A stretch of DNA of 64,000 bases from Waterburya sp. (GCA_965217895.1 CBDCJV010000002.1:2592001-2656000), one strand, 5' to 3'. Positions 1 through 64,000 are shown, counted from the first letter of the stretch. Translations and numbers: made by a program. Notes: a model not told the origin generated them from the letters alone.

Positions 1-1954
1 AAATTATCGCATCTACAAAGATTATCCACTGAAAGAAGAAAATGCTCTAGCTGACGGCGTACCTATCTTAGAAGTGTGGCCCCATTTCCAAGCTGAAGGT
101 TGGCAAGAGTATTACGGCTTCTACTACGATGCAGGTTTGGGAGAAGATACCTTTCACGTCAGTTTCCCCCAAGCCAAAGAACCTCATGTCTTTCAGGAAG
201 GTCAAGGCAATTATCAACTAACGCGACTAGACAAGTTTCCTTCTCATATTCAGTGTCAAAATCGCAACAGACAACCACTTGGTTTAATTCCTTTAAAAAC
301 ACCTCAAAAGATTTCATTGGCTGATAATTGGCGAGTTGGGGTAGACTTCGGTACTTCTTTCACCAATATCTATGTCAATAGAAGAGATAACGTCGAACCT
401 TTATCTCTTAAGAGTTTACATTTAAAGGTAACGGAAGCAGATATCGAAACTCGTATTCCTGTACTTTTTGAATACTTCGTCCCAGAAAAATTTATTCCTC
501 TTGATAAACCTTTACCTTTTTCCAGTGTTCTCACTACTAGAGGTAAAACTAACAGTCCCGAAGGAAGAGAACGGGCTTTATTTGATGGTCGGATATATAA
601 TCCAGACCTTAATTTTCAACCAGATAAAAACTGGATCGAAACCGATCTCAAATGGGATAATTTTGTTCCCAATCGACTGTTTTTAGAACATTTAGCACTG
701 CACGTTTCCGCCCTGGCTGCTAGCGAAGGAATCACAGAGATTCAATGGTCTTTATCTTATCCTTCCGCTTTTTCCAGGGGAGATCACACTAGATATATGA
801 GCACTTGGCGCGAATTAACTGAAAAACTGCAAGAAAAAACTGGCATTATTCAAAGTTGTCCAGAACAAAAGAATTTAGAGTGTTTTCGTACTGAAAGTCT
901 AGCAGTTGCTCAATACTTTTCTGACCAGGAAGGATACGATTTAATTAATAGTGTTTGTATCGATATTGGTGGCGGGACATCAGACATCTCAATATGGGAA
1001 AATAATCAATTAGTTCATCAATGTTCGGTTAGATTAGCAGGTCGTCAGTTATTTTCGCAATTTATAGAATTAAATCCCGACTTTATACGTAACAGTTTAA
1101 AACTCAAACACAGTGGTTACGAACGTTTAAAAAAAGACAAGCTATATGCCAAGTTAGATGTTTTACTCCGTAACAATGGAGAAACATGGCTAAAGGAAAT
1201 AGTTAAAACTATCGATAAAGATGAAAAATCTCAAGGATTGATTCGCTTAATTGCCTTGGGAACGGCTGGACTATACTATTACATCGGTATTTTATTAGGT
1301 GCATTGTATTCGGAAGAAAAATATACTACAGATGAAATTACTCCTGTTTATGTTGGTGGTAATGCTTCTCGATTCTTAAATTGGCTAGATATCGGAGGCA
1401 AGTTTGACAAACATTCTCAAGTCAATGAATTATTTAGCCATATGTTAAGTAAGGGTTCTGGCTTTAAAGATACTGAAGAAGTCACTCGTTTAAGTCAAAA
1501 GCCAAAAGATGAGGTAGCCTGTGGATTGGTTCTTACTGATACCAAGCTCAAAGGCTTAAATAAAAAACAAAAAGATCCTTTAATTGCAGGAGAAAATTGT
1601 GTAATTAATGGAAAAGAAATTTCTTACGAAAATCGCCTAGAATTTGAGGATAGAATTGAAAGTTTTGAAATTCCTGAATTGCATCAGCTATTTGCTTTTG
1701 TTGATGAGTTTAATTCAGCTATTAAGGAATTAGAACTAGAAGGAATTAAACCAATGTCTCAATTTCAAAGAGGTAAAGGCTTAGAACCTAAATATAAAGA
1801 CAAACTCTACAGTAGTACCAAAAGAGAACTAAAGAATATACTACTCAAAGAATTTGGACAAGGTGATTCTGAAAATATTCGTCCTGATGCTCCTTTTATT
1901 TTAGGATTGAAAGCTTTGTTACTTGCCTTGGGTAGAGAATGGGCAGAGCATTAG
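1..1954 (+). CDS. Divergent actin/Hsp70-superfamily (ASKHA) ATPase, 5'-partial
   Basis: Phosphate-1 motif VGVDFGTSFT, connect motif ESLA, phosphate-2 motif IDIGGGTSD, adenosine motif VGGNAS. The frame is open from base 2, so the true start lies upstream of the window (the track's GTG at 74 is internal). Confidence 0.75.
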   Translation, partial: NYRIYKDYPLKEENALADGVPILEVWPHFQAEGWQEYYGFYYDAGLGEDTFHVSFPQAKEPHVFQEGQGNYQLTRLDKFPSHIQCQNRNRQPLGLIPLKTPQKISLADNWRVGVDFGTSFTNIYVNRRDNVEPLSLKSLHLKVTEADIETRIPVLFEYFVPEKFIPLDKPLPFSSVLTTRGKTNSPEGRERALFDGRIYNPDLNFQPDKNWIETDLKWDNFVPNRLFLEHLALHVSALAASEGITEIQWSLSYPSAFSRGDHTRYMSTWRELTEKLQEKTGIIQSCPEQKNLECFRTESLAVAQYFSDQEGYDLINSVCIDIGGGTSDISIWENNQLVHQCSVRLAGRQLFSQFIELNPDFIRNSLKLKHSGYERLKKDKLYAKLDVLLRNNGETWLKEIVKTIDKDEKSQGLIRLIALGTAGLYYYIGILLGALYSEEKYTTDEITPVYVGGNASRFLNWLDIGGKFDKHSQVNELFSHMLSKGSGFKDTEEVTRLSQKPKDEVACGLVLTDTKLKGLNKKQKDPLIAGENCVINGKEISYENRLEFEDRIESFEIPELHQLFAFVDEFNSAIKELELEGIKPMSQFQRGKGLEPKYKDKLYSSTKRELKNILLKEFGQGDSENIRPDAPFILGLKALLLALGREWAEH

Positions 1955-2055
1955 TAGTAATTAATTATATTTGGCTTAAAGAGTTATGTAAATAAATCAA
2001 TTTTTTTGAAATAACTCTTTGAACATTATTTTTTTGAAATAAATAAATTAATCCT

Positions 2056-2964
2056 ATGGCTTCTTTTGATAATGTACAAGTACATAACTGTCCTGCTTGT
2101 GGAACTAAATATAAGGCTCAACGGGATGATTATATTTGTTGTGAATGTAAGTATCCTGTTAATTCAACAGCAGATTCAAAAGTTATTGATTGGTCGAAAA
2201 AAACTATTCAACAAATACAAGAACAAAATCAAATAAATCAAAAATTAACAGAAGACTTAGACAATCAAAATAAGAAAGAAAGTAATAACTTTAACATTTT
2301 TCAACAAACTATAGGCAGAATATCTCAACCTATAAGTAATTTGGCTCAGGAAATCAATAGTTTAACTCAAGAAATTAAAACCTTAACACAACAACAATAT
2401 AATTCAAATCTCAAGCAAAATAATAATTCTAAAATAGAAGGAAATTTAGAAGCATCACAACAAAATGATAATTCAGATATCGACGATTCTAAAGACTGTC
2501 TAGAAAAAAATAAAAGTGATAATTCGCATTCAGAAAATAATATAGACAATGATTCATTACCAGAAGCATCAAATGATAATAATGCTCTAAATAATATTCC
2601 TCAATTTTTAAGAGATTATAATCATGACAAAAATTTACTACTTGGCAAAGCGATCGCGACAGTTTCAGAAACAGCAGAAAGTATAAGTAATCGTCGCGAT
2701 GCAAGAGATATTCCAGTCCAGTTAGAAGTAAAAGCATCGAGGGGAAGCTATTGGATTATTAATGAAGAAGGTATTAATTATTTAGTTCCTACAATCGATA
2801 TTAAATTTAACGAGTTTAACCTTGACACACTTCAAGCCTTATTTGAATACGATAATTCTTGCAACAACTCTTATGAGTTTCAACTAATTAAACCAGCTAA
2901 AGTATCTCAAATATCATCAAAAACATGGCAAATTGAGAAAAAAGGCAAGCTATATTTTTATTAA
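2056..2964 (+). CDS. Hypothetical protein: N-terminal Zn ribbon, coiled coil, one copy of an unnamed ~118-aa C-terminal domain
   Basis: CPAC...CCEC motif, Q/N/E-rich heptads, C-terminal GxYW/YLVP/LIKPAKV/WxxEKKG domain shared with the next ORF. Confidence 0.8.
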   Translation: MASFDNVQVHNCPACGTKYKAQRDDYICCECKYPVNSTADSKVIDWSKKTIQQIQEQNQINQKLTEDLDNQNKKESNNFNIFQQTIGRISQPISNLAQEINSLTQEIKTLTQQQYNSNLKQNNNSKIEGNLEASQQNDNSDIDDSKDCLEKNKSDNSHSENNIDNDSLPEASNDNNALNNIPQFLRDYNHDKNLLLGKAIATVSETAESISNRRDARDIPVQLEVKASRGSYWIINEEGINYLVPTIDIKFNEFNLDTLQALFEYDNSCNNSYEFQLIKPAKVSQISSKTWQIEKKGKLYFY

Positions 2965-3020
2965 AGACTAAGAATTAAGCATAATTTAATCAATAATTTG
3001 AAAACAATTAACGAAATCTC

Positions 3021-4802
3021 ATGGCTACAAGTGATAAAAACACAGTTGTCACTCAAGGATTTGTCGATAAACTAATTGACAAAATAGGTAAAATCCTAAA
3101 AGAACAACATACTCTTGTTGAACGAGATGAACAACAAGCAGAATCAATAGAATTATTATTAGAAAAAGTTAGTTCTATTGAAAAAAACTTTGAGGAATTA
3201 ACTAAATCTTTAGCTAAAGGTAGCTATCCGCTGAAGTTAGCGCGATCTATAAAAGTAACACCATCTTCCATAAAACCTCATATCTTACCTGTCGATCTGA
3301 CTAAAGCTCAATTGATTGCCACCTATAACGAATTAGTAGCCGTGTTATCTGGTTATATTATCCCCGTTACCCTTACGCCAGAAAGTTATCGAGGTTCAAA
3401 TTCAGATGGAATAATTCTAGAAACAACTATCAAAGGAAATTATTGGGCGATCGCAACTCTAGAAAACAAACAGCATAAATATTGGCTTGTACCTAATAAT
3501 AATATCAGTTTTAATATTCACAAATTAAAAACAGTTGAAAATTTATTCCAGCTACAAGGAGATTATAATTCATCCGAATGCGAGTTTATCTTACAAGAAC
3601 CCGCAATTCTTTCTTTATTGCCGAATAACAAACAATGGAAGCTACTTCAGCCTGGTATTCTATTTTTTGGTAGCATAAAATCTGCATCACCTCAATTAAA
3701 ACAGCCTGAAAATGTAGTTGACGATAAGCAATCTAAAATTAATCAACAGATTTTGTCTAGCTTGACAGCATTTCAAACAAAAGTAAAGCTACTAGATAAT
3801 AAAATAACGCAGTTTGAAATTCAATCGGAAATATCGGAAAAAGTTTATCAACGAGATAAACAAGATTGGCTTACAGAAAAAAAAATTCTCAATGAACAAA
3901 TACAAAAAACTGATGTCTTACAATCTCAGCTAAATAACTTGATTAATCAAAGCGATCATACTGAAAATTTCAACTCAGACAATAGTGTTCAACAGTTTAC
4001 CGAATTATACAATCAACATAAAAATTCATTTAACGAATTTGTAATAGCTACAGTTATAGAGACACAAGAAAGTATGGAAAATCGTTTAGCAGGTCGTTCT
4101 GAAACAGTTTTTCTTTCAAGTATAAGTAAAGGTAACTATTGGATAGTAGAAGAAAACAACAATTCTTATTTAGTTCCTCATGCAAAAATTAGCATCAATG
4201 AACACAATAAACGATATACTATTGAAAATCTTTTTGAGTGTAATGAATCAAGCTCAGGTGATTATAGTTTTCAATTAATTCAGCCAGCAAAGGTTTTAAA
4301 ACTCAATTCGGAATTATGGCAACTTGAGAGAAAAGGCAAAATAGAGTTCATATCAGATAATCACAACAAAATAGACAATACAGAGATTAAAGATAGTCAG
4401 GATACAAAAATAGATTTAAAAACTAAAATATCTCGATTTAGACAAGACTATACTCAAGACATTAAGCTAATCTCTGATCTGATCGTGGCTAAAGTTACAA
4501 TTAGTGTAGAAACTCTATTACAACTTGTAATCTATAAACCCGATCTAATTAAATTAGAAAATAATGCTGATGGTAAGTATTGGATTATTGATTACTTAGG
4601 TGTTTATTGCTTGATACCAAGCGAAATACATCAGATAACTAACGCTACAGAAAAATCCTTAAACGATGCCAAAATCTTATTCGATCTAGTTGGATACTAT
4701 CCTCAATACTCTAGCTATCATTTAATTAAACCTGCAATAGTAACCAAGCTCTCTACGAATCAATGGAAATTGGAAGAAAAAGGTAAATTTAATTTTTCGT
4801 AG
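3021..4802 (+). CDS. Hypothetical coiled-coil protein with three copies of the same ~118-aa domain
   Basis: Repeats at about 3312-3668, 3996-4349 and 4437-4799 share Y(N/T)...GxYW...(Y/W/C)L(V/I)P...LF...PA...W...G motifs. Confidence 0.8.
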   Translation: MATSDKNTVVTQGFVDKLIDKIGKILKEQHTLVERDEQQAESIELLLEKVSSIEKNFEELTKSLAKGSYPLKLARSIKVTPSSIKPHILPVDLTKAQLIATYNELVAVLSGYIIPVTLTPESYRGSNSDGIILETTIKGNYWAIATLENKQHKYWLVPNNNISFNIHKLKTVENLFQLQGDYNSSECEFILQEPAILSLLPNNKQWKLLQPGILFFGSIKSASPQLKQPENVVDDKQSKINQQILSSLTAFQTKVKLLDNKITQFEIQSEISEKVYQRDKQDWLTEKKILNEQIQKTDVLQSQLNNLINQSDHTENFNSDNSVQQFTELYNQHKNSFNEFVIATVIETQESMENRLAGRSETVFLSSISKGNYWIVEENNNSYLVPHAKISINEHNKRYTIENLFECNESSSGDYSFQLIQPAKVLKLNSELWQLERKGKIEFISDNHNKIDNTEIKDSQDTKIDLKTKISRFRQDYTQDIKLISDLIVAKVTISVETLLQLVIYKPDLIKLENNADGKYWIIDYLGVYCLIPSEIHQITNATEKSLNDAKILFDLVGYYPQYSSYHLIKPAIVTKLSTNQWKLEEKGKFNFS

Positions 4803-4936
4803 ATATTGCTAGGCATAAAGTTTGAGTTTTGCTTTATAGGCTAAAAAGCGATCGCACAAGCGCGAGCAAATCTTTCTAAAAGCTGATAGCTATTGATAAA
4901 AGTTTATTATTTAATTTTATAATAACTCTCTTAATT

Positions 4937-5572
4937 ATGATTTATCTTGATTCGGCTTTAATTGAAGAAGCTCAAGCAGCAGTGGCAATGGGCTGGGTAA
5001 AGGGAATTACAACCAATCCAACTCTACTAAATAAAAGCGATCTAGCTCCTGAAGACTGTCTTCAACAATTGACGGCTATCAGTCCTGGAGAACTATATTA
5101 TCAGCTATGTGCCACAGATTTTGAGGCAATGGTTACAGAAGCAAAAAAAGCCCAAGCAATTATTGGCGATAAGCTGGTCTTAAAAATTCCTGCTACTCCA
5201 TTAGGATTTCAGGTTACAGCTTATTTATCATCAGCAATAAATTGTTCGGTAACAGCTATTTATAGTCCTGCCCAAGCAGCAGTTGCTGCCCAGGCGGGAG
5301 CAAAATATGCGATCGCCTACGTAAACCGTGCTACCAGGCTTTTAGGAGATGGTTTAGCACTAGTCAGAGAAATGTCTGATGTACTCAAACATAGCAATAC
5401 TGAAATTCTGGCAGCCAGCCTTAAGTCGCCTGAAGAAGCTGCTGCTACCCTGCAAGCAGGAGCGCATCACCTCACCGTTCCTATGTCAATCTTAGAGGCA
5501 ATGGCAACACATGATTTATCAGATCAGACCGTAACTGAGTTTTTAGATAAGGGCATTGGCATTAGTATTTAA
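4937..5572 (+). CDS. fsa: Fructose-6-phosphate aldolase / small transaldolase family
   Basis: LDSA, GITTNPTL and Schiff-base KIP motifs. Gln in YYQL and Tyr in AYVNR match FSA rather than transaldolase. Confidence 0.8.
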   Translation: MIYLDSALIEEAQAAVAMGWVKGITTNPTLLNKSDLAPEDCLQQLTAISPGELYYQLCATDFEAMVTEAKKAQAIIGDKLVLKIPATPLGFQVTAYLSSAINCSVTAIYSPAQAAVAAQAGAKYAIAYVNRATRLLGDGLALVREMSDVLKHSNTEILAASLKSPEEAAATLQAGAHHLTVPMSILEAMATHDLSDQTVTEFLDKGIGISI

Positions 5573-5589
5573 GCTGACGTATTTATTTA

Positions 5590-5720
5590 CTGATATTACG
5601 CAGCATGGGGTCATGGAGTAGTGAGTAAGGAGTATAGAGGAGTAGTGGAGATAGTGAAGCCAAACTACCCCAATTACCCCACTACCCAGTCTTCACAGAT
5701 CAATGAGTGCGTAACATCAG
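5590..5720. mobile_element. MITE family A, copy 1 (131 bp)
   Basis: TIRs CTGATATTACGCA / TGCGTAACATCAG, 3-bp TTA target duplication (5587-5589, 5721-5723), inverted homologue at 9801-9956. Confidence 0.8.
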
Positions 5721-6248
5721 TTATTTAGATAAGGCGATCGCCTGTGCTATCTTATCAAACATATTTGTTACGTCCTGTCCTGTCTTTGCCGAAGTTAGAT
5801 AGGCAGCAATTACTTGTTCACAATCAAAAGAGCTATATGCTTGGCTTAGTTTGTCTAGCTTTTCTTGAGCGACTAAATCAGCCTTGTTTAAACTTATTGC
5901 TATAATGGTTTGAGGATTTACCTCGGAAAAAAGGTTAATATGATTATTTAAATTATTGAGGGTATCTGAGCGAGTCAAATCTCCCACAATAATTGCGGCA
6001 CTTGCACCTTTAAGATAGCTGGGGGTAATTGACTTGAACTTAGTATTACCTTCTAAATCCCAGACCAAAAGATTAATTTGATCGATCTGTGAGTCAGTTT
6101 TGATATTTACTGATTTGCGAGATACCTTAACTCCAACCGTAGACAAATATTGATCGCTAAACTTATCTTCAACAAAGCGTCGAATTAAGCTGGTTTTACC
6201 AACATTAAAATCTCCTATTAAACAAATTTTCTTGGTAATTACTGACAT
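5721..6248 (-). CDS. Ras-superfamily (Rab-like) small GTPase
   Basis: G1 GDFNVGKT, G2 STVG, G3 WDLEG, G4 NKAD, G5 SAK; stand-alone 175 aa. Confidence 0.9.
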   Translation of the reverse strand: MSVITKKICLIGDFNVGKTSLIRRFVEDKFSDQYLSTVGVKVSRKSVNIKTDSQIDQINLLVWDLEGNTKFKSITPSYLKGASAAIIVGDLTRSDTLNNLNNHINLFSEVNPQTIIAISLNKADLVAQEKLDKLSQAYSSFDCEQVIAAYLTSAKTGQDVTNMFDKIAQAIALSK

Positions 6249-6251
6249 TAG

Positions 6252-8585
6252 TTAGTTTTTCTTGATATTGCTCGTAGGAATAAATGGTTCAAAGCTTACA
6301 TAACGATCTAACCACGCTGCTTGGTTGTTTGTATTTTGGGAAACATCTAATTTTGTGCAACGAGCCACAAGCTTAGTTGAATCAACTCCTTTGGCAACTA
6401 AGGCTGCCTGGACATTTTGACAACGCTCTTGGTTTAATTTTTGGTTAATTTTGTCTGTACCTTTTCCATCATTATGAGCTATTAATTTGAGATTTAGTTG
6501 GGGATATTGCTCTAAAAACTGGACTACAGAGTCAAGCTTGGCAGAAGTATCGGTAAATTCTAGCCGATTAGATCCTGAATTGAAGTAAATACGTTGTTTT
6601 ACCTTTGGTAACTGCGTATTTACGTTGAGAATTATTTTGGCAATTCCTGGTACTTGCTCGAACAGCTTAAGCATAAATTCTTGCTTTGATAAACTGCTTA
6701 CAGTTCCTTCTATAGTTAAAGTTTTGGTAGGAGATTCATAATTGGTTTTAATCAAGTTATTTGGCTGTTGATTAAATAAGCGAGTCAACCTTTGAACTTC
6801 ACCAGCAACCACATCAGGACTGGGAGAAATCTGAATAGCGATAATTTGGTTATCGAACTGGAGATTATTTTGACTGGCAATTTTTTGTGTAATTGCCCCT
6901 GCCTGATTTTTGAGGTATTCACTCGGAACTCTGCCACTAATAGTTAGTGTTCGATGATTTACATAGGGTTCTAAGCGATAAATAGATAGTTCTGGTGCAG
7001 CATCTAGTTTTGCTGCTGTTATTTGTTCAATATTGTGAGCTACATTGCCACGGTAGCTAATAATTCCCCAAGGAATAAGAACTAAACCCAGAAGAAAGGC
7101 TATTAGCCACAACAACGTCGACGGAGAAGACTTAAGTTTTGACTGCTGAGGATCTTGTTCGTAAATTAGCTTTCCTAATGCGGCTCTAATTTGTGGAGGA
7201 TTAGTTGTCATGTCTCCCTGATAATTAGCGATCGCCTTTCCATGCTTGAGGACAATTTCCCCTAAAACTCGGCGAATTCTGACTCGAAATTCTTTTGTCG
7301 GTTCTCCCTTAACCACTACGGCTAAATAACAATAGCCAGCTACTTCAATGGGAATCTGCCAGTCACCATAATCAATTGCGTCTAATTCTGAGCCAGAGGT
7401 AATACATTCATTAGCAAAACTACGAATTGCCGTTAACATTCCTGCAATCATGTCCGAATCTAAATGCCGATCTGCTTCCCTTTTAATCTCCTCAATCACA
7501 ATTCCCGAATCTTTAGCAATCAAAAATACGGCTTGAACATAATAGCCAATGGACTCTCGAAAAATTAGTTCGGCTTCAGAAACTCCCTGGATTTTTGCTT
7601 TTACCTTGCGCTTAATTCCCTCTGGGCTTAGGGTATTCTCCACCTTTCTATTGATATCCTGCACCACCTCCACCATATATTTAGAAATAGTGCTGCCAAT
7701 GACGGGGTAGAGTGCATCTACCATGGCATCTTTTTCAAGCTCAATCTGAGTTTTAATTGCCTTGCCCATTTCTGAACCTAAAGCTTCGGAGATTGCATCT
7801 TGGTCTAAACGAATTTGCTCTTTAATACACAGAGCCAATTCTGGAGCGATCGCCTTAGCAATCTCTTCAGGAGTCAGATTAATACCTTCGCTGATGGCAT
7901 GGGGCAAAATTTTAGCGATCGCGGCTGCCATTTTAGGCGAGTCTTCGAGCGATCGCTGTTCGATTATCCGATCTAGTACAGGTGATACTGTTTTTATAAT
8001 TGTCTCTTGAGAATCATCTATTTTATATTTCAGTAGCTCTACCATTAAAGGAATCAGGGCATTTACTGAATCAACAAGATCTAACTCTTGAGCAGAATCT
8101 GCTTGTGTCTGTAGCTCACTGCTATCTTTAGCGACAGACTCGATGGCTTCATCAAAAGTTACTTCCCAAGATGATGAGCGATCTGGTTCTGAGTCAGATG
8201 CTGAATGCTGTTGAGGCTTTACAGTTTGTCGGAGAAATGCTTGATACTCAACGGCTTTTTCGAGAGTGAGATTTTCTATTTCGCTTTCTACATCTATTTC
8301 TAAATCGGCATCTTCAGTATGTTGAAAGCTTGGGCGATCGGCATTAGAGTTTACCTGTTCTGATTTTGGTTTCTCAAAAGTAGAGTCGAAAGCCTTTTCT
8401 TGATAATATGACGGTTGCTTGCTATCTGTATCTCCTACCTCTGCCGTTTCTGCTTGGGATACGCCATTTGCTGATGACTTTTCATCTAATAAAAGATTAA
8501 GTAAATTGTCAATCGGCTCAAGATCTGGTTTTGTTGATTGAGAATTATTATCTTGAGGAGGTAAATTTTCAGAAAAAGAATTCAT
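6252..8585 (-). CDS. Membrane protein: acidic N-terminus, helical repeats, longin/roadblock-like domain, TM, BON-like and OmpA_C-like domains
   Basis: VFLIAKDSG...DMIAGMLTAIRSF segment, TM LLWLIAFLLGLVLIPWGII, LTISGRVPS (BON), IYFNSGS...HNDGKG...NQKLNQER (OmpA_C). The stop is 3 nt from the GTPase start. Confidence 0.8.
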   Translation of the reverse strand: MNSFSENLPPQDNNSQSTKPDLEPIDNLLNLLLDEKSSANGVSQAETAEVGDTDSKQPSYYQEKAFDSTFEKPKSEQVNSNADRPSFQHTEDADLEIDVESEIENLTLEKAVEYQAFLRQTVKPQQHSASDSEPDRSSSWEVTFDEAIESVAKDSSELQTQADSAQELDLVDSVNALIPLMVELLKYKIDDSQETIIKTVSPVLDRIIEQRSLEDSPKMAAAIAKILPHAISEGINLTPEEIAKAIAPELALCIKEQIRLDQDAISEALGSEMGKAIKTQIELEKDAMVDALYPVIGSTISKYMVEVVQDINRKVENTLSPEGIKRKVKAKIQGVSEAELIFRESIGYYVQAVFLIAKDSGIVIEEIKREADRHLDSDMIAGMLTAIRSFANECITSGSELDAIDYGDWQIPIEVAGYCYLAVVVKGEPTKEFRVRIRRVLGEIVLKHGKAIANYQGDMTTNPPQIRAALGKLIYEQDPQQSKLKSSPSTLLWLIAFLLGLVLIPWGIISYRGNVAHNIEQITAAKLDAAPELSIYRLEPYVNHRTLTISGRVPSEYLKNQAGAITQKIASQNNLQFDNQIIAIQISPSPDVVAGEVQRLTRLFNQQPNNLIKTNYESPTKTLTIEGTVSSLSKQEFMLKLFEQVPGIAKIILNVNTQLPKVKQRIYFNSGSNRLEFTDTSAKLDSVVQFLEQYPQLNLKLIAHNDGKGTDKINQKLNQERCQNVQAALVAKGVDSTKLVARCTKLDVSQNTNNQAAWLDRYVSFEPFIPTSNIKKN

Positions 8586-8635
8586 AAGCAATTTTACAAT
8601 ATCTGAAGCTTAAAACAGTTAGAGCAGTTTTCTTT

Positions 8636-8678
8636 GACTACTAACGACTAACTACTAACTACCAACTACCAACTACTA
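8636..8678. repeat. Short tandem heptamer repeats (ACTACTA/ACTACCA type, STRR-like)
   Basis: gactactaacgactaactactaactaccaactaccaactacta read directly. Confidence 0.7.
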
Positions 8679-8684
8679 AGATTG

Positions 8685-9548
8685 CTATATAGTCTTTGAG
8701 GTGATCTCGCTGATTTCTAGAGAATCGCTTCTTTTTGCTATGGCCTGTTCTAGGTTTTGCTCTGCCTGCTGAAGAATGCTGCGACTATCTATTACGTCTG
8801 TGGGATCGACAACTACTCCTCCTGCATTCATTTTAAGCGATAATGACGTTCCATCTGCTTTTTGTAAAGGAGTTTGCGTAATTTTCTCTCGTAAATATGC
8901 TCCATATTCTGTTATCTCTGTTCCTCTCAAGCCCAAAATCAAGCTAATAAAACGTTTGCGGTCTGTAGTGCCTAGAAAACTATCAGGAATTACAGCATTG
9001 ACAAACCGATTGGCGATCGCTTTATAAACTGCATTTTCGCTGCCTACATCGGCAAAATTACGCTGAGATTTAGCTGGTTCAACCGTAAATAAGATTACGG
9101 TGAGTGATGAATAGCGCGGATTATTAGGTTGATTTTTCATTTGCTGGAGCAAATGTTCTGTTAGCTGCACTGTGGCATCTTTGGTTAACAAACCCGTTAC
9201 CGTATCAGCTAAATTAAAAGTCTGAAGTAGCTCTTGAGTCGCTTCTTGTTTAGCTAGATCTTGCTGCTGTTGTTGGGTGTTTGTTTTGCTTTGCATTTTT
9301 AGCTGGGTTTGTAGCTCGGCAATTTGCTTTTTTTGTCGCGAATTCTGCCAACCCCGCTTAAAAATTGTGGGAGTTGATAATAGCAAGCTGATTATGATTC
9401 CTAACCCTAAGGTAAGAAGTAAAATAATAGCTAAAGACTCTTTAAATTGCCAGACACCAAAACTAATGGTTACCACCGCAGCATTTTGAAAAGCAAAAAG
9501 CACGGCAACTACCGCCATGATCAAGCCGATAATTACTAGAAAAACCAT
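8685..9548 (-). CDS. LapA (DUF1049) domain fused to a degenerate GGDEF-fold domain
   Basis: Two N-terminal TMs with FAFQN motif and a coiled coil. The C-terminal part has DTVTGLL and SLKMNAGG...QAEQNL, but the GGDEF site reads TDRKRF. Confidence 0.7.
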   Translation of the reverse strand: MVFLVIIGLIMAVVAVLFAFQNAAVVTISFGVWQFKESLAIILLLTLGLGIIISLLLSTPTIFKRGWQNSRQKKQIAELQTQLKMQSKTNTQQQQQDLAKQEATQELLQTFNLADTVTGLLTKDATVQLTEHLLQQMKNQPNNPRYSSLTVILFTVEPAKSQRNFADVGSENAVYKAIANRFVNAVIPDSFLGTTDRKRFISLILGLRGTEITEYGAYLREKITQTPLQKADGTSLSLKMNAGGVVVDPTDVIDSRSILQQAEQNLEQAIAKRSDSLEISEITSKTI

Positions 9549-9800
9549 AGGTTTATATTTACTAAAAAACTAATTATATGAGTTATGTTATATTTCTTAT
9601 ATTATTGGCATAATCCCATGATTAGTTGAATTCAAAATTAAATGTAATCTAAGTCCAGATTGTTGATTTAAAGCACATCTTCGTAAATCTCTGACATTGT
9701 TAGGGTTAATTCCACTGAATCCAACTGCAATTTATTATCTTTTATTATGTCTATTTTAATTTTGTATAGTGATATTGTAGTAAGGTGATCGCCTTGATAA

Positions 9801-9956
9801 CTGACGTTACGCATTTATCGATACTGTGAAGACTGGGTAGTGGGGTAATTGGGATGTGGGGTGTTTAGGGTAGTTTGGCTTCACTACTTCACTATCTCCA
9901 CTACTCCTCCATACTCCTTATTCACTACTTCATGACCCCATGCTGCGTAATATCAG
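9801..9956. mobile_element. MITE family A, copy 2 (156 bp, inverted relative to copy 1)
   Basis: TIRs CTGACGTTACGCA / TGCGTAATATCAG, TAA duplication at 9798-9800 and 9957-9959. The reverse complement aligns with 5590-5720. Confidence 0.8.
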
Positions 9957-10056
9957 TAATAATAAGAGTCTGTTAAATTGATTAGCAGGTAAAATCGCTA
10001 ATAGCCCATAGAATAGAGATATAATTTAGAGGAAAGCTTTATCTAAACTTTGTCTT

Positions 10057-10419
10057 ATGAGCAACACCAATCCTGTAACTAATGCCTTTTTTTTTGGCAG
10101 AGCTTTAGCCGAAGTCTTTAGCGAAAAGATGGAAGAATCTTTTACCAACGCCATGAGCGATCTAGGCAAGTTTGATGCCGAACAAAGAGAAAATTTAAGA
10201 CAATTTATGGAGGAAGTTCAGTTAAGAGCCGAACAAGCAGCAGGTAGCACCTATTATCCAAATAGCACTACTACGACTACTAGTCGTCCCAACACTGCCT
10301 CTAACTCGATCAATATTGATATTAATACTACTAATTCAAGCGATCTACAGGCAATGCTCGATCAATTAAGAGCCGAAATTGCCACTTTGCGATCAGAGTT
10401 AAAAAAATATCGTGACTAA
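10057..10419 (+). CDS. Conserved cyanobacterial protein (Sll1769-like)
   Basis: [15 protein letters not shown]...[15 protein letters not shown] motif; lies upstream of an ABC1 kinase and PP2C as in Synechocystis sll1769-1771. Confidence 0.75.
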
Positions 10420-10609
10420 TTAAATTGCGATCGACTAAATTTTCTATTCTGGTAAGTAGCTTGACGCTTTGGTTTTAATCGATCGGATTCTCAAGCAAAT
10501 AGTAAAGTACTTTTGTACTTACGCTGTTTTTTTGGCGATAAGTCGCTACTATTTAGATTAGTTAATCTTATTTAATCAAACATCACAGTTAAACTTCTGT
10601 AAAAATTTA

Positions 10610-12400
10610 GTGTCTTCTGCTATTCCCAATCAAAAATCAATAGACGATCGGTCTAACCAGTCTGATTCAGCCAAAACCGTCAAAGAAGTTGGAGCAGCAG
10701 TCACTCATAGTCAAGAAGCAGGAGTGATGGTAGCTGCTAAGTCCTACCGTTGGAATCGTGCCAAATATTCACGCAATCGTCGGCGACTAGATATCTGGCG
10801 TTTTGTGCTGACGTTTCTATTTAGAAATTGGTGGGACAAGCGTAAGTGGGCTTATCCAGGGGGAATAACTCCAGAGAAACAGGCGTTGAGACGGAGAGAG
10901 CAAGCTGTTTGGATTCGAGAAAACTTTCTAGAGTTGGGACCTACCTTTATCAAAGTTGGTCAACTATTCTCTACCCGTGGGGATTTGTTTCCCATAGAGT
11001 ATGTTGAAGAGCTTTCTAAGCTGCAAGATCGAGTTCCTGCCTTTCCCTACGAGCAGGTTGAAGAGACTATTAAATCAGATTTTGGCAAGTCAATTAATCA
11101 GTTATTCTCTAGTTTTGAGCCTACTCCCTTGGCAGCAGCAAGTTTAGGGCAGGTACATAAAGCTAAACTTCACAGTGGCGAAGAGGTAGTAGTTAAGGTT
11201 CAACGACCAGGTTTAAAGCAGCTATTTACCGTAGATTTAGTAATTCTGCGCCAAATTGCTCGTTATTTTCAAAATCACCGTGAATGGGGTAATAACCGAG
11301 ATTGGCTGGGTATTTACGACGAATGCTGTCGCATTTTGTGGGAAGAAACTGATTACCTTCATGAAGGACGGAATGCAGATACCTTTCGCCGTAATTTTCA
11401 GAAAGAGAATTGGGTGCGTGTTCCTCGTGTCTACTGGAAATACGCTTCTCCCAAGGTGTTAACCTTGGAATATATGCCAGGAATTAAGATCAGCCACTAC
11501 GAAGCAATTGAAGCTGCTGGTTTAGATCGCAAATTATTAGCCAGATTAGGAGCGAAGGCATATCTTCAGCAAATTTTGAATGGAGGGTTTTTTCATGCCG
11601 ATCCTCACCCAGGTAATATTGCTGTAGCGACAGACGGGTCGCTGATCTTCTATGATTTTGGCATGATGGGACAAATTGAAAGTAACATCCGCGAAGGTTT
11701 GATGGATACTTTAGTCGGTATTGCCCAAAAAAATAGCGAAAAGGTGGTCAACTCCCTAATTAACCTGGGAGCTTTAGTCCCTACAGGAGATATGACTTCG
11801 GTAAGGCGTTCAATTCAGTTTATGCTAGACAATTTTATGGACAAACCTTTTGAGGAACAGTCCGTAGATGCGATTAGCGAAGATCTATATGACATAGCCT
11901 ATGGTCAACCATTCCGTTTTCCGGCAACGTTTACCTTTGTGATGCGGGCTTTTTCTACTTTAGAAGGAGTGGGCAAAGGTTTAGACCCTGAATTTAATTT
12001 TATGGAAGTAGCTCAACCTTATGCAATGAAGCTTATGACTAATACAAGTTCTAATGGCAGTACTATTTTTGATGAGTTAGGTAGACAAGCAGCACAGGTA
12101 GGAACAACTGCCCTGGGGCTGCCTAGACGAATCGACGATACAATAGATAAATTAGAAAGAGGAGATTTACGGGTTCGTGTTCGTTCAATTGAATCAGAGC
12201 GAGTTATACGCCGATTGAGTGCAATTCAGCTTGGTACGAACTATACTATGTTGTTTAGTGCTTTACTTATTTGTGCTACTCTCCTTTTGGTTGGTGGATA
12301 CGAGACAGTAGCAGCGATCGCTGCTATCATTGCTTTAGTCCCTGGTTGGGCATTATTGCGGTTGCTAAGGCGCCTCGATCGCATCGATCGTATGTTCTAA
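10610..12400 (+). CDS. ABC1/AarF/UbiB atypical protein kinase (Sll1770-like)
   Basis: LGPTFIKVGQ, AAASLGQVH, VKVQRP, FFHADPHPGN and YDFGMMG motifs; C-terminal TMs; GTG start. Confidence 0.92.
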   Translation: MSSAIPNQKSIDDRSNQSDSAKTVKEVGAAVTHSQEAGVMVAAKSYRWNRAKYSRNRRRLDIWRFVLTFLFRNWWDKRKWAYPGGITPEKQALRRREQAVWIRENFLELGPTFIKVGQLFSTRGDLFPIEYVEELSKLQDRVPAFPYEQVEETIKSDFGKSINQLFSSFEPTPLAAASLGQVHKAKLHSGEEVVVKVQRPGLKQLFTVDLVILRQIARYFQNHREWGNNRDWLGIYDECCRILWEETDYLHEGRNADTFRRNFQKENWVRVPRVYWKYASPKVLTLEYMPGIKISHYEAIEAAGLDRKLLARLGAKAYLQQILNGGFFHADPHPGNIAVATDGSLIFYDFGMMGQIESNIREGLMDTLVGIAQKNSEKVVNSLINLGALVPTGDMTSVRRSIQFMLDNFMDKPFEEQSVDAISEDLYDIAYGQPFRFPATFTFVMRAFSTLEGVGKGLDPEFNFMEVAQPYAMKLMTNTSSNGSTIFDELGRQAAQVGTTALGLPRRIDDTIDKLERGDLRVRVRSIESERVIRRLSAIQLGTNYTMLFSALLICATLLLVGGYETVAAIAAIIALVPGWALLRLLRRLDRIDRMF

Positions 12401-12479
12401 ACAAAGATATTATGTTTCAATCACCAAGCGTAGTATTGACTACATCTTTGGTTTTTATCAGTTTATTGACTAACCTTTT

Positions 12480-13205
12480 ATGAAGCGTCACTTTATAGGT
12501 CTTACGGATACAGGGGTTGTAAGAACAGCCAACCAAGATAATTACTTTGTTGACGATGAATTGGGGCGTTTTTTCATTGTTGCCGACGGTATGGGAGGAC
12601 ACGCTGGAGGACAAGAAGCTAGTAGAATTGCCACAGAAGTAATTCACGCCTACTTAGCAGAAAATTGGGATACTCCTCTCTCTTCAGAGGTATTGCTCAA
12701 AGAAGCAGTAGAAAAAGCCAACTTCAGCATCATTGAAGACCAGCAGACTCATCCTGAACGTCGCGACATGGGTACTACGGTAGTAGTGCTAATTTTTCGC
12801 GAAGACAAGCCTTGGTGCGCTCATGTAGGAGATTCTCGTTTGTATCGCCTCAGAAGTTCTCAACTAGAGCAAATTACAGACGATCATACCTGGGTGGGTA
12901 TGGCTCTAAAAAAAGGTGAAATTAATGCAGAACAGGCAAAATTTCATCCCTGGAGACACGTTTTATCTCAATGTTTAGGTCGTGAAGATCTCCAGCATAT
13001 CGATATTCAAGAATTTGAAATTAAGCCTGGAGATCGATTATTAATTTGTAGCGATGGCTTGACAGAAGAAGTAAGTGACGAACAAATTCAAGCTTCTTTA
13101 GCTAATTTAGAATCTTGTCAGACAACTGCTCAGGAGTTGATTGATACTGCTAAGACCGCAGGAGGCTCTGATAATATTACCGTGGTTATTGTTAAGCAAG
13201 AATGA
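12480..13205 (+). CDS. pphA: PP2C-family Ser/Thr phosphatase (PII phosphatase PphA-like)
   Basis: NQD, VADGMGGH, MGTT, HVGDSR, CSDGL and DNIT motifs; conserved position after the ABC1 kinase. Confidence 0.85.
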   Translation: MKRHFIGLTDTGVVRTANQDNYFVDDELGRFFIVADGMGGHAGGQEASRIATEVIHAYLAENWDTPLSSEVLLKEAVEKANFSIIEDQQTHPERRDMGTTVVVLIFREDKPWCAHVGDSRLYRLRSSQLEQITDDHTWVGMALKKGEINAEQAKFHPWRHVLSQCLGREDLQHIDIQEFEIKPGDRLLICSDGLTEEVSDEQIQASLANLESCQTTAQELIDTAKTAGGSDNITVVIVKQE

Positions 13206-13226
13206 AGCTATATTTATAATTAATTA

Positions 13227-14402
13227 ATGCTCTCAGAAATAAAAAACATCGCTCAAGATTTCGCGCCACGACTAATTGAAATTCGTCGTCATATTCATTC
13301 TCATCCTGAATTAAGCGGAGAAGAATATCAAACCTCTGCCTATATCGCGGGGGTGTTGTCTTCTTGTGGTTTAAACGTGCAAGAATCTGTGGGTAAAACT
13401 GGAGTTGTGGGAGAGCTAATCGGTTCAGGCAGCGATCGCCGTACTTTGGCAATTCGTACCGATATGGATGCTCTGCCGATTCAAGAGCATCCCAAATTTG
13501 ATTTTGCTTCTCGCAAGCAAGGAATTATGCACGCCTGCGGACACGATGTTCATTCTACTTTGGGCTTAGGTACAGCCATGGTCTTATCTCAGCTAGTCGA
13601 TAAGCTGCCAGGCAATGTGCGCTTTTTGTTTCAGCCTGCCGAGGAAATCGCCCAAGGAGCGAAATGGATGGTCAAAGACGGAGCAATCGAGGGAGTAAAT
13701 GCAATTTATGGGGTTCATGTATTTCCTTCAATTCCTGTTCGTCGGATAGGGATCCGTTATGGAGCTTTGACTTCGGCTGCCGATGAATTAGAAATAGTCA
13801 TTCAAGGAGAGTCAGGACATGGCGCGCGTCCTCATCAGGCGATCGACGCTATTTGGATTGCTGCTCAGGTCATTACTACTCTGCAACAGGCAATTAGTCG
13901 GACACAAAACCCATTGCATCCGATTGTGCTGTCTATTGGGCAAATAGAAGGAGGTAGAGGGCATAACATAATTGCCGATCGCGTCAGAATGGTTGGCACG
14001 GTGCGATCGCTTCATGCCGATAGCCACGCTAACCTACCTCAGTGGATTGAGAACATCGTTCAAGGAGTCTGTCAAACTTTTGGTGCCAAGTGTCAAGTAG
14101 ATTACCGTAGAGGAGTTCCTTCGGTATACAATGACAAAATTTTGACTCAGATAATTGAATCAGCCACTCGTGAAGCCTGGGGTGATGCGAGCGTTCAAAT
14201 TTTACCTGAGCCTTCATTAGGTGCAGAAGATTTTTCTGTGTACCTAGATCGAGTTCCTGGATGTATGTTCCGTCTAGGAGTAGGACATAATGGTAAAACC
14301 AATTATCCTCTCCATCATCCCAAATTTGAGGTGGATGAAGAGGCAATTATCACAGGAGTGGTAACTATGGCTTATGCTGCTTATAAATATTGGCAACATT
14401 GA
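13227..14402 (+). CDS. M20D amidohydrolase (N-acyl-amino acid amidohydrolase)
   Basis: HPELS, RTDMDALP, MHACGHD, FQPAEE, GAEDF and LHHP motifs. Confidence 0.9.
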   Translation: MLSEIKNIAQDFAPRLIEIRRHIHSHPELSGEEYQTSAYIAGVLSSCGLNVQESVGKTGVVGELIGSGSDRRTLAIRTDMDALPIQEHPKFDFASRKQGIMHACGHDVHSTLGLGTAMVLSQLVDKLPGNVRFLFQPAEEIAQGAKWMVKDGAIEGVNAIYGVHVFPSIPVRRIGIRYGALTSAADELEIVIQGESGHGARPHQAIDAIWIAAQVITTLQQAISRTQNPLHPIVLSIGQIEGGRGHNIIADRVRMVGTVRSLHADSHANLPQWIENIVQGVCQTFGAKCQVDYRRGVPSVYNDKILTQIIESATREAWGDASVQILPEPSLGAEDFSVYLDRVPGCMFRLGVGHNGKTNYPLHHPKFEVDEEAIITGVVTMAYAAYKYWQH

Positions 14403-14574
14403 GAGAAAATCAGGGTCAACTAGGGCGATCGCAATCCCGCTCACAAGGGTAGGTTTTTAACAAAAGCAAATCAACGGAGTTACAGAAATTATGGGCAGAT
14501 ACCCATCACTTTTTGAAGCTAGTGCTAACATTACTAAGCAAAGTTCATAATGTCTACTTTATTTAGGTTGAATA

Positions 14575-15834
14575 GTGGCACAGGTAGTAGTAGAAAGCGT
14601 TTATAAAAGCTACTCTCGCGGAAAAGCAGATCGAAATAGTATATCTGAACCAGCAGATATTCAAGAGAAGGGTACTTTATCAACTAAAGCAAAACAAGTT
14701 AGCGTGCTGCGGGACATTAACTTTACGGTAGAAGATGGTGAGTTTTTGGTTTTAGTTGGTCCTTCTGGCTGTGGCAAAAGTACGCTGTTACGTTTGCTAG
14801 CAGGATTAGAAGAATTAACGGGAGGAAATATTAAAATTGGCGATCGCCTAGTGAACAATCTCCCACCCAAAGCTAGAGACATCGCTATGGTGTTTCAAAA
14901 TTATGCTCTTTATCCCCATCTAAATATTTACGACAACATCGCCTTTGGTTTACGACGCAATTATCAAAAAGAAGATCGGGTTAATTCTTTTGCGTTAGAA
15001 AATATTTTGACGGGGACAACTAAATATTTACCTCGCAGTCTGCGGTATATCTCGGCAAAAGAAAAGGTGATTAAAGACAGAGTTAGATATGTGTCGAGTT
15101 TATTGCAGATAGATTCTTTGCTTTACCGTTTACCCAAAGAATTATCAGGAGGACAAAAACAACGGGTAGCATTAGGCAGAGCGATCGCCCGTAACCCCCA
15201 AGTCTTTTTGATGGATGAACCATTATCTAACCTAGATGCCAAACTCCGCACCCAAACCCGCGCTCAAATCGTCCAGCTACAGCGACAGTTAAAGACAACT
15301 ACCATATATGTAACCCACGATCAAATTGAAGCAATGACTATGGGCGATCGCATTGCGGTCATGAACAAGGGTAAAATTCAGCAAATTGCCCCACCTTTAG
15401 AAATATACGAACATCCTGTAAATCGCTTTGTGGCTGAATTTATTGGTTCACCGCCCATGAATTTTTTACCTGTTGATTTAGTTAAACCTTTGAAGTTGGC
15501 ACACCAATACTTTAAGCTTGATTTACCTGATGTCTGGACTCAATCTCTACAGTCTTTTCAGGCAAAATCACTTATTTTAGGTATTCGTCCTCAGCATTTA
15601 TCAATAGACAATCAAAAGGAGTCTAACATACAGATTACGGTAGATTTAGTAGAGGCATTAGGGAGTGAAACCTATATCTCTACCCATTTAACAGCAGATG
15701 CCAAGACGAGATTAACCGTATCTTTGCCTCCGAGTCAGCGACTTGCGATCGGTGATTCTATTTGGTTAGCTATAGATATGAGTAAAATCCATCTTTTTAC
15801 AGTTGATGACGGACGAGCAATAGTTATTAAATAA
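14575..15834 (+). CDS. Carbohydrate ABC transporter ATP-binding subunit (MalK/UgpC/GgtA family)
   Basis: GPSGCGKST, VFQNYALYPH, LSGGQKQR and DEPLSNLD motifs, C-terminal TOBE region. Confidence 0.92.
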   Translation: MAQVVVESVYKSYSRGKADRNSISEPADIQEKGTLSTKAKQVSVLRDINFTVEDGEFLVLVGPSGCGKSTLLRLLAGLEELTGGNIKIGDRLVNNLPPKARDIAMVFQNYALYPHLNIYDNIAFGLRRNYQKEDRVNSFALENILTGTTKYLPRSLRYISAKEKVIKDRVRYVSSLLQIDSLLYRLPKELSGGQKQRVALGRAIARNPQVFLMDEPLSNLDAKLRTQTRAQIVQLQRQLKTTTIYVTHDQIEAMTMGDRIAVMNKGKIQQIAPPLEIYEHPVNRFVAEFIGSPPMNFLPVDLVKPLKLAHQYFKLDLPDVWTQSLQSFQAKSLILGIRPQHLSIDNQKESNIQITVDLVEALGSETYISTHLTADAKTRLTVSLPPSQRLAIGDSIWLAIDMSKIHLFTVDDGRAIVIK

Positions 15835-15943
15835 CTATAGAGATAAGTATTTATCTTGAGTACGAAATAGAAACAACTAAACTCAAAATCGTTGAACGAC
15901 TACTTACAACTAACTATTAACTCTAGACAATCAATTATTTACA

Positions 15944-17395
<1,452 letters not shown>

Positions 17396-17404
17396 TATTT
17401 TGTC

Positions 17405-17630
17405 TAGACAGAAGCATCATGATGCTTCTGTCTACATGGTTAAACAGTTTTTTCACAGGCTTGAGGCTCTAGTTTTTAGAAGAGGATTGAAGGTGAGAGA
17501 GAGCAAGCAAGGGTTTTAAACCCAGAAAACGGGACTCGGTTTTCGGTTTAGTTCTCAAGCCTAAAGCCAAGAGCCTCGTCCCGCAAGGATAAATAAATCA
17601 TGTAGAGGCGAATCAATCTTTACCCTTACA
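17405..17630. repeat. REP-like palindromic composite downstream of nplT
   Basis: Perfect 30-bp palindrome TAGACAGAAGCATCATGATGCTTCTGTCTA (17405-17434), imperfect IR CTACATGGTT/AATCATGTAG (17432/17596), second GTAG-type palindrome at about 17601-17630. Confidence 0.55.
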
Positions 17631-17767
17631 ATTTATCTTGTCCTAAAGTGTCAATCACTCAGATAATACTAAATAGAGTTTGCTAAAACAACACAGTAGA
17701 ATGACAACATAATTTGTTTTGCCAAACAATTCTAAATTTAAGTTTGTAATCTTTCTGGGAAGAATTT

Positions 17768-18319
17768 ATGAGTCGCCTAAAATTATTACTGTTTATAATA
17801 CTCATCGGCGTATTGACGATTGTATTTGTTCAAAATAGAGAACCTATAGCTCTCAAACTACTTTGTGATGACGTTAATAATCAATATTGCTTCTATCAGA
17901 CTCCTCAATTACCACTTGCGGTCTGGATTGGCTTGTTTGCCTTGGGAGGAATGCTAACTAGCTTATTAAGTCAAGTTTTTAGTCGCTTTAGCTACTCAGG
18001 TTTGAGTAAAAGTAGATCGAGGAAAACTGCCAACGATCTCTATCCCGAAAGAGAAAGTTGGGTCGACCGAGATGGCAAAGAACAATATGGTGTTGATTCA
18101 ACTCCGATTCAAGATACTTCAACTAGATTTACTGACGTTAAGACCTATGAAGCTTCTCAGCAACCAGAAAGCGTAGAGCGATCGGGGTCTAATTATTCTT
18201 ACAAGTATAGTCCAGCAGATAAATCATCTAATATGCGAAATAATTCTAAGAATAACTCAATTGATTTAGACAAAAACACTAACATTACTCCTGATAAGGA
18301 GGATGAGGACTGGATCTAA
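17768..18319 (+). CDS. LapA-like membrane protein with a disordered C-terminal tail
   Basis: N-terminal TM ending FVQN, second TM PLAVWIGLFALGG, acidic tail ending DEDWI. Confidence 0.7.
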   Translation: MSRLKLLLFIILIGVLTIVFVQNREPIALKLLCDDVNNQYCFYQTPQLPLAVWIGLFALGGMLTSLLSQVFSRFSYSGLSKSRSRKTANDLYPERESWVDRDGKEQYGVDSTPIQDTSTRFTDVKTYEASQQPESVERSGSNYSYKYSPADKSSNMRNNSKNNSIDLDKNTNITPDKEDEDWI

Positions 18320-18522
18320 GAACATTTAACTAGAGCAGCAAATAGCTCCCTAGATTCTTGTTTAACTATGCCCAGCATAGTAGCTTGCTGCAAATCTATA
18401 AACGCTTCTAAATCCTCTAGTTCGTATTTATTTCTCAGCATCAGCTTGAGGTTTTCTTCTGCTTCTAGCGTCAAGTAACCTGTATTTAAAGCCTGTTCTG
18501 CAATTTTACTGATCATCCCCAT
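18316..18522 (-). CDS. Small conserved cyanobacterial hypothetical protein
   Basis: ALNTGYLTLEAE...VKQESRE pattern; ATG start with an AGGAG upstream. Confidence 0.7.
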   Translation of the reverse strand: MGMISKIAEQALNTGYLTLEAEENLKLMLRNKYELEDLEAFIDLQQATMLGIVKQESRELFAALVKCS

Positions 18523-19038
18523 GACTAGTTTTTAACTCCTAATTTATATTAATCTTATTTAAAAATTACTGAGATATTGTTTGTAAAAAAGTATTATGAT
18601 TGTTTTAGGTTTATACCGTGTTATTTAATAACTTTATTGATTTATTATTAGATTTTAATTAAACTTGAGTGTTTATTCTGTAATCTCGATCACGTTCATC
18701 TAAACACTTATGTAGCAAATATAATAAGTTGGTAAAGCAACCAAGTATTTGATGAAGCAGAGAAGAAATACAGGTTAGTTATCGTTTTTTGATTAATTCA
18801 TAATGATTGTTTGGTCATAAATCAAGGCTGCTTGAAAAACTTCAAACAGGATTGCGCTTATATTAGGTGATTATAAACGTTTGTTATATTATTTTTATCG
18901 GTAATTCTACTTACTATTATGACTTTAAAATTATGGAAATGAAAAATTAAGACATAAAAGATAGTAAAAACCTTTAAATTATTAATAATCTGGTTCACGA
19001 TTAGAAATTAACTAGTAAAAACACTCCTATGGGCAAAA

Positions 19039-19575
19039 ATGAGTAATCTGTTACAGGGTTTAAATGTTTATTTAATAGGCATGATGGGTTCAGGGAAAAC
19101 AACTATTGGTAAATGTTTAGCCAAAGATCTTAAGTACCGTTTTGTAGATACAGACCAAACCATAGAAGCGATCGCTAAAAAGCCAATTTCGGCAATTTTC
19201 CAACAGTCAGGAGAATCATATTTTCGGGAGTTAGAAAAGGCAGTTTTAGCCGAATTTTCGGTATATACACGCACTGTTGTAGCCACTGGCGGGGGAATTA
19301 TTCAACAACAGCTTAACTGGAGTTATCTACGTCACGGTTTAATTATTTGGTTGGACGTAGATGTAGAAATACTAAAAAGAAGATTAGCCAAAGATGAAGC
19401 TAGACCCCTGGCTGACAAACTAGAATCATTGCTAGAGACTCGTCGTCCTCTTTATGCCCAAGCAGACATTCAAATTGCGATCGCCAAAGAGCAGTCCCCC
19501 TCAGAAATATCGGCTCAAATTATAGAAACTATTCCGACTGCTTTAAAGCCACAGGTTAGAAAAATCCAGCTTTAA
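19039..19575 (+). CDS. aroK: Shikimate kinase
   Basis: GMMGSGKT, DTD, GESYFRELE, ATGGG and RPL motifs. Confidence 0.95.
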   Translation: MSNLLQGLNVYLIGMMGSGKTTIGKCLAKDLKYRFVDTDQTIEAIAKKPISAIFQQSGESYFRELEKAVLAEFSVYTRTVVATGGGIIQQQLNWSYLRHGLIIWLDVDVEILKRRLAKDEARPLADKLESLLETRRPLYAQADIQIAIAKEQSPSEISAQIIETIPTALKPQVRKIQL

Positions 19576-19765
19576 GACGACTATAAATTAATTGACCTAG
19601 GTTTATTTGTACTATAAATAACGAGTAACGAGTAATGAGTGCTAAAAGCGAATTTCATATATTTCCTATTAGGAATGACTATACTTCGTAAAAAATATCA
19701 CTTTGTAAGTGTTGATTAGCCAGTAGCATAACTAAATATCTTTAATCTTGAACAACTAAAACTAT

Positions 19766-20662
19766 ATGGTCTACGAAAGCGAATATTTCCAAGAAGCAGC
19801 AGCAAGCCGTGTTCGTATTCTCAGTGAAGCTCTGCCTTATATTCAGAAATTTGCCAATCGCACTATCGTTATTAAATACGGTGGCGCAGCCATGAAAGAT
19901 AGCAGCTTAAAAGCTCAAGTTATTGGTGACATAGTTTTTCTTGCCTGTGTTGGAGTGCGTCCCGTGGTGGTACATGGAGGAGGACCTGAAATTAATACCT
20001 GGCTGCAAAAATTAAACATAGCATCAGCTTTTAAAGATGGATTGCGCATTACCGATGCAGCAACAATGGATGTGGTAGAAATGGTCTTGGCAGGTAGGGT
20101 AAATAAAGAACTAGTATCTTTAATCAGCCGTGCAGGAGCGTTAGCGGTTGGTTTATGTGGCAAAGATGGCAATCTGATTCAAGCTCGTCCTGTAGGCAAA
20201 GAAGGAGTTGGATTTGTCGGGGAAGTTACCAACGTTAATATAGGCTTGGTTGAATCCTTGGTTGATAATGGTTATGTCCCTGTAATCTCCAGCGTTGCTG
20301 CCGACGAAAACGGACAGGCGTATAACATCAATGCTGATACGGTAGCAGGAGAAATAGCGGCAGCTTTAGATGCTGAGAAGCTAATTTTGTTAACCGATAC
20401 TCCAGGCATTTTGTACGATTATCACGATCCTTCTACCCTAATCAAAATATTGGATATCCAAAAAGCTAGAAACTTAATTGACCAAGAAATTGTTTCAGGC
20501 GGAATGATTCCTAAAGTCAATTGTTGCGTGCGATCGCTTGCTCAAGGGGTTCGTGCTGCCCATATTTTAGATGGTCGTTTACCCCACTCGCTGTTATTAG
20601 AGATTTTGACCGATGAAGGTACTGGCTCAATGATTGTTGCCTCAGAATTACTAAATTATTAG
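19766..20662 (+). CDS. argB: Acetylglutamate kinase
   Basis: [22 protein letters not shown] and GGMIPK motifs. Confidence 0.96.
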
Positions 20663-20690
20663 AGTAGTTAAACAAGTAGCCAACTGCAAT

Positions 20691-20836
20691 GGCGTTGCAT
20701 CATTATGGGATGGTTAGGTTTGACTAGTGGAATGGCAAACTAGGAGCGGTAGCCAAGGAACGCGCAAGGGAATGTCTACCGAGAGGGGAATCATTAATCT
20801 TCTTCATTCAGAATCATCCCGCAACTGTGCAATGCC
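20691..20836. mobile_element. MITE family B-like element
   Basis: Imperfect 22-bp TIRs GGCGTTGCATCATTATGGGATG and (reverse complement) GGCATTGCACAGTTGCGGGATG; no target duplication seen. Confidence 0.55.
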
Positions 20837-20844
20837 TTGACTGC

Positions 20845-21372
20845 TTACTTTCTAATAACTCGGATGTAGTTACTATCACTGCTATAGCTACTCTCAGTGG
20901 CTGGATTAATAATAATTGTAGTCCCACCTCGGTTGTGGTTTCTTTCATAAGAATCATAATCGTGGTGATAATTATAGTCCCGTCCTCTATAATCACTTTC
21001 TCTTGTGCGATCGCTTCTATAGTCTTCATAGCGAATATAATCTCGTGATGAACCTCCTCGATCGCGATAATAGTCCCGATTATTGTAATTGCTTTGGGGA
21101 AGAGGAATATGAGTCCCAGGGGGAGGAGTTATATTTAAAGGAGTTGGCGCATCAATTTGACTACGTACCCCAACCTGAGCTATTTCAAAGCTGCCTTGAA
21201 AGTTATGAGGGTTGGCAACGGCAGAAGACTCAACGATACCCATGGCTCCTAGAGCGATCGCCATAGCACCTAAAGCCTGCTGCCAATAAAATTTATGCTG
21301 AGTTTGAACTCTTAACAGCTTTCTTAATTCATTTAAAGTCTCTTCGATCTCTAGCTGATAAACTCCTGGCAT
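20845..21372 (-). CDS. Putative secreted Pro/Arg/Tyr-rich protein with an IS630-transposase-like N-terminal segment
   Basis: Hydrophobic signal-like stretch ending AVA, PTPLNITPPPGTH motif, RDY repeats. The first ~23 aa resemble IS630 transposase N-termini. Confidence 0.55.
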   Translation of the reverse strand: MPGVYQLEIEETLNELRKLLRVQTQHKFYWQQALGAMAIALGAMGIVESSAVANPHNFQGSFEIAQVGVRSQIDAPTPLNITPPPGTHIPLPQSNYNNRDYYRDRGGSSRDYIRYEDYRSDRTRESDYRGRDYNYHHDYDSYERNHNRGGTTIIINPATESSYSSDSNYIRVIRK

Positions 21373-21616
21373 CTGTCATCCTCTTTGCTATACAAGATAT
21401 CTGTATCGTGTGTAGTCTTTATTTTGCGACTTGATATTAGTAATGATTGACATATTTTATTGTAATATAAAAAACGACAACAGTGGGCAAAAATAATTTA
21501 GTGTAAAAATCATTTCAAGCATAAATTTTTGTCCACCAAAATCAAATATCTGAGTTAATGTTTTAGGGGGAGAATAGTTAAAGCTCTCCCCAGCTTGGCA
21601 TAAGATTTCCCAAAAA

Positions 21617-23101
21617 TCAAAGCATCTCAAACTGTTTTCCTGTAACAGTGTCCGCATCAGAACCATTAGTGATATTGACATCATCTAAAGTTACCTGTTG
21701 ACCAAAAATATCTGTAACTAGTAGGTCTTGTGCGCCATTTAAAGGATAGTTTCCATCTAAAACAAAACGATTATCAGACTCACGATTAAGCTCTACAGTA
21801 TTATCTTGATCGGTGATAAGTTCAACACTTTCAATTGGATAGCGATGATTGTTTAATCTTACTGCTGCATAATAAGGATTACTCTGAGGGATTCCTTCTA
21901 CAACAATACCTTGACCGATACTATAGCCATAAGCAGTAACATAGTCATCAGCAGGACCAACTAGCTGATATTCGATATTAACCACACCATCAACCGGATC
22001 TGCTACTTCAGCAAATGCTTCAGCACTCATATCAAATCCATCTGCTCGTTCAACGAGATAGTCTACAACTTGAACTGTTATTGGTGCAGCACCTTCTCTT
22101 TGTTTTGGTCCTGATACTTGGAAAAAAGCACCACTGGCTTCTGAACCATTCCACTGCACGTTATTAATCGCTACGACTTTTTCTAGTTCGCTTGACACTG
22201 GCACATCATAACCAGAAGCACCTTTTCCGCCAGCAGGATTAGCTGCATCATAAAATGTAGCTCGTCCTTGATAGCTGCCGTTAAGTTCTAATTCTGGCTC
22301 AAGATTGGGATTATCATAGGTGTAAATGCTCTCGGACGTGCTAGGACTTGCAAAAGTCGATCCTTCTAGCTTAAAATTCCGTGGTTCTGATGTAACCGAA
22401 TTGTCTCCAGTAAAGCCAAAGGTTAGAGTTTCTCCCGCAGCAATTTCCCGATTCCAAGCAGCATTGCCAATTACATAAGTTCCATTTTCTTTTTGTTCGA
22501 TCTCAGCATCCCAAATGTTATCGATCGAATTAGAAAAATCGAATTCTAGAGACCAGCTATCGATGTTGCTACCAGTGGTGTTAGTAATTGATATTTGACC
22601 TTGAAAACCACTACCCCAGTCGCTAATTAGAGAAAAATCAACATCGGCGGATAGGTTGTTGTCTGTTGCTTGAACTGTATCTGAAGTTGAAGTAGTCTCT
22701 GTAGGTAAGTCTTGCGCTATGGTTTCTTCTATTGATTGAGGTGCATCAACTGAAGAACTGTTTTTATAACTAGCATCGTCATTGAAAACAAGGTTGTTGG
22801 GATTAATAATCTGTCCGTCTATTTTGCTAGCGTTAAAAACAATTTCGGTTTTTTGTTGAGAATTGATTGTTTCGTTATAGCCCAATGGTTTTAGAGTATA
22901 GCGATCGCCCTGGTGACTAACAATTTCTGCACCCCAGATTTGATTTGGTTCAATTTCTAAAGGAGATTCAAACTCTATTGTCCAGTCTTTAACTATTTTT
23001 CCCGTATTAAAAATATCAAATTTGCCTGTAAATCCTCGATCCCATTCTGTATCGACGGAAAAATCCGTTCGGATTAAATTATTTGTAGTTAAATTTTCCA
23101 T
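21617..23101 (-). CDS. Expansin-like protein (EXLX1 type) with two N-terminal CBM2 domains
   Basis: Two CBM2 modules (WxxGF...WxxEF...IW), S/T linkers, DPBB domain GRATFY...VSGPK...VVD...FDMS, C-terminal YYAAVRLNNHRYPI...TDIFG. Confidence 0.85.
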   Translation of the reverse strand: MENLTTNNLIRTDFSVDTEWDRGFTGKFDIFNTGKIVKDWTIEFESPLEIEPNQIWGAEIVSHQGDRYTLKPLGYNETINSQQKTEIVFNASKIDGQIINPNNLVFNDDASYKNSSSVDAPQSIEETIAQDLPTETTSTSDTVQATDNNLSADVDFSLISDWGSGFQGQISITNTTGSNIDSWSLEFDFSNSIDNIWDAEIEQKENGTYVIGNAAWNREIAAGETLTFGFTGDNSVTSEPRNFKLEGSTFASPSTSESIYTYDNPNLEPELELNGSYQGRATFYDAANPAGGKGASGYDVPVSSELEKVVAINNVQWNGSEASGAFFQVSGPKQREGAAPITVQVVDYLVERADGFDMSAEAFAEVADPVDGVVNIEYQLVGPADDYVTAYGYSIGQGIVVEGIPQSNPYYAAVRLNNHRYPIESVELITDQDNTVELNRESDNRFVLDGNYPLNGAQDLLVTDIFGQQVTLDDVNITNGSDADTVTGKQFEML

Positions 23102-23463
23102 TGATTTAGCTCCTGGTCTTTATCTAAAAAGCAAATTTATAATGTATTGCTTAATAATTCCTTCATAAATCAAAAGAGACAGTGATTCAAATCAAGAAGA
23201 ACTGTGATGCTGCGGTTTGCACATCAATCTGAGACAATAAAGAAAAAAAAATATCTCGCGCCAAGAAATCAAGAGATGTCCTAATTAATGATTCGATTGC
23301 TATATTTCGTTCTCAACCAACGACCGAAATTATTAAAATTTACTTTAACTGCGTAACGTCATTTATTAAAAAAGCCATAGATGCACCTGTTAAACTTTGA
23401 CAATCTAGTTGCCAAGTATAGTGCAATCTACGACCAATATATTTCATAGTCTATTAATCAATA

Positions 23464-24123
23464 CTATTTTTGACCTGTTTGAGCTGCTACTTCGTCAGCA
23501 AAGTTAGATTCTTCTTTTTCGATTCCTTCCCCAAGAACAAAGCGCACAAAACGGCGAACCTGAATGTTTTCTCCCAATTTGGCAATGCTTTGTTTTACTA
23601 GGTCTTCAACGGTCATAGTTTGATCGCGGATATAAGGTTGAGGGAGCAAAGCTATTTCGTTTAAACGCTTATCAATTCTACCAGAAACAATTTTTTCTTT
23701 GATGTTGTCTGGCTTACCTTCTAGGTCGTCTCGACCCATTTCAATTTCTTTTTCCTTGGTAACTGTTGCTTCGGGGATATCTTCTACCCTCACAAATTCT
23801 ACGTTAGGGCAAGCCGCAATCTGCATGGCAATGTTTTTTACCAATTCTTGAAACTCTTCGCGACGAGCTACGAAATCTGTTTCGCAGTTTACCTCAACCA
23901 ACACCCCAATACGCCCACCAGTGTGAATATAGCTTTCAACTAATCCCTCTGCTGCTACTCGACCTTGTTTTTTGTCAGCAGAAATAGTTCCTTTTTGGCG
24001 CAGCCATTCTGTGGCTTTAGTCATGTCGCCATCATTTTCTGTCAAAGCTTTTTTACAATCCATCATCCCCGCGCCAGTTTTTTCGCGGAGTTCCTTGACT
24101 AATTTTGCCGATATACCTGCCAT
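23464..24123 (-). CDS. tsf: Translation elongation factor Ts
   Basis: [16 protein letters not shown] and VNCETDFV motifs. Confidence 0.98.
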
Positions 24124-24235
24124 ATTATTTTCGTTTTAATTTTGATTAACTTAGTGACGACAAAATAATTTTAAATTATGTTTGCGGGGGCTTAAAACTT
24201 TGCCCCCGACTTATAGTATCTGTTAAAGCAAGATT

Positions 24236-25048
24236 CTATTCTTCGCTATCGTCTCCAGACTCAGATTCAGGAACTTCTTCGGCTACTGCTTCTTCTTCAG
24301 CAGCAGGATAATCGTCCTCTTCAATGCCTTCATCTAGTTCATCATAGTCATCTTGGTTGTCTGGTTGACCATGACGACCTTCATAGATTGCATCAGCTAG
24401 CTTACCCACAATCAGCTTGATTGAACGAATAGCATCATCATTTGCCGGAATTGGTACATCAGCAACTAAAGGATCGCAATTAGTATCTAAAATAGAAACT
24501 ACAATAATGCCTAGTTTCTGACATTCGGCGATCGCATTATGTTCGCGTTTTTGATCGATAATAACTACAATATCAGGCACTTTACGCATTGATTTAATGC
24601 CACCCAGATATTTTTGCAGCTTACCCATCTCGCGACGTAGTACTGAACCTTCTTTTTTTGGTCTTTTGTCAAGCGCACCACTTTCTTCTAAATGCTCAAG
24701 TTCTTTGAGTCTTTCTACTCTGGTTTTAATGGTTTCCCAGTTGGTTAGCATACCGCCCAACCATCTTTGGTTAACGTAGAAAGCTCCACAGCGAGAGGCT
24801 TCTTGAGCAATAATTCCTGCTGCTTGGCGTTTTGTACCTACAAACAAGACTCTTCTGCCCTGCTCGGAAGAAGAACGCATATATTCATAAGCTTCTTCCA
24901 TTAACTGTGCTGTTTGCACTAGGTCGATGATATGAACACCGTTACGAGCGGTGTAAATGTACTGGGACATTCTGGGATTCCAACGACGGGTTTGGTGTCC
25001 AAAGTGAACCCCAGATTCTAAAAGTTCTGCGAGAGAAACTACTGGCAT
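24236..25048 (-). CDS. rpsB: 30S ribosomal protein S2
   Basis: [13 protein letters not shown] and RWLGGMLTN motifs. The true start is ATG 25048 with AGGAG upstream; the track's longer ORF runs through the leader. Confidence 0.98.
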
Positions 25049-25054
25049 ATTATT

Positions 25055-25135
25055 TTTACTCCTATTTCGGGTTAATCCTCCATTCAGGGACATTTTCTCG
25101 ATGGGAAAACACCCGAAATCCTGAATGTGTGAATT
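25055..25135 (-). ncRNA. rpsB (S2) leader RNA, t44-like autoregulatory element
   Basis: On the minus strand, CACA is followed by a CATTCAGG/CCTGAATG stem whose loop carries TTTCGGGT, complementary to downstream ACCCGAAA (pseudoknot). A GGAGG lies between them. Confidence 0.75.
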
Positions 25136-25149
25136 TTTAAAGCCTATAT

Positions 25150-25158
25150 AGTGTAGCA
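25150..25158 (-). promoter_or_regulatory. Extended -10 promoter of rpsB-tsf
   Basis: TGCTACACT (TGnTAnnnT) on the minus strand just upstream of the leader. Confidence 0.55.
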
Positions 25159-25219
25159 CTATTAGCCATTAGGTTTTTTAAGTTTTTGGTCGGTATCTGG
25201 TCGGAAATCACTCTCTTTT

Positions 25220-25813
25220 TTAAAATAGAGAGTTGTCACCTTGATAAAAGTTCAACCTTCCTGCACCAAGATATAAACCTTGTGGCTTTGTGCCAGCGGG
25301 AAAAGCCGTTACTCCAAATAGATATGCTCCAGCAAAGTCAGGATTTTCTTTGGGCTTTAAGCCAATAGTTAGCTTGTTTCCAGGCGGAATAGCCTGCTTC
25401 AATTCTACGGTAATTGCACCAGTTGTTTCGTCCTGGGAAGTAGTCACCTCAAGCTGCTGCTGCTTATCATTATGATTTCCGAGGTAAGCTTTGGTTTTAT
25501 CCAGCCTGAATCTTATCTCATCGCTCCCTGTTCGCTGTTTGATTTCCACCTTTTGCAGCGATTCTCCTACATTCTTGGGCAATTCGAGATCGAAATAGTA
25601 AACTGCCTGTCTAATCCTAACGCCACTAAAGGTAGTATGACTATCCACTAGTAAAACAGCCGAATCAAATCCTACCGTTCCATTAGGAGATTGAGCAGCT
25701 TGAGCTTGAGGATTAATTCTATTGGTAATAGCTATAGTAACTAAGCAAGCTAATAAAAATTGCCACAAATATGCTATTTTTTTGGTTAAAATACTTGGCG
25801 GTCGCTTATACAT
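25220..25813 (-). CDS. DUF2808-family exported protein
   Basis: Signal peptide ending AQA; YYFDL...GESLQKV, PPG..LTI.L and YLFGVTAFP...YLG.GRL.F motifs. Confidence 0.75.
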   Translation of the reverse strand: MYKRPPSILTKKIAYLWQFLLACLVTIAITNRINPQAQAAQSPNGTVGFDSAVLLVDSHTTFSGVRIRQAVYYFDLELPKNVGESLQKVEIKQRTGSDEIRFRLDKTKAYLGNHNDKQQQLEVTTSQDETTGAITVELKQAIPPGNKLTIGLKPKENPDFAGAYLFGVTAFPAGTKPQGLYLGAGRLNFYQGDNSLF

Positions 25814-25987
25814 AACTTAATCATGTCAATACAAAAATTTTTAAAAATGTTAGTATAAATGCTGAGAAAAAGATATGAAAGATAGAATTTGTATTCAGTA
25901 TTGCAGGGTTTAGCCACAACGTATTGATTTAGCTCTCTTCTAATTATCGTCTCTCAGCGCAACATCTAACAAGGAGACAATCGATTT

Positions 25988-26275
25988 ATGTCAATTTATG
26001 TGGGCAATTTATCCTACGAAATTAACCAAGAAGACTTGAGTGAAGTCTTTGCAGAGTATGGAACTGTAAAACGAGTTCACATTCCCACTGACCGTGAAAC
26101 AGGACGTGTTCGCGGTTTTGCTTTTGTAGAAATGGAAGTAGAATCAGACGAAGATAAAGCTATTGAAGCTTTAGATGGTGCTGAATGGATGGAAAGAAAT
26201 CTTAAGGTCAACAAAGCAAGACCTCGTGAAAACAGAAATTCTTTTAGCGGTGGCAGCCGTAATAATCGTTTTTAA
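25988..26275 (+). CDS. rbpA: RRM RNA-binding protein (RbpA family)
   Basis: RNP2 IYVGNL and RNP1 RGFAFVEM motifs, short Gly-rich tail. Paralogue identity is uncertain. Confidence 0.85.
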   Translation: MSIYVGNLSYEINQEDLSEVFAEYGTVKRVHIPTDRETGRVRGFAFVEMEVESDEDKAIEALDGAEWMERNLKVNKARPRENRNSFSGGSRNNRF

Positions 26276-26315
26276 GCTTTAAATTTAGCATTAGGTCTTA
26301 AGCTGAAATTTAATT

Positions 26316-26365
26316 ACGCTTCTGGGAGAGGATTAATTCCACAGGCTTTTCCCAGAAGCGTTTTT
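26316..26365 (+). terminator. Intrinsic terminator-like hairpin after the rbp gene
   Basis: ACGCTTCTGGGA / TCCCAGAAGCGT stem followed by a T run; the loop is long. Confidence 0.55.
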
Positions 26366-26392
26366 GTTGTTTAAATGGAGATTATTATACAG

Positions 26393-26599
26393 ATGGCAAA
26401 ACGCCGTAACGCTAAGAAAGAAAAAGCTGCTCGTAATAAAATCAACGCTCGCAAGTATCGCAAGCCAACCTCTCGGTACTCTAAAAAAGGCGGCAGAAGA
26501 TGGTCTAATCAGAATAATCAAGATTCTGAGAAAAAGACTGATGAAAATAATTCTAGTCAAACTGGAGCTTCTGACATCAATTCCAGTGGAAGTCAATAG
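26393..26599 (+). CDS. Small highly basic conserved cyanobacterial protein
   Basis: MAKRRNAKKEKAARNK...ARKYRK; GGAG upstream of ATG 26393. Confidence 0.7.
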   Translation: MAKRRNAKKEKAARNKINARKYRKPTSRYSKKGGRRWSNQNNQDSEKKTDENNSSQTGASDINSSGSQ

Positions 26600-26646
26600 C
26601 TCTTAGTAGGTTTTAAGCTATAAGCTAGAGTTTAATTATTAAAAAC

Positions 26647-26849
26647 AGTTAGAGCAGCAAAGGCGCGTCGCGCTAACGAACTGCCTCTCTCGCACATTCC
26701 CTTGCGCCTAACAGCGAAGCGGTGAGACAGTTGCGGTGGCCGGTTTCACTGGCATAAGGAGGGCGCGTCGCCTGTGGTTTCCCAGGCGTTTATGCCGCCC
26801 GTCAAACTGTCTCACCCTTTAGGGGGTCGCTCGTCTAACTGCTCTAACT
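26647..26849. repeat. GC-rich nested-palindrome dispersed repeat / miniature element
   Basis: Terminal IR AGTTAGAGCAG/CTGCTCTAACT, inner IR GTGAGACAGTT/AACTGTCTCAC, GGTTTC-centred hairpins; much higher GC than the flanks. Confidence 0.6.
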
Positions 26850-26856
26850 ACCCTCA

Positions 26857-27651
26857 ATGAGTTTTTTATTTTTATCTAAATTATTACCTTTATTTATTTA
26901 TCCCTTAGGGTTTTCCTGTCTTTTATTATTAGTATCTTTAGGGCTTTGTTTTAGGCGTTCTCGCTGGACTTTTGTTCCTGTTCTACTAGCTTTTTTAATT
27001 TTAGTTATCGCTAGTAATGTTAGATTTAGCAATAATTTGACTATATCCTTAGAAAGACAGTATCTACCCCAGGAAAATATGCCCTCGGCAGAGGCAATTG
27101 TGGTTTTGGGTGGGGCTACCAGAAACAATGAACCACCGAGGATATTGCCAGATATGAGCGATCGCGGCGATCGCCTGCTCTATGCAGTTAAACTGTATAA
27201 AGATGGAGTCGCCCCTTTGATTATTCTGACTGGAGGACGGATTCAATGGTATGGAGGCGGATCTTCTGAAGCCCAAAGTATGGCGACGATTTTAGAATTA
27301 ATGAGTATTCCTGGCGATGTGATGATCTTAGAGTCAAGGGCATTAAATACCTACGAAAACGCCGTATATACCAAGGAAATTTTAGATCGTCGAAACATCA
27401 AGAAAATTGTCTTGGTTACCTCTGCTGCCCATATGCCACGCTCTATGGGCATTTTTAAAAAACAGGGAATGAATCCCATTGCTGCACCCACAGATTTTTT
27501 AATTAGCGATCGCAATTTAATTGAGCATACATTTACTACTGAATCAAAAATACTTAGTTTTTTTCCCGATACAGAAAGTCTTGACCGCACTACTCAAGCT
27601 TTGAAAGAATATATTGGTATTGCTATTTATCGCTTAAGAGGATGGATGTAG
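26857..27651 (+). CDS. YdcF/ElyC (DUF218) family membrane protein
   Basis: IVVLGG, LTGG, NTYENA, VTSAAHMPRS and KEYIG motifs. Confidence 0.9.
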   Translation: MSFLFLSKLLPLFIYPLGFSCLLLLVSLGLCFRRSRWTFVPVLLAFLILVIASNVRFSNNLTISLERQYLPQENMPSAEAIVVLGGATRNNEPPRILPDMSDRGDRLLYAVKLYKDGVAPLIILTGGRIQWYGGGSSEAQSMATILELMSIPGDVMILESRALNTYENAVYTKEILDRRNIKKIVLVTSAAHMPRSMGIFKKQGMNPIAAPTDFLISDRNLIEHTFTTESKILSFFPDTESLDRTTQALKEYIGIAIYRLRGWM

Positions 27652-27695
27652 AAGTTATTGACATACTCATCTTCGTGAACAGCGGGTAGATTCTT

Positions 27696-27795
27696 AAGTA
27701 GCAAGTAGCAAGTAGCAAGTAGCAAGTAGCAATTAAGAATAATCTTTAGGCTAATCAAAGAAAACTGTCCTAACTGTCCTAACTGTCCTAACTGT
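27696..27795. repeat. Tandem repeats (AAGTAGC)x5 and (AACTGTCCT)x3+
   Basis: Read directly at 27696-27730 and about 27763-27795, between convergent genes. Confidence 0.85.
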
Positions 27796-27824
27796 TGAAA
27801 TGTTCAATGTTTAATGGTCAATGT

Positions 27825-28055
27825 TTAATCACTTTCCCATTCAAGTTTACCAACCAGATCGATAATGCGATCGCGTAAAAAATAGTCGTGTATTTCCAGT
27901 TCACATTCAATATCTTTCCACTGTTGGATTGGTAAATAATCGTACAAAATTCTTAGGGGCTGATCTTGGGTAATTACCCCATTCTCCATTAAACTATAGG
28001 CCTCTTCTCTGATTGTGTCTATAGAGTAGCGTTTAATTGATGTTGCAAATGCCAT
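27825..28055 (-). CDS. DUF4327-family protein
   Basis: YSIDTIREEA...QP...W..IECELE..D..LRDRIIDL...W..D pattern. Confidence 0.75.
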   Translation of the reverse strand: MAFATSIKRYSIDTIREEAYSLMENGVITQDQPLRILYDYLPIQQWKDIECELEIHDYFLRDRIIDLVGKLEWESD

Positions 28056-28285
28056 GAGCAATATTTCACCTCGTAATACAATTTCACTGAAAATAAAAAT
28101 AAATTGTTTTAAAGGAGTTATTAAAAAGCTAAAACATCAGTTGCTTTGTTAGCAGACAGAATTTTTGCTGACAAAACAAGTAAAAAATTTAAATTATTTG
28201 TTTTTATATAGATCAATCATAATGTTTTTGGCAACGATTGTTAGTTACTAAATGTTAAGAAAATGTCATTGTTGATACATAATCA

Positions 28286-29404
28286 TCAAGATCTCATAAA
28301 CGTTTCAATATTAGGTACGTCTACCCAACTTTGCTGTTGATAAGATTGATGAGTTAGATCCATCAACAATTGAGAATACACTCCTTCCTTTAATGAGGGA
28401 ACAAGAGATGTGCCAGAATCAATAGCTGCCACAAAGCGATCTACAACGCGAATAAAAGGAGCTAATCTACCGTCAGTAAATACCTGAGTAAAATCAAATT
28501 GCTTGGGAATAGATACCTGTTTTAAAGACTCCCCAGCAGGCGCAGCAAACAATTTAAAACCATGAACGTAATCTTTGAGGTTGCTACTGCCTAAGACTAA
28601 TGTTCCTTTTTCACCATATATTTCTACCCAGTGTCCTCTTCCTGCATAAGTAACCGAACTAATAGAAAGCTGTACGGGTGTTCCATCTGCCAACTCCAGC
28701 ATAATTAAGCAAGTATCGTCAGCATCAACGGGCTTCATTTTGCCATCTTCATGAGGATCGCGACGTTCGGGAATTGCACAGTTGAGATAGCCGCTTAGGC
28801 GAGATACTGAACCAAACAGCCAGTTAATATAGTCAAAAGCATGGGAAGCCACCGCACCTAATGCGCCACCCCCAGCCTCTTGTTGCGAATACCAATTCCA
28901 TTCCCGTTGTGGGTCAGCGCGACTAGTTACTAGCCAATCAATTTTAATCAATCTTTTCTTCCCTACATAATCATCTTGCAGATGTTCGGCTAACAGTTGC
29001 CAGGCTGGTACATAACGAAATTCAAAATCGGCGATCGCACAAACCCCTTGAGCTTCTGCTAAGTGATATAGTTCTTTAACTTGAGCAGCATTCATTGCCA
29101 TAGGTTTTTCTAGCAGGAGATGCTTTTTCGCCTCCAATACTTTCTTTGCCATTTCATAATGCAAAAATGGGGGAGTCGAGATACTCACTGCATCTACTTC
29201 TGAAAGAGCGAGAATTTTATCGAGATTGTTGTAGGCATAATAAATTTGGTTCGTGTCAGCAATTTCCTTGGCTTTATTTAAATCGCGATTATATACAGCT
29301 ACCAATTCAGTGCGGGGATGATGTCTAAATCCTGGAGTGTGTATTTTTTGTCCAAACCCCGTCCCAACCACTGCTACGCCAATCTGCTTAGATGTAGATG
29401 TCAT
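28286..29404 (-). CDS. Gfo/Idh/MocA oxidoreductase
   Basis: GTGFG, STPPFLH, LEKP and GGGAL...SH motifs. Confidence 0.9.
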   Translation of the reverse strand: MTSTSKQIGVAVVGTGFGQKIHTPGFRHHPRTELVAVYNRDLNKAKEIADTNQIYYAYNNLDKILALSEVDAVSISTPPFLHYEMAKKVLEAKKHLLLEKPMAMNAAQVKELYHLAEAQGVCAIADFEFRYVPAWQLLAEHLQDDYVGKKRLIKIDWLVTSRADPQREWNWYSQQEAGGGALGAVASHAFDYINWLFGSVSRLSGYLNCAIPERRDPHEDGKMKPVDADDTCLIMLELADGTPVQLSISSVTYAGRGHWVEIYGEKGTLVLGSSNLKDYVHGFKLFAAPAGESLKQVSIPKQFDFTQVFTDGRLAPFIRVVDRFVAAIDSGTSLVPSLKEGVYSQLLMDLTHQSYQQQSWVDVPNIETFMRS

Positions 29405-29478
29405 ATAAAATTTCTTACTCAAAAATAACTCTACTTAAAAAATATCAAATTTTTGCCAAACTGCCGTTTACCGCCACA

Positions 29479-31422
29479 TCATTTTAAAATCCTAGTAGCA
29501 TTTAGAATTGCTAACAGTGCCACACCTACATCGGCAAACACGGCTGACCACAGAGAAGCTATTCCAATTGCTCCTAATAAAATAAACAAAGCTTTGATTG
29601 TCATTGCTAGGATGATATTCTGCCAGACAATAGAGTGAGTTTTACGACCGATATTTATTGCTTCTGCCACTTTAGAAGGGGCATCGTTCATTAACACCAC
29701 ATCGGCAGTTTCAATGGCTGCATCTGAACCTAATGCACCCATCGCCATACCTACATCGGCTCTAGCTATTACAGGTGCATCATTAATTCCGTCTCCTACA
29801 AAAGCTACCTTGTTCTTTTTACTTGACTTACGAAGATACTGCTCGATCGCTTCTACCTTATCTTCTGGTAGTAATTCGGCTTTGTAGGTATCTAAACCAA
29901 GCTTATCGGCAACACTCTTAGCTACAACTCGGTTATCTCCCGTCAGCATTACAGTTTCGGTAACTCCTGCTTTTTTAAGTCGGGCGATCGCTTCTTGAGC
30001 ATCTTCTTTAATTCTATCGGCGATTAAGATATAGCCAGCATATTTTTTATCTACTGCTAAATGAACTACCGTACCCTCGACATTGCAGGTGTCATGCTGT
30101 ATGTTTTCTCGGTGTAACAGGCGATCGTTTCCTGCTAATACTGACCTTCCCTGAACTTGGGCGCGTATGCCGTGTCCTGGGATTTCTTTGTAGTCGGTGA
30201 CATCAGAATCGGTAATTGCGCCACCGTAAGCTTCTACAATCGATCGCGCTACGGGATGATTGGATTGAGATTCTGCTAAAGCTGCTAAAGTTAGCAATTT
30301 CTTTTCACTGAAGCCGTTATAAGGAGATATTTGAGTAACTTGAAATACACCTTCGGTTAACGTTCCAGTTTTATCAAAAATAACCGTCTTGACATCGGTT
30401 AAAGCATCTAAGAAAGTCGAACCTTTGACTAAGATTCCTCTTTTTGCTGCACCACCAACTCCACCGAAGTAACCTAGGGGAATGCTAATCACTAATCCGC
30501 AGGGACAGGATATTACTAACAAGACTAACGCCCGATAAACCCATAGTTCGCTTGTTGCACCTGGAATAAATAAAGGCGGTAAGATGGCAACGGCTAAAGA
30601 TAAGAAAACCACTACAGGAGTGTAGTAACGGGCAAAGCGAGTAATAAATTGCTCTGTTGGGGCTTTTTTACTGCTAGCATTTTCTACCAAGTCCAAAATC
30701 TTAGCAATGGAAGATTCGGCAAATAGTTTGGTTACTCGAACGGTTAAACTACCCGTTTGGTTAATCGCACCTGCTAAAATCGTTTCTCCTTCTCTTACAG
30801 TTCGAGGTACAGATTCACCCGTAAGTGCCGAGGTATCCACCTGAGAATTACCCGCTAGTATCTCCCCATCTAAAGGAACTTTCTCCCCTGGCTTGATAAT
30901 GATAATATCCCCAACTTCTACTTTTTCTGGCGCAATTTCTCTAATTTCACCATTTATCTTTAGATTCGCCGTGTCGGGGCGTACTTCTAATAATGACTTA
31001 ATCGAACGACGCGATCGCCCGACCGCAAAGCCCTGAAACAGTTCCCCCACCTGGAAAAACAGCATCACAGCTACGGCTTCGGGTATTTGATGAATGGCGA
31101 TTGCACCTATAGTTGCAATAGTCATCAAGAAGTTTTCATCGAAGATTTTACCCCGCAAAATATTACGTCCCGCGCTGGTTAAAACAGTCCAGCCACTTAT
31201 CAGATATGCAGGAATTAAAACTGCGTATTCAGCGATCGCTCCAGGGGTATTGTGCAAAGGCTGGTTAAAAATTAAGCCAATCAGAAATAAAACTACGGCA
31301 ATGCTTAAAGGAATGAGTTCCTTTCGTAAGTCGGCATCATTATGAGCGTGGCTATGGTCATGACCTTTATGACTGTGGCTTTCATCGGTAGAACAGCAAC
31401 CAGAAGAATGTTGATTTGACAT
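29479..31422 (-). CDS. Zn/Cd-exporting P1B-type ATPase (ZiaA/CadA/ZntA-like)
   Basis: Cys/His-rich N-terminus, TGES, CPC, DKTGT, HP and GDGINDAP motifs. Confidence 0.93.
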   Translation of the reverse strand: MSNQHSSGCCSTDESHSHKGHDHSHAHNDADLRKELIPLSIAVVLFLIGLIFNQPLHNTPGAIAEYAVLIPAYLISGWTVLTSAGRNILRGKIFDENFLMTIATIGAIAIHQIPEAVAVMLFFQVGELFQGFAVGRSRRSIKSLLEVRPDTANLKINGEIREIAPEKVEVGDIIIIKPGEKVPLDGEILAGNSQVDTSALTGESVPRTVREGETILAGAINQTGSLTVRVTKLFAESSIAKILDLVENASSKKAPTEQFITRFARYYTPVVVFLSLAVAILPPLFIPGATSELWVYRALVLLVISCPCGLVISIPLGYFGGVGGAAKRGILVKGSTFLDALTDVKTVIFDKTGTLTEGVFQVTQISPYNGFSEKKLLTLAALAESQSNHPVARSIVEAYGGAITDSDVTDYKEIPGHGIRAQVQGRSVLAGNDRLLHRENIQHDTCNVEGTVVHLAVDKKYAGYILIADRIKEDAQEAIARLKKAGVTETVMLTGDNRVVAKSVADKLGLDTYKAELLPEDKVEAIEQYLRKSSKKNKVAFVGDGINDAPVIARADVGMAMGALGSDAAIETADVVLMNDAPSKVAEAINIGRKTHSIVWQNIILAMTIKALFILLGAIGIASLWSAVFADVGVALLAILNATRILK

Positions 31423-31444
31423 TATCTAAACATTTAAACAGTTT

Positions 31445-31480
31445 TATTATCTGAACAATTGAATACTTGTTCAGATAATA
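31445..31480. promoter_or_regulatory. SmtB/ZiaR operator upstream of the ATPase
   Basis: Perfect 14-bp IR TATTATCTGAACAA-N8-TTGTTCAGATAATA overlapping TGAA-N6-TTCA (31460-31473). Confidence 0.7.
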
Positions 31481-31516
31481 TCCAAAAAAAAGCAATTAAG
31501 CAATCAATAGGATGAA

Positions 31517-31912
31517 TTAAACCTCGTCCAGATGCTCTGCTACTTCTCGATAAAGATTGCCAATATGTGCATCTGCCAGGCTGTAATAAACATTACGGCC
31601 CTCACGGCGATGTTTAACCAAGCGCAGGTTTCGTAACAGACGTAACTGATGAGAGACAGCAGATTCACTCATCTTTACTACTGCTGCTAAGTCACAGACA
31701 CAAAGTTCAGCTTTGAATAGTGCAGAAAGAAGTTTCAGCCGATGGGGGTCTGCCATTGCGCCAAAAAATTGAGCCATTTGTTGTGCTTTTTCTGTGGTTA
31801 CAATTTGAGACTGCACTCGGCGTACTTGCTCTAAATGAACTAAAGAGGAATCACAAGTCGGTGCGTCGGACTCTGAGGAGGCTTGTTTTTTCGATTGGTC
31901 AACTTTACTCAT
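31517..31912 (-). CDS. ArsR/SmtB metal-sensing repressor (ZiaR/SmtB-like)
   Basis: ELCVCD, SAVSHQLR and alpha-5 DxH-x10-HxxE site (DAH...EHLDE). Confidence 0.92.
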   Translation of the reverse strand: MSKVDQSKKQASSESDAPTCDSSLVHLEQVRRVQSQIVTTEKAQQMAQFFGAMADPHRLKLLSALFKAELCVCDLAAVVKMSESAVSHQLRLLRNLRLVKHRREGRNVYYSLADAHIGNLYREVAEHLDEV

Positions 31913-31958
31913 TTTTCAGACTCTAAAACTTATCAGTCTAGTTATGCAGACAATAATA

Positions 31959-32078
31959 GGCTTTGCTGATTTGAAGTATCAAACTGCTAATAATACTGCT
32001 CATAGCTATCAGCTTTTAGCTTTTTGAAAGCAGGTAAAAATGCAAATCCAATTTTTCCTGTATTGATTCAGCAATGCC
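31959..32078. mobile_element. MITE family B (120 bp, IS903-like ends)
   Basis: TIRs GGCTTTGCTGA / TCAGCAATGCC; perfect 8-bp target duplication CAATAATA (31951-31958, 32079-32086). Confidence 0.8.
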
Positions 32079-32138
32079 CAATAATATTGAGTTAACACAG
32101 CTTTAAACTAGCTTCTATGATAATGATACTCATTATTT

Positions 32139-32160
32139 TACCTGAATGTCTATTCAGATG
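32139..32160. promoter_or_regulatory. Second SmtB-type box upstream of the repressor
   Basis: CTGAAT-GTCT-ATTCAG (TGAA-N6-TTCA core at 32143-32156). Confidence 0.55.
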
Positions 32161-32270
32161 AACAAATACACTTATCAATCGTTTCCATATATTTACGCTT
32201 GGGCAATCTGATAGACTAAAGCCTAGTTTTCTAGCAGTACTTTTTTGTTAAATTAATAACGTCTCTAAAA

Positions 32271-32537
32271 ATGCACTTAATTCTCTACAGCAAACCAGGC
32301 TGTCATCTCTGTGAAGGCTTGCAAGAAAAACTGACACAGGTAAGCAACGTTGATTTTGAGTTGGAAATTCGCGATATAAACACTAATGAGAACTGGTTTG
32401 CTGCTTATCAGTATGAAATTCCTGTACTCTGTCAAAAGATAAGCGAAGCAGAAAAAACTCTGCCTCGTTTGTCTCCTCGTGCTTCGGTGGCGAAATTAGA
32501 GCAAATGTTACAGACAAATTTAACAATCTTAGGTTAA
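32271..32537 (+). CDS. Glutaredoxin-like protein (DUF836)
   Basis: YSKPGCHLC and YQYEIPVL motifs. Confidence 0.88.
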   Translation: MHLILYSKPGCHLCEGLQEKLTQVSNVDFELEIRDINTNENWFAAYQYEIPVLCQKISEAEKTLPRLSPRASVAKLEQMLQTNLTILG

Positions 32538-32585
32538 AAAAGTGTCCAAAATGTAGTAGAAACTTTTGTTTACTCAAAAAGAAAT

Positions 32586-34067
32586 ATGATGAAGCTGCGG
32601 GAACTATTAGCTAAGGTAAATCTTCAGCAACCAGAACATTCTGCTTTAGATTTGGAAGTCAATCGAGTTTGTACTAATTCTCATGCGTGCCAACAGGGAG
32701 ATTTATTTATTGGGATGCCTGGCACAAGAGTTGATGGCGGAGAATTTTGGCGTAGTGCTTTAGGGCAAGGCGCGATCGCAGCAGTAGTAACTCCTAGTGC
32801 AGCGGATAAACAGCCTCCTACCGCCGATGCCTGTGTGATTCAAACTGAGGATATGATTGCTACCTGTAGTGCGATCACCGCAGCTTTTTATGATTATCCT
32901 ACCCACAAGCTCAAAACCATTGGTGTAACTGGCACAAACGGTAAAACTACTACCAGTCATTTAATTGAATATTTCTTACTTCAGGCACAACAGCCTACAG
33001 CTTTGCTGGGTACTCTCTACACCCGTTGGCAAGGATATAGCCAAACTGCTACTCATACTACGCCTTTTTCGGTAGAATTACAGTCTCAGCTAGCAGAAGC
33101 GGTAAAGGCAGGAAATAAATACGCCGTAATGGAAGTTAGTTCCCATGCCTTAGCTCAAGGTAGAGTTAAAGCCTGTAGTTTTGAGGTGGGAGTCTTTACT
33201 AACCTGACTCAAGACCACCTTGACTATCACAAGGATATGGAAGACTATTTTCAAGCGAAGTCTTTGCTCTTTACTCCCGAATATCTCAACGGTAAAGCCA
33301 TTATTAACCTAGATGATGCTTATGGTAAGCGTTTGATCGATCGGCTCGATCGCAGTAAGGTTTGGACTTATAGCGTAAATAATCAGGCTGCGGATTTATA
33401 TACCAGTAACTTAGATTATCAATCCACGGGAGTTAGAGGTATTTTACATACTCCTGTTGGCGAAATAGCTTTTAATTCTCCTTTGGTTGGTCAATTTAAC
33501 TTAGCTAACTTGCTGGCAGCAGTAGGAACAGCCTTGTATTTAGGAGTAGAATTACAAGTTTTGGTAGATAGTCTTCCGCAGTTTGCAGGTGTACCTGGCA
33601 GAATGGAAAGAGTCCAGCTTACTCCCGAACAAGATATTAGCGTTATTGTCGATTATGCCCATACTCCCGATAGTTTAGAAAACTTGCTCAAGGCTGCCCG
33701 CCCCTTTATTAGTGGGAAAATGATCTGTGTCTTTGGCTGTGGTGGCGATCGCGATCGCACTAAACGCCCTTTAATGGGCAAAATTGCCGCCGAACTAGCA
33801 GACGTAGCGGTAGTTACATCAGATAATCCCCGTACCGAAAACCCCGATCAGATTCTCAAAGATATAGTAGCAGGAATTCCTCTAACGATTGAACCAATGG
33901 TTATTAGCGATCGCGCTAGGGCGATCACCACTGCGATCGAGCAAGCACAGCCAGGCGATGGGGTGCTAATCGCTGGGAAGGGACACGAAGACTATCAAAT
34001 TTTAGGTACAGAGAAAATTCATTTTGACGATCGCGAACAGGCAAGAGTTGCTTTAGGCGATCGCTGA
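32586..34067 (+). CDS. murE: UDP-N-acetylmuramoyl-L-alanyl-D-glutamate--2,6-diaminopimelate ligase
   Basis: GVTGTNGKTT, MEVSSH, DHLDYH, DYAHTPD, DNPR and AGKGHE motifs. Confidence 0.97.
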   Translation: MMKLRELLAKVNLQQPEHSALDLEVNRVCTNSHACQQGDLFIGMPGTRVDGGEFWRSALGQGAIAAVVTPSAADKQPPTADACVIQTEDMIATCSAITAAFYDYPTHKLKTIGVTGTNGKTTTSHLIEYFLLQAQQPTALLGTLYTRWQGYSQTATHTTPFSVELQSQLAEAVKAGNKYAVMEVSSHALAQGRVKACSFEVGVFTNLTQDHLDYHKDMEDYFQAKSLLFTPEYLNGKAIINLDDAYGKRLIDRLDRSKVWTYSVNNQAADLYTSNLDYQSTGVRGILHTPVGEIAFNSPLVGQFNLANLLAAVGTALYLGVELQVLVDSLPQFAGVPGRMERVQLTPEQDISVIVDYAHTPDSLENLLKAARPFISGKMICVFGCGGDRDRTKRPLMGKIAAELADVAVVTSDNPRTENPDQILKDIVAGIPLTIEPMVISDRARAITTAIEQAQPGDGVLIAGKGHEDYQILGTEKIHFDDREQARVALGDR

Positions 34068-34123
34068 CTTTAAAGCTATAAGCTTCAGGCTATAAGCTTA
34101 GAGCTTATAGCTTCGCTCATTTA

Positions 34124-34615
34124 CTAGTTAGTTGAAATTTGCCGATTAAGAATAACAATCTTCCACTGTCCAAGCTGACTAGCTTGAAAAGCAATTTTAC
34201 TACCGTCACCGTTAATTGTCGGCTGGGAAACAGAACCTTTAATGTTTACAGTTAATAGTTCTGTTTTTTGTTGTTGGCGATCGTAGACAAAAATATCTGT
34301 TTTTCCTCTTTCTGTGGAAACATAGGCAATATAGCGACCATTATCACTCAAGGCAGGTTGATCTTGACTAGAATCTCGGCGATTAAGATTAGGCAAAGAT
34401 ACTAGCTGTTTAGATTTTAAGTCGTAAAGAAATATATTTCTCCTATCGCGACGATCTGAGGCGAAAGCTAAGTAACGACCGTCCGAACTATAGGCAGGAT
34501 ATTCTTCTACAGAATTGCTGTTGATACCTCCAGGAATAATCTCTGGCTGAACTAATAAACTACTGCTACAGCCATTAATCAAAAAAAAAGTTAGCAAGAA
34601 TAATCTTAAAATCAT
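34124..34615 (-). CDS. TolB-like (PD40 repeat) lipoprotein
   Basis: Lipobox LINGC; PAYSSDGRYLAF, PALSDNGRYIAY and PTINGDGSKIAF repeats. ATG 34615 preferred over 34702. Confidence 0.8.
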   Translation of the reverse strand: MILRLFLLTFFLINGCSSSLLVQPEIIPGGINSNSVEEYPAYSSDGRYLAFASDRRDRRNIFLYDLKSKQLVSLPNLNRRDSSQDQPALSDNGRYIAYVSTERGKTDIFVYDRQQQKTELLTVNIKGSVSQPTINGDGSKIAFQASQLGQWKIVILNRQISTN

Positions 34616-34901
34616 ACGTGACAATTTACATATAAAAAAGACCGCGCTCGTTCGCTTAATCAGCAATGCCCTTTTTGATATTGATTTAATATTTGGCAAC
34701 ATTCCAAGATCGCCATTATTTAATTGATTTATAGATAAATTTGACTAAATATATATGCCCTGATTCTATGGTTTTCCGTACGAGTAGCTTCACTGTTAAT
34801 AATAATTAAATTAAAACAAGGCATTTTAAGTGTTTTCACTATTTCTTTTGTACCATTAATTGTAATTATAAAATTCCCCTGACTTAATATTCTTTGAATC
34901 A

Positions 34902-36353
34902 ATGCTCTACGGTAAACAACGGTCAAAGTATTTATCGACCTTATTAGTATATAGTCGTACCTCCCGTATGCTTGTTGTCTTCTTACTAGTTATTGGAGAC
35001 ATTCTCGGTTTACTATTGTGCTTCAATATAGCCCTTAAGCTAAGACTATCCGAATCTCTTGATTTGCGATCGCCAGTTCTCTATGCTTTGATAGCTATAT
35101 ATCTGTTTGGATTATATTTAACCGACACTTATAAGCTAAATAGACAGGCTTCTGGCGTTCGTCTTTCAGAAAGAGCCGTTTTAAGTATTGTGGCAACTAT
35201 GGCAGCAGTCACTTCTGGTATCTACCTTACAGGCTTGTGGGGTAGTGAGTTTCTAGTTGGTAGAGGCGTACTATTAATTAGCGTCTGCCTTTTTTCTGTT
35301 TGGACGGTAGCCAGCCGAATGGTTGCTGACAAATGGCTTGAGGCAAATCAACACCATAGTAGATTTTTAGTCCTAGGAGACTATCAAAAGGTTATCGAGT
35401 TTGGGAAGGAACACCGCAAGCTAAATTCCCGTACTGAATTTGTTTCCTTTTCAGATAAATTAGCTGCCAATAATTCTAGTTCTCTAGAGAAAAACTTTAG
35501 AAGAGGAGATAACAACTCTTTAATCTTAGACAAGGTAAATAGTCTAAGCTCAACTTGGAAACAGCAATACTGGTCAGGAATTTTGATTGATGGGGCAGAG
35601 CGTAATCTATCTGAGCAAATGATTCGAGAATTGATGGATATGAGGCTTAAAGGGGTATATGTTTACAGCATAGCTCGTTTCTGTGAACAGTTTTGGCAAA
35701 AAATTCCTCCCGCTTATGTTCAAGATGATTGGTTTGCCTTTACCTCTGGTTTTAACATTTTACACAACCGCATTAAGGCAAAATTAAAGCAGCTCATCGA
35801 CTTCTTGGTTGCAGCAGTTTTGTTGATTGCGACTTTACCCATTACGGTTTCCATTGCTTTAGCCATTAAGTTTAGCAGCGAAGGCCCAATATTTTATTCT
35901 CAATTGAGAACGGGTCTAAATGGTAAAAAGTTTCGGGTATATAAATTCCGTTCTATGTATCAAAATGCTGAAGCCAAAGGCATTCAGTGGGCGAAGAAAA
36001 GAGATCCCCGTATTACTCCCGTTGGCAACTTTATCCGCTTGACTAGAATCGATGAATTACCGCAGCTATGGAATGTCTTTAAAGGAGATATGAGCTTGGT
36101 AGGACCTCGCCCTGAGCGTCCAGAATTTGATATTAATCTCAGAGAAGAAATACCTTATTATGATGTCCGCTATTTAGTTAAGCCAGGGATTACTGGTTGG
36201 GCGCAGGTTTGTTACCCCTATGGTGCTTCAGTTGAAGATTCATATCAAAAGGTAGCTTACGATCTTTATTACATCAAAAATTATTCTCTCTTTTTGGACT
36301 TATCAATCGCCTTGAAAACTCTCAGGATAGTGTTTTTGGGCAAAGGTAGATAG
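34902..36353 (+). CDS. Polyprenyl glycosylphosphotransferase (WcaJ/WbaP-like sugar transferase)
   Basis: Four N-terminal TMs; [38 protein letters not shown] and DLYY motifs. Confidence 0.93.
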
Positions 36354-36461
36354 TTATCGTTGTACGTTAATCGGTCGAGAAAAAATTCAACTGTTCGTAA
36401 GTAAGAAGTAAGGTTACTATTTAAAATGACTATAGCTGGGGTAAAAATTTTTTACTGATTT

Positions 36462-37550
36462 TTAGTAGGGTGGTAAGAGACGATAAAAACCATGAAACAA
36501 AATAGTTAGCAAAAATACTATATTGCGTAGAGGAATCAAATATATAGACAAAGGTAATGGTGGCTGTGATTCATTTTCAGATATGCTTCTAGATAACCGT
36601 TCCCCAACTGAAATAATCCAGTTGACGCTGCGAGGAAAGTCTAAAATGTCATTCAGCCATTTTCGGGGTATTTCTCCCCTACCCACGGATGCGCCAATAA
36701 TTCCTCCTAAAATAGCAGCAGTAGTGTCGGTGTCTCCTCCTAGGTAAATTATTTCTTTAATACTTTCTGAATAACGATTCTGATTTCTCAGCCAAATCTG
36801 AATTACTACTGATACGGTGTCGTATATACGATTGCTGATACCCTTGTTGTTCGCCAATTTTGTTGCCAAAGTAACACCTGCTTCTTTGTGTTCAGCACTA
36901 ATACAGGCTTCTTTAATCAGGCTCAGAAATGCTTTGGTTTCTGAGTCGGCAGATTCGATGTTGGAGTCTACTAAGATTTTTTGTAAGGTTTGATGATAAT
37001 CTTTTGGTGTCACAAAAGATTGGCAAGAAGCTAAATAAGCTGCAACAGCAATAGCGATCGCACCTAATTCTGCTTGAGGACTACTATGGGTAATAACAGT
37101 AGAAGCTTTAACCAAAGCTAACAGTTTTTTGGGACGATCTCCATAACAAACCCCAATAATCCCACTTCTCAAAGCAGCACTATTACCTGCTGAATTTACA
37201 CCGCTAGTTTGGGGAGTAAAACCAAACAGTAATTTTAAAATAGATTTACAGCTAGTCCCATCAATAACCGTGGGAAATCCTAAGAGCCAAAACCTTAAAC
37301 GCCAGGCTAAACACTGAGAAAATTTGTTCACATCTCCCCCTGAAACGATCAGAGATTGTGCCACCATACAGCTATGCTCTGTTCCCATAGAGATCATGCC
37401 TTTGTTTAAAATTAAACGATGTCCTCTAATGGGTGCATAGAATTTATAAATACGATTTCTAGATAATCCTTTATAGGGTAGACCTAAAGCGTTTGCCGCT
37501 GTAGTTCCTAGAAGACAACCTACTATAGATCTTAATTTGCGATCGCTCAT
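36462..37550 (-). CDS. ADP-ribosylglycohydrolase (DraG/ARH) family, catalytically degenerate
   Basis: Fold motifs SAGN.A.LR, ITH and GGDTDT present, but GDALG reads ANALG and (T/S)DDT reads SMGT. Confidence 0.8.
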   Translation of the reverse strand: MSDRKLRSIVGCLLGTTAANALGLPYKGLSRNRIYKFYAPIRGHRLILNKGMISMGTEHSCMVAQSLIVSGGDVNKFSQCLAWRLRFWLLGFPTVIDGTSCKSILKLLFGFTPQTSGVNSAGNSAALRSGIIGVCYGDRPKKLLALVKASTVITHSSPQAELGAIAIAVAAYLASCQSFVTPKDYHQTLQKILVDSNIESADSETKAFLSLIKEACISAEHKEAGVTLATKLANNKGISNRIYDTVSVVIQIWLRNQNRYSESIKEIIYLGGDTDTTAAILGGIIGASVGRGEIPRKWLNDILDFPRSVNWIISVGERLSRSISENESQPPLPLSIYLIPLRNIVFLLTILFHGFYRLLPPY

Positions 37551-37782
37551 ATTACTATCAGGAAAACATTAATATTAGGTGGTATTTCCCCGTTCCAACT
37601 AAATTATGTATTTATTCTTATAGTTCCCACAGGTTAGCAAATTAATCGACGTTGATGAGTTGAAACATGAATCTATTTTTAGGTTTATTAAGAGAAATAT
37701 TGCCTGGGCTTGAGATACGGGCATTATCGTTATAGTAGCGATCGCTCTATTAAGCTAATAACCTACAATTAATAATTAACCA

Positions 37783-38730
37783 ATGAAAGATTTATATCCA
37801 CCGATCGAACCCTACAATCAGGGCAAATTAAAAGTCTCTGGGCTACATACAGTTCACTACGAAGAATCTGGTAATCCCCAAGGCAAACCAGTAATATTTC
37901 TTCATGGTGGTCCTGGTGGAGGAATTGCCCCTATGTATCGGCAATATTTTGATCCTCAGCAATGGCGTATTGTTATCTTCGCTCAAAGAGGATGTGGGCA
38001 AAGCACTCCCTATGCAGAATTACGCGAAAACACTACCTGGGATTTGGTCAGCGATATTGAAAAGCTTAGACAGCATCTAAATATAGATCGGTGGGTAGTA
38101 TTTGGTGGTAGTTGGGGCAGTACATTAGCTTTGGCGTATAGCCAAACTCATCCAGATAGCTGTAAAGGTCTAATCCTGCGGGGCGTATTTATGTTACGCC
38201 CATCAGAAATTCGCTGGTTTTACCAAGAGGGTGCGAGTAATATCTATCCTGACGCTTGGCAGGAGTATATTAAGCCTATTCCGACCGCAGAAAGAGATGA
38301 TTTATTATCTGCTTTTTACAAAAGGTTAACCAGTGAAAATGCCCAAATCCGTCTAGAGGCAGCCCGTGCTTGGTCTGTTTGGGAGGCTAGCACCAGCAAA
38401 TTAATTCCTTCTCAAGCCAGCAAAGTTAGTTTTGGCAGGGCAGAATTTGCCGAGGCTTTTGCTCGCATTGAATGTCATTATTTTGTTAACAAAGGCTTTC
38501 TCAAGAGTGAAAATCAGTTATTAGATAACGTCGATCGCATCCGCCATTTACCAGGGGTCATTGTTCAGGGCAGATATGATGTAGTCTGTCCCATGATTAC
38601 CGCTTGGGAACTTCATCAGGTTTGGCCAGAAGCAGAATTTGTTGTTATTGCCGATGCAGGACATTCTGTATCCGAGCCTGGAATTAAAGATGCTCTAATT
38701 AGGGCAAGCGATCGATTTGCTGCGTTATAG
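37783..38730 (+). CDS. pip: Proline iminopeptidase
   Basis: HGGPGGG, GGSWG, GRYD and AGH motifs. Confidence 0.95.
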   Translation: MKDLYPPIEPYNQGKLKVSGLHTVHYEESGNPQGKPVIFLHGGPGGGIAPMYRQYFDPQQWRIVIFAQRGCGQSTPYAELRENTTWDLVSDIEKLRQHLNIDRWVVFGGSWGSTLALAYSQTHPDSCKGLILRGVFMLRPSEIRWFYQEGASNIYPDAWQEYIKPIPTAERDDLLSAFYKRLTSENAQIRLEAARAWSVWEASTSKLIPSQASKVSFGRAEFAEAFARIECHYFVNKGFLKSENQLLDNVDRIRHLPGVIVQGRYDVVCPMITAWELHQVWPEAEFVVIADAGHSVSEPGIKDALIRASDRFAAL

Positions 38731-38847
38731 CTGAAAAACAATGCTCGAAAAAGAGTATGTATTACAGTAATGCTGGCAGTAGCCAATTTATTGATTTTTA
38801 GTGATAGTGTAAAAGCACCCAGGAATGCTTTGTAAACTTAAACTTTG

Positions 38848-39264
38848 ATGCTCCAAAATCGCATTCGACAAGCTATTTATGCTGCCCTGACAGCCATCGG
38901 CTTCGTCTTGACAAATTATTATTTAGTGCAGTTCACTATTACCACCAAAGGAGAATTGACCCTAGCTAACTTTCTTAACTTCGATATTGCTTTATTTATC
39001 GAACAAGTTTATGCTAATTCCGCCTCCAGTTTTATTGGAATAGATGTAACTATTGCAGCCTTGTGTGCAATTGTGCTAATCGTGACCGAAGGACGACGGC
39101 TAAAAATGAAGTTGTGGGGTCTTTACATTGCCGCTATCTTCTTAGTGTCCTTTGGTTTTGGATTTCCGTTGTTTCTGTTCATGCGAGAGCGCAAGCAGAT
39201 TGAAATTAGGTCTAGCAGAAGATATTCAGAAGGAAAACATTTCACCAACGTAAATGATAGATAA
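38848..39264 (+). CDS. DUF2834-family membrane protein
   Basis: ANSASS.IG.D, EGRRL and FPLFLFMRER motifs; three TMs. Confidence 0.8.
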   Translation: MLQNRIRQAIYAALTAIGFVLTNYYLVQFTITTKGELTLANFLNFDIALFIEQVYANSASSFIGIDVTIAALCAIVLIVTEGRRLKMKLWGLYIAAIFLVSFGFGFPLFLFMRERKQIEIRSSRRYSEGKHFTNVNDR

Positions 39265-39426
39265 CCTGAGTTCGGGTTAGGAAAACAAGTCGGCGGAAGT
39301 AGCTATAAGCTCTAAGCCATAAGCTTTTTAGGTTTTTTTCCAGAAGCTCTAGGGCAAAAAAGTGCGCCGAATACTATTTTTAAAATACTTTTACCATAAG
39401 GGTTTCGGCTTATTCCGAACTTAGGT
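39264..39426. mobile_element. MITE family C (IS982-like ends)
   Basis: TIRs ACCTGAGTTCGG / CCGAACTTAGGT; TAGATA duplicated at 39258-39263 and 39427-39432. Confidence 0.7.
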
Positions 39427-39434
39427 TAGATAAT

Positions 39435-39473
39435 AAAAAGCGATCGCTCTCCTAACAAAGCGATCGCTTTTTT
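39435..39473. terminator. Bidirectional terminator-like hairpin formed by two HIP1 sites
   Basis: AAAAAGCGATCGCT-N10-AGCGATCGCTTTTT between convergent genes. Confidence 0.65.
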
Positions 39474-39495
39474 CAGCAATATGTCTTAATTTAAT

Positions 39496-42400
39496 TTAAG
39501 CAAAAGCAAAATTATCTTCACTAGCCAGAAAATCGGCAGGAGTGTCAGCCACAATTGCTAGGTTATGACCATTGACAGAAATCAATGCCCCAGCATCGGT
39601 TTGAGTAATATTGAGGTCGTCGTAACCAATACCCAAACTAGAAATACCAATTACATCTTCACCACTAGTAAAGTCAGTAATAGTACTAGGAAATTCAGGA
39701 TCATTGGCAATCCAAAATTGATCTGCACCTAAACTACCAGTGATAGTGTTACCTCCTTCTACCTCTAAAAGATCGTCTTTTACAGTACCAACTACGGTAG
39801 TAGGAATTTCTTCAACCTTACTTGTTTCGGGGGCATCCGTAGTCAAGAAATTTAATTGACCACCCTCAACTAAATCAGCCTCGGCGATAATACCATCTTC
39901 GACACTGTGAGCCTGAACATCAAAGATAAAGCGCGTCCCAGGTGCTTCATCAAACAACTCAGAAACATCGAGAATTCCCGAAGATTCCCAGTTACCAATA
40001 TCATCTGGTTCGGGGTCAGTTTGTCCTTCAGCTAATGCCGAACGATCCATTTGAGCAACACGAGTTAATTCACCACTTTCAGGATCTAACTTCCAAATTG
40101 AAGCTTCTTCCCCAGAAGTCCCACCAAAGTCTTCATCTTCAGCCGTAGCTCGATCTTCTTGAAGATAAATATAACCATCATCTGCCCAATCTGTATTATC
40201 AGGACTACGTAAACCGAAGTCAGAACCCTCAAATTGACCATTCCCCGCATCGTCTCCATCATAGAGAATGTCAATTTGTCCAGTCAAAGGATCGCCAGAT
40301 TCGTCAAACTCCGTACTTATTTTGTAGGTAGTTCCAAAGTTATCCTCTGCAAAGCGATCGCCACGACCAGTAGAGTTTAACACCGCTTGAGTGCCATTTT
40401 CTGGGTTAGTCGCTACATCTTCAGGACGAGAAAATTGGAAACCACCCGCATCAATAGACATTTGATCTTGCTGTGCTTGAGTTGCAAACCCTTGTTCGTC
40501 ATAACCAAGCTCATCTTGGATCTCGCCATCATCATTAGTATCTACTGCCGAACTAGCCAAGTCAGGACGATAGTAATCGAGTTCTACCCAGCTACCAGCT
40601 TGACTGCTACCCGTACCATTAAATCCAGCAGGGTCGGGGGCGTTATCATCGTCTACTTCTTCTCCGTCTTCATTGGTAAAAGTAAGAGTATCGGCAAGGT
40701 CGCCATCGGGAACCCAAGTATAGAGTTTCCCACCGACTAAACCATTGCTTTCGAGCAAACCCGCATTTTCACAGGTATCTTTTTCCCCGACATACATTGT
40801 TAAAGGGGCAGCTTCTCGGTCATCTCCTACCAAAAAAGCAACTTGATTCGTAGTACCAGTATCCAATTCAGTCACATTTTCCCAAGCAGCGCGACCCATC
40901 CAAGGCGCAGCCTGAAGGGTATTAGTAGCAGGATCGAGGATAAATTCGGTACCGCCAGCATTTTCTTCTCCAGTAAAGAACAAACTATCTGTTAAACCGC
41001 GACCTTCACCAAATTGATTTGCCTCGATATAGTGTGCCGAACAAAGGCGATTAAGACCCTCGTATTCTAGGTCTGTAACTTCGTCTACCTCTTCGCCATT
41101 GCGGTTAATAATCTTGTCGTAAGCCAAGCCCGCATCTTCAAGTTGTAGAGTTTCTTTGTTGAGGTCAAAAAAGCTAACCCGTCCGCCAGTCAATTCTGTA
41201 CCATTAGCTAAAGTGTAAGCGTAACCTTCCTCACTAAGTTCGTGGTTAGCTACTATTCTCACCGTATCGTCATCTAGGGCAAATGCACCCAAGCCATCAA
41301 GATCGCCTGGAGGTGCATAACCGTCAAATTCTTCACCAATGGTAAATATTGGATCTACTTCATAGCCGTTCAAACCTATCATTTGTGCAGGTTGTTCTGT
41401 AATTCCAGTATTTTCGATAGGTGTGGGGTTCATAATATTTCCTCCTAGATTTGGATCTAAATTTAATGGGGTGTCTAAATTGATGGCGATTACTTCGTTG
41501 TTGTCGATATCTCCTTCTCTTCCCTGGGAAAAAGGATAGTTATTATCGTTAGCAACCAAGATGGTATTTTCGTCAGCGACTACTATGTTTTCAATAGTTT
41601 CAAAGGGAAAATCGAAGGTAGTGTTGCCGTCACTGTTTAAATCGTTAGGATCTTCAATGTTTAATAGGTCAACAACTTCTTCTTTAGCTACAAAACCGTT
41701 CTCATCTACCTGAGAAATATCGATTTTGAAGATTTTTTTGAATTTGGCTTCTTCTCCCTGGTTGTTATCCCGTTCGATAACGAGAAACTCATGGTCATTG
41801 ATAGGAGTAAAGTCACCAATAGGATTACCGTCGGTGGTGGGATAGTAACCAACCAAGCCGTTATAAGAAGCAGACGCAACATCAAATTCATAGATGCGTA
41901 AGGCATTCTCAGGATCGCCATCTACTGTCCCTTCTAAAAGGGGATAAAGAGTTTTGCGGTCTGGACTAAAAGCCATACCTTCAAAACCTTTGGAACGTTC
42001 CAAATTGGGTATTCCATTACCTAAACTGGGATTTTGAGGAGACTGGACAAACTCGCCAGTGACAGAATCTACTACCGCTACTCCTGTTGCAGGAAAGTCA
42101 GTAAAAAAGCCATCTACGCCTACATCAATGAGTTGTTTAAACTCTTCTTCGGGGGTTTGAGAATTACCCTCGGCATCGAGAGTTAAAAATTGCTCTTCAT
42201 TCCGAAGGGTGTAAGGATGAACCTGCAAGCCTGCATCGTGGGCATAGTCAACCAGAGGAAAAACTTCCCCCGTTAGCTGAGTGGTAATTTCGGCTTTGCC
42301 ATCGCCATTACCATCTACGGGTTTGTCTAAATCCTCTCGCAACAAGATATTGTTTTTCCAAGGCCCTAAACCATCAGCGTAGCTACTGATGATTTCAATT

Positions 42401-43785
42401 ACTTCTGGGTTGGCAAAATCACCATAGGTAATTGATTGAGCGACTTCAGGTTTATAGCTGCCGTCCTCGCCAAGGATGCCTAAAGCGGTAAGTAATTCCT
42501 CGCCATAAGCAGCCACAGCGTCTTCTTGAGTAAATTCCTCTTGACTAAAGTTAGCAACAAAATCGTAAGGGACAGAAAAACCACCACCACCTTCGTTGAT
42601 GTCATCGTCCTCAGTGTCACCAAACAACTGTACTAGGGGAATATCTTCTAGACCAAGTTCAGTTAAAGTTGCGTTAAGCTCAATTAAATTACTAACCTCA
42701 AAAGACTGGATAAAGATACGGTCTGGATCGGTAAAACCACTATCCTGTAAAGTCTTAATCAAAGGTTCTTCTAAAGATAAACCCTGCTCATCAAAAAAGG
42801 ATGGATGCTTTGTTTCGGGATAAATACCCACCTTTACTCCTGTTTCGGCTTCCGTCTCTTGAACTAGTTGAATGACCTCTTCCAAGGTGGGGATTTCAAA
42901 CGCGCCATTAAAACTTTGATCGCGAAATTCTTGGGGCTGTACTGCCCGTATCTGTTTAATCTCCTCTAAAGTAAAGTCCTCAGCAAAATACGCTGTCACC
43001 TCTTCGCCATCAAGGATTTTAGTAGACATTTTGTCTTCACCAAAGACTTCGGCGACGTTGGTAGTGTCGTCTAATATTGGTTCATGACGATCTATTAAAA
43101 CCCCATCTTTAGTAGATACTAAGTCTGGTTCGATAAAATCTGCCCCTTGAGCGATCGCCACACGGTAAGCTTCTAAGGTATGCTCTGGTAACACCCCACT
43201 TGCGCCGCGATGCCCAATAACTAATGGGTCTTGACCATTCAGAGTATTTAAATTAGTAATGTTAGGAGTCGGAACAGGTGCTTCGAGTAACTTGCCCTCT
43301 GAATCAAAGTGCAATAAGTAGGGACCAAATTCATCACCTACCCATATATCACCGTTATCATCAATTACAAAGGACTCAACATCCAAGTCTCCCCCTGTAA
43401 GTAAACGCTCTTTACTATCTTGATTAACGATATCAAAATCAATAAGCTTGTCAGGATCTGATAGTTGAATAAAGTCTTCTATTTCAATACTGCCGTCACC
43501 ATTTTCTAATCCTGCAAAATTTGGATCTGCTTGATAGATGCGTAATAGATAATCTTGGCTGTTTTCTTGGCTACCAAAGCCATTATCAGATAAAAACCAA
43601 AATGCCCCTGTGTTTCCAGGGGCAAACTGTACGCCACTAAAACCTTGTATAGGTTGTCCTTCAAAAGGACCAGTACGTCCATTGGCATCTATAGGATTAC
43701 CTTCGCCATCATTGCCCCCCGCGGGACTGCCCTCAGCGAAAGTATCTGCTGGCAAAGTGGCAAAGCCAGCCAGTTTGTTAGCCAT
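39496..43785 (-). CDS. Multi-domain extracellular phosphoesterase: phytase-like domain split by a GDPD domain, PhoX-like domain, RTX-type C-terminus
   Basis: GFSG/SDNGFG/DEFGP and GFEGMA/DNNYP (phytase-like); HRGASG.PEHT, E.D, ETK and DGFFTDFP (GDPD); NHE, RLCS, GR..WEN, RPED, PDN, QED and WESSG (PhoX-like); GAD.F...TITDF..GED.I (RTX C-terminus). Confidence 0.85.
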   Translation of the reverse strand: MANKLAGFATLPADTFAEGSPAGGNDGEGNPIDANGRTGPFEGQPIQGFSGVQFAPGNTGAFWFLSDNGFGSQENSQDYLLRIYQADPNFAGLENGDGSIEIEDFIQLSDPDKLIDFDIVNQDSKERLLTGGDLDVESFVIDDNGDIWVGDEFGPYLLHFDSEGKLLEAPVPTPNITNLNTLNGQDPLVIGHRGASGVLPEHTLEAYRVAIAQGADFIEPDLVSTKDGVLIDRHEPILDDTTNVAEVFGEDKMSTKILDGEEVTAYFAEDFTLEEIKQIRAVQPQEFRDQSFNGAFEIPTLEEVIQLVQETEAETGVKVGIYPETKHPSFFDEQGLSLEEPLIKTLQDSGFTDPDRIFIQSFEVSNLIELNATLTELGLEDIPLVQLFGDTEDDDINEGGGGFSVPYDFVANFSQEEFTQEDAVAAYGEELLTALGILGEDGSYKPEVAQSITYGDFANPEVIEIISSYADGLGPWKNNILLREDLDKPVDGNGDGKAEITTQLTGEVFPLVDYAHDAGLQVHPYTLRNEEQFLTLDAEGNSQTPEEEFKQLIDVGVDGFFTDFPATGVAVVDSVTGEFVQSPQNPSLGNGIPNLERSKGFEGMAFSPDRKTLYPLLEGTVDGDPENALRIYEFDVASASYNGLVGYYPTTDGNPIGDFTPINDHEFLVIERDNNQGEEAKFKKIFKIDISQVDENGFVAKEEVVDLLNIEDPNDLNSDGNTTFDFPFETIENIVVADENTILVANDNNYPFSQGREGDIDNNEVIAINLDTPLNLDPNLGGNIMNPTPIENTGITEQPAQMIGLNGYEVDPIFTIGEEFDGYAPPGDLDGLGAFALDDDTVRIVANHELSEEGYAYTLANGTELTGGRVSFFDLNKETLQLEDAGLAYDKIINRNGEEVDEVTDLEYEGLNRLCSAHYIEANQFGEGRGLTDSLFFTGEENAGGTEFILDPATNTLQAAPWMGRAAWENVTELDTGTTNQVAFLVGDDREAAPLTMYVGEKDTCENAGLLESNGLVGGKLYTWVPDGDLADTLTFTNEDGEEVDDDNAPDPAGFNGTGSSQAGSWVELDYYRPDLASSAVDTNDDGEIQDELGYDEQGFATQAQQDQMSIDAGGFQFSRPEDVATNPENGTQAVLNSTGRGDRFAEDNFGTTYKISTEFDESGDPLTGQIDILYDGDDAGNGQFEGSDFGLRSPDNTDWADDGYIYLQEDRATAEDEDFGGTSGEEASIWKLDPESGELTRVAQMDRSALAEGQTDPEPDDIGNWESSGILDVSELFDEAPGTRFIFDVQAHSVEDGIIAEADLVEGGQLNFLTTDAPETSKVEEIPTTVVGTVKDDLLEVEGGNTITGSLGADQFWIANDPEFPSTITDFTSGEDVIGISSLGIGYDDLNITQTDAGALISVNGHNLAIVADTPADFLASEDNFAFA

Positions 43786-43948
43786 GTTGTGTTCTTCTAG
43801 TTAGGTGAATTATAAATTCCTAAAATTTGCAAACAAAAACATGGAAATAATTTGATTGTGTTATTTCCATGTTTTTGCTCTTTCACCTATTAGAATTGCA
43901 CAGTTAAATTAAGAACAAGCAATTAGTTATTTAACAATTAACCAAGCT

Positions 43949-43978
43949 TATTTAACAACTGTTTAATTTAAGTTTAAG
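43949..43978 (-). promoter_or_regulatory. Putative Pho box (SphR/PhoB)
   Basis: Minus strand CTTAAACT-taa-ATTAAACA-gtt-GTTAAATA: three TTAA units at an 11-bp period upstream of a phosphatase gene. Confidence 0.5.
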
Positions 43979-44344
43979 TATGAATATTTATCAATATATT
44001 ATCTATTGTAGTATGTTTTATGATAAAAAATATATCTTTGTAACATTTTTGACTAAAGCTCTAAAATATAAAAATTATCGATAGCATAATATTGTCTTAA
44101 CCGTTAACTTAACTAATGCTTACCTAATTATTGATTCGTAATTTTACCTAAATAAATTCGCTTTGAATTATCGTTTTTTATAATCCAACCTAAAGATTTC
44201 AGGCGATAAAGAAGATTAGATATTGTTACTCCAAATTTATTGGCGATCGCATTTTGGGTAAAGTTGTATACTTTTGATCGCCAATTTTTACAGAAGGCTA
44301 ACAATTTAACTGAATGCCTATTTAAACAGCCTTAGTTCTTTCAG

Positions 44345-45736
44345 CTACTTCATTTGCTTGATAATTTTCATTGTCTCTACGCTGACTGTACAAACACGCT
44401 GAAGCAGATCGATTACTTGTTCTTTATAATCAGCAAAACGATAGGTATTAAACTTCTCGGCAATAGTTTTATCTTTGGGTTTTTTTTCTTTATATTGATC
44501 TAAAATCCATTCAAGCGCGCTACGGTTGCCGAGTTTGTATTCCCAAGCTTCACAGGGAACATTATGCAAACTAGTATCCGCATCAAGAGTAATAATTCCC
44601 TTGTCTCGATCTGCCTTCAGCTTTACTTTGGGCGATGTTTTACTTACTGAGGGAATATCAATACGCTTTAGTGCATAAGGTTCAATAGTTTCGTAATTGA
44701 TATGTAAATCCATTAGCTGTCTTCCCCAATCTGCCCATTGACGAAAGTTATCGTAAAAAGGAATACGAGGAAATTCTCGTTTTAGGTTAAGTTCGTATTT
44801 TTCTCTATATGCAGGGTTGTGTAAGACAGCGTAGGTGTAATGGAATATTTCTAGCTTGGTAATTGCCTCATCTTCGTATATAGCTTTTAGGAACTTTTGT
44901 TTTTCGTGATGATTGGCAATATTAGCAGCGGTACGTTTAATTACTTCGTAATAACTGTTGATTTTAGAGAAAGTATTTCTTTTAACATTGCCAGTGAAAA
45001 AAGTGTTGACTACTAAATGTAGTTCCCTTGCTATATTATTTTCTCGATGAAATTGCGTTTCATTAAAAATGCTAATAAATATATCTTCTGTTAAAATGTG
45101 CTGAATAATCATTTCTCGCACATCAAGAAAACTAACTTCAGGATTAATCGACTGTCGGCAAATAGCTAAAAACTTATCCTTAGAATCGCTAAACTGTTTA
45201 TTTGTTTCTGTTTGCTTTTCAATTAAATCTCTTAGCTCAATTAAAATCTTAGGTATATCTTCTCTAAAAGACTTAATTGCTTGACGAAAATTAGTTACTT
45301 CTGGAGGAACATAATTAACAAATTCACTGATCAAACCATCTAAACCAGTCGTATCTTTCATGTCAATACGTCCAGTTTCATCTCCATGCTGAATTAAAAC
45401 AGCAGTTAGTGAATCTTCAAAAAGAATATTTTGATCTGGATATCCTTTAGCAAACTTTTTTTCTATCTCTTCATCAAGATTGTCATATTTATCTTTTGCT
45501 TACCAATAACCATAATCAAGCCTAATTGCATCTTTTACAGTGCCATCGGGACGAACCGTTTTACCTGCTTTAGTTTTATAATCTAATTCGGGAATCAATA
45601 AATAGTCTTTAGGCTTACAATATTCATTGAGTAAATTTTGAAAAGCCGACCTAATTGCAGTTTCTTTGATTGTTCCACCATACTGAATTAGTTTTTCTAC
45701 TTCTTGATGATATTGGGCTACTAAAAACTTAGACAT
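44345..45736 (-). pseudogene. Single-chain restriction-modification enzyme (Type ISP-like C-terminus) pseudogene
   Basis: The two track ORFs are in one frame, split by TAA at 45500-45502 in RPDG...W*AKD. KFLKAIYE joins directly to ITKLEIFHYTYAVLH...LKREFPRIP, with no methyltransferase motifs between. Confidence 0.8.
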
Positions 45737-46496
45737 AATAAAGAAAGAATATAAAACAGTTTTAATAAACTTATTCTTCCCTTTATATTCTTGATAAGTT
45801 TCTAGTTGTTGTCCGCAATTTTATAAAGAATTGATGAAGAAAAATTATAAATAGTATAAAAGTCTATAATCGCCATCGATCTACACTATATGTAGAGTAG
45901 ATTGTTAAAATTGGTTGTTTGATATTGACTCAAATTTATATTCGTCTTTAATAATTAGATATATATAAGCGCGTAAAAATAACTAGAGCGGCTAATTCAA
46001 CCGAGAAATTAACGACGTAAATTTATTTATATCTTTTACTAACTAAGTAAAATTATCGCTTTTCTCAAGTATCTTGATCGCTAAATATCTATTCATAATG
46101 ATGACCCATGTTCCACTTTCCTTTGATCGTAATCGTAATTACAGTTGATAGCTTTTGGCTATTTCTTAATTAAATTAAACGATAAAGATTATCTCTCGCT
46201 TCTTTAGCAGTAAATGGTTTCATTCTTTACACCGTACCATTACAAACTAGATCGAAAAGCGATCGCGATAAATATTTAAACTGTCGGTTTTACTCTCTTA
46301 TTTGACTAGTGAAAATATCACATGGTTTCTATATGGTAAGCAAGGAGAATTTATTCGGTATTAGATAGCTAGTGATTCAGCAACCGAAAAAGAGGTTAGC
46401 TAAAATTGATTCGCAACTATATAACTTAGATTGAATTAAAGGGTCTTCGTCTTGCTATAATCAGCTTTAAACTGACCTTTAACTAATGAGAAATAA

Positions 46497-47738
46497 ATGG
46501 TAGACTGGCAGGTAGTCAAAGGTGGAATCACTGCACCAAAAGGATTTAGGGCAGCAGGAGTTGTTGCGGGATTGAAATCTAGTGGAGCAAAAGACTTGGC
46601 TTTGATCTTATCAGAGACAGATGCGATCGCCGCAGGCGTGTTTACCACTTCGCAAGTACGGGCTGCCTGTGTGGATTATTGTCGTCAGCGTCTTCAGACT
46701 AAGGCAAGTGCTAGAGCTATTCTATGTAATGCAGGACAGGCTAACGCTGCTACAGGAGAACCTGGTTGGAATGATGCAGTTGAGACTGCCAAATTGCTAG
46801 GCGAAGCACTAAATATTTCTGGGGATGCTGTACTCCTTGCCTCTACAGGAGTAATCGGACAGAGAATAAAAATGGATGCGCTGCGACGAGGAATTCCCCA
46901 GGTAGTTAGTGCAGCTACCGTTGAAGGTGGTGCTGATGCTGCCAGGGCGATCGTTACCACTGATTTAGTTATCAAAGAAATTGCCCTAGAAGCTATTATT
47001 GAGGGTCGTCCTGTACGCATTGGCGGAATTGCTAAAGGTTCAGGCATGATTGCTCCTAATATGGCAACTATGCTCGGATTTGTTACCTGTGATGCTGCGG
47101 TGTCTACTGGTTTGTGGCACGAAATGCTAAAACGAGCCGTAGATAAAAGCTTCAATCAGATTACCGTAGATGGCGACACTAGTACTAATGATTGCGTGCT
47201 TGCTTTAGCTAATGGACAGTCTCGCACTACCGCTATTACTAGTGATAGTGCCAACGCCAAAAAGTTAGAGGCAATGCTCACTGAAGTTTGTCAATATTTG
47301 GCTAAAGCAGTGGCTCGTGATGGCGAAGGAGCAACCTGCCTGATTGAAGTACAGGTATCAGGAGCAGCAGACGATCTCGCTGCTTCTCAAGTAGCCAAAA
47401 CTATTGCTGGCTCATCTTTAGTCAAGTCAGCAGTTTTTGGGCGCGATCCTAACTGGGGAAGGATTGCAGCAGCAGCAGGTAGAGCAGGGGTCAAGTTTCA
47501 TCAAGACGAGTTAAATATTAAGCTGGGAGACATCGTGTTGATGAAAAATGGTCAACCCCAAGACTTTGACCGCAGTGCAGCAAGTGACTATCTCAAGCAA
47601 GCAGCAGCAGGAGAATATTTAAAAACAGATACGGTATTGATTTTAGTAAATATCGGCGTAGGTACAGGAAAAAGCACCGCTTGGGGCTGCGACTTAACCT
47701 ATAAATATGTCGAAATTAACGCTGAGTACACTACTTAA
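46497..47738 (+). CDS. argJ: Ornithine acetyltransferase / N-acetylglutamate synthase
   Basis: STGVIG, KGSGMIAPNMATML, DGDTSTND, RDGEGAT, DPNWGRI and INAEYTT motifs. Confidence 0.97.
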   Translation: MVDWQVVKGGITAPKGFRAAGVVAGLKSSGAKDLALILSETDAIAAGVFTTSQVRAACVDYCRQRLQTKASARAILCNAGQANAATGEPGWNDAVETAKLLGEALNISGDAVLLASTGVIGQRIKMDALRRGIPQVVSAATVEGGADAARAIVTTDLVIKEIALEAIIEGRPVRIGGIAKGSGMIAPNMATMLGFVTCDAAVSTGLWHEMLKRAVDKSFNQITVDGDTSTNDCVLALANGQSRTTAITSDSANAKKLEAMLTEVCQYLAKAVARDGEGATCLIEVQVSGAADDLAASQVAKTIAGSSLVKSAVFGRDPNWGRIAAAAGRAGVKFHQDELNIKLGDIVLMKNGQPQDFDRSAASDYLKQAAAGEYLKTDTVLILVNIGVGTGKSTAWGCDLTYKYVEINAEYTT

Positions 47739-47760
47739 ATCTTGCTTTAATTCTTAATCA

Positions 47761-48123
47761 TCAATTTTTTCGCTCACCAAACCACTCATAGCGATGGTCG
47801 CGTATTTGCTCATAACTGCGATCGCCAAGCCATTTCATGCCTGGAATAGCTCGATAGGCTGCAATAAATAACTCGCCCAAGGGTAGCAAGCGGGTAATTT
47901 CTTCGGCTGCTTCACTACCCTGCCATCTTTTAGCTGGCTGATTACCATCAATTAAAATCATACCTGCTTCGCAATCTGTAGGCACAATGCCAAATTTTGC
48001 CAAAGCCGATTCATCCTGCATGGGAATATAGTCGAAAAGCTTCCCGCGATCGTATTGCTGTAGAAGCTCTGTAAAAGTGCTACAGAAGTTACATTTACCA
48101 TCATAAATAACTTTATATTTCAT
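47761..48123 (-). CDS. DCC1/DUF393 thiol-disulfide oxidoreductase family
   Basis: YDGKCNFC motif and C-terminal RYEWFG. Confidence 0.88.
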   Translation of the reverse strand: MKYKVIYDGKCNFCSTFTELLQQYDRGKLFDYIPMQDESALAKFGIVPTDCEAGMILIDGNQPAKRWQGSEAAEEITRLLPLGELFIAAYRAIPGMKWLGDRSYEQIRDHRYEWFGERKN

Positions 48124-48317
48124 ATTAAATTTTTTTATTAAACAGCAGTTAATATCCTAGTCGCTAGGTTTTACATTCTTCACAGATTCAACTAAAAGAA
48201 TTTAAGCTATGGGAACAGTTTAAGCCAGCACATAACCTTTATTAAAAATAAATCACTAAAGAAGTAAAAAAAAGCTGGCTGACGATCTCTTTGTGAAATA
48301 CTAATATTACACACCAA

Positions 48318-48575
48318 CTAATCAATATAAATTTGGTCGATGTAACACCAACGCCAATCTTCATTTGGTTCAAAAGATTCTACGATAGGATGTTTTGTCG
48401 TATCAAAATGTTTCTGAGCGTGTTTATTTTTAGAGGAATTACAGCATCCTACATGACCGCAGATTAGGCACATCCGTAGATGCACCCAGGAATCACCCAA
48501 CTTCAGACACTCTTCGCATCCTTCAGCACTAGGAGTAACTTGTTGAATCTGGCTGGTATGAGTACATTGAGTCAT
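48318..48575 (-). CDS. Stand-alone UBP-type zinc finger protein
   Basis: CTH, CEEC, WVHLRMCLICGHVGCC, KHA..H and WRWCY motifs. Confidence 0.92.
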   Translation of the reverse strand: MTQCTHTSQIQQVTPSAEGCEECLKLGDSWVHLRMCLICGHVGCCNSSKNKHAQKHFDTTKHPIVESFEPNEDWRWCYIDQIYID

Positions 48576-48659
48576 AATTTTTAATTAGTTTGATAGTTGT
48601 AAAAAAAATAATCTTCTTTGGCTAGTTTTCAAAATTACCAACCATATTAAAGTTGACAA

Positions 48660-49055
48660 CTATTTTTTGTCTAGCTCGTTTTTTCTCAGCTCGTTAAGTA
48701 AAGCACCGCCTTTGTTAGCTGGTTCTAATGCCGATATCGCTGTAGCTAACTCCATGACTTTGTGCAATTCTTCCCACGTCGCTCCTGCTTGACGAGCAGC
48801 TAAAGCATGAAATTTAGCTGCTCCAGAACCTTCTATTAAAAGCATGGCAAACAACATTAGCTGAGTAGTTTTCAGGTCGAAAACATCGTTATAAAAGGCG
48901 TGAGCGCGAAGTTTTTCGACTAAAAGTAAAGCTTCTGGATCGACATCCGAACTAAATTCAAATTTAGCTTTGGGTAAAGGTGGAACTTCGCCAAACATTT
49001 CAGTATAGCTATGGCGAAAATTATCGATCTCATTTTGTTGGGTTGAATCTGACAT
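48660..49055 (-). CDS. Carboxymuconolactone decarboxylase/AhpD-like protein (no CxxC)
   Basis: D.KT.QL.....L and H..AA..AGAT.EEL motifs. Confidence 0.8.
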   Translation of the reverse strand: MSDSTQQNEIDNFRHSYTEMFGEVPPLPKAKFEFSSDVDPEALLLVEKLRAHAFYNDVFDLKTTQLMLFAMLLIEGSGAAKFHALAARQAGATWEELHKVMELATAISALEPANKGGALLNELRKNELDKK

Positions 49056-49069
49056 AGTTAGTGATTTAA

Positions 49070-49678
49070 TTAATTTTGAGTGAACATCTTTACCACTTCT
49101 GGGGGTGGTGCGACATTTCCTGTTGCCATGAGTTTTTTGCCAGCAAGTTCCTTAGTCACCCTGGCAATATTCGCCCCGTGATGATAGCCAGCCTCTAACA
49201 TTTCTATAGTCACACCTACAGGCTTCATTACCTTATCTCCAGAACGCCCGTTAGGTCCCCAGTGCATTCCAGCTACATCAAAACCTGGAGTAGTTTTGGG
49301 CAGAGTAACCAAAATCATGCCACAGGCTGCCATTGCCGATAACATTCCTAATTGTGCTAGCTCACAACCCGCACCCATATTGCCATAACCACCACCAACG
49401 CTAAACACACCACCTACTTTGCCTACTACTTCATCAGTCAACCAAAGTTTTTCTAAGGTATCTTCAATAAACTTTTTAATCCGTGCATCGGCGGTGCGAT
49501 GGCGGATAGGAGAACCAAGAATTAAAGCATCGCCAGCTTTTACGTCTTCAATTGTTGCTTCATCAGAGGATTTTAGAATAACTTCTACTTCTACAGATTT
49601 TGCACCATCAGCAACCGCTTGTGCCATTTTTTGCGTATTACCGATGCTGGTAGTGTAAACAATTAGAATTTTTGCCAT
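49070..49678 (-). CDS. WrbA-like flavodoxin / NAD(P)H:quinone oxidoreductase
   Basis: TTSIGNTQKMA FMN loop, LGSP and GKVGGVF motifs. Confidence 0.8.
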   Translation of the reverse strand: MAKILIVYTTSIGNTQKMAQAVADGAKSVEVEVILKSSDEATIEDVKAGDALILGSPIRHRTADARIKKFIEDTLEKLWLTDEVVGKVGGVFSVGGGYGNMGAGCELAQLGMLSAMAACGMILVTLPKTTPGFDVAGMHWGPNGRSGDKVMKPVGVTIEMLEAGYHHGANIARVTKELAGKKLMATGNVAPPPEVVKMFTQN

Positions 49679-49845
49679 GTTTGGTTATTTTCTATTTAGT
49701 ATTCAACTTTCTTCAAAAAAGCAAATATATGTTTTAAAAGGATTTGCTGGATATTTTCTGACAGCAATACTGGCTCATCTAAGTAAACCAAGGTATCGAC
49801 TAAACAGAGAATTAAACTTGTCATTATTCAACATTTTTAATTTAA

Positions 49846-50484
49846 CTACCGTGTCGCCGCAATATCTCCCAAAAAGTCATAAAGTCCCATATGTTCGCCA
49901 AAAGCCTTATTCATTCCAGCAGAGGTATCACGATTTTCGTCGTGTTTTAATTCCGCTGCTACAGCAATCCAGTTAGTCATAATTACTCCAGCCTGAGTTA
50001 AGCGCATAACGGTAGCTAGTTCAGCTTGAGCAGTCCATGTTCCAGAAGCATCAATGACGGCATAAACGTCATACCCTGCTTTAATTGCTGCTAGGGCAGG
50101 AAAAGCCAAACAAACATCGGTGGTAATAGCTGCCATGATTAGCTTTTTACGATTGGTATCTTTGACAGCCTGAAGACATTCAGGATCGTTCCAAAGATTA
50201 ATTGGGGAGCGGTCGTGAATTTTATGGTCGGGAAATAGTTCTTTAATTTCGGGAATCGTTGGTCCATTAGGACCTTGCGCCGAACTTGTAAACAACACGG
50301 TAGGGAAGTCAAATACCCTAGCTGTTTTAGCCAAACCAATTACATTATTTTTCAAGATTTGTTGATCGATGCTTTTTACTCCCAAAAATAGTCCCGCCTG
50401 ATGATCGATTAACAGCATGGAGCAATTATCTGGGGTAAGCTGTTCGTAATAAGCGGGAAATTGGGCGATCGCATTGGTATTCAT
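49846..50484 (-). CDS. YcaC-like isochorismatase-family cysteine hydrolase (1)
   Basis: LIDHQ, GPNGP, TDVCL and DASG motifs. Confidence 0.9.
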   Translation of the reverse strand: MNTNAIAQFPAYYEQLTPDNCSMLLIDHQAGLFLGVKSIDQQILKNNVIGLAKTARVFDFPTVLFTSSAQGPNGPTIPEIKELFPDHKIHDRSPINLWNDPECLQAVKDTNRKKLIMAAITTDVCLAFPALAAIKAGYDVYAVIDASGTWTAQAELATVMRLTQAGVIMTNWIAVAAELKHDENRDTSAGMNKAFGEHMGLYDFLGDIAATR

Positions 50485-50557
50485 TAAGTAATTACTCCTG
50501 ATTTTGATAATTTTTAAATCAACATTAATTTAAAAACTCTATTCCATATCTTTAAAA

Positions 50558-50944
50558 TTAGATTAAGGAGCGTTGAGGCTCTGATAGTGTGACTTGAACA
50601 GTGATTTTGCCGTCATTGAGAAGCCAAGGGCGGATAGTGAAGGTACGAGCGCCACTAATATGCATCGGATCTGCTTGTGCAGTTTTTTGAGCTTCTTCAA
50701 CAGAATTGGCTCGGTAGATCAACAAGCCATCTCCTTCAAAATATTGACCGTCATTTGTCCAAAGTGGTCCTGCTCCAAACAAAACATTTCTATCTTCTAA
50801 TTCTTTTAAGTAGGCTCGATGCTCTAACAAATTTTGTTTGACGGATTCTAAGTTTTTTGCCGTAGAAACTACGACGTAAAGCTGCATCCGTAGAGAATTT
50901 CCTGAGTCTTCGATAATTTTGTTGGCTTCAACGCGATCGCTCAT
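50558..50944 (-). CDS. YciI-family protein
   Basis: EHRAYL, AGP, G.G...Y.A.S.EEA..A..DP and RPW motifs. Confidence 0.85.
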   Translation of the reverse strand: MSDRVEANKIIEDSGNSLRMQLYVVVSTAKNLESVKQNLLEHRAYLKELEDRNVLFGAGPLWTNDGQYFEGDGLLIYRANSVEEAQKTAQADPMHISGARTFTIRPWLLNDGKITVQVTLSEPQRSLI

Positions 50945-50972
50945 ATTTCTAGCTTATATATGAATTTTAATT

Positions 50973-51563
50973 TTAAGCAATTTGGGGCAACACATCTTGG
51001 AACATAACTTGAAGTAATTGTGCGCCTTCTGGTCGGCTCCAATCTTGTGCTAGTTCTGCCATCATCGTATTGGTTGCTGTTAAGACTACTCCTTCGCGCT
51101 CCATTCGTCGTCTTGACATTTCTTCGGAAACCTCATAGGGTGAACCCGAAGCATCCATCACAGCTTGAACTTGATAGCCTTCTTGACGTGCGCTAATTGC
51201 AGGAAAAACAAGACAGATATCGGTGGTCACTCCTGCCATAATTAAGTTTTTTCGTTCAGTGGCTTCAACCGCTGCTTTAAAATTTGTATCATTCCAAGCG
51301 TTAACAATGCCTGCTCTTTTGATACGAGCTTCATAAGCTTTCGGTAAAACTTCTGCTAGTTCTCGAAAGAGCGAACCTTGAATATTTTCCTCTTGACTAC
51401 TGGTAAGAATTACAGGGATATTGAGAATTTTCGCTGTCTTTGCCAGAGCTAAAGTATTTTTTTTCACCACTTCTTGCGAAATATTATGGATCAGCTTCAT
51501 TGTTCCAATCTGGTGATCGATTAACAATAATGCTGAGTTTTCAGATGTGAAGATACCGTTCAT
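50973..51563 (-). CDS. YcaC-like isochorismatase-family cysteine hydrolase (2)
   Basis: LIDHQ, NAW, TDICL and DASG motifs; ATG 51563 with GGAGG upstream. Confidence 0.9.
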   Translation of the reverse strand: MNGIFTSENSALLLIDHQIGTMKLIHNISQEVVKKNTLALAKTAKILNIPVILTSSQEENIQGSLFRELAEVLPKAYEARIKRAGIVNAWNDTNFKAAVEATERKNLIMAGVTTDICLVFPAISARQEGYQVQAVMDASGSPYEVSEEMSRRRMEREGVVLTATNTMMAELAQDWSRPEGAQLLQVMFQDVLPQIA

Positions 51564-51607
51564 TTCTGCCTCCAAAGAGTTTTGCGCTTTGTAATAATTT
51601 GATGTTT

Positions 51608-51724
51608 TGATTATCAATTACTTGCATACGAAAATACAAGTAGGCACAAAAAAATGCTATACATACAAAAATGTGTGTATTAACCTTGAAGCCATGACCA
51701 ACGAAAAACCAATGCTGCTTTAGA
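51608..51724 (+). repeat. Duplicate of the ycaC/hxlR divergent control region with the first codons of hxlR
   Basis: Aligns with about 52496-52610 (ACAAGTAGG.ACAAAAA.ATGCTATAC.TACAAAAATGTGTGTA...CCATGACCAACGAAAAACCA). Confidence 0.8.
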
Positions 51725-51804
51725 AGCAATGCAAGACTAAAGGTTAGTGTACGGTAATCAATATTATGGCAACACTGTTTTAATAGTCGTCGTTGCTAGC
51801 TTTA

Positions 51805-52452
51805 TTACTTTGTTAAACCAGGAATACCATTTTTAACTGCGTTTTGGTTATTAGAGAGGAAGTCATAAAAGGGAAGATGCTGATGGAATACATCTAGTGT
51901 TCCTTGGGCGGTGGGTCGTCGCCAGTCTGCCTGTAAGTCGGCCGTGATTGATGGCCAGTTTACTACCTTAATTCCAGCCTGTACCATTCGCATACAAGAC
52001 ATCATTTCCGACATCTGATCCCAGCATCCCGAACAGTCATATACTGCGTATACGTCATAGCCTGCTGCTTTAGCTTGTAGTGCTGGAAACATGAGGCAAA
52101 CATCAGTAGTAACACCTGACATGATGAGTTTTTGACGACCAGTGGCTTCAACAGCTTGAACAAAGTTTGGGTCATCCCAAGCACTGATCGGACCAGGACG
52201 ATAGATAGTAGGTGTATCAGGAAACATTTCGGTCAACTCTTCCATAAGCGGACCGTTAGGACCTTCTGCATAGCTTGCTGTAAGAACGGTTGGCAAGTCG
52301 TGCATCTTTGCCGTTTTGGCTAATGCCAATACGTTGCTGCGAAACTCAGACAGTTTGATATCTTGAACGCCCAGCATCGTTCCTGTCTGGTGATCGATCA
52401 TTAACATGGCGCAGTTGTCTTTGGTCAATCGGTCGTAATAAATATTGTCCAT
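51805..52452 (-). CDS. YcaC-like isochorismatase-family cysteine hydrolase (3)
   Basis: MIDHQ, GPNGP, SAW and TDVCL motifs. Confidence 0.9.
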   Translation of the reverse strand: MDNIYYDRLTKDNCAMLMIDHQTGTMLGVQDIKLSEFRSNVLALAKTAKMHDLPTVLTASYAEGPNGPLMEELTEMFPDTPTIYRPGPISAWDDPNFVQAVEATGRQKLIMSGVTTDVCLMFPALQAKAAGYDVYAVYDCSGCWDQMSEMMSCMRMVQAGIKVVNWPSITADLQADWRRPTAQGTLDVFHQHLPFYDFLSNNQNAVKNGIPGLTK

Positions 52453-52578
52453 TTTGGTTTTTCTTTGTTGTTAAAGTATATTTCTGAGCGCGATTTGATT
52501 ATTGACTACTTACATCTAAAAAAACAAGTAGGTACAAAAAGATGCTATACGTACAAAAATGTGTGTAACCTTGAATCC

Positions 52579-52950
52579 ATGACCAACGAAAAACCAAATA
52601 ATGTTTTAGATTCACATCCCTATTTACGTCAAGCTCTCAATTTGATTACAGATAAATGGGTTGTTGCAGTGCTATATGTTCTTTCTTACGGTACAAAGCG
52701 TTACGGAGAAATTCAGAGGGAGATTGGAGATATCTCACAGCGAATGCTGACTCGCACATTAAGAGATTTAGAACGTAATGGATTAGTGCATCGCCAAGTC
52801 TATCCTGTTGTGCCACCAATGGTTGAATATTCATTGACTTCTCTTGGCAAATCCCTTAGCGAAGTCGCAAAAACTCTCTGCAATTGGTCAATAGATAATT
52901 TTCAGCAAGTGGAAATTGCCAGAAAAAACTTTGACAATGTTGAAAAGTAA
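52579..52950 (+). CDS. HxlR-family winged-helix transcriptional regulator
   Basis: DKW, ISQRMLTRTLRDLERNGLV and VPP.VEYSLT.LG motifs; ATG 52579 preferred. Confidence 0.9.
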   Translation: MTNEKPNNVLDSHPYLRQALNLITDKWVVAVLYVLSYGTKRYGEIQREIGDISQRMLTRTLRDLERNGLVHRQVYPVVPPMVEYSLTSLGKSLSEVAKTLCNWSIDNFQQVEIARKNFDNVEK

Positions 52951-53076
52951 CGGGCATTGCTGAGTAAGCAGTGATCAGTTGTCAAAAAAGAACTGATATC
53001 GCTTAAAAACAGCTTTGATCCTGCTTAGTAGTCGATCGCCACCAAGGCAGCACTGTTATAAATAATAAATAAATGT

Positions 53077-54714
53077 TTAGATTGACAAGAACTGATGTAC
53101 GAACTTTACCGTCATCGAGCCTTCCCCGACCGCCGAAGCTACTCGCTTGATAGAATCAAAACGCACGTCCCCCGCTGCAAAAATTCTTGGTTGAGAAGTT
53201 TCTAGTAAAAAAGGTTGACGATTATGCGATCGCTTTTCTTCATCACTTAGCTGCATTCCTGTTTTGATAAATCCTTTTTCATCGGTAGCAATATTTTTGG
53301 GTAGCCAATCAGTACAAGGGGTCGCACCAATAAAGATAAATACTCCTGAAACATTAACCTCTCGTGTTTCTTGAGTTTGATTGTTAGTAATTTCTACTAC
53401 TTCCAAGCAATCATCCCCCATCATTTTTGTGACTTCGCTATGAGTTAGAAGCTCAATTTCATTACTTTGTTCAAGGCGATCGCTCAAGTATGCCGACATA
53501 CTATCACTGAGATTATCACCCCGAATCAATAACAAAACTTTCTTAGCATATTGAGACAGAAAAATAGCAGCCTGTCCAGCCGAATTACCACCGCCAACAA
53601 TTACCACCGTGCGATCGCGACACAATTCGGCTTCTACAGCCGTGGCACTATAATAAACCCCGCTGTCTTCAAATTCTTCGCATCTATCTACTGGTAAACG
53701 TCGATAATTAACCCCTGTGGCAATCAAGACACAACGAGCAGTTACTTCTTGTTCGTCGGCAAGCTTAATAATTTTATATCCTTTGTCTGATTCTATACCG
53801 ATTACTTCTGCTGGATTGGTAATCTGCGCCCCAAACTTTTCTGCCTGTATCGAAGCGCGGTTAGCTAAATCTGTCCCTGAAAGTCCTAGAGGAAAACCCA
53901 TATAGTTTTCAATTTTAGAACTACAGCCAGCTTGTCCTCCTGGCGTATTTTTTTCTAGCACTACCGTTTTTAGTCCTTCGGATGCACCATAAACCGCTCC
54001 TGCCAAGCCTCCTGGTCCTGCACCAATAATCGCCAAATCGTAGACGACATCTTCCAAAGATTTTTTAATTCCCAAAACTTCAGCTAGTTTAACATTGTCA
54101 GGATTTCTAAGGACTGAACTATTACCGAATAAAACAATTGGCAGATTATCTCTTTTTACCTCAAATTGCTGAAGCAGCTTATCGACAGCGCGATCGCTCT
54201 CTAGCTCGATCCAGGTAAAAGGAACTCTATTTTTTGCCAAAAAATCGCGCAGTCTGAAAGTATCGCGATCGTATTTTGAACCGACTATTCTTAAGCCAAC
54301 AAACTCAGAAGATTCTAGCAGTTGTCTGCGAGTCAAAAAGGCTTGGAGGATACAATCACCAAGTTGAGGAATCTCTTTAAGAATTTGCTTAAGATCGGCG
54401 TTAGAAACTTCATAAATTTGGCAATCACCTATGGCATATGCGCTTACAGGGGAGGGACTACCAGTTAACATCGAGATATCCCCCGTAAACTCTTTCTCTT
54501 CATGAACGGTAACAGTCTTTTGCTTTCCTGTAGAGCGTTCGACAATCTCTACCTGTCCTTGCTTAATGACAAAGAACTTAAAATCACTGTCTCCAGCTTT
54601 AAATAAATGTTCTCCATCCTGATAACTTTTTAATGTAGTAAATTTAGCCAAAGCCGATAGCTGCTTATCCGTTAGTTGAGGAAAAGCCATTTGCTTTAAA
54701 TTATCTTTGGTCAT
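53077..54714 (-). CDS. cNMP-binding domain fused to a thioredoxin-reductase-like FAD oxidoreductase (no CxxC)
   Basis: N-terminal cNMP fold (LFKAGD..F..I..G.V, FTGD); GAGPGG, GGQ, IENYMGFP, GGGNSA, GDV and AVGEG motifs. The active-site position reads YYSATAVE. Confidence 0.88.
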   Translation of the reverse strand: MTKDNLKQMAFPQLTDKQLSALAKFTTLKSYQDGEHLFKAGDSDFKFFVIKQGQVEIVERSTGKQKTVTVHEEKEFTGDISMLTGSPSPVSAYAIGDCQIYEVSNADLKQILKEIPQLGDCILQAFLTRRQLLESSEFVGLRIVGSKYDRDTFRLRDFLAKNRVPFTWIELESDRAVDKLLQQFEVKRDNLPIVLFGNSSVLRNPDNVKLAEVLGIKKSLEDVVYDLAIIGAGPGGLAGAVYGASEGLKTVVLEKNTPGGQAGCSSKIENYMGFPLGLSGTDLANRASIQAEKFGAQITNPAEVIGIESDKGYKIIKLADEQEVTARCVLIATGVNYRRLPVDRCEEFEDSGVYYSATAVEAELCRDRTVVIVGGGNSAGQAAIFLSQYAKKVLLLIRGDNLSDSMSAYLSDRLEQSNEIELLTHSEVTKMMGDDCLEVVEITNNQTQETREVNVSGVFIFIGATPCTDWLPKNIATDEKGFIKTGMQLSDEEKRSHNRQPFLLETSQPRIFAAGDVRFDSIKRVASAVGEGSMTVKFVHQFLSI

Positions 54715-54884
54715 TATCTTTAACTAATAATTGCACTTTACAGATTACCAATTAACTGAACAAGAAAGTAAAAGTTACTATGGGAGATAATTATTTATAT
54801 ATAGTCTTAACTTCGACTACTATACATTTTATTAAAATTACTATTGCGCTATGTTTTTCCTCATCCCTTATCCTTCTAAAAGAG

Positions 54885-54925
54885 GTAGGGTAATCCGCAC
54901 AGTTGGAGGTAGGGTATCCTGGAAC
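54885..54925 (+). promoter_or_regulatory. Tandem K-box-like heat-shock elements upstream of htpG
   Basis: GTAGGG-TAAT-CCGCAC versus K-box GTTCGG-NNAN-CCNNAC; GAGGTAGGGTA directly repeated at a 24-bp period. Confidence 0.45.
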
Positions 54926-54994
54926 ATTTTAGCTGGAGCGATCGGACAATATTAATATTGAAGGAAATCTACGATTGAGACTGTAACTATAAAT

Positions 54995-56971
54995 ATGGCT
55001 GTACTTGAAAAAGGCAACATTACGATTCATACCGAGAATATCTTCCCGATTATTAAGAAGTCTCTTTATACCGATCACGAAATCTTCTTGCGGGAACTAA
55101 TTTCTAACTCTGTTGATGCGATCTCGAAACTAAAGATGGCATCTTTGGCGGGTGAAATGCAGGGAGAAATTGCTGAACCTCAAATCAAACTGGCAGTTGA
55201 TAAAACTAAGAAAACTCTTTCCATCGCTGATAACGGTATTGGCATGACTGCCGATGAGATCAAAAAATATATCAATCAAGTCGCTTTTTCTAGTGCTGAA
55301 GACTTTATCAAAAAATATGAAAAAAATTCCAATGAGCTAATTGGTCATTTTGGCTTAGGCTTCTACTCTGCTTTTATGGTGGCAGCGAAAGTAGAAATCG
55401 ATACCCTATCTTATCAAGAAGGCGCAACTGCGGTACATTGGTCTTGTGATGGTTCACCAGAGTTTGAACTGACTCAAAGCGATCGCACCACTGTCGGTAC
55501 AACTATTACTCTTACTTTGCAAGACGAAGAGCTAGAATATGCCGAACCTCAAAGAGTCAAACAGTTAGTCAAAACCTACTGTGACTTTATGCCTGTCAAG
55601 ATTGTTCTAGATAACGAACAAATTAATAAGCAGGAGGCACTTTGGAAAAAATCCCCCCAAGAATTAACAGACAAAGATTATCTAGAGTTTTATCGTTATC
55701 TTTATCCTTTCCAAGAAGATCCTTTGTTATGGGTGCATTTAAATACAGACTATCCTTTTTTACTCAACGGAATTCTCTATTTTCCCAAACTTAAACCCGA
55801 CGTAGACTTTTCTAAAGGACAAATTCAGCTTTTCTGCAACCAGGTATTTGTTAGCAAACACTGTGAGGAGATTATCCCCGAATTTTTAATGCCGTTGCAG
55901 GGTGTAATTGATAGTCCTGATATTCCTCTCAACGTTTCCCGTAGTGCTTTAACTAACGATCGCACCGTCCGCCGTATTGCTGACTTTATTAGTAAGAAAA
56001 TTGGTAATCGTCTCAAGTCTCTTTACAACGAAGATCGTAACAAATACGTTAGCTCTTGGTCAGATGTAGGCACGTTTGTAAAATACGGCGCAATTAGAGA
56101 CGAGAAGTTTAAAAAACAGGTAGAGGATCTAATTATCTACCGCACTACCTATCAAGCAGATACATCAAATCCTGCACCAGAAGAAGCACCAAAAGTTGAA
56201 GTGCAGTCTGCTGGGGATGATGCTTGGTCAAGTGTTGATGAGGATAAGAACACCGCACCAATAAAACCCTACACTACTTTACAAGAGTATCTAGACCGCA
56301 ACAAAGAAAAACAAGAAAACCGCGTTATTTACTGTAGCGATCCTGGTACGCAAAATACCTATGTCGAACTGTATAAAAATCAAGGCTTAGAAGTTCTCTT
56401 CCTCGACTCATTTATTGATACCAACTATTTTATTCCTTTTCTTGAGCGAGAATATTCTGAGGTCAAGTTCGCCCGTGTTGATTCAGAACTAGACGACACT
56501 TTAGTAGAAGACGACAAAGCACAAGAAATTGTCGATCCAACTACCAATAAGACTCGTAGCGAGTTGATTAAAGAGTTGTTTGAAAAAGCAATCAACAAGC
56601 CAAGAGTCAACATCAAAACTCAAGCTATCAAATCTGACGATCCTCAAGGTACACCTCCAGCAATGGTCTTGCTGCCTGAAGCTATGCGACGGATGCAGGA
56701 AATGGCTGCCTTGATGCAGGAAAAAATGATGGCATTCCCTGAAGATCATGTTCTCATGATCAATACTGCTCATCCTTTAATTCAAAACCTCTTGGATCTA
56801 AATAAAGGCACGATTATTCAAGATGGCGAAGATTCTAATCCTATGGTCAAGCTAATGTGCAACCATATTTATGATTTGGCTTTAATGTCCCAGAAAGCCT
56901 TTGATGCCGAGGGAATGAAAGCCTTTGTCGAACGTTCAAATGAAGTACTTACCAACTTGACTAAGAAATAA
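54995..56971 (+). CDS. htpG: Hsp90 chaperone HtpG
   Basis: FLRELISNS.DA, DNGIGM, IGHFGLGFYS and PLNVSRS motifs. Confidence 0.97.
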   Translation: MAVLEKGNITIHTENIFPIIKKSLYTDHEIFLRELISNSVDAISKLKMASLAGEMQGEIAEPQIKLAVDKTKKTLSIADNGIGMTADEIKKYINQVAFSSAEDFIKKYEKNSNELIGHFGLGFYSAFMVAAKVEIDTLSYQEGATAVHWSCDGSPEFELTQSDRTTVGTTITLTLQDEELEYAEPQRVKQLVKTYCDFMPVKIVLDNEQINKQEALWKKSPQELTDKDYLEFYRYLYPFQEDPLLWVHLNTDYPFLLNGILYFPKLKPDVDFSKGQIQLFCNQVFVSKHCEEIIPEFLMPLQGVIDSPDIPLNVSRSALTNDRTVRRIADFISKKIGNRLKSLYNEDRNKYVSSWSDVGTFVKYGAIRDEKFKKQVEDLIIYRTTYQADTSNPAPEEAPKVEVQSAGDDAWSSVDEDKNTAPIKPYTTLQEYLDRNKEKQENRVIYCSDPGTQNTYVELYKNQGLEVLFLDSFIDTNYFIPFLEREYSEVKFARVDSELDDTLVEDDKAQEIVDPTTNKTRSELIKELFEKAINKPRVNIKTQAIKSDDPQGTPPAMVLLPEAMRRMQEMAALMQEKMMAFPEDHVLMINTAHPLIQNLLDLNKGTIIQDGEDSNPMVKLMCNHIYDLALMSQKAFDAEGMKAFVERSNEVLTNLTKK

Positions 56972-57002
56972 TATCAATTCCTAAAAGGAATGATACGAAT
57001 CA

Positions 57003-57122
57003 GGTGACGGGGTGACGAGGTGACGAGGAGCGACTACGCAGGTGAGGCGGAAACGGCGAGGTTTCCTCACCATGTTCCACGCCGTAGCAAATCCCTCTCC
57101 CAGTCCCCAAGTCCCCAAGTCC
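57003..57122. repeat. GC-rich STRR/SDR-like dispersed repeat
   Basis: GGTGACG(G/A) x3, central GAGG...GGTTTCCTC hairpin, terminal CCCCA(A)GT units. Confidence 0.6.
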
Positions 57123-57130
57123 ATAAATTA

Positions 57131-58291
57131 TACTAAATCCGATTACCAAAGTGTGTATAAAATAGTGAGGAATAACTTAAAAATGTTAAATGCCAAAAAC
57201 AGCTTATTTAGCAAAACATTTTAGTTCTTCTGAACTAAAAGAAAAGTATCTGAAGAGTCAAAACTCAGTGGAAGTGAGAAGATGGCATCTGAATCGCGAA
57301 AATATCTTTGGGATGGACGATTAAAAATAGTGCGCTCGCTGTGGGATGTTCTTATTCTTATGCTCAAAAGATTCTCGGTCGGTACAACCTCTATGGAGAG
57401 GAAGGGGTCAAAAATTGCCAAAATAAAACCAGCAATCATGTTAGAGGAAAAAAAAGGTTACTATCACAACCACAATTAGAAAAACTAACAAAAGCGATCG
57501 CCAAAGAGTTACCAGACGGAGGAATCTGGACAGGAACTAAGGTAGCTCGCTGGATTGAAAAAGAAACGGGCAGAGAAAAAGTCGGGAATCAGAGAGGATG
57601 GGACTACTTAAAAAAGTGCGGTTACTCTTGGCAAAGTCCAAGACCAACACATAAAAAAGCCAATAAATTAGAGCAAGAGATGTTCAAAAGTAACTTGCCA
57701 TTGAAACTTAAGCAACTTGAACAAGAAAATCCAGATGTGGAGGTAGAACTGTGGTTTTTCGACGAGCATAGAGTAGGATTAAAACCAATACTAAAAAAGG
57801 TTTGGTCAAAAGTTGGTCATCGACCAGAAGCAATAGTACAACATCGATACGAATGGTTGTATGTTTATGGGTTCGTTAAGCCAAAAACTGGAGAAACTTT
57901 ATGGTATCTAATTCCCAGAGTTAATACAAATTGGCTGAATCTGGTTTATCAACAGTTTGCTATTGATGCTGGAATTAATAATCAAAAAAAATTCTTTTGA
58001 TAGAAGATAATGCAGGATGGCATCACAGCAAAAAAGCGATTATTCCAGAGGGAATAAAGATTGATTTTTTACCTCCTTATTCTCCAGAGTTACAGCCAGC
58101 CGAAAGGTTATGGCAGTTAGTAGATGAACCTCTGGTAAATCAATATTTTGAAACTATCAATGAGATAGAGGACATTTTAGTTGAGCGTTGTTGTGTAGTC
58201 AGTGAAATGAAAGATGAAGTTCGTAAATTGACTAACTATCATTGGCTAAAAAACGCTTGTTGTTTACATACTTTATAAATCGGATTTAGTA
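57131..58291 (+). mobile_element. IS630-family insertion sequence
   Basis: TIRs TACTAAATCCGATTACCAAAGTGTGTA and (reverse complement) TACTAAATCCGATTTATAAAGTATGTA, with terminal TA; transposase inside. Confidence 0.92.
57190..58278 (+). pseudogene. IS630 transposase with two frameshifts
   Basis: MPKTAYL...RRWHL shifts frame at about 57292-57298 into ..GWTIKN...DEHRVG, then shifts again at the A8 run near 57984-57991 into DNAGWH...LPPYSPELQPAE (DDE motifs). Confidence 0.85.
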
Positions 58292-58361
58292 TCAGTCAAT
58301 TTATAGTGTCAGAAATCCCGACAAGCTCAAGCAGATTTACAAGGAAATATCTTTAGAGTAG
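58290..58361 (+). pseudogene. 3'-terminal remnant of an ECF41 sigma factor gene
   Basis: Translates (Y)QSIYSVRNPDKLKQIYKEISLE*. NPDKL is the ECF41 C-terminal signature; the fragment begins at the IS630 right end. Confidence 0.75.
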
Positions 58362-58448
58362 CAAGCGATCATCGAACCACTTCAAACTCGATCTAGCCAG
58401 GGCAATTGAGAAGCAAATTGACAATGTGATTCAAAAAAATCGTTTATC

Positions 58449-58475
58449 TGTCACAACCAATGAAGCTATTTCGTC
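58449..58475 (+). promoter_or_regulatory. ECF41-type promoter 1
   Basis: TGTCACA-N16-CGTC, 45 nt upstream of the nitroreductase ATG. Confidence 0.8.
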
Positions 58476-58520
58476 TTAATTTACAAAGATCTCATATCTA
58501 AAAATTGGTAAGGAGCAATC

Positions 58521-59150
58521 ATGTCTGAAAAAAGAGCGTCAACAGACTACCCGATCCACAAATTTCTTGCAGAACGCTGGAGTCCTTATGCCTTTGAGGA
58601 ACGTCCAGTTTCCGAAGCAGATCTCTGTTCGTTGTTCGAGGCAGCACGATGGGCAGCGTCTTCTTATAATGAGCAACCTTGGAACTATATCGTCGCAACT
58701 AAAGAAAACTCCGACCATTTTCAACAGCTTTTATCCTGTCTTGTCGAAGAAAATCAGATCTGGGCAAAGAACGCCCCAGTTTTAGCTTTGGGCATTGCCA
58801 GCCTTAAATTTGCTCTCAATAACAAAGACAATCGGGCAGCGATTCACGACCTTGGACTTGCTACTGGCAATCTTTCGGTGGAGGCGACGGCAAGAGGAAT
58901 TTGTGTGCATCAAATGATTGGGATCTATCCCGACAAAGCACGGGATATCTTTGACATACCCGATGGTTATGAGGCGTGGACAGCTTTGGCAATCGGCTAT
59001 CGAGGCGAGCCGATGACGCTCCTAGATCCTCTCAAGGAACGTGACTTGATACCGAGGCAGCGCAAACCTTTGGAGCAATTTGTATTCAGTGGTAAGTGGG
59101 GAAATCCTACATTGTTGGTGAGTCAAGCAGTAACATCCGAACAAGCTTAG
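58521..59150 (+). CDS. Nitroreductase family protein
   Basis: RWSPYAF, AARWAASSYNEQPW, HDLG and HQM.G motifs. Confidence 0.9.
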   Translation: MSEKRASTDYPIHKFLAERWSPYAFEERPVSEADLCSLFEAARWAASSYNEQPWNYIVATKENSDHFQQLLSCLVEENQIWAKNAPVLALGIASLKFALNNKDNRAAIHDLGLATGNLSVEATARGICVHQMIGIYPDKARDIFDIPDGYEAWTALAIGYRGEPMTLLDPLKERDLIPRQRKPLEQFVFSGKWGNPTLLVSQAVTSEQA

Positions 59151-59198
59151 TTAACAACAATACAGTTGATACTTATTTTTCATAGAGGTTAATTTAAT

Positions 59199-59849
59199 AT
59201 GTTCGATCTCGACCAAACTATCAAAGACCGACACTCAACACGCAAATTCTTATCCCAGCCTGTGCCACGAACTTTGCTCGATCAAGCCCTTGCACTAGCA
59301 CAACACGCACCGTCGAATTCAAACATCCAACCCTGGCGGATGGTTTTTGCTGAAGGTGTCCGTCGCGATTGTCTGAAAGAAGCTTTGCTAAACCAAGCCA
59401 AGCAGCAACAACCCAATATTCCGCCCCTGCCAGGGTCCTTCCAGCATTACCGCCAGGAACTGGGCGCACAGGTCTATGGAGCGATGGGGATTGCTCGTGA
59501 CGATAAAGTTAACAGACAGCTAGCTGTTTTGCGTAATTATGAATTTTTTGGCGCACCAATAGTCGGTATTGTCTGTATGCACCAAGATTTAGGTATGGCA
59601 GATGCTTTGAGTGTGGGGATGTATCTACAAACCCTGGTGTTGTGCCTAACTGCTCGTGGACTCGGCACCTGCGTAGAAGTTTCGCTTACGGGCTATCCTG
59701 AAATCATTCGTCGCGAGTTGAACATCGCGCCAGAATTATTAATTATTTGTGGTTTAGCTGTTGGCTACTGCGATCCTGATTTTCCAGCCAATCATCTGCA
59801 TACAAACCGTGAAGTTGTTGAGAAAGACGTCTGGTTTCTCAATAATTAA
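59199..59849 (+). CDS. Nitroreductase family protein (second subfamily)
   Basis: RHSTRKF, APSNSNIQPW, FFGAP and RGLGTC motifs. Confidence 0.9.
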   Translation: MFDLDQTIKDRHSTRKFLSQPVPRTLLDQALALAQHAPSNSNIQPWRMVFAEGVRRDCLKEALLNQAKQQQPNIPPLPGSFQHYRQELGAQVYGAMGIARDDKVNRQLAVLRNYEFFGAPIVGIVCMHQDLGMADALSVGMYLQTLVLCLTARGLGTCVEVSLTGYPEIIRRELNIAPELLIICGLAVGYCDPDFPANHLHTNREVVEKDVWFLNN

Positions 59850-60006
59850 GCAAAATTTAGAATGACATCATTTGATGCGGTCGAGCAGGCTTACATTTAT
59901 TTAAAGAGAAAGACATTTCTCGTTATTTTTTCCTAATATCTCCTGACATAGAGTTTTATCAAATGTCAAACTACATAAAAGCTACGCTGTGCGATCGAGC
60001 TTATGT

Positions 60007-60033
60007 TGTCACAACTAATGATGCTATCTCGTC
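60007..60033 (+). promoter_or_regulatory. ECF41-type promoter 2
   Basis: TGTCACA-N16-CGTC upstream of the HTHP gene. Confidence 0.8.
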
Positions 60034-60102
60034 TTATTTGTAGATAACTTATCTAGATACTTTTTCAAGTTTCAAAAAAACACTAATAAAGAGGGTTTTG
60101 AG

Positions 60103-60381
60103 ATGGATAATCTTACAGCTTCTACTAACTCGCCCGTAACGCCACCCGAAGTTACATTAATTCCCAATAACTCACTACTAACTGAGACACCAGAAGCAGG
60201 ACGACAACTGGCAGTCAAAATGGCACGGCTGATTATTAAACTGACTCAGCCTGACGAAGAAAAACGCAACCAGTTAAGAGAGGTTTATGGCAATGATGCC
60301 ATGATGCTAATTGCGGTGGGACAGACAGTGGCGACAGAGTTTGCCACGATCGCTGCTGCTAATAATTACTGGCAGAAGTAG
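60103..60381 (+). CDS. Hexameric tyrosine-coordinated heme protein (HTHP)
   Basis: TPE.G..LAVK..R...K.TQPD...R..LR.VY..DA..LIAV...VAT.F.TIAAAN.YW matches the HTHP family, including the heme-ligand Tyr. Confidence 0.85.
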   Translation: MDNLTASTNSPVTPPEVTLIPNNSLLTETPEAGRQLAVKMARLIIKLTQPDEEKRNQLREVYGNDAMMLIAVGQTVATEFATIAAANNYWQK

Positions 60382-60405
60382 TCTTTTTAAAGACTCAGAT
60401 TAAAT

Positions 60406-60882
60406 ATGCTTAGAGGTAAATTTTATGCGCACAAAGTTGAAACTCTTGCCAAATTCTACCTAGAAGGAAAATCTGTTGACATCTCAGACATAGTCCAGCA
60501 AGAACTTTGTGACTGGCTCATGGATGAGTTTCAGCAACTGCCGATTAATCCCATGTTTTCTGACTATATGCGCTATCGGACGGCTGCCCAAATGTGTGAG
60601 GATATTGCCCAAGAAAAGCTTTGGGTGTCGGCTGATAGTTACGACAGCGAGATTTATCCCAACCCGTTTTATGGTTTTGCCTTCCTGGCAATTCATGATT
60701 ATTACCACTGTGTAGCACAGGCTGACTTTAGCCTTGAAGGAGAAATCATTGCTTACCATACGCTGGCAAATCGAGTCCCCAGTTTAGAGATTCAAAAAAT
60801 TCTCTACTCCGAAATTGTGCTGAAATCGTCTGCTCACATTTACTTGAATCATTTACCTGAACCTAAACTCGTATTCCCCTAA
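60406..60882 (+). CDS. Hypothetical protein with an HDxxH...E putative metal-binding motif
   Basis: FLAIHDYYH...FSLEGE motif; 158-aa ORF in operon position. Confidence 0.65.
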   Translation: MLRGKFYAHKVETLAKFYLEGKSVDISDIVQQELCDWLMDEFQQLPINPMFSDYMRYRTAAQMCEDIAQEKLWVSADSYDSEIYPNPFYGFAFLAIHDYYHCVAQADFSLEGEIIAYHTLANRVPSLEIQKILYSEIVLKSSAHIYLNHLPEPKLVFP

Positions 60883-60904
60883 ACGTCTATTCTTTGCCCA
60901 ACAT

Positions 60905-61069
60905 ATGAATACTACAATTGCCTCATCTAATAGTTCTTTTGCTGCTACTTTAAAGGATTTAATTGAATACTCTACAAATGGTAAAGTGAACCACAGACTC
61001 AAACATAAACGCGCACTTACTACCAGAGGTAGTCGCGGTATTGGAGCCACAATTTTTGAGGAGCAATAA
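60905..61069 (+). pseudogene. Chimeric 54-codon remnant (cupin-like N-terminus plus SDR Rossmann start)
   Basis: MNTTIASSNSSFAATLKDLIEYSTNG|KVNHRLKHKRALTTRGSRGIGATIFEEQ*. The second half is a decayed TGxxxGIG motif. Confidence 0.5.
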
Positions 61070-61072
61070 GCA

Positions 61073-61393
61073 ATGTTATACCATTTAGATTTTCAAATTG
61101 AATATGCGGATAATATGTCGCAACACGATCTCTTTACGATCTGGGCAGAAGAGGCTAAGGCTGCACTGGACGCTAAAAAGGCAGGAGTTATAGTAGATTT
61201 GTGGAAATGCGTGGGAATGCGTCGCGTAATTGCGATCGTCAATGTTGCTTCTGCCGATCTACTCGACCAAATTTTGCTGGATTTACCCATTATGAAAAAG
61301 ATGGGGCAGTATGTTTATGTGGATGTCGTTTCGTTAAGACCCTATGAAGATTTTGCTATGGATGTAAGCAATCGCCTTTCTGAATCCAACTGA
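61073..61393 (+). CDS. Muconolactone delta-isomerase family protein
   Basis: ML.H....I, E...A.....G....LW...G and L..LP motifs; 106 aa. Confidence 0.75.
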   Translation: MLYHLDFQIEYADNMSQHDLFTIWAEEAKAALDAKKAGVIVDLWKCVGMRRVIAIVNVASADLLDQILLDLPIMKKMGQYVYVDVVSLRPYEDFAMDVSNRLSESN

Positions 61394-61627
61394 TTATAGG
61401 TAAGATTTAGAGAAACTGACTTGTTAAAAGTTCACTTTGCCGAAACCTGGAACGAATTACTTAATGAATCCAATCCCCGTGGTTGTTCTCAAGCGAGACT
61501 GAATTTGTCATTATTTTCAGCTTATTACCTGCCCTTTTCTGATCCCGAACTCACGTTGACTAAGGCTGACCAGAAAATTAAAGATATTATTATTGAGCTA
61601 AATCGTTTTAACAAATTTGTTTCTTAC

Positions 61628-61801
61628 TCATGATTTTGCAGAAATATTCTGAGGAATATATAGCTGTGACTCGTAGTCTTCTTCGATTTCGGTTTTAGGT
61701 GTGGAAAATACAAAAACTGCCATCCTACCTAAAGCAAAGGCTAAGAAGATTCCTGCGATCGCTAAGATAAAGGTAATAATAAGATTACTGGGTCGTTTCA
61801 T
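61628..61801 (-). CDS. Small single-TM membrane protein (57 aa, not in the ORF track)
   Basis: MKRPSNLIITFILAIAGIFLAFALGRMAVFVFSTPKTEIEEDYESQLYIPQNISAKS*; basic N-terminus then a hydrophobic helix. Confidence 0.5.
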   Translation of the reverse strand: MKRPSNLIITFILAIAGIFLAFALGRMAVFVFSTPKTEIEEDYESQLYIPQNISAKS

Positions 61802-62175
61802 AATTTCTAATAAATATTAATATAAAAGCGCGATCACTAATTTAAAAATTTATAATGCGATCGCCTACTTGGAACAAGTTCAAAGTTATTATAAACTTTG
61901 GTAGGCATAGATTTATCTTTCATATCTGCATTCTTCATTAATGTATACTCCGCCATCTTCTTCAATTCTGACTACATCTAAGTTTCTCTCAGTAGCTTCA
62001 TCAAAAGCCACTTCTAAAATGCCATCTTCGTTAATCATTGGTTCAGTGCTGCTATATGTAGATTAAACAATTACCCCGATCAACTTCATCTGTTGTAAGG
62101 ATGAAAATGTTGTAAGGATGAAAATGCCCATAATTATTAGTTAAATTAAATACAACTTTAGTTATACATTGCGTT

Positions 62176-64000
62176 TTAAAACTGCCAGCCAAGTAAGTTC
62201 CAGTAAGCAAGTAGGGGAACAAAGGTAATTGCCGCAATAGTGACTAAAGTATAGTGCGATCGCCCTTGCCAAGACCAATAGTTTTTCCGCCAAATCACCA
62301 GCATCATGATCGACAAGATGGCAGATAATACAGCAGTTAATATCGGGATAATAAGCAAGCCCATTGCTACAGGAGGCACGCCATAAACTAGTTTCCAAGC
62401 ACCCCACCGCCATAGGTACAATGGCAATCCAACAATGAAAATTAGATTTAATATTCCTACCAAACCAGCTATAGTACGAACCCAAGTTAATTTGGGTAGT
62501 TGCCTTGCTTTCCCTAGCAAAAGCCCCAGCAATGGGCGAACAATGCCTGCAACTGTAGCTGTTAGAAACAACATCAGGCAGAAAATTAATATTCCTAAAT
62601 GTAGCTTAATCGTCTCGTACCAAGGCACTCGTTGATATGTATTAATTTTGGGGTACAGGGGATTGGAAACATGAGTAATTTTTCCCGAATCGTCGGCGAC
62701 AAAATAAACATAGGCATTATCGTTGTTGCGGTAAAATAAACTTGGTTCTTGAGTAGGAATTAGTTTAATATTTTTGACTTTGCTGCGGAACAATAATGGA
62801 GGAGTTTTAATTAGTAAAGTTCCTTTTGCTTGGGTAGTAACTTGAATCTCTTTAGCAATACCAGTAATCTTGGCAATAGTCGATCGCGGATACTCCATAT
62901 CTCGAAAAGTGCCAGTATATTTTTCTAACTGTTGAGGTGATAATTTGCCAGCACTAATTTTTGTCTGAGGTGCTGGAAAGTAACGATTAAAGAATTGATT
63001 AAGGAATTTACTATGTACGCCACTAAAGCTATTGGTTGCAATAAAAATACCGATGTTCTCTTTAGAAATCAAAGTAAGGGAACTAGAATAACCTCGCAGA
63101 CTACCCAAATGTCCAATTGCTCTTTTATTGTTAATTAAACGTTCTCTAAAACCATAGCCCGTACCTGGTAACTTGGGATGTATCTGGTAGTGAGTCGAGT
63201 GCATCAATTCAACGGTTTCAGGCTTCAATATGCGATTGTTTTGATAGCTTCCCTGCTGTAAATGAGCCAGCATAAAATGAGCCATGTCGGTGGCGGTAGT
63301 AGTCAAGGCAGCAGCAGGAGCAATATTAAGATAAAGGTAGGGAACTGGTTTGGCTTTACCATTCTGTATTTGATAACCTGTAGCCAAGTTTTTCGGTAAT
63401 TCAGATACGGGAGGTTGCTCAAAACTACTATGGTTCATTGATAGGGGTTGCAAGATATTCTTATCTATATATTCGACAAAAGGTACACCCGATATCTTTT
63501 CTACCAGGTAACCTAGCAGGGCAATACTGTGATTTGAGTAGCTATAAAACTTGCCTGGAGGATAGTTAATTCCTGGCATATATTCAGGCAGATATTTTGC
63601 CAACGGCTGTATCTGGGCTTTGGTTCTCGCACCTAATCCCACTAAACGCTGTGTTGTGCCGTCGGTGTGCATCATCATGCGGGCTGGGGTAACAGGTTCG
63701 GGGTAAGGATTTTCTAATTGCCAGCCTTCTAAGTATTGATCGACATTATCATTTAAAGCAAGATCCCCTTGTTCGTATAGCTGCATTGCTGCGGTAGCGG
63801 TAAATAGTTTTGAAAGGGAAGCTACCCGAAACAAAGTCTTTTCCGCATCTACAGGAATCTTTTGCTCTATATCTGCATAACCATAGCCATTACTAAATAA
63901 AATTTCGCCATCTTTTACTATTGAAATAGCTGCCCCAGGTATATTAGATTGTTCTAGCTGTTGTTTAAAATAACCATTAACAAAGGTTGCCAAGTCTTCA
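62176..64000 (-). CDS. Serine hydrolase / class C beta-lactamase-like protein with C-terminal TM helices, 5'-partial
   Basis: FRVASLSK (SxxK), YSYSN (YxN) and HLG motifs; four C-terminal TMs; the frame continues to the window edge. Confidence 0.88.
   Translation of the reverse strand, partial: EDLATFVNGYFKQQLEQSNIPGAAISIVKDGEILFSNGYGYADIEQKIPVDAEKTLFRVASLSKLFTATAAMQLYEQGDLALNDNVDQYLEGWQLENPYPEPVTPARMMMHTDGTTQRLVGLGARTKAQIQPLAKYLPEYMPGINYPPGKFYSYSNHSIALLGYLVEKISGVPFVEYIDKNILQPLSMNHSSFEQPPVSELPKNLATGYQIQNGKAKPVPYLYLNIAPAAALTTTATDMAHFMLAHLQQGSYQNNRILKPETVELMHSTHYQIHPKLPGTGYGFRERLINNKRAIGHLGSLRGYSSSLTLISKENIGIFIATNSFSGVHSKFLNQFFNRYFPAPQTKISAGKLSPQQLEKYTGTFRDMEYPRSTIAKITGIAKEIQVTTQAKGTLLIKTPPLLFRSKVKNIKLIPTQEPSLFYRNNDNAYVYFVADDSGKITHVSNPLYPKINTYQRVPWYETIKLHLGILIFCLMLFLTATVAGIVRPLLGLLLGKARQLPKLTWVRTIAGLVGILNLIFIVGLPLYLWRWGAWKLVYGVPPVAMGLLIIPILTAVLSAILSIMMLVIWRKNYWSWQGRSHYTLVTIAAITFVPLLAYWNLLGWQF

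Follow-up and report, generated by a model that had tools for sequence, protein, structure and literature searches.

A cyanobacterial gene cassette linking a giant actin-fold ATPase, a tubulin-like protein, and proteins that share a repeat domain

We conclude that the three genes at the start of the window (the whole 64,000-nucleotide stretch analysed) are the 3' end of a multigene cassette orthologous to sll0443-sll0449 of Synechocystis sp. PCC 6803. It encodes a giant actin/Hsp70-fold ATPase, followed by proteins built from a repeat domain that we call REP, and the ATPase is of mosaic origin, its catalytic half having come, together with the adjacent Zn-ribbon gene, from another lineage. With regard to function, we give a probability of about 0.45 to a membrane-anchored tubulin-actin module, recruited via REP docking domains, that tunes pilus-dependent surface behavior (motility, adhesion, and cell contact).

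Gene order and the Synechocystis orthologue

The ATPase gene (positions 2 to 1954, + strand), the orthologue of Sll0446, runs off the window edge. The 650 codons inside the window encode amino acids (aa) 431 to 1080 of a 1,080-aa protein, and the first ATG lies at L001:12712, 1,289 bases upstream (the L001 coordinate is the window position + 14000). It is followed on the same strand by genes for a 302-aa soluble protein with a Zn ribbon and one REP (2056 to 2964) and a 593-aa protein with three REP domains and predicted coiled-coil spacers (3021 to 4802), the two codirectional partners with a common new domain, one of them with a Zn ribbon, that an earlier note on this DNA had described. The note also took the three genes for the end of a dedicated multigene system, which is borne out by genes upstream of the window for a 500-aa tubulin-like protein (L001:11089-12591, +), a 156-aa membrane protein (L001:10629-11099, +), and a divergently transcribed lipoprotein with a vWA motif (L001:9099-10493, -). 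Membership of a 449-aa coiled/transmembrane (TM) protein (L001:7667-9016, -) is uncertain. The tubulin-like and vWA genes had been predicted, but a third prediction failed, as the unit contains no conserved GTPase gene; P-loop GTPase, kinase, and OmpA genes, of the sort associated with the FtsZl1 operon, were not recurrent neighbors among 126 loci. The flanking genes are one of the transaldolase family and one that, from its sequence, we take to be CobW-like. The transaldolase gene was rejected as a member, as its recurrence is confined to close relatives, and so were Ras-like GTPase/OmpA genes (5721 to 8591), which lie past it on the opposite strand and likewise recur only in close relatives. 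Promoter and terminator scans gave signals no higher than the shuffled level.

All six sll0445-0447 primers of Xu et al. (PMC9880817) map to the cassette at locus L141 (one via its first 17 bases), with sites within the genes for the tubulin and the ATPase and around the gene that follows, and the published CRP site (PMC2633013) maps onto the same cassette. The present ATPase is 34% identical to that of L141 over 1,091 columns (E = 7e-174), and the tubulin, membrane protein, and lipoprotein are 35%, 28%, and 25% identical to their counterparts (BLASTP E values for the other cassette genes, 4e-101, 7e-15, and 3e-23). The three proteins encoded after the L141 ATPase, Sll0447-9, all carry REP (E = 1e-16, 4e-9, and 2e-20). 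Both cassettes have the order membrane protein, tubulin-like protein, ATPase, and REP proteins, with the vWA-motif lipoprotein gene adjacent; unlike its Synechocystis counterpart, however, the lipoprotein gene is divergent here. The REP proteins also differ, being of Zn-ribbon and soluble three-copy types here, whereas Sll0447-9 comprise two of TM type and one of N-REP type. The CRP 16-mer published for sll0443-sll0449 was not found upstream of the present cassette, where a scan of the 300 bases of L001:10400-10700 gave no consensus match with 3 or fewer mismatches.

The Synechocystis orthologue, which the earlier note missed, already has published mutant and regulation data; sll0443-0448 are mentioned in the main text of only four listed papers. 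Impaired phototaxis in all three sll0445-0447 insertion mutants and altered PSII fluorescence in the mutants were reported (Xu et al., PMC9880817); complementation was not found in the text, so polar or secondary effects are possible. The unit is among those with a CRP site, together with slr1667-8, slr2015-8 (pilA9-12), and slr0442 (pilX2) (PMC2633013), and shifts 3.8- to 5.9-fold in a lexA mutant table (PMC4759255); in a comFB mutant its regulation is disturbed. Homologues are found in the phototactic Synechococcus elongatus UTEX 3055 and are absent from legacy strains (PMC9239245). In an Sll0445-GFP pull-down, neither Sll0446 nor Sll0447 was among the proteins, and the pilin Slr2018 (8 PSM) was unspecific, as it was also obtained with the unrelated bait Slr0149 (9 PSM). 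Sll0445 and Sll0446 have a co-elution score of 0.59, within clusters of 45 to 55 members full of photosystem I, and P74681, taken as Sll0447 by accession order, has 14 partners that include neither of them. The portions of the sll0443-sll0449 papers considered here label the proteins only as Tubulin_2, FtsA domain, and DivIC domain, and describe neither the giant ATPase architecture nor the repeat domain.

The ATPase, its neighbors, and the REP domain

The ATP site is intact, with the complete ASKHA motifs VDFGTSFT, DIGGGTSD, and GGNAS where the earlier note had placed them. The phosphate-1 motif GVDFGTSF lies at 338 to 361 (VDFGTSFT at 341 to 364), E728 within RTESL at 893, the phosphate-2 motif DIGGGTSD at 962 to 985, and the adenosine motif GGNAS at 1355 to 1369; D545, G547, T548, E728, G753, G754, D758, G882, and G883 are invariant in 100 sequences. 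In an AlphaFold2 model (pLDDT 88.5), residues 537 to 945 have the actin/Hsp70 fold, with the DnaK nucleotide-binding domain as the best Foldseek match (E = 1.5e-7; 9 to 14% identity across the Foldseek rows) and MreB as the best VIA match (Z = 16.6, rmsd 3.5, 285 residues aligned), followed by ParM, BeeR, and CorM. Past aa 945 there are only short strands and three helices, and VIA alignments with ATP-state BiP and Sse1 reach slightly further, to approximately aa 1054.

The protein shares its nucleotide-binding fold and motifs with Hsp70/DnaK but, as the earlier note had recognized, has no C-terminal substrate-binding beta-sandwich or lid, and it has no HSP70 match in Pfam. The long N-terminal extension described there was also found: about 530 aa precede the core, and the full length of 1,080 aa contrasts with approximately 330 to 420 aa in MreB, FtsA, ParM, and CorM, which share the actin fold and the intact ATP site. 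The scores for FtsA (25 bits; cutoff, 31.8) and MreB (20 bits; cutoff, 27), like all others in Pfam and NCBIfam, are below cutoff. Although SrfB (PF07520) has the same fold, neither its profile nor HSP70 matches at E ≤ 1, and by Pfam the ATPase is not SrfB; SrfB is among the nearest named clusters in the Atlas (0.88, 159 shared features), which is a lead only. Profile searches found no solved relative by sequence for the ATPase, the lipoprotein, or the tubulin.

The tubulin-like protein (500 aa here, 484 to 555 aa across complete loci) matches Pfam Tubulin_2 with 29 bits, above the cutoff of 27. Its GTP-binding loop, GSIFGGTGASG, is nearly all invariant, and GGTGASG and an N-terminal GxGG are fully so in 20 sequences. 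For the putative MIDAS of the vWA-motif lipoprotein, an alignment of 18 sequences shows conservation of DxSxS (D64, S66, and S68) and of T163-D164, but the protein has no Pfam or PDB profile match. In the FtsZl1/FtsZl2 operons, too, a Tubulin_2 protein is accompanied by membrane proteins and a vWA-motif lipoprotein, and membrane remodeling was predicted for the first of these (Makarova and Koonin 2010, PMC2875224); the tubulin GTP-binding loop is shared as well. However, FtsZl1, which has a helical C-terminal domain and a long coiled coil, measures approximately 1,000 aa, and in T. erythraeum it (Tery_1707; 1,090 aa, at 2.596 Mb) is distinct from the 490-aa tubulin of the cassette (at ~1.86 Mb). 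FtsZl2 is proteobacterial and lacks conserved neighbors, whereas the present cassette is cyanobacterial, and neither a giant actin-fold partner nor REP is among the components listed for the FtsZl operons.

REP is a real domain of approximately 123 aa. The single copy in the 302-aa protein (aa 179 to 302; positions 2590 to 2961) is 32%, 46%, and 28% identical to the three copies in the 593-aa protein (aa 93 to 217, 321 to 444, and 468 to 593; positions 3297 to 3671, 3981 to 4352, and 4422 to 4799), the middle one being of the type seen in Zn-ribbon genes. In the 302-aa protein, a CxxC-x12-CxxC motif at aa 13 to 32 (Zn ribbon; 2092 to 2151) precedes a predicted coiled coil and a linker rich in N, D, and S. 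The coiled coils are predicted from sequence and from weak SMC/Rad50 matches; matches of the 302-aa protein to XopZ, LmuB, Rad50, and SMC lie within the coiled region, far under the cutoffs, and were rejected. Within this genome REP is confined to these two genes; at E ≤ 1e-3 it matches 1,288 clusters formed at 50% identity (a word-index search returned three proteins only). Its model (pLDDT 90.9) has no match in the PDB (Foldseek) or BFVD at E ≤ 1e-3 and a best VIA Z of 2.4 over 48,161 chains; the best E for its profile against PDB sequences is 0.1, its 75 members have no significant Pfam match, and its Atlas neighbors are unnamed. These blank searches do not prove a new fold.

The 201 REP proteins comprise 73 with a TM segment, 52 with a Zn ribbon, and 76 with neither. 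The first slot after the ATPase is usually taken by a Zn-ribbon type (43 of 66) and the second by a TM type (42 of 53). Of the 18 REP tails tested, 9 contain WD40, 1 contains TPR, and 1 contains FGE-sulfatase. REP is absent from the main ATPase, the tubulin, the vWA protein, and the membrane protein, and it is fused to degenerate ATPase copies at three loci (L028, L073, and L140).

Distribution and mosaic alleles

Across 80 GTDB loci, a REP gene immediately follows the ATPase in 60 of 63, so that the linkage the earlier note drew from one locus is near absolute and the ATPase, which clusters in no ordinary family, keeps its partners. The membrane gene is in its conserved place in 64 of 66 loci, the tubulin gene in 68 of 71 (two of the misses are start-call artifacts), and the vWA gene in 42 of 54. 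Of 301 genomes of the phylum, 32 have REP, 30 have the ATPase, 28 have the two together, and 34 have at least one of them; REP is found without the ATPase in 4 of its 32 genomes. The cassette is present in 11 of 38 genomes of its own genus, 8 of 37 of the largest sampled family, and 5 of 5 of one genus. This patchiness indicates that it is not core motility machinery. It also occurs in Microcystis and Crocosphaera, two genera that are not known to be motile. Five plasmid records carry it, and no match was found among 50,697 phage records. Broken copies occur (a split ATPase at L054 and a remnant at L039), and none of nine distinct N-truncated second ATPase copies has all motifs, compared with 96 of 100 full-length rows.

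The present ATPase is a mosaic. Informative sites in aa 1 to 480 agree with its genus in 86 cases and with locus L042 in 1, whereas those in aa 481 to 1080 agree with the genus in 14 and with L042 in 89. The approximate left breakpoint (aa ~490 to 500; 179 to 209) sits just before the actin-fold core, and on its right side the swapped segment ends inside the 302-aa Zn-ribbon gene, at ~2740 to 2870. The N-terminal half of the ATPase and the tubulin-like protein retain the genus background, with identities of 94 to 97% and 96 to 98%. REP has also been swapped between genes, with copies 92% and 78% identical in two genes of a single locus. Within nine close genomes, ATPase window 681 to 720 covaries with the type of the Zn-ribbon REP (r = 0.73; permutation P = 0.005, a value that ignores kinship and linkage), and the allele type of one genome (G030) was correctly predicted before its REP gene was retrieved. 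Outside the genus the covariation of the helix in this window (aa 689 to 710) is weak (r = 0.25 to 0.28, rank 13 to 16 of 105 windows), and a mirror-tree analysis over all 1,081 pairs had no peak at ATPase 681 to 720.

Candidate roles of the cassette

In the reading that we favor, the N-terminal half of the ATPase would pair with the tubulin-like protein, as both keep the genus background while the catalytic half was exchanged. REP may bind that catalytic half, possibly at the helix of aa 689 to 710 (776 to 841), a candidate docking surface suggested by the allele covariation. By analogy with the J domain, which acts as a tag, REP could bring the ATPase to whatever it is fused to: TM proteins with variable periplasmic parts, the cytoplasmic Zn-ribbon protein, multi-REP scaffolds, or WD40/TPR modules. 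The REP proteins would be adaptors, the role that the earlier note suggested for them. At the inner membrane, ATP and GTP cycles would assemble and release the complex upon surface cues, and allele exchange would keep ATPase-REP pairs matched while altering specificity.

The main rival, which we consider somewhat unlikely, is a regulated anti-invader system of the kind described for multicellular bacteria, in which TM-REP and Zn-ribbon-REP proteins would detect an invader or damage to the envelope, the tubulin-actin core would serve as an NTP threshold or polymerizing effector, and the Synechocystis motility phenotype would be a side effect. The patchy, mobile, plasmid-borne cassette, the low GC content of the partner genes (29 to 33%, versus 39%), the allele mosaics, and the swapping of REP between genes are all consistent with defense. 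So are the REP fusions and the STAND-WD40 genes inside or beside the unit (L052, L061, L062, and L029), but genes of both the WD40 and the STAND class abound in these genomes. Moreover, the 18 REP-tail proteins scanned contain no nuclease, TIR, or pore-type effectors, and PADLOC 2.0 gave no families for six of seven proteins (including the ATPase, tubulin, vWA, membrane, and 593-aa proteins) and only weak matches, in the coiled region, for the 302-aa protein. The present copy, between the CobW-like and transaldolase-family genes, does not appear to be in a defense island, the cassette is in all sampled genomes of one genus, and the unit is regulated together with surface-appendage genes. The systems of Kaur et al. 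2020 (PMC7159879) resemble the cassette in their conserved NTPase core, variable partners, inactive copies (the motif-deficient second ATPases recall their decoys), and small coupling domain, and in a few loci such genes are physically linked to it, as iSTAND-MoxR-vWA cassettes with the fourth gene fused to the ATPase (L056 and L091) or as adjoining double-GTPase genes (L061). However, their cores (DO-GTPase plus GAP1; MoxR plus vWA plus VMAP/iSTAND) are absent at this locus, and the part of that paper drawn on here describes ternary systems as capturing neighboring domains and GTPase-centered conflict systems as nearly absent from cyanobacteria.

A structural scaffold for cell shape, the division site, or thylakoid-plasma-membrane contact, with tubulin- and actin-like filaments anchored by TM-REP proteins and no recognition role, appears quite improbable. 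The fold matches to MreB, ParM, BeeR, and CorM, the invariant tubulin motifs, the altered PSII fluorescence, the prediction for FtsZl1 operons, and ARC6-like IMS-domain genes adjoining three loci argue for it. Yet no ATPase turned up in 271 of the 301 genomes, broken copies exist, and a purely structural role would not easily account for decoy copies or the swapping of alleles. We give very little credence to the idea that, in the manner of the effector-associated domains (EADs), REP couples homotypically, its copies binding one another so that receptors, scaffolds, and effectors are chained together and the ATPase is reached only via fusions. REP is indeed small, nonenzymatic, multicopy, and N or C terminal, with its nearest relatives often in an adjacent gene, as for EADs. 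However, one EAD copy is always on the core component, at least in the part of PMC7159879 drawn on here, whereas REP is missing from the core proteins and is found only on the three degenerate second ATPases; it also matches no catalogued EAD in Pfam (75 sequences) and seldom occurs without the ATPase.

The favored docking module has a bolder version that we think unlikely, in which REP would have a new fold and provide the giant actin-fold ATPase, itself fixed to a tubulin-like GTPase, with an allele-specific key, the catalytic half and the Zn-ribbon REP being swapped as a matched cassette, and the whole would be a contact-sensing or kin-recognition machine steering pilus-driven behavior. The allele swaps point to a role in recognition, and cytoskeleton-like proteins would thereby be linked to cyanobacterial social behavior or immunity. 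The open-access literature searched holds no worked-out example of a bacterial operon in which an actin-fold ATPase and a tubulin-like GTPase are coupled at the membrane. The link to sll0443-sll0449 makes the proposal testable in the main cyanobacterial model, where three "hypothetical" motility genes gain a concrete architecture made up of a giant ATPase, a putative docking domain that matched no structure in the searches, and a specific helix as candidate interface. Pilin genes exist in the present genome.

Gene content and distribution of the cassette

We assign the host cassette to the sll0443-sll0449 module, which has been little studied, as a new member. Its giant ATPase is 1,080 aa long; the gene starts 1,289 bases upstream of the window, which begins mid-gene and holds the last 650 codons as an open ORF (2-1954, + strand). 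All three ASKHA motifs announced in the earlier note are present, together with a connecting glutamate (E728), and D545, G547, T548, E728, G753, G754, D758, G882 and G883 are invariant across 100 homologues. In profile searches the protein falls under every Pfam and NCBIfam cut-off and matches neither SrfB nor HSP70. In the AlphaFold2 model (pLDDT 88.5, pTM 0.77) the N-terminal 530 aa are modelled with confidence. Residues 537-945 are predicted to adopt an actin/Hsp70 fold (DnaK NBD, E 1.5e-7), and MreB superposes on the model with Z 16.6 and rmsd 3.5 over 285 aligned residues.

Two co-directional genes follow, and the domain that the earlier note had seen in both is REP, about 123 aa long. 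The first (2056-2964, +) encodes a 302-aa protein with a CxxC-x12-CxxC Zn ribbon and one REP, the second (3021-4802, +) a 593-aa protein with three; in the host genome REP is restricted to these ORFs. The REP model is confident (pLDDT 90.9) and mixed alpha/beta. Neither Pfam, nor the sequences and folds of the PDB, nor BFVD yielded a match, and the profile retrieves 1,288 clusters at E<=1e-3. Row 16 of the BFVD search, a segment of a crAss-like phage polyvalent protein 1,374 aa long, is weak (TM 0.48, rmsd 3.8, E 1.3) and serves as a lead only.

Upstream of the window lie genes for a membrane protein of 156 aa that has three hydrophobic stretches and, as predicted, for a tubulin-like protein (500 aa; Tubulin_2, 29 bits against a cut-off of 27). 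The anticipated vWA gene has a candidate in a lipoprotein gene on the other strand with a conserved DxSxS motif, a vWA protein by motif only. Gene order was counted in the best 80 of 315 GTDB loci, limited to those with sufficient flank. A REP gene stands immediately 3' of the ATPase in 60/63 loci, so the linkage postulated between the two holds. The membrane gene is found in 64/66 loci, the lipoprotein gene in 42/54, and the tubulin gene in 68/71, where L047 and L051 were counted as misses through extended start calls and do carry a mapped tubulin gene. Behind the lipoprotein gene is one for a 449-aa coiled-coil/TM protein (7667-9016, - strand, of L001, the host locus extended upstream); genus relatives (loci L022 and L026) have 1-4 variable paralogues with a common N-terminal coil, and this gene may be an additional variable slot.

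The same best 80 of 315 loci encode 201 REP proteins, with a TM segment in 73, a Zn ribbon in 52 and neither in 76, in a preferred order: Zn ribbon in slot 1 (43/66), TM in slot 2 (42/53) and soluble in slot 3 (26/44). When 16 TM-type proteins were scanned against Pfam, 15 drew a blank and the other had a weak peptidoglycan-binding match. The 18 proteins with long tails after REP end in WD40 (9), TPR (1), FGE-sulfatase (1) or uninformative sequence (7).

Of 301 phylum genomes in one draw, 32 contained REP and 30 the ATPase (both in 28, REP only in 4, ATPase only in 2). The cassette is patchy, occurring in 11 of 38 other genus genomes and 15 of 60 family genomes; it is also present in five plasmid records, and one distant copy (L143) belongs to a different class.

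The Synechocystis counterpart and known systems

By sequence, the host locus is an orthologue of Synechocystis sll0443-sll0449, because published primers and a CRP site map onto the homologous cassette L141. All six sll0445-sll0447 primers in the available part of Xu et al. (PMC9880817) map there, one via its first 17 bases only, as does the CRP site placed 371 bases before sll0443 in the accessible text of PMC2633013. L141 encodes the lipoprotein, the membrane protein, a tubulin (35% identity to that of the host), an ATPase (E 7e-174, 34% across 1,091 columns) and, in three further genes, one protein each with REP (E 1e-16, 4e-9 and 2e-20).

Insertion mutants of sll0445, sll0446 and sll0447 are reported to be impaired in phototaxis and altered in PSII fluorescence; the available text reports no complementation (PMC9880817). 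The CRP-site units listed together in the part seen of PMC2633013 are sll0443-sll0449, slr1667-8, slr2015-8 and slr0442; products of the latter units include minor pilins required for the motility pilus, in an account whose accessible part leaves sll044x unmentioned (PMC13759059). A table for a lexA mutant gives changes of 3.8-5.9-fold for four unit genes (PMC4759255), a comFB mutant shows deregulation of two (bioRxiv 2023.11.27.568819), and two homologues of the unit are among the genes specific to phototactic UTEX 3055 (PMC9239245).

Physical interaction data for Sll0445-Sll0447 are weak. By accession order, we take P74681 to be Sll0447. In the material available from PMC9880817, Sll0446 and Sll0447 are absent from the Sll0445 pull-down, pilin Slr2018 is present but likewise appears with an unrelated bait, and neither Sll0445 nor Sll0446 is among the 14 partners of P74681. 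Among the 30 of 38 table rows covered, Sll0445 and Sll0446 co-elute with a score of 0.59, within large clusters containing photosystem I (PMC9880817).

The cassette works like an FtsZl1-type envelope operon but is not one, because its tubulin has half the length of FtsZl1 and, in T. erythraeum, is not encoded by Tery_1707, the FtsZl1 gene listed there (PMC2875224). It also works like a ternary conflict system, yet is no member. In the accessible part of PMC9871819, Tubulin_2 proteins serve solely as outgroup. No paper in the openly accessible literature searched describes how the giant ATPase is built, the REP domain or an exchange of alleles.

Mosaic alleles and decayed copies

Identity between the host and four close genus relatives is 96-98% for the tubulin, 81-82% for the ATPase and 34-39% for the Zn-ribbon protein. 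Window by window, ATPase residues 1-480 share 88-100% identity with these relatives and the remainder 37-87%; beyond residue 480, identity to L042, a Xenococcaceae contig, is 77-98%. Informative sites favour the genus 86 to 1 before residue 480 and L042 89 to 14 after it, placing the switch at residues ~490-500 (window ~180-210). The Zn-ribbon protein is closest to its L042 counterpart (52%), and genus-like DNA returns at about 2740-2870. Thus the catalytic half of the ATPase was replaced jointly with the greater part of the Zn-ribbon gene, while the N-terminal half stayed with the tubulin. A second segment at 1040-1200 (ATPase aa 780-835) is the most variable core patch, with G036 32-38% identical to genus relatives there and 87-98% in both flanks, and is allele-swapped as well.

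REP copies, too, move between genes: the middle REP of the three-REP protein is 92% (genome G019) or 78% (G008) identical to the Zn-ribbon REP of the same locus, and the first and last REP follow their slot. Nine close genomes have three types of Zn-ribbon REP, and ATPase residues 681-720 (helix 689-710) sort alike (r 0.73, the highest among 28 windows; p 0.005 by a permutation that takes no account of kinship); the type in G030 was called correctly from the ATPase before its REP gene was retrieved. Outside the genus this window ranks 13-16 of 105 (r 0.25-0.28), in six genus genomes the aa 181 window lies slightly above it (0.74 vs 0.68), and over all pairs the peak is absent. We regard this covariation as a lead rather than a result.

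Distinct second copies of the ATPase with a truncated N terminus number nine, once two duplicates and two primary copies that are themselves truncated have been taken off the 13 rows. None of the nine retains all four motifs, against 96/100 full-length rows, and in three REP is fused in front of the ATPase. The ATPase of T. erythraeum IMS101 is split into 706 + 382 aa (L054:9968-13243), and in G020, which still has its REP genes, only 178 aa of it are left (L039:10192-10728).

Possible functions and neighbouring genes

Beyond the observed gene order, homology, folds, motifs, linkage and mosaicism, we tentatively favour, with a probability of about 0.45, a membrane-anchored tubulin-actin module acting in pilus-dependent surface behaviour. 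The tubulin-like protein and the ATPase would pair, REP would bind the ATPase core as a docking tag, and the module would cycle nucleotide; output via pili is suggested by regulation and by uncomplemented mutants, both in another organism. A structural cytoskeleton seems improbable, and homotypic, EAD-like coupling through REP more improbable still. A defence system is a serious rival, if a doubtful one: patchiness and plasmids, low GC of the partner genes, allele exchange, inactive copies and the links with genes of the iSTAND-MoxR-vWA, double-GTPase and STAND-WD40 kinds all fit the conflict-system grammar in the available part of Kaur et al. (PMC7159879), but the unit matched no defence model and no killing domain was seen. 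The surface-behaviour and defence readings would merge for a machine that senses other cells on contact.

Within the window, consecutive genes at 5721-9548 (- strand) encode a small GTPase of the Ras/Roc-like kind with 175 aa, a BON/OmpA membrane protein of 779 aa and a protein that is LapA-domain/GGDEF-like; a similar small-GTPase gene is near the cassette in L035 and absent near most loci. At two homologous loci (L056:1-7132 and L091:5063-13219) the fourth gene of an iSTAND-MoxR-vWA cassette is fused to an entire giant ATPase; in L091 this cassette sits between tubulin and ATPase, and in L056 the fused ATPase has an altered phosphate-2 motif and lies next to an intact copy. Double-GTPase-like genes and large unknown genes occur immediately 3' of the REP array in L061 (17575-23255) and L053; PMC7159879 describes cyanobacteria as almost devoid of such systems. 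ARC6-like IMS-domain genes adjoin the cassette in three distant loci (L081, L123, L143), two with beta-lactamase-like serine hydrolases alongside. A decayed REP array in L040 (5799-12276) is interrupted by opposite-strand Hsp70, Zn-ribbon, TPR and DnaJ-like genes, and a dynamin-like gene lies within the arrays of L032 (6170-8671) and L034 (9027-11531). Immediately downstream of the array are a Tn7-like transposon in L041 (10497-14011) and a DUF499 ATPase gene in L124 (4886-5880).
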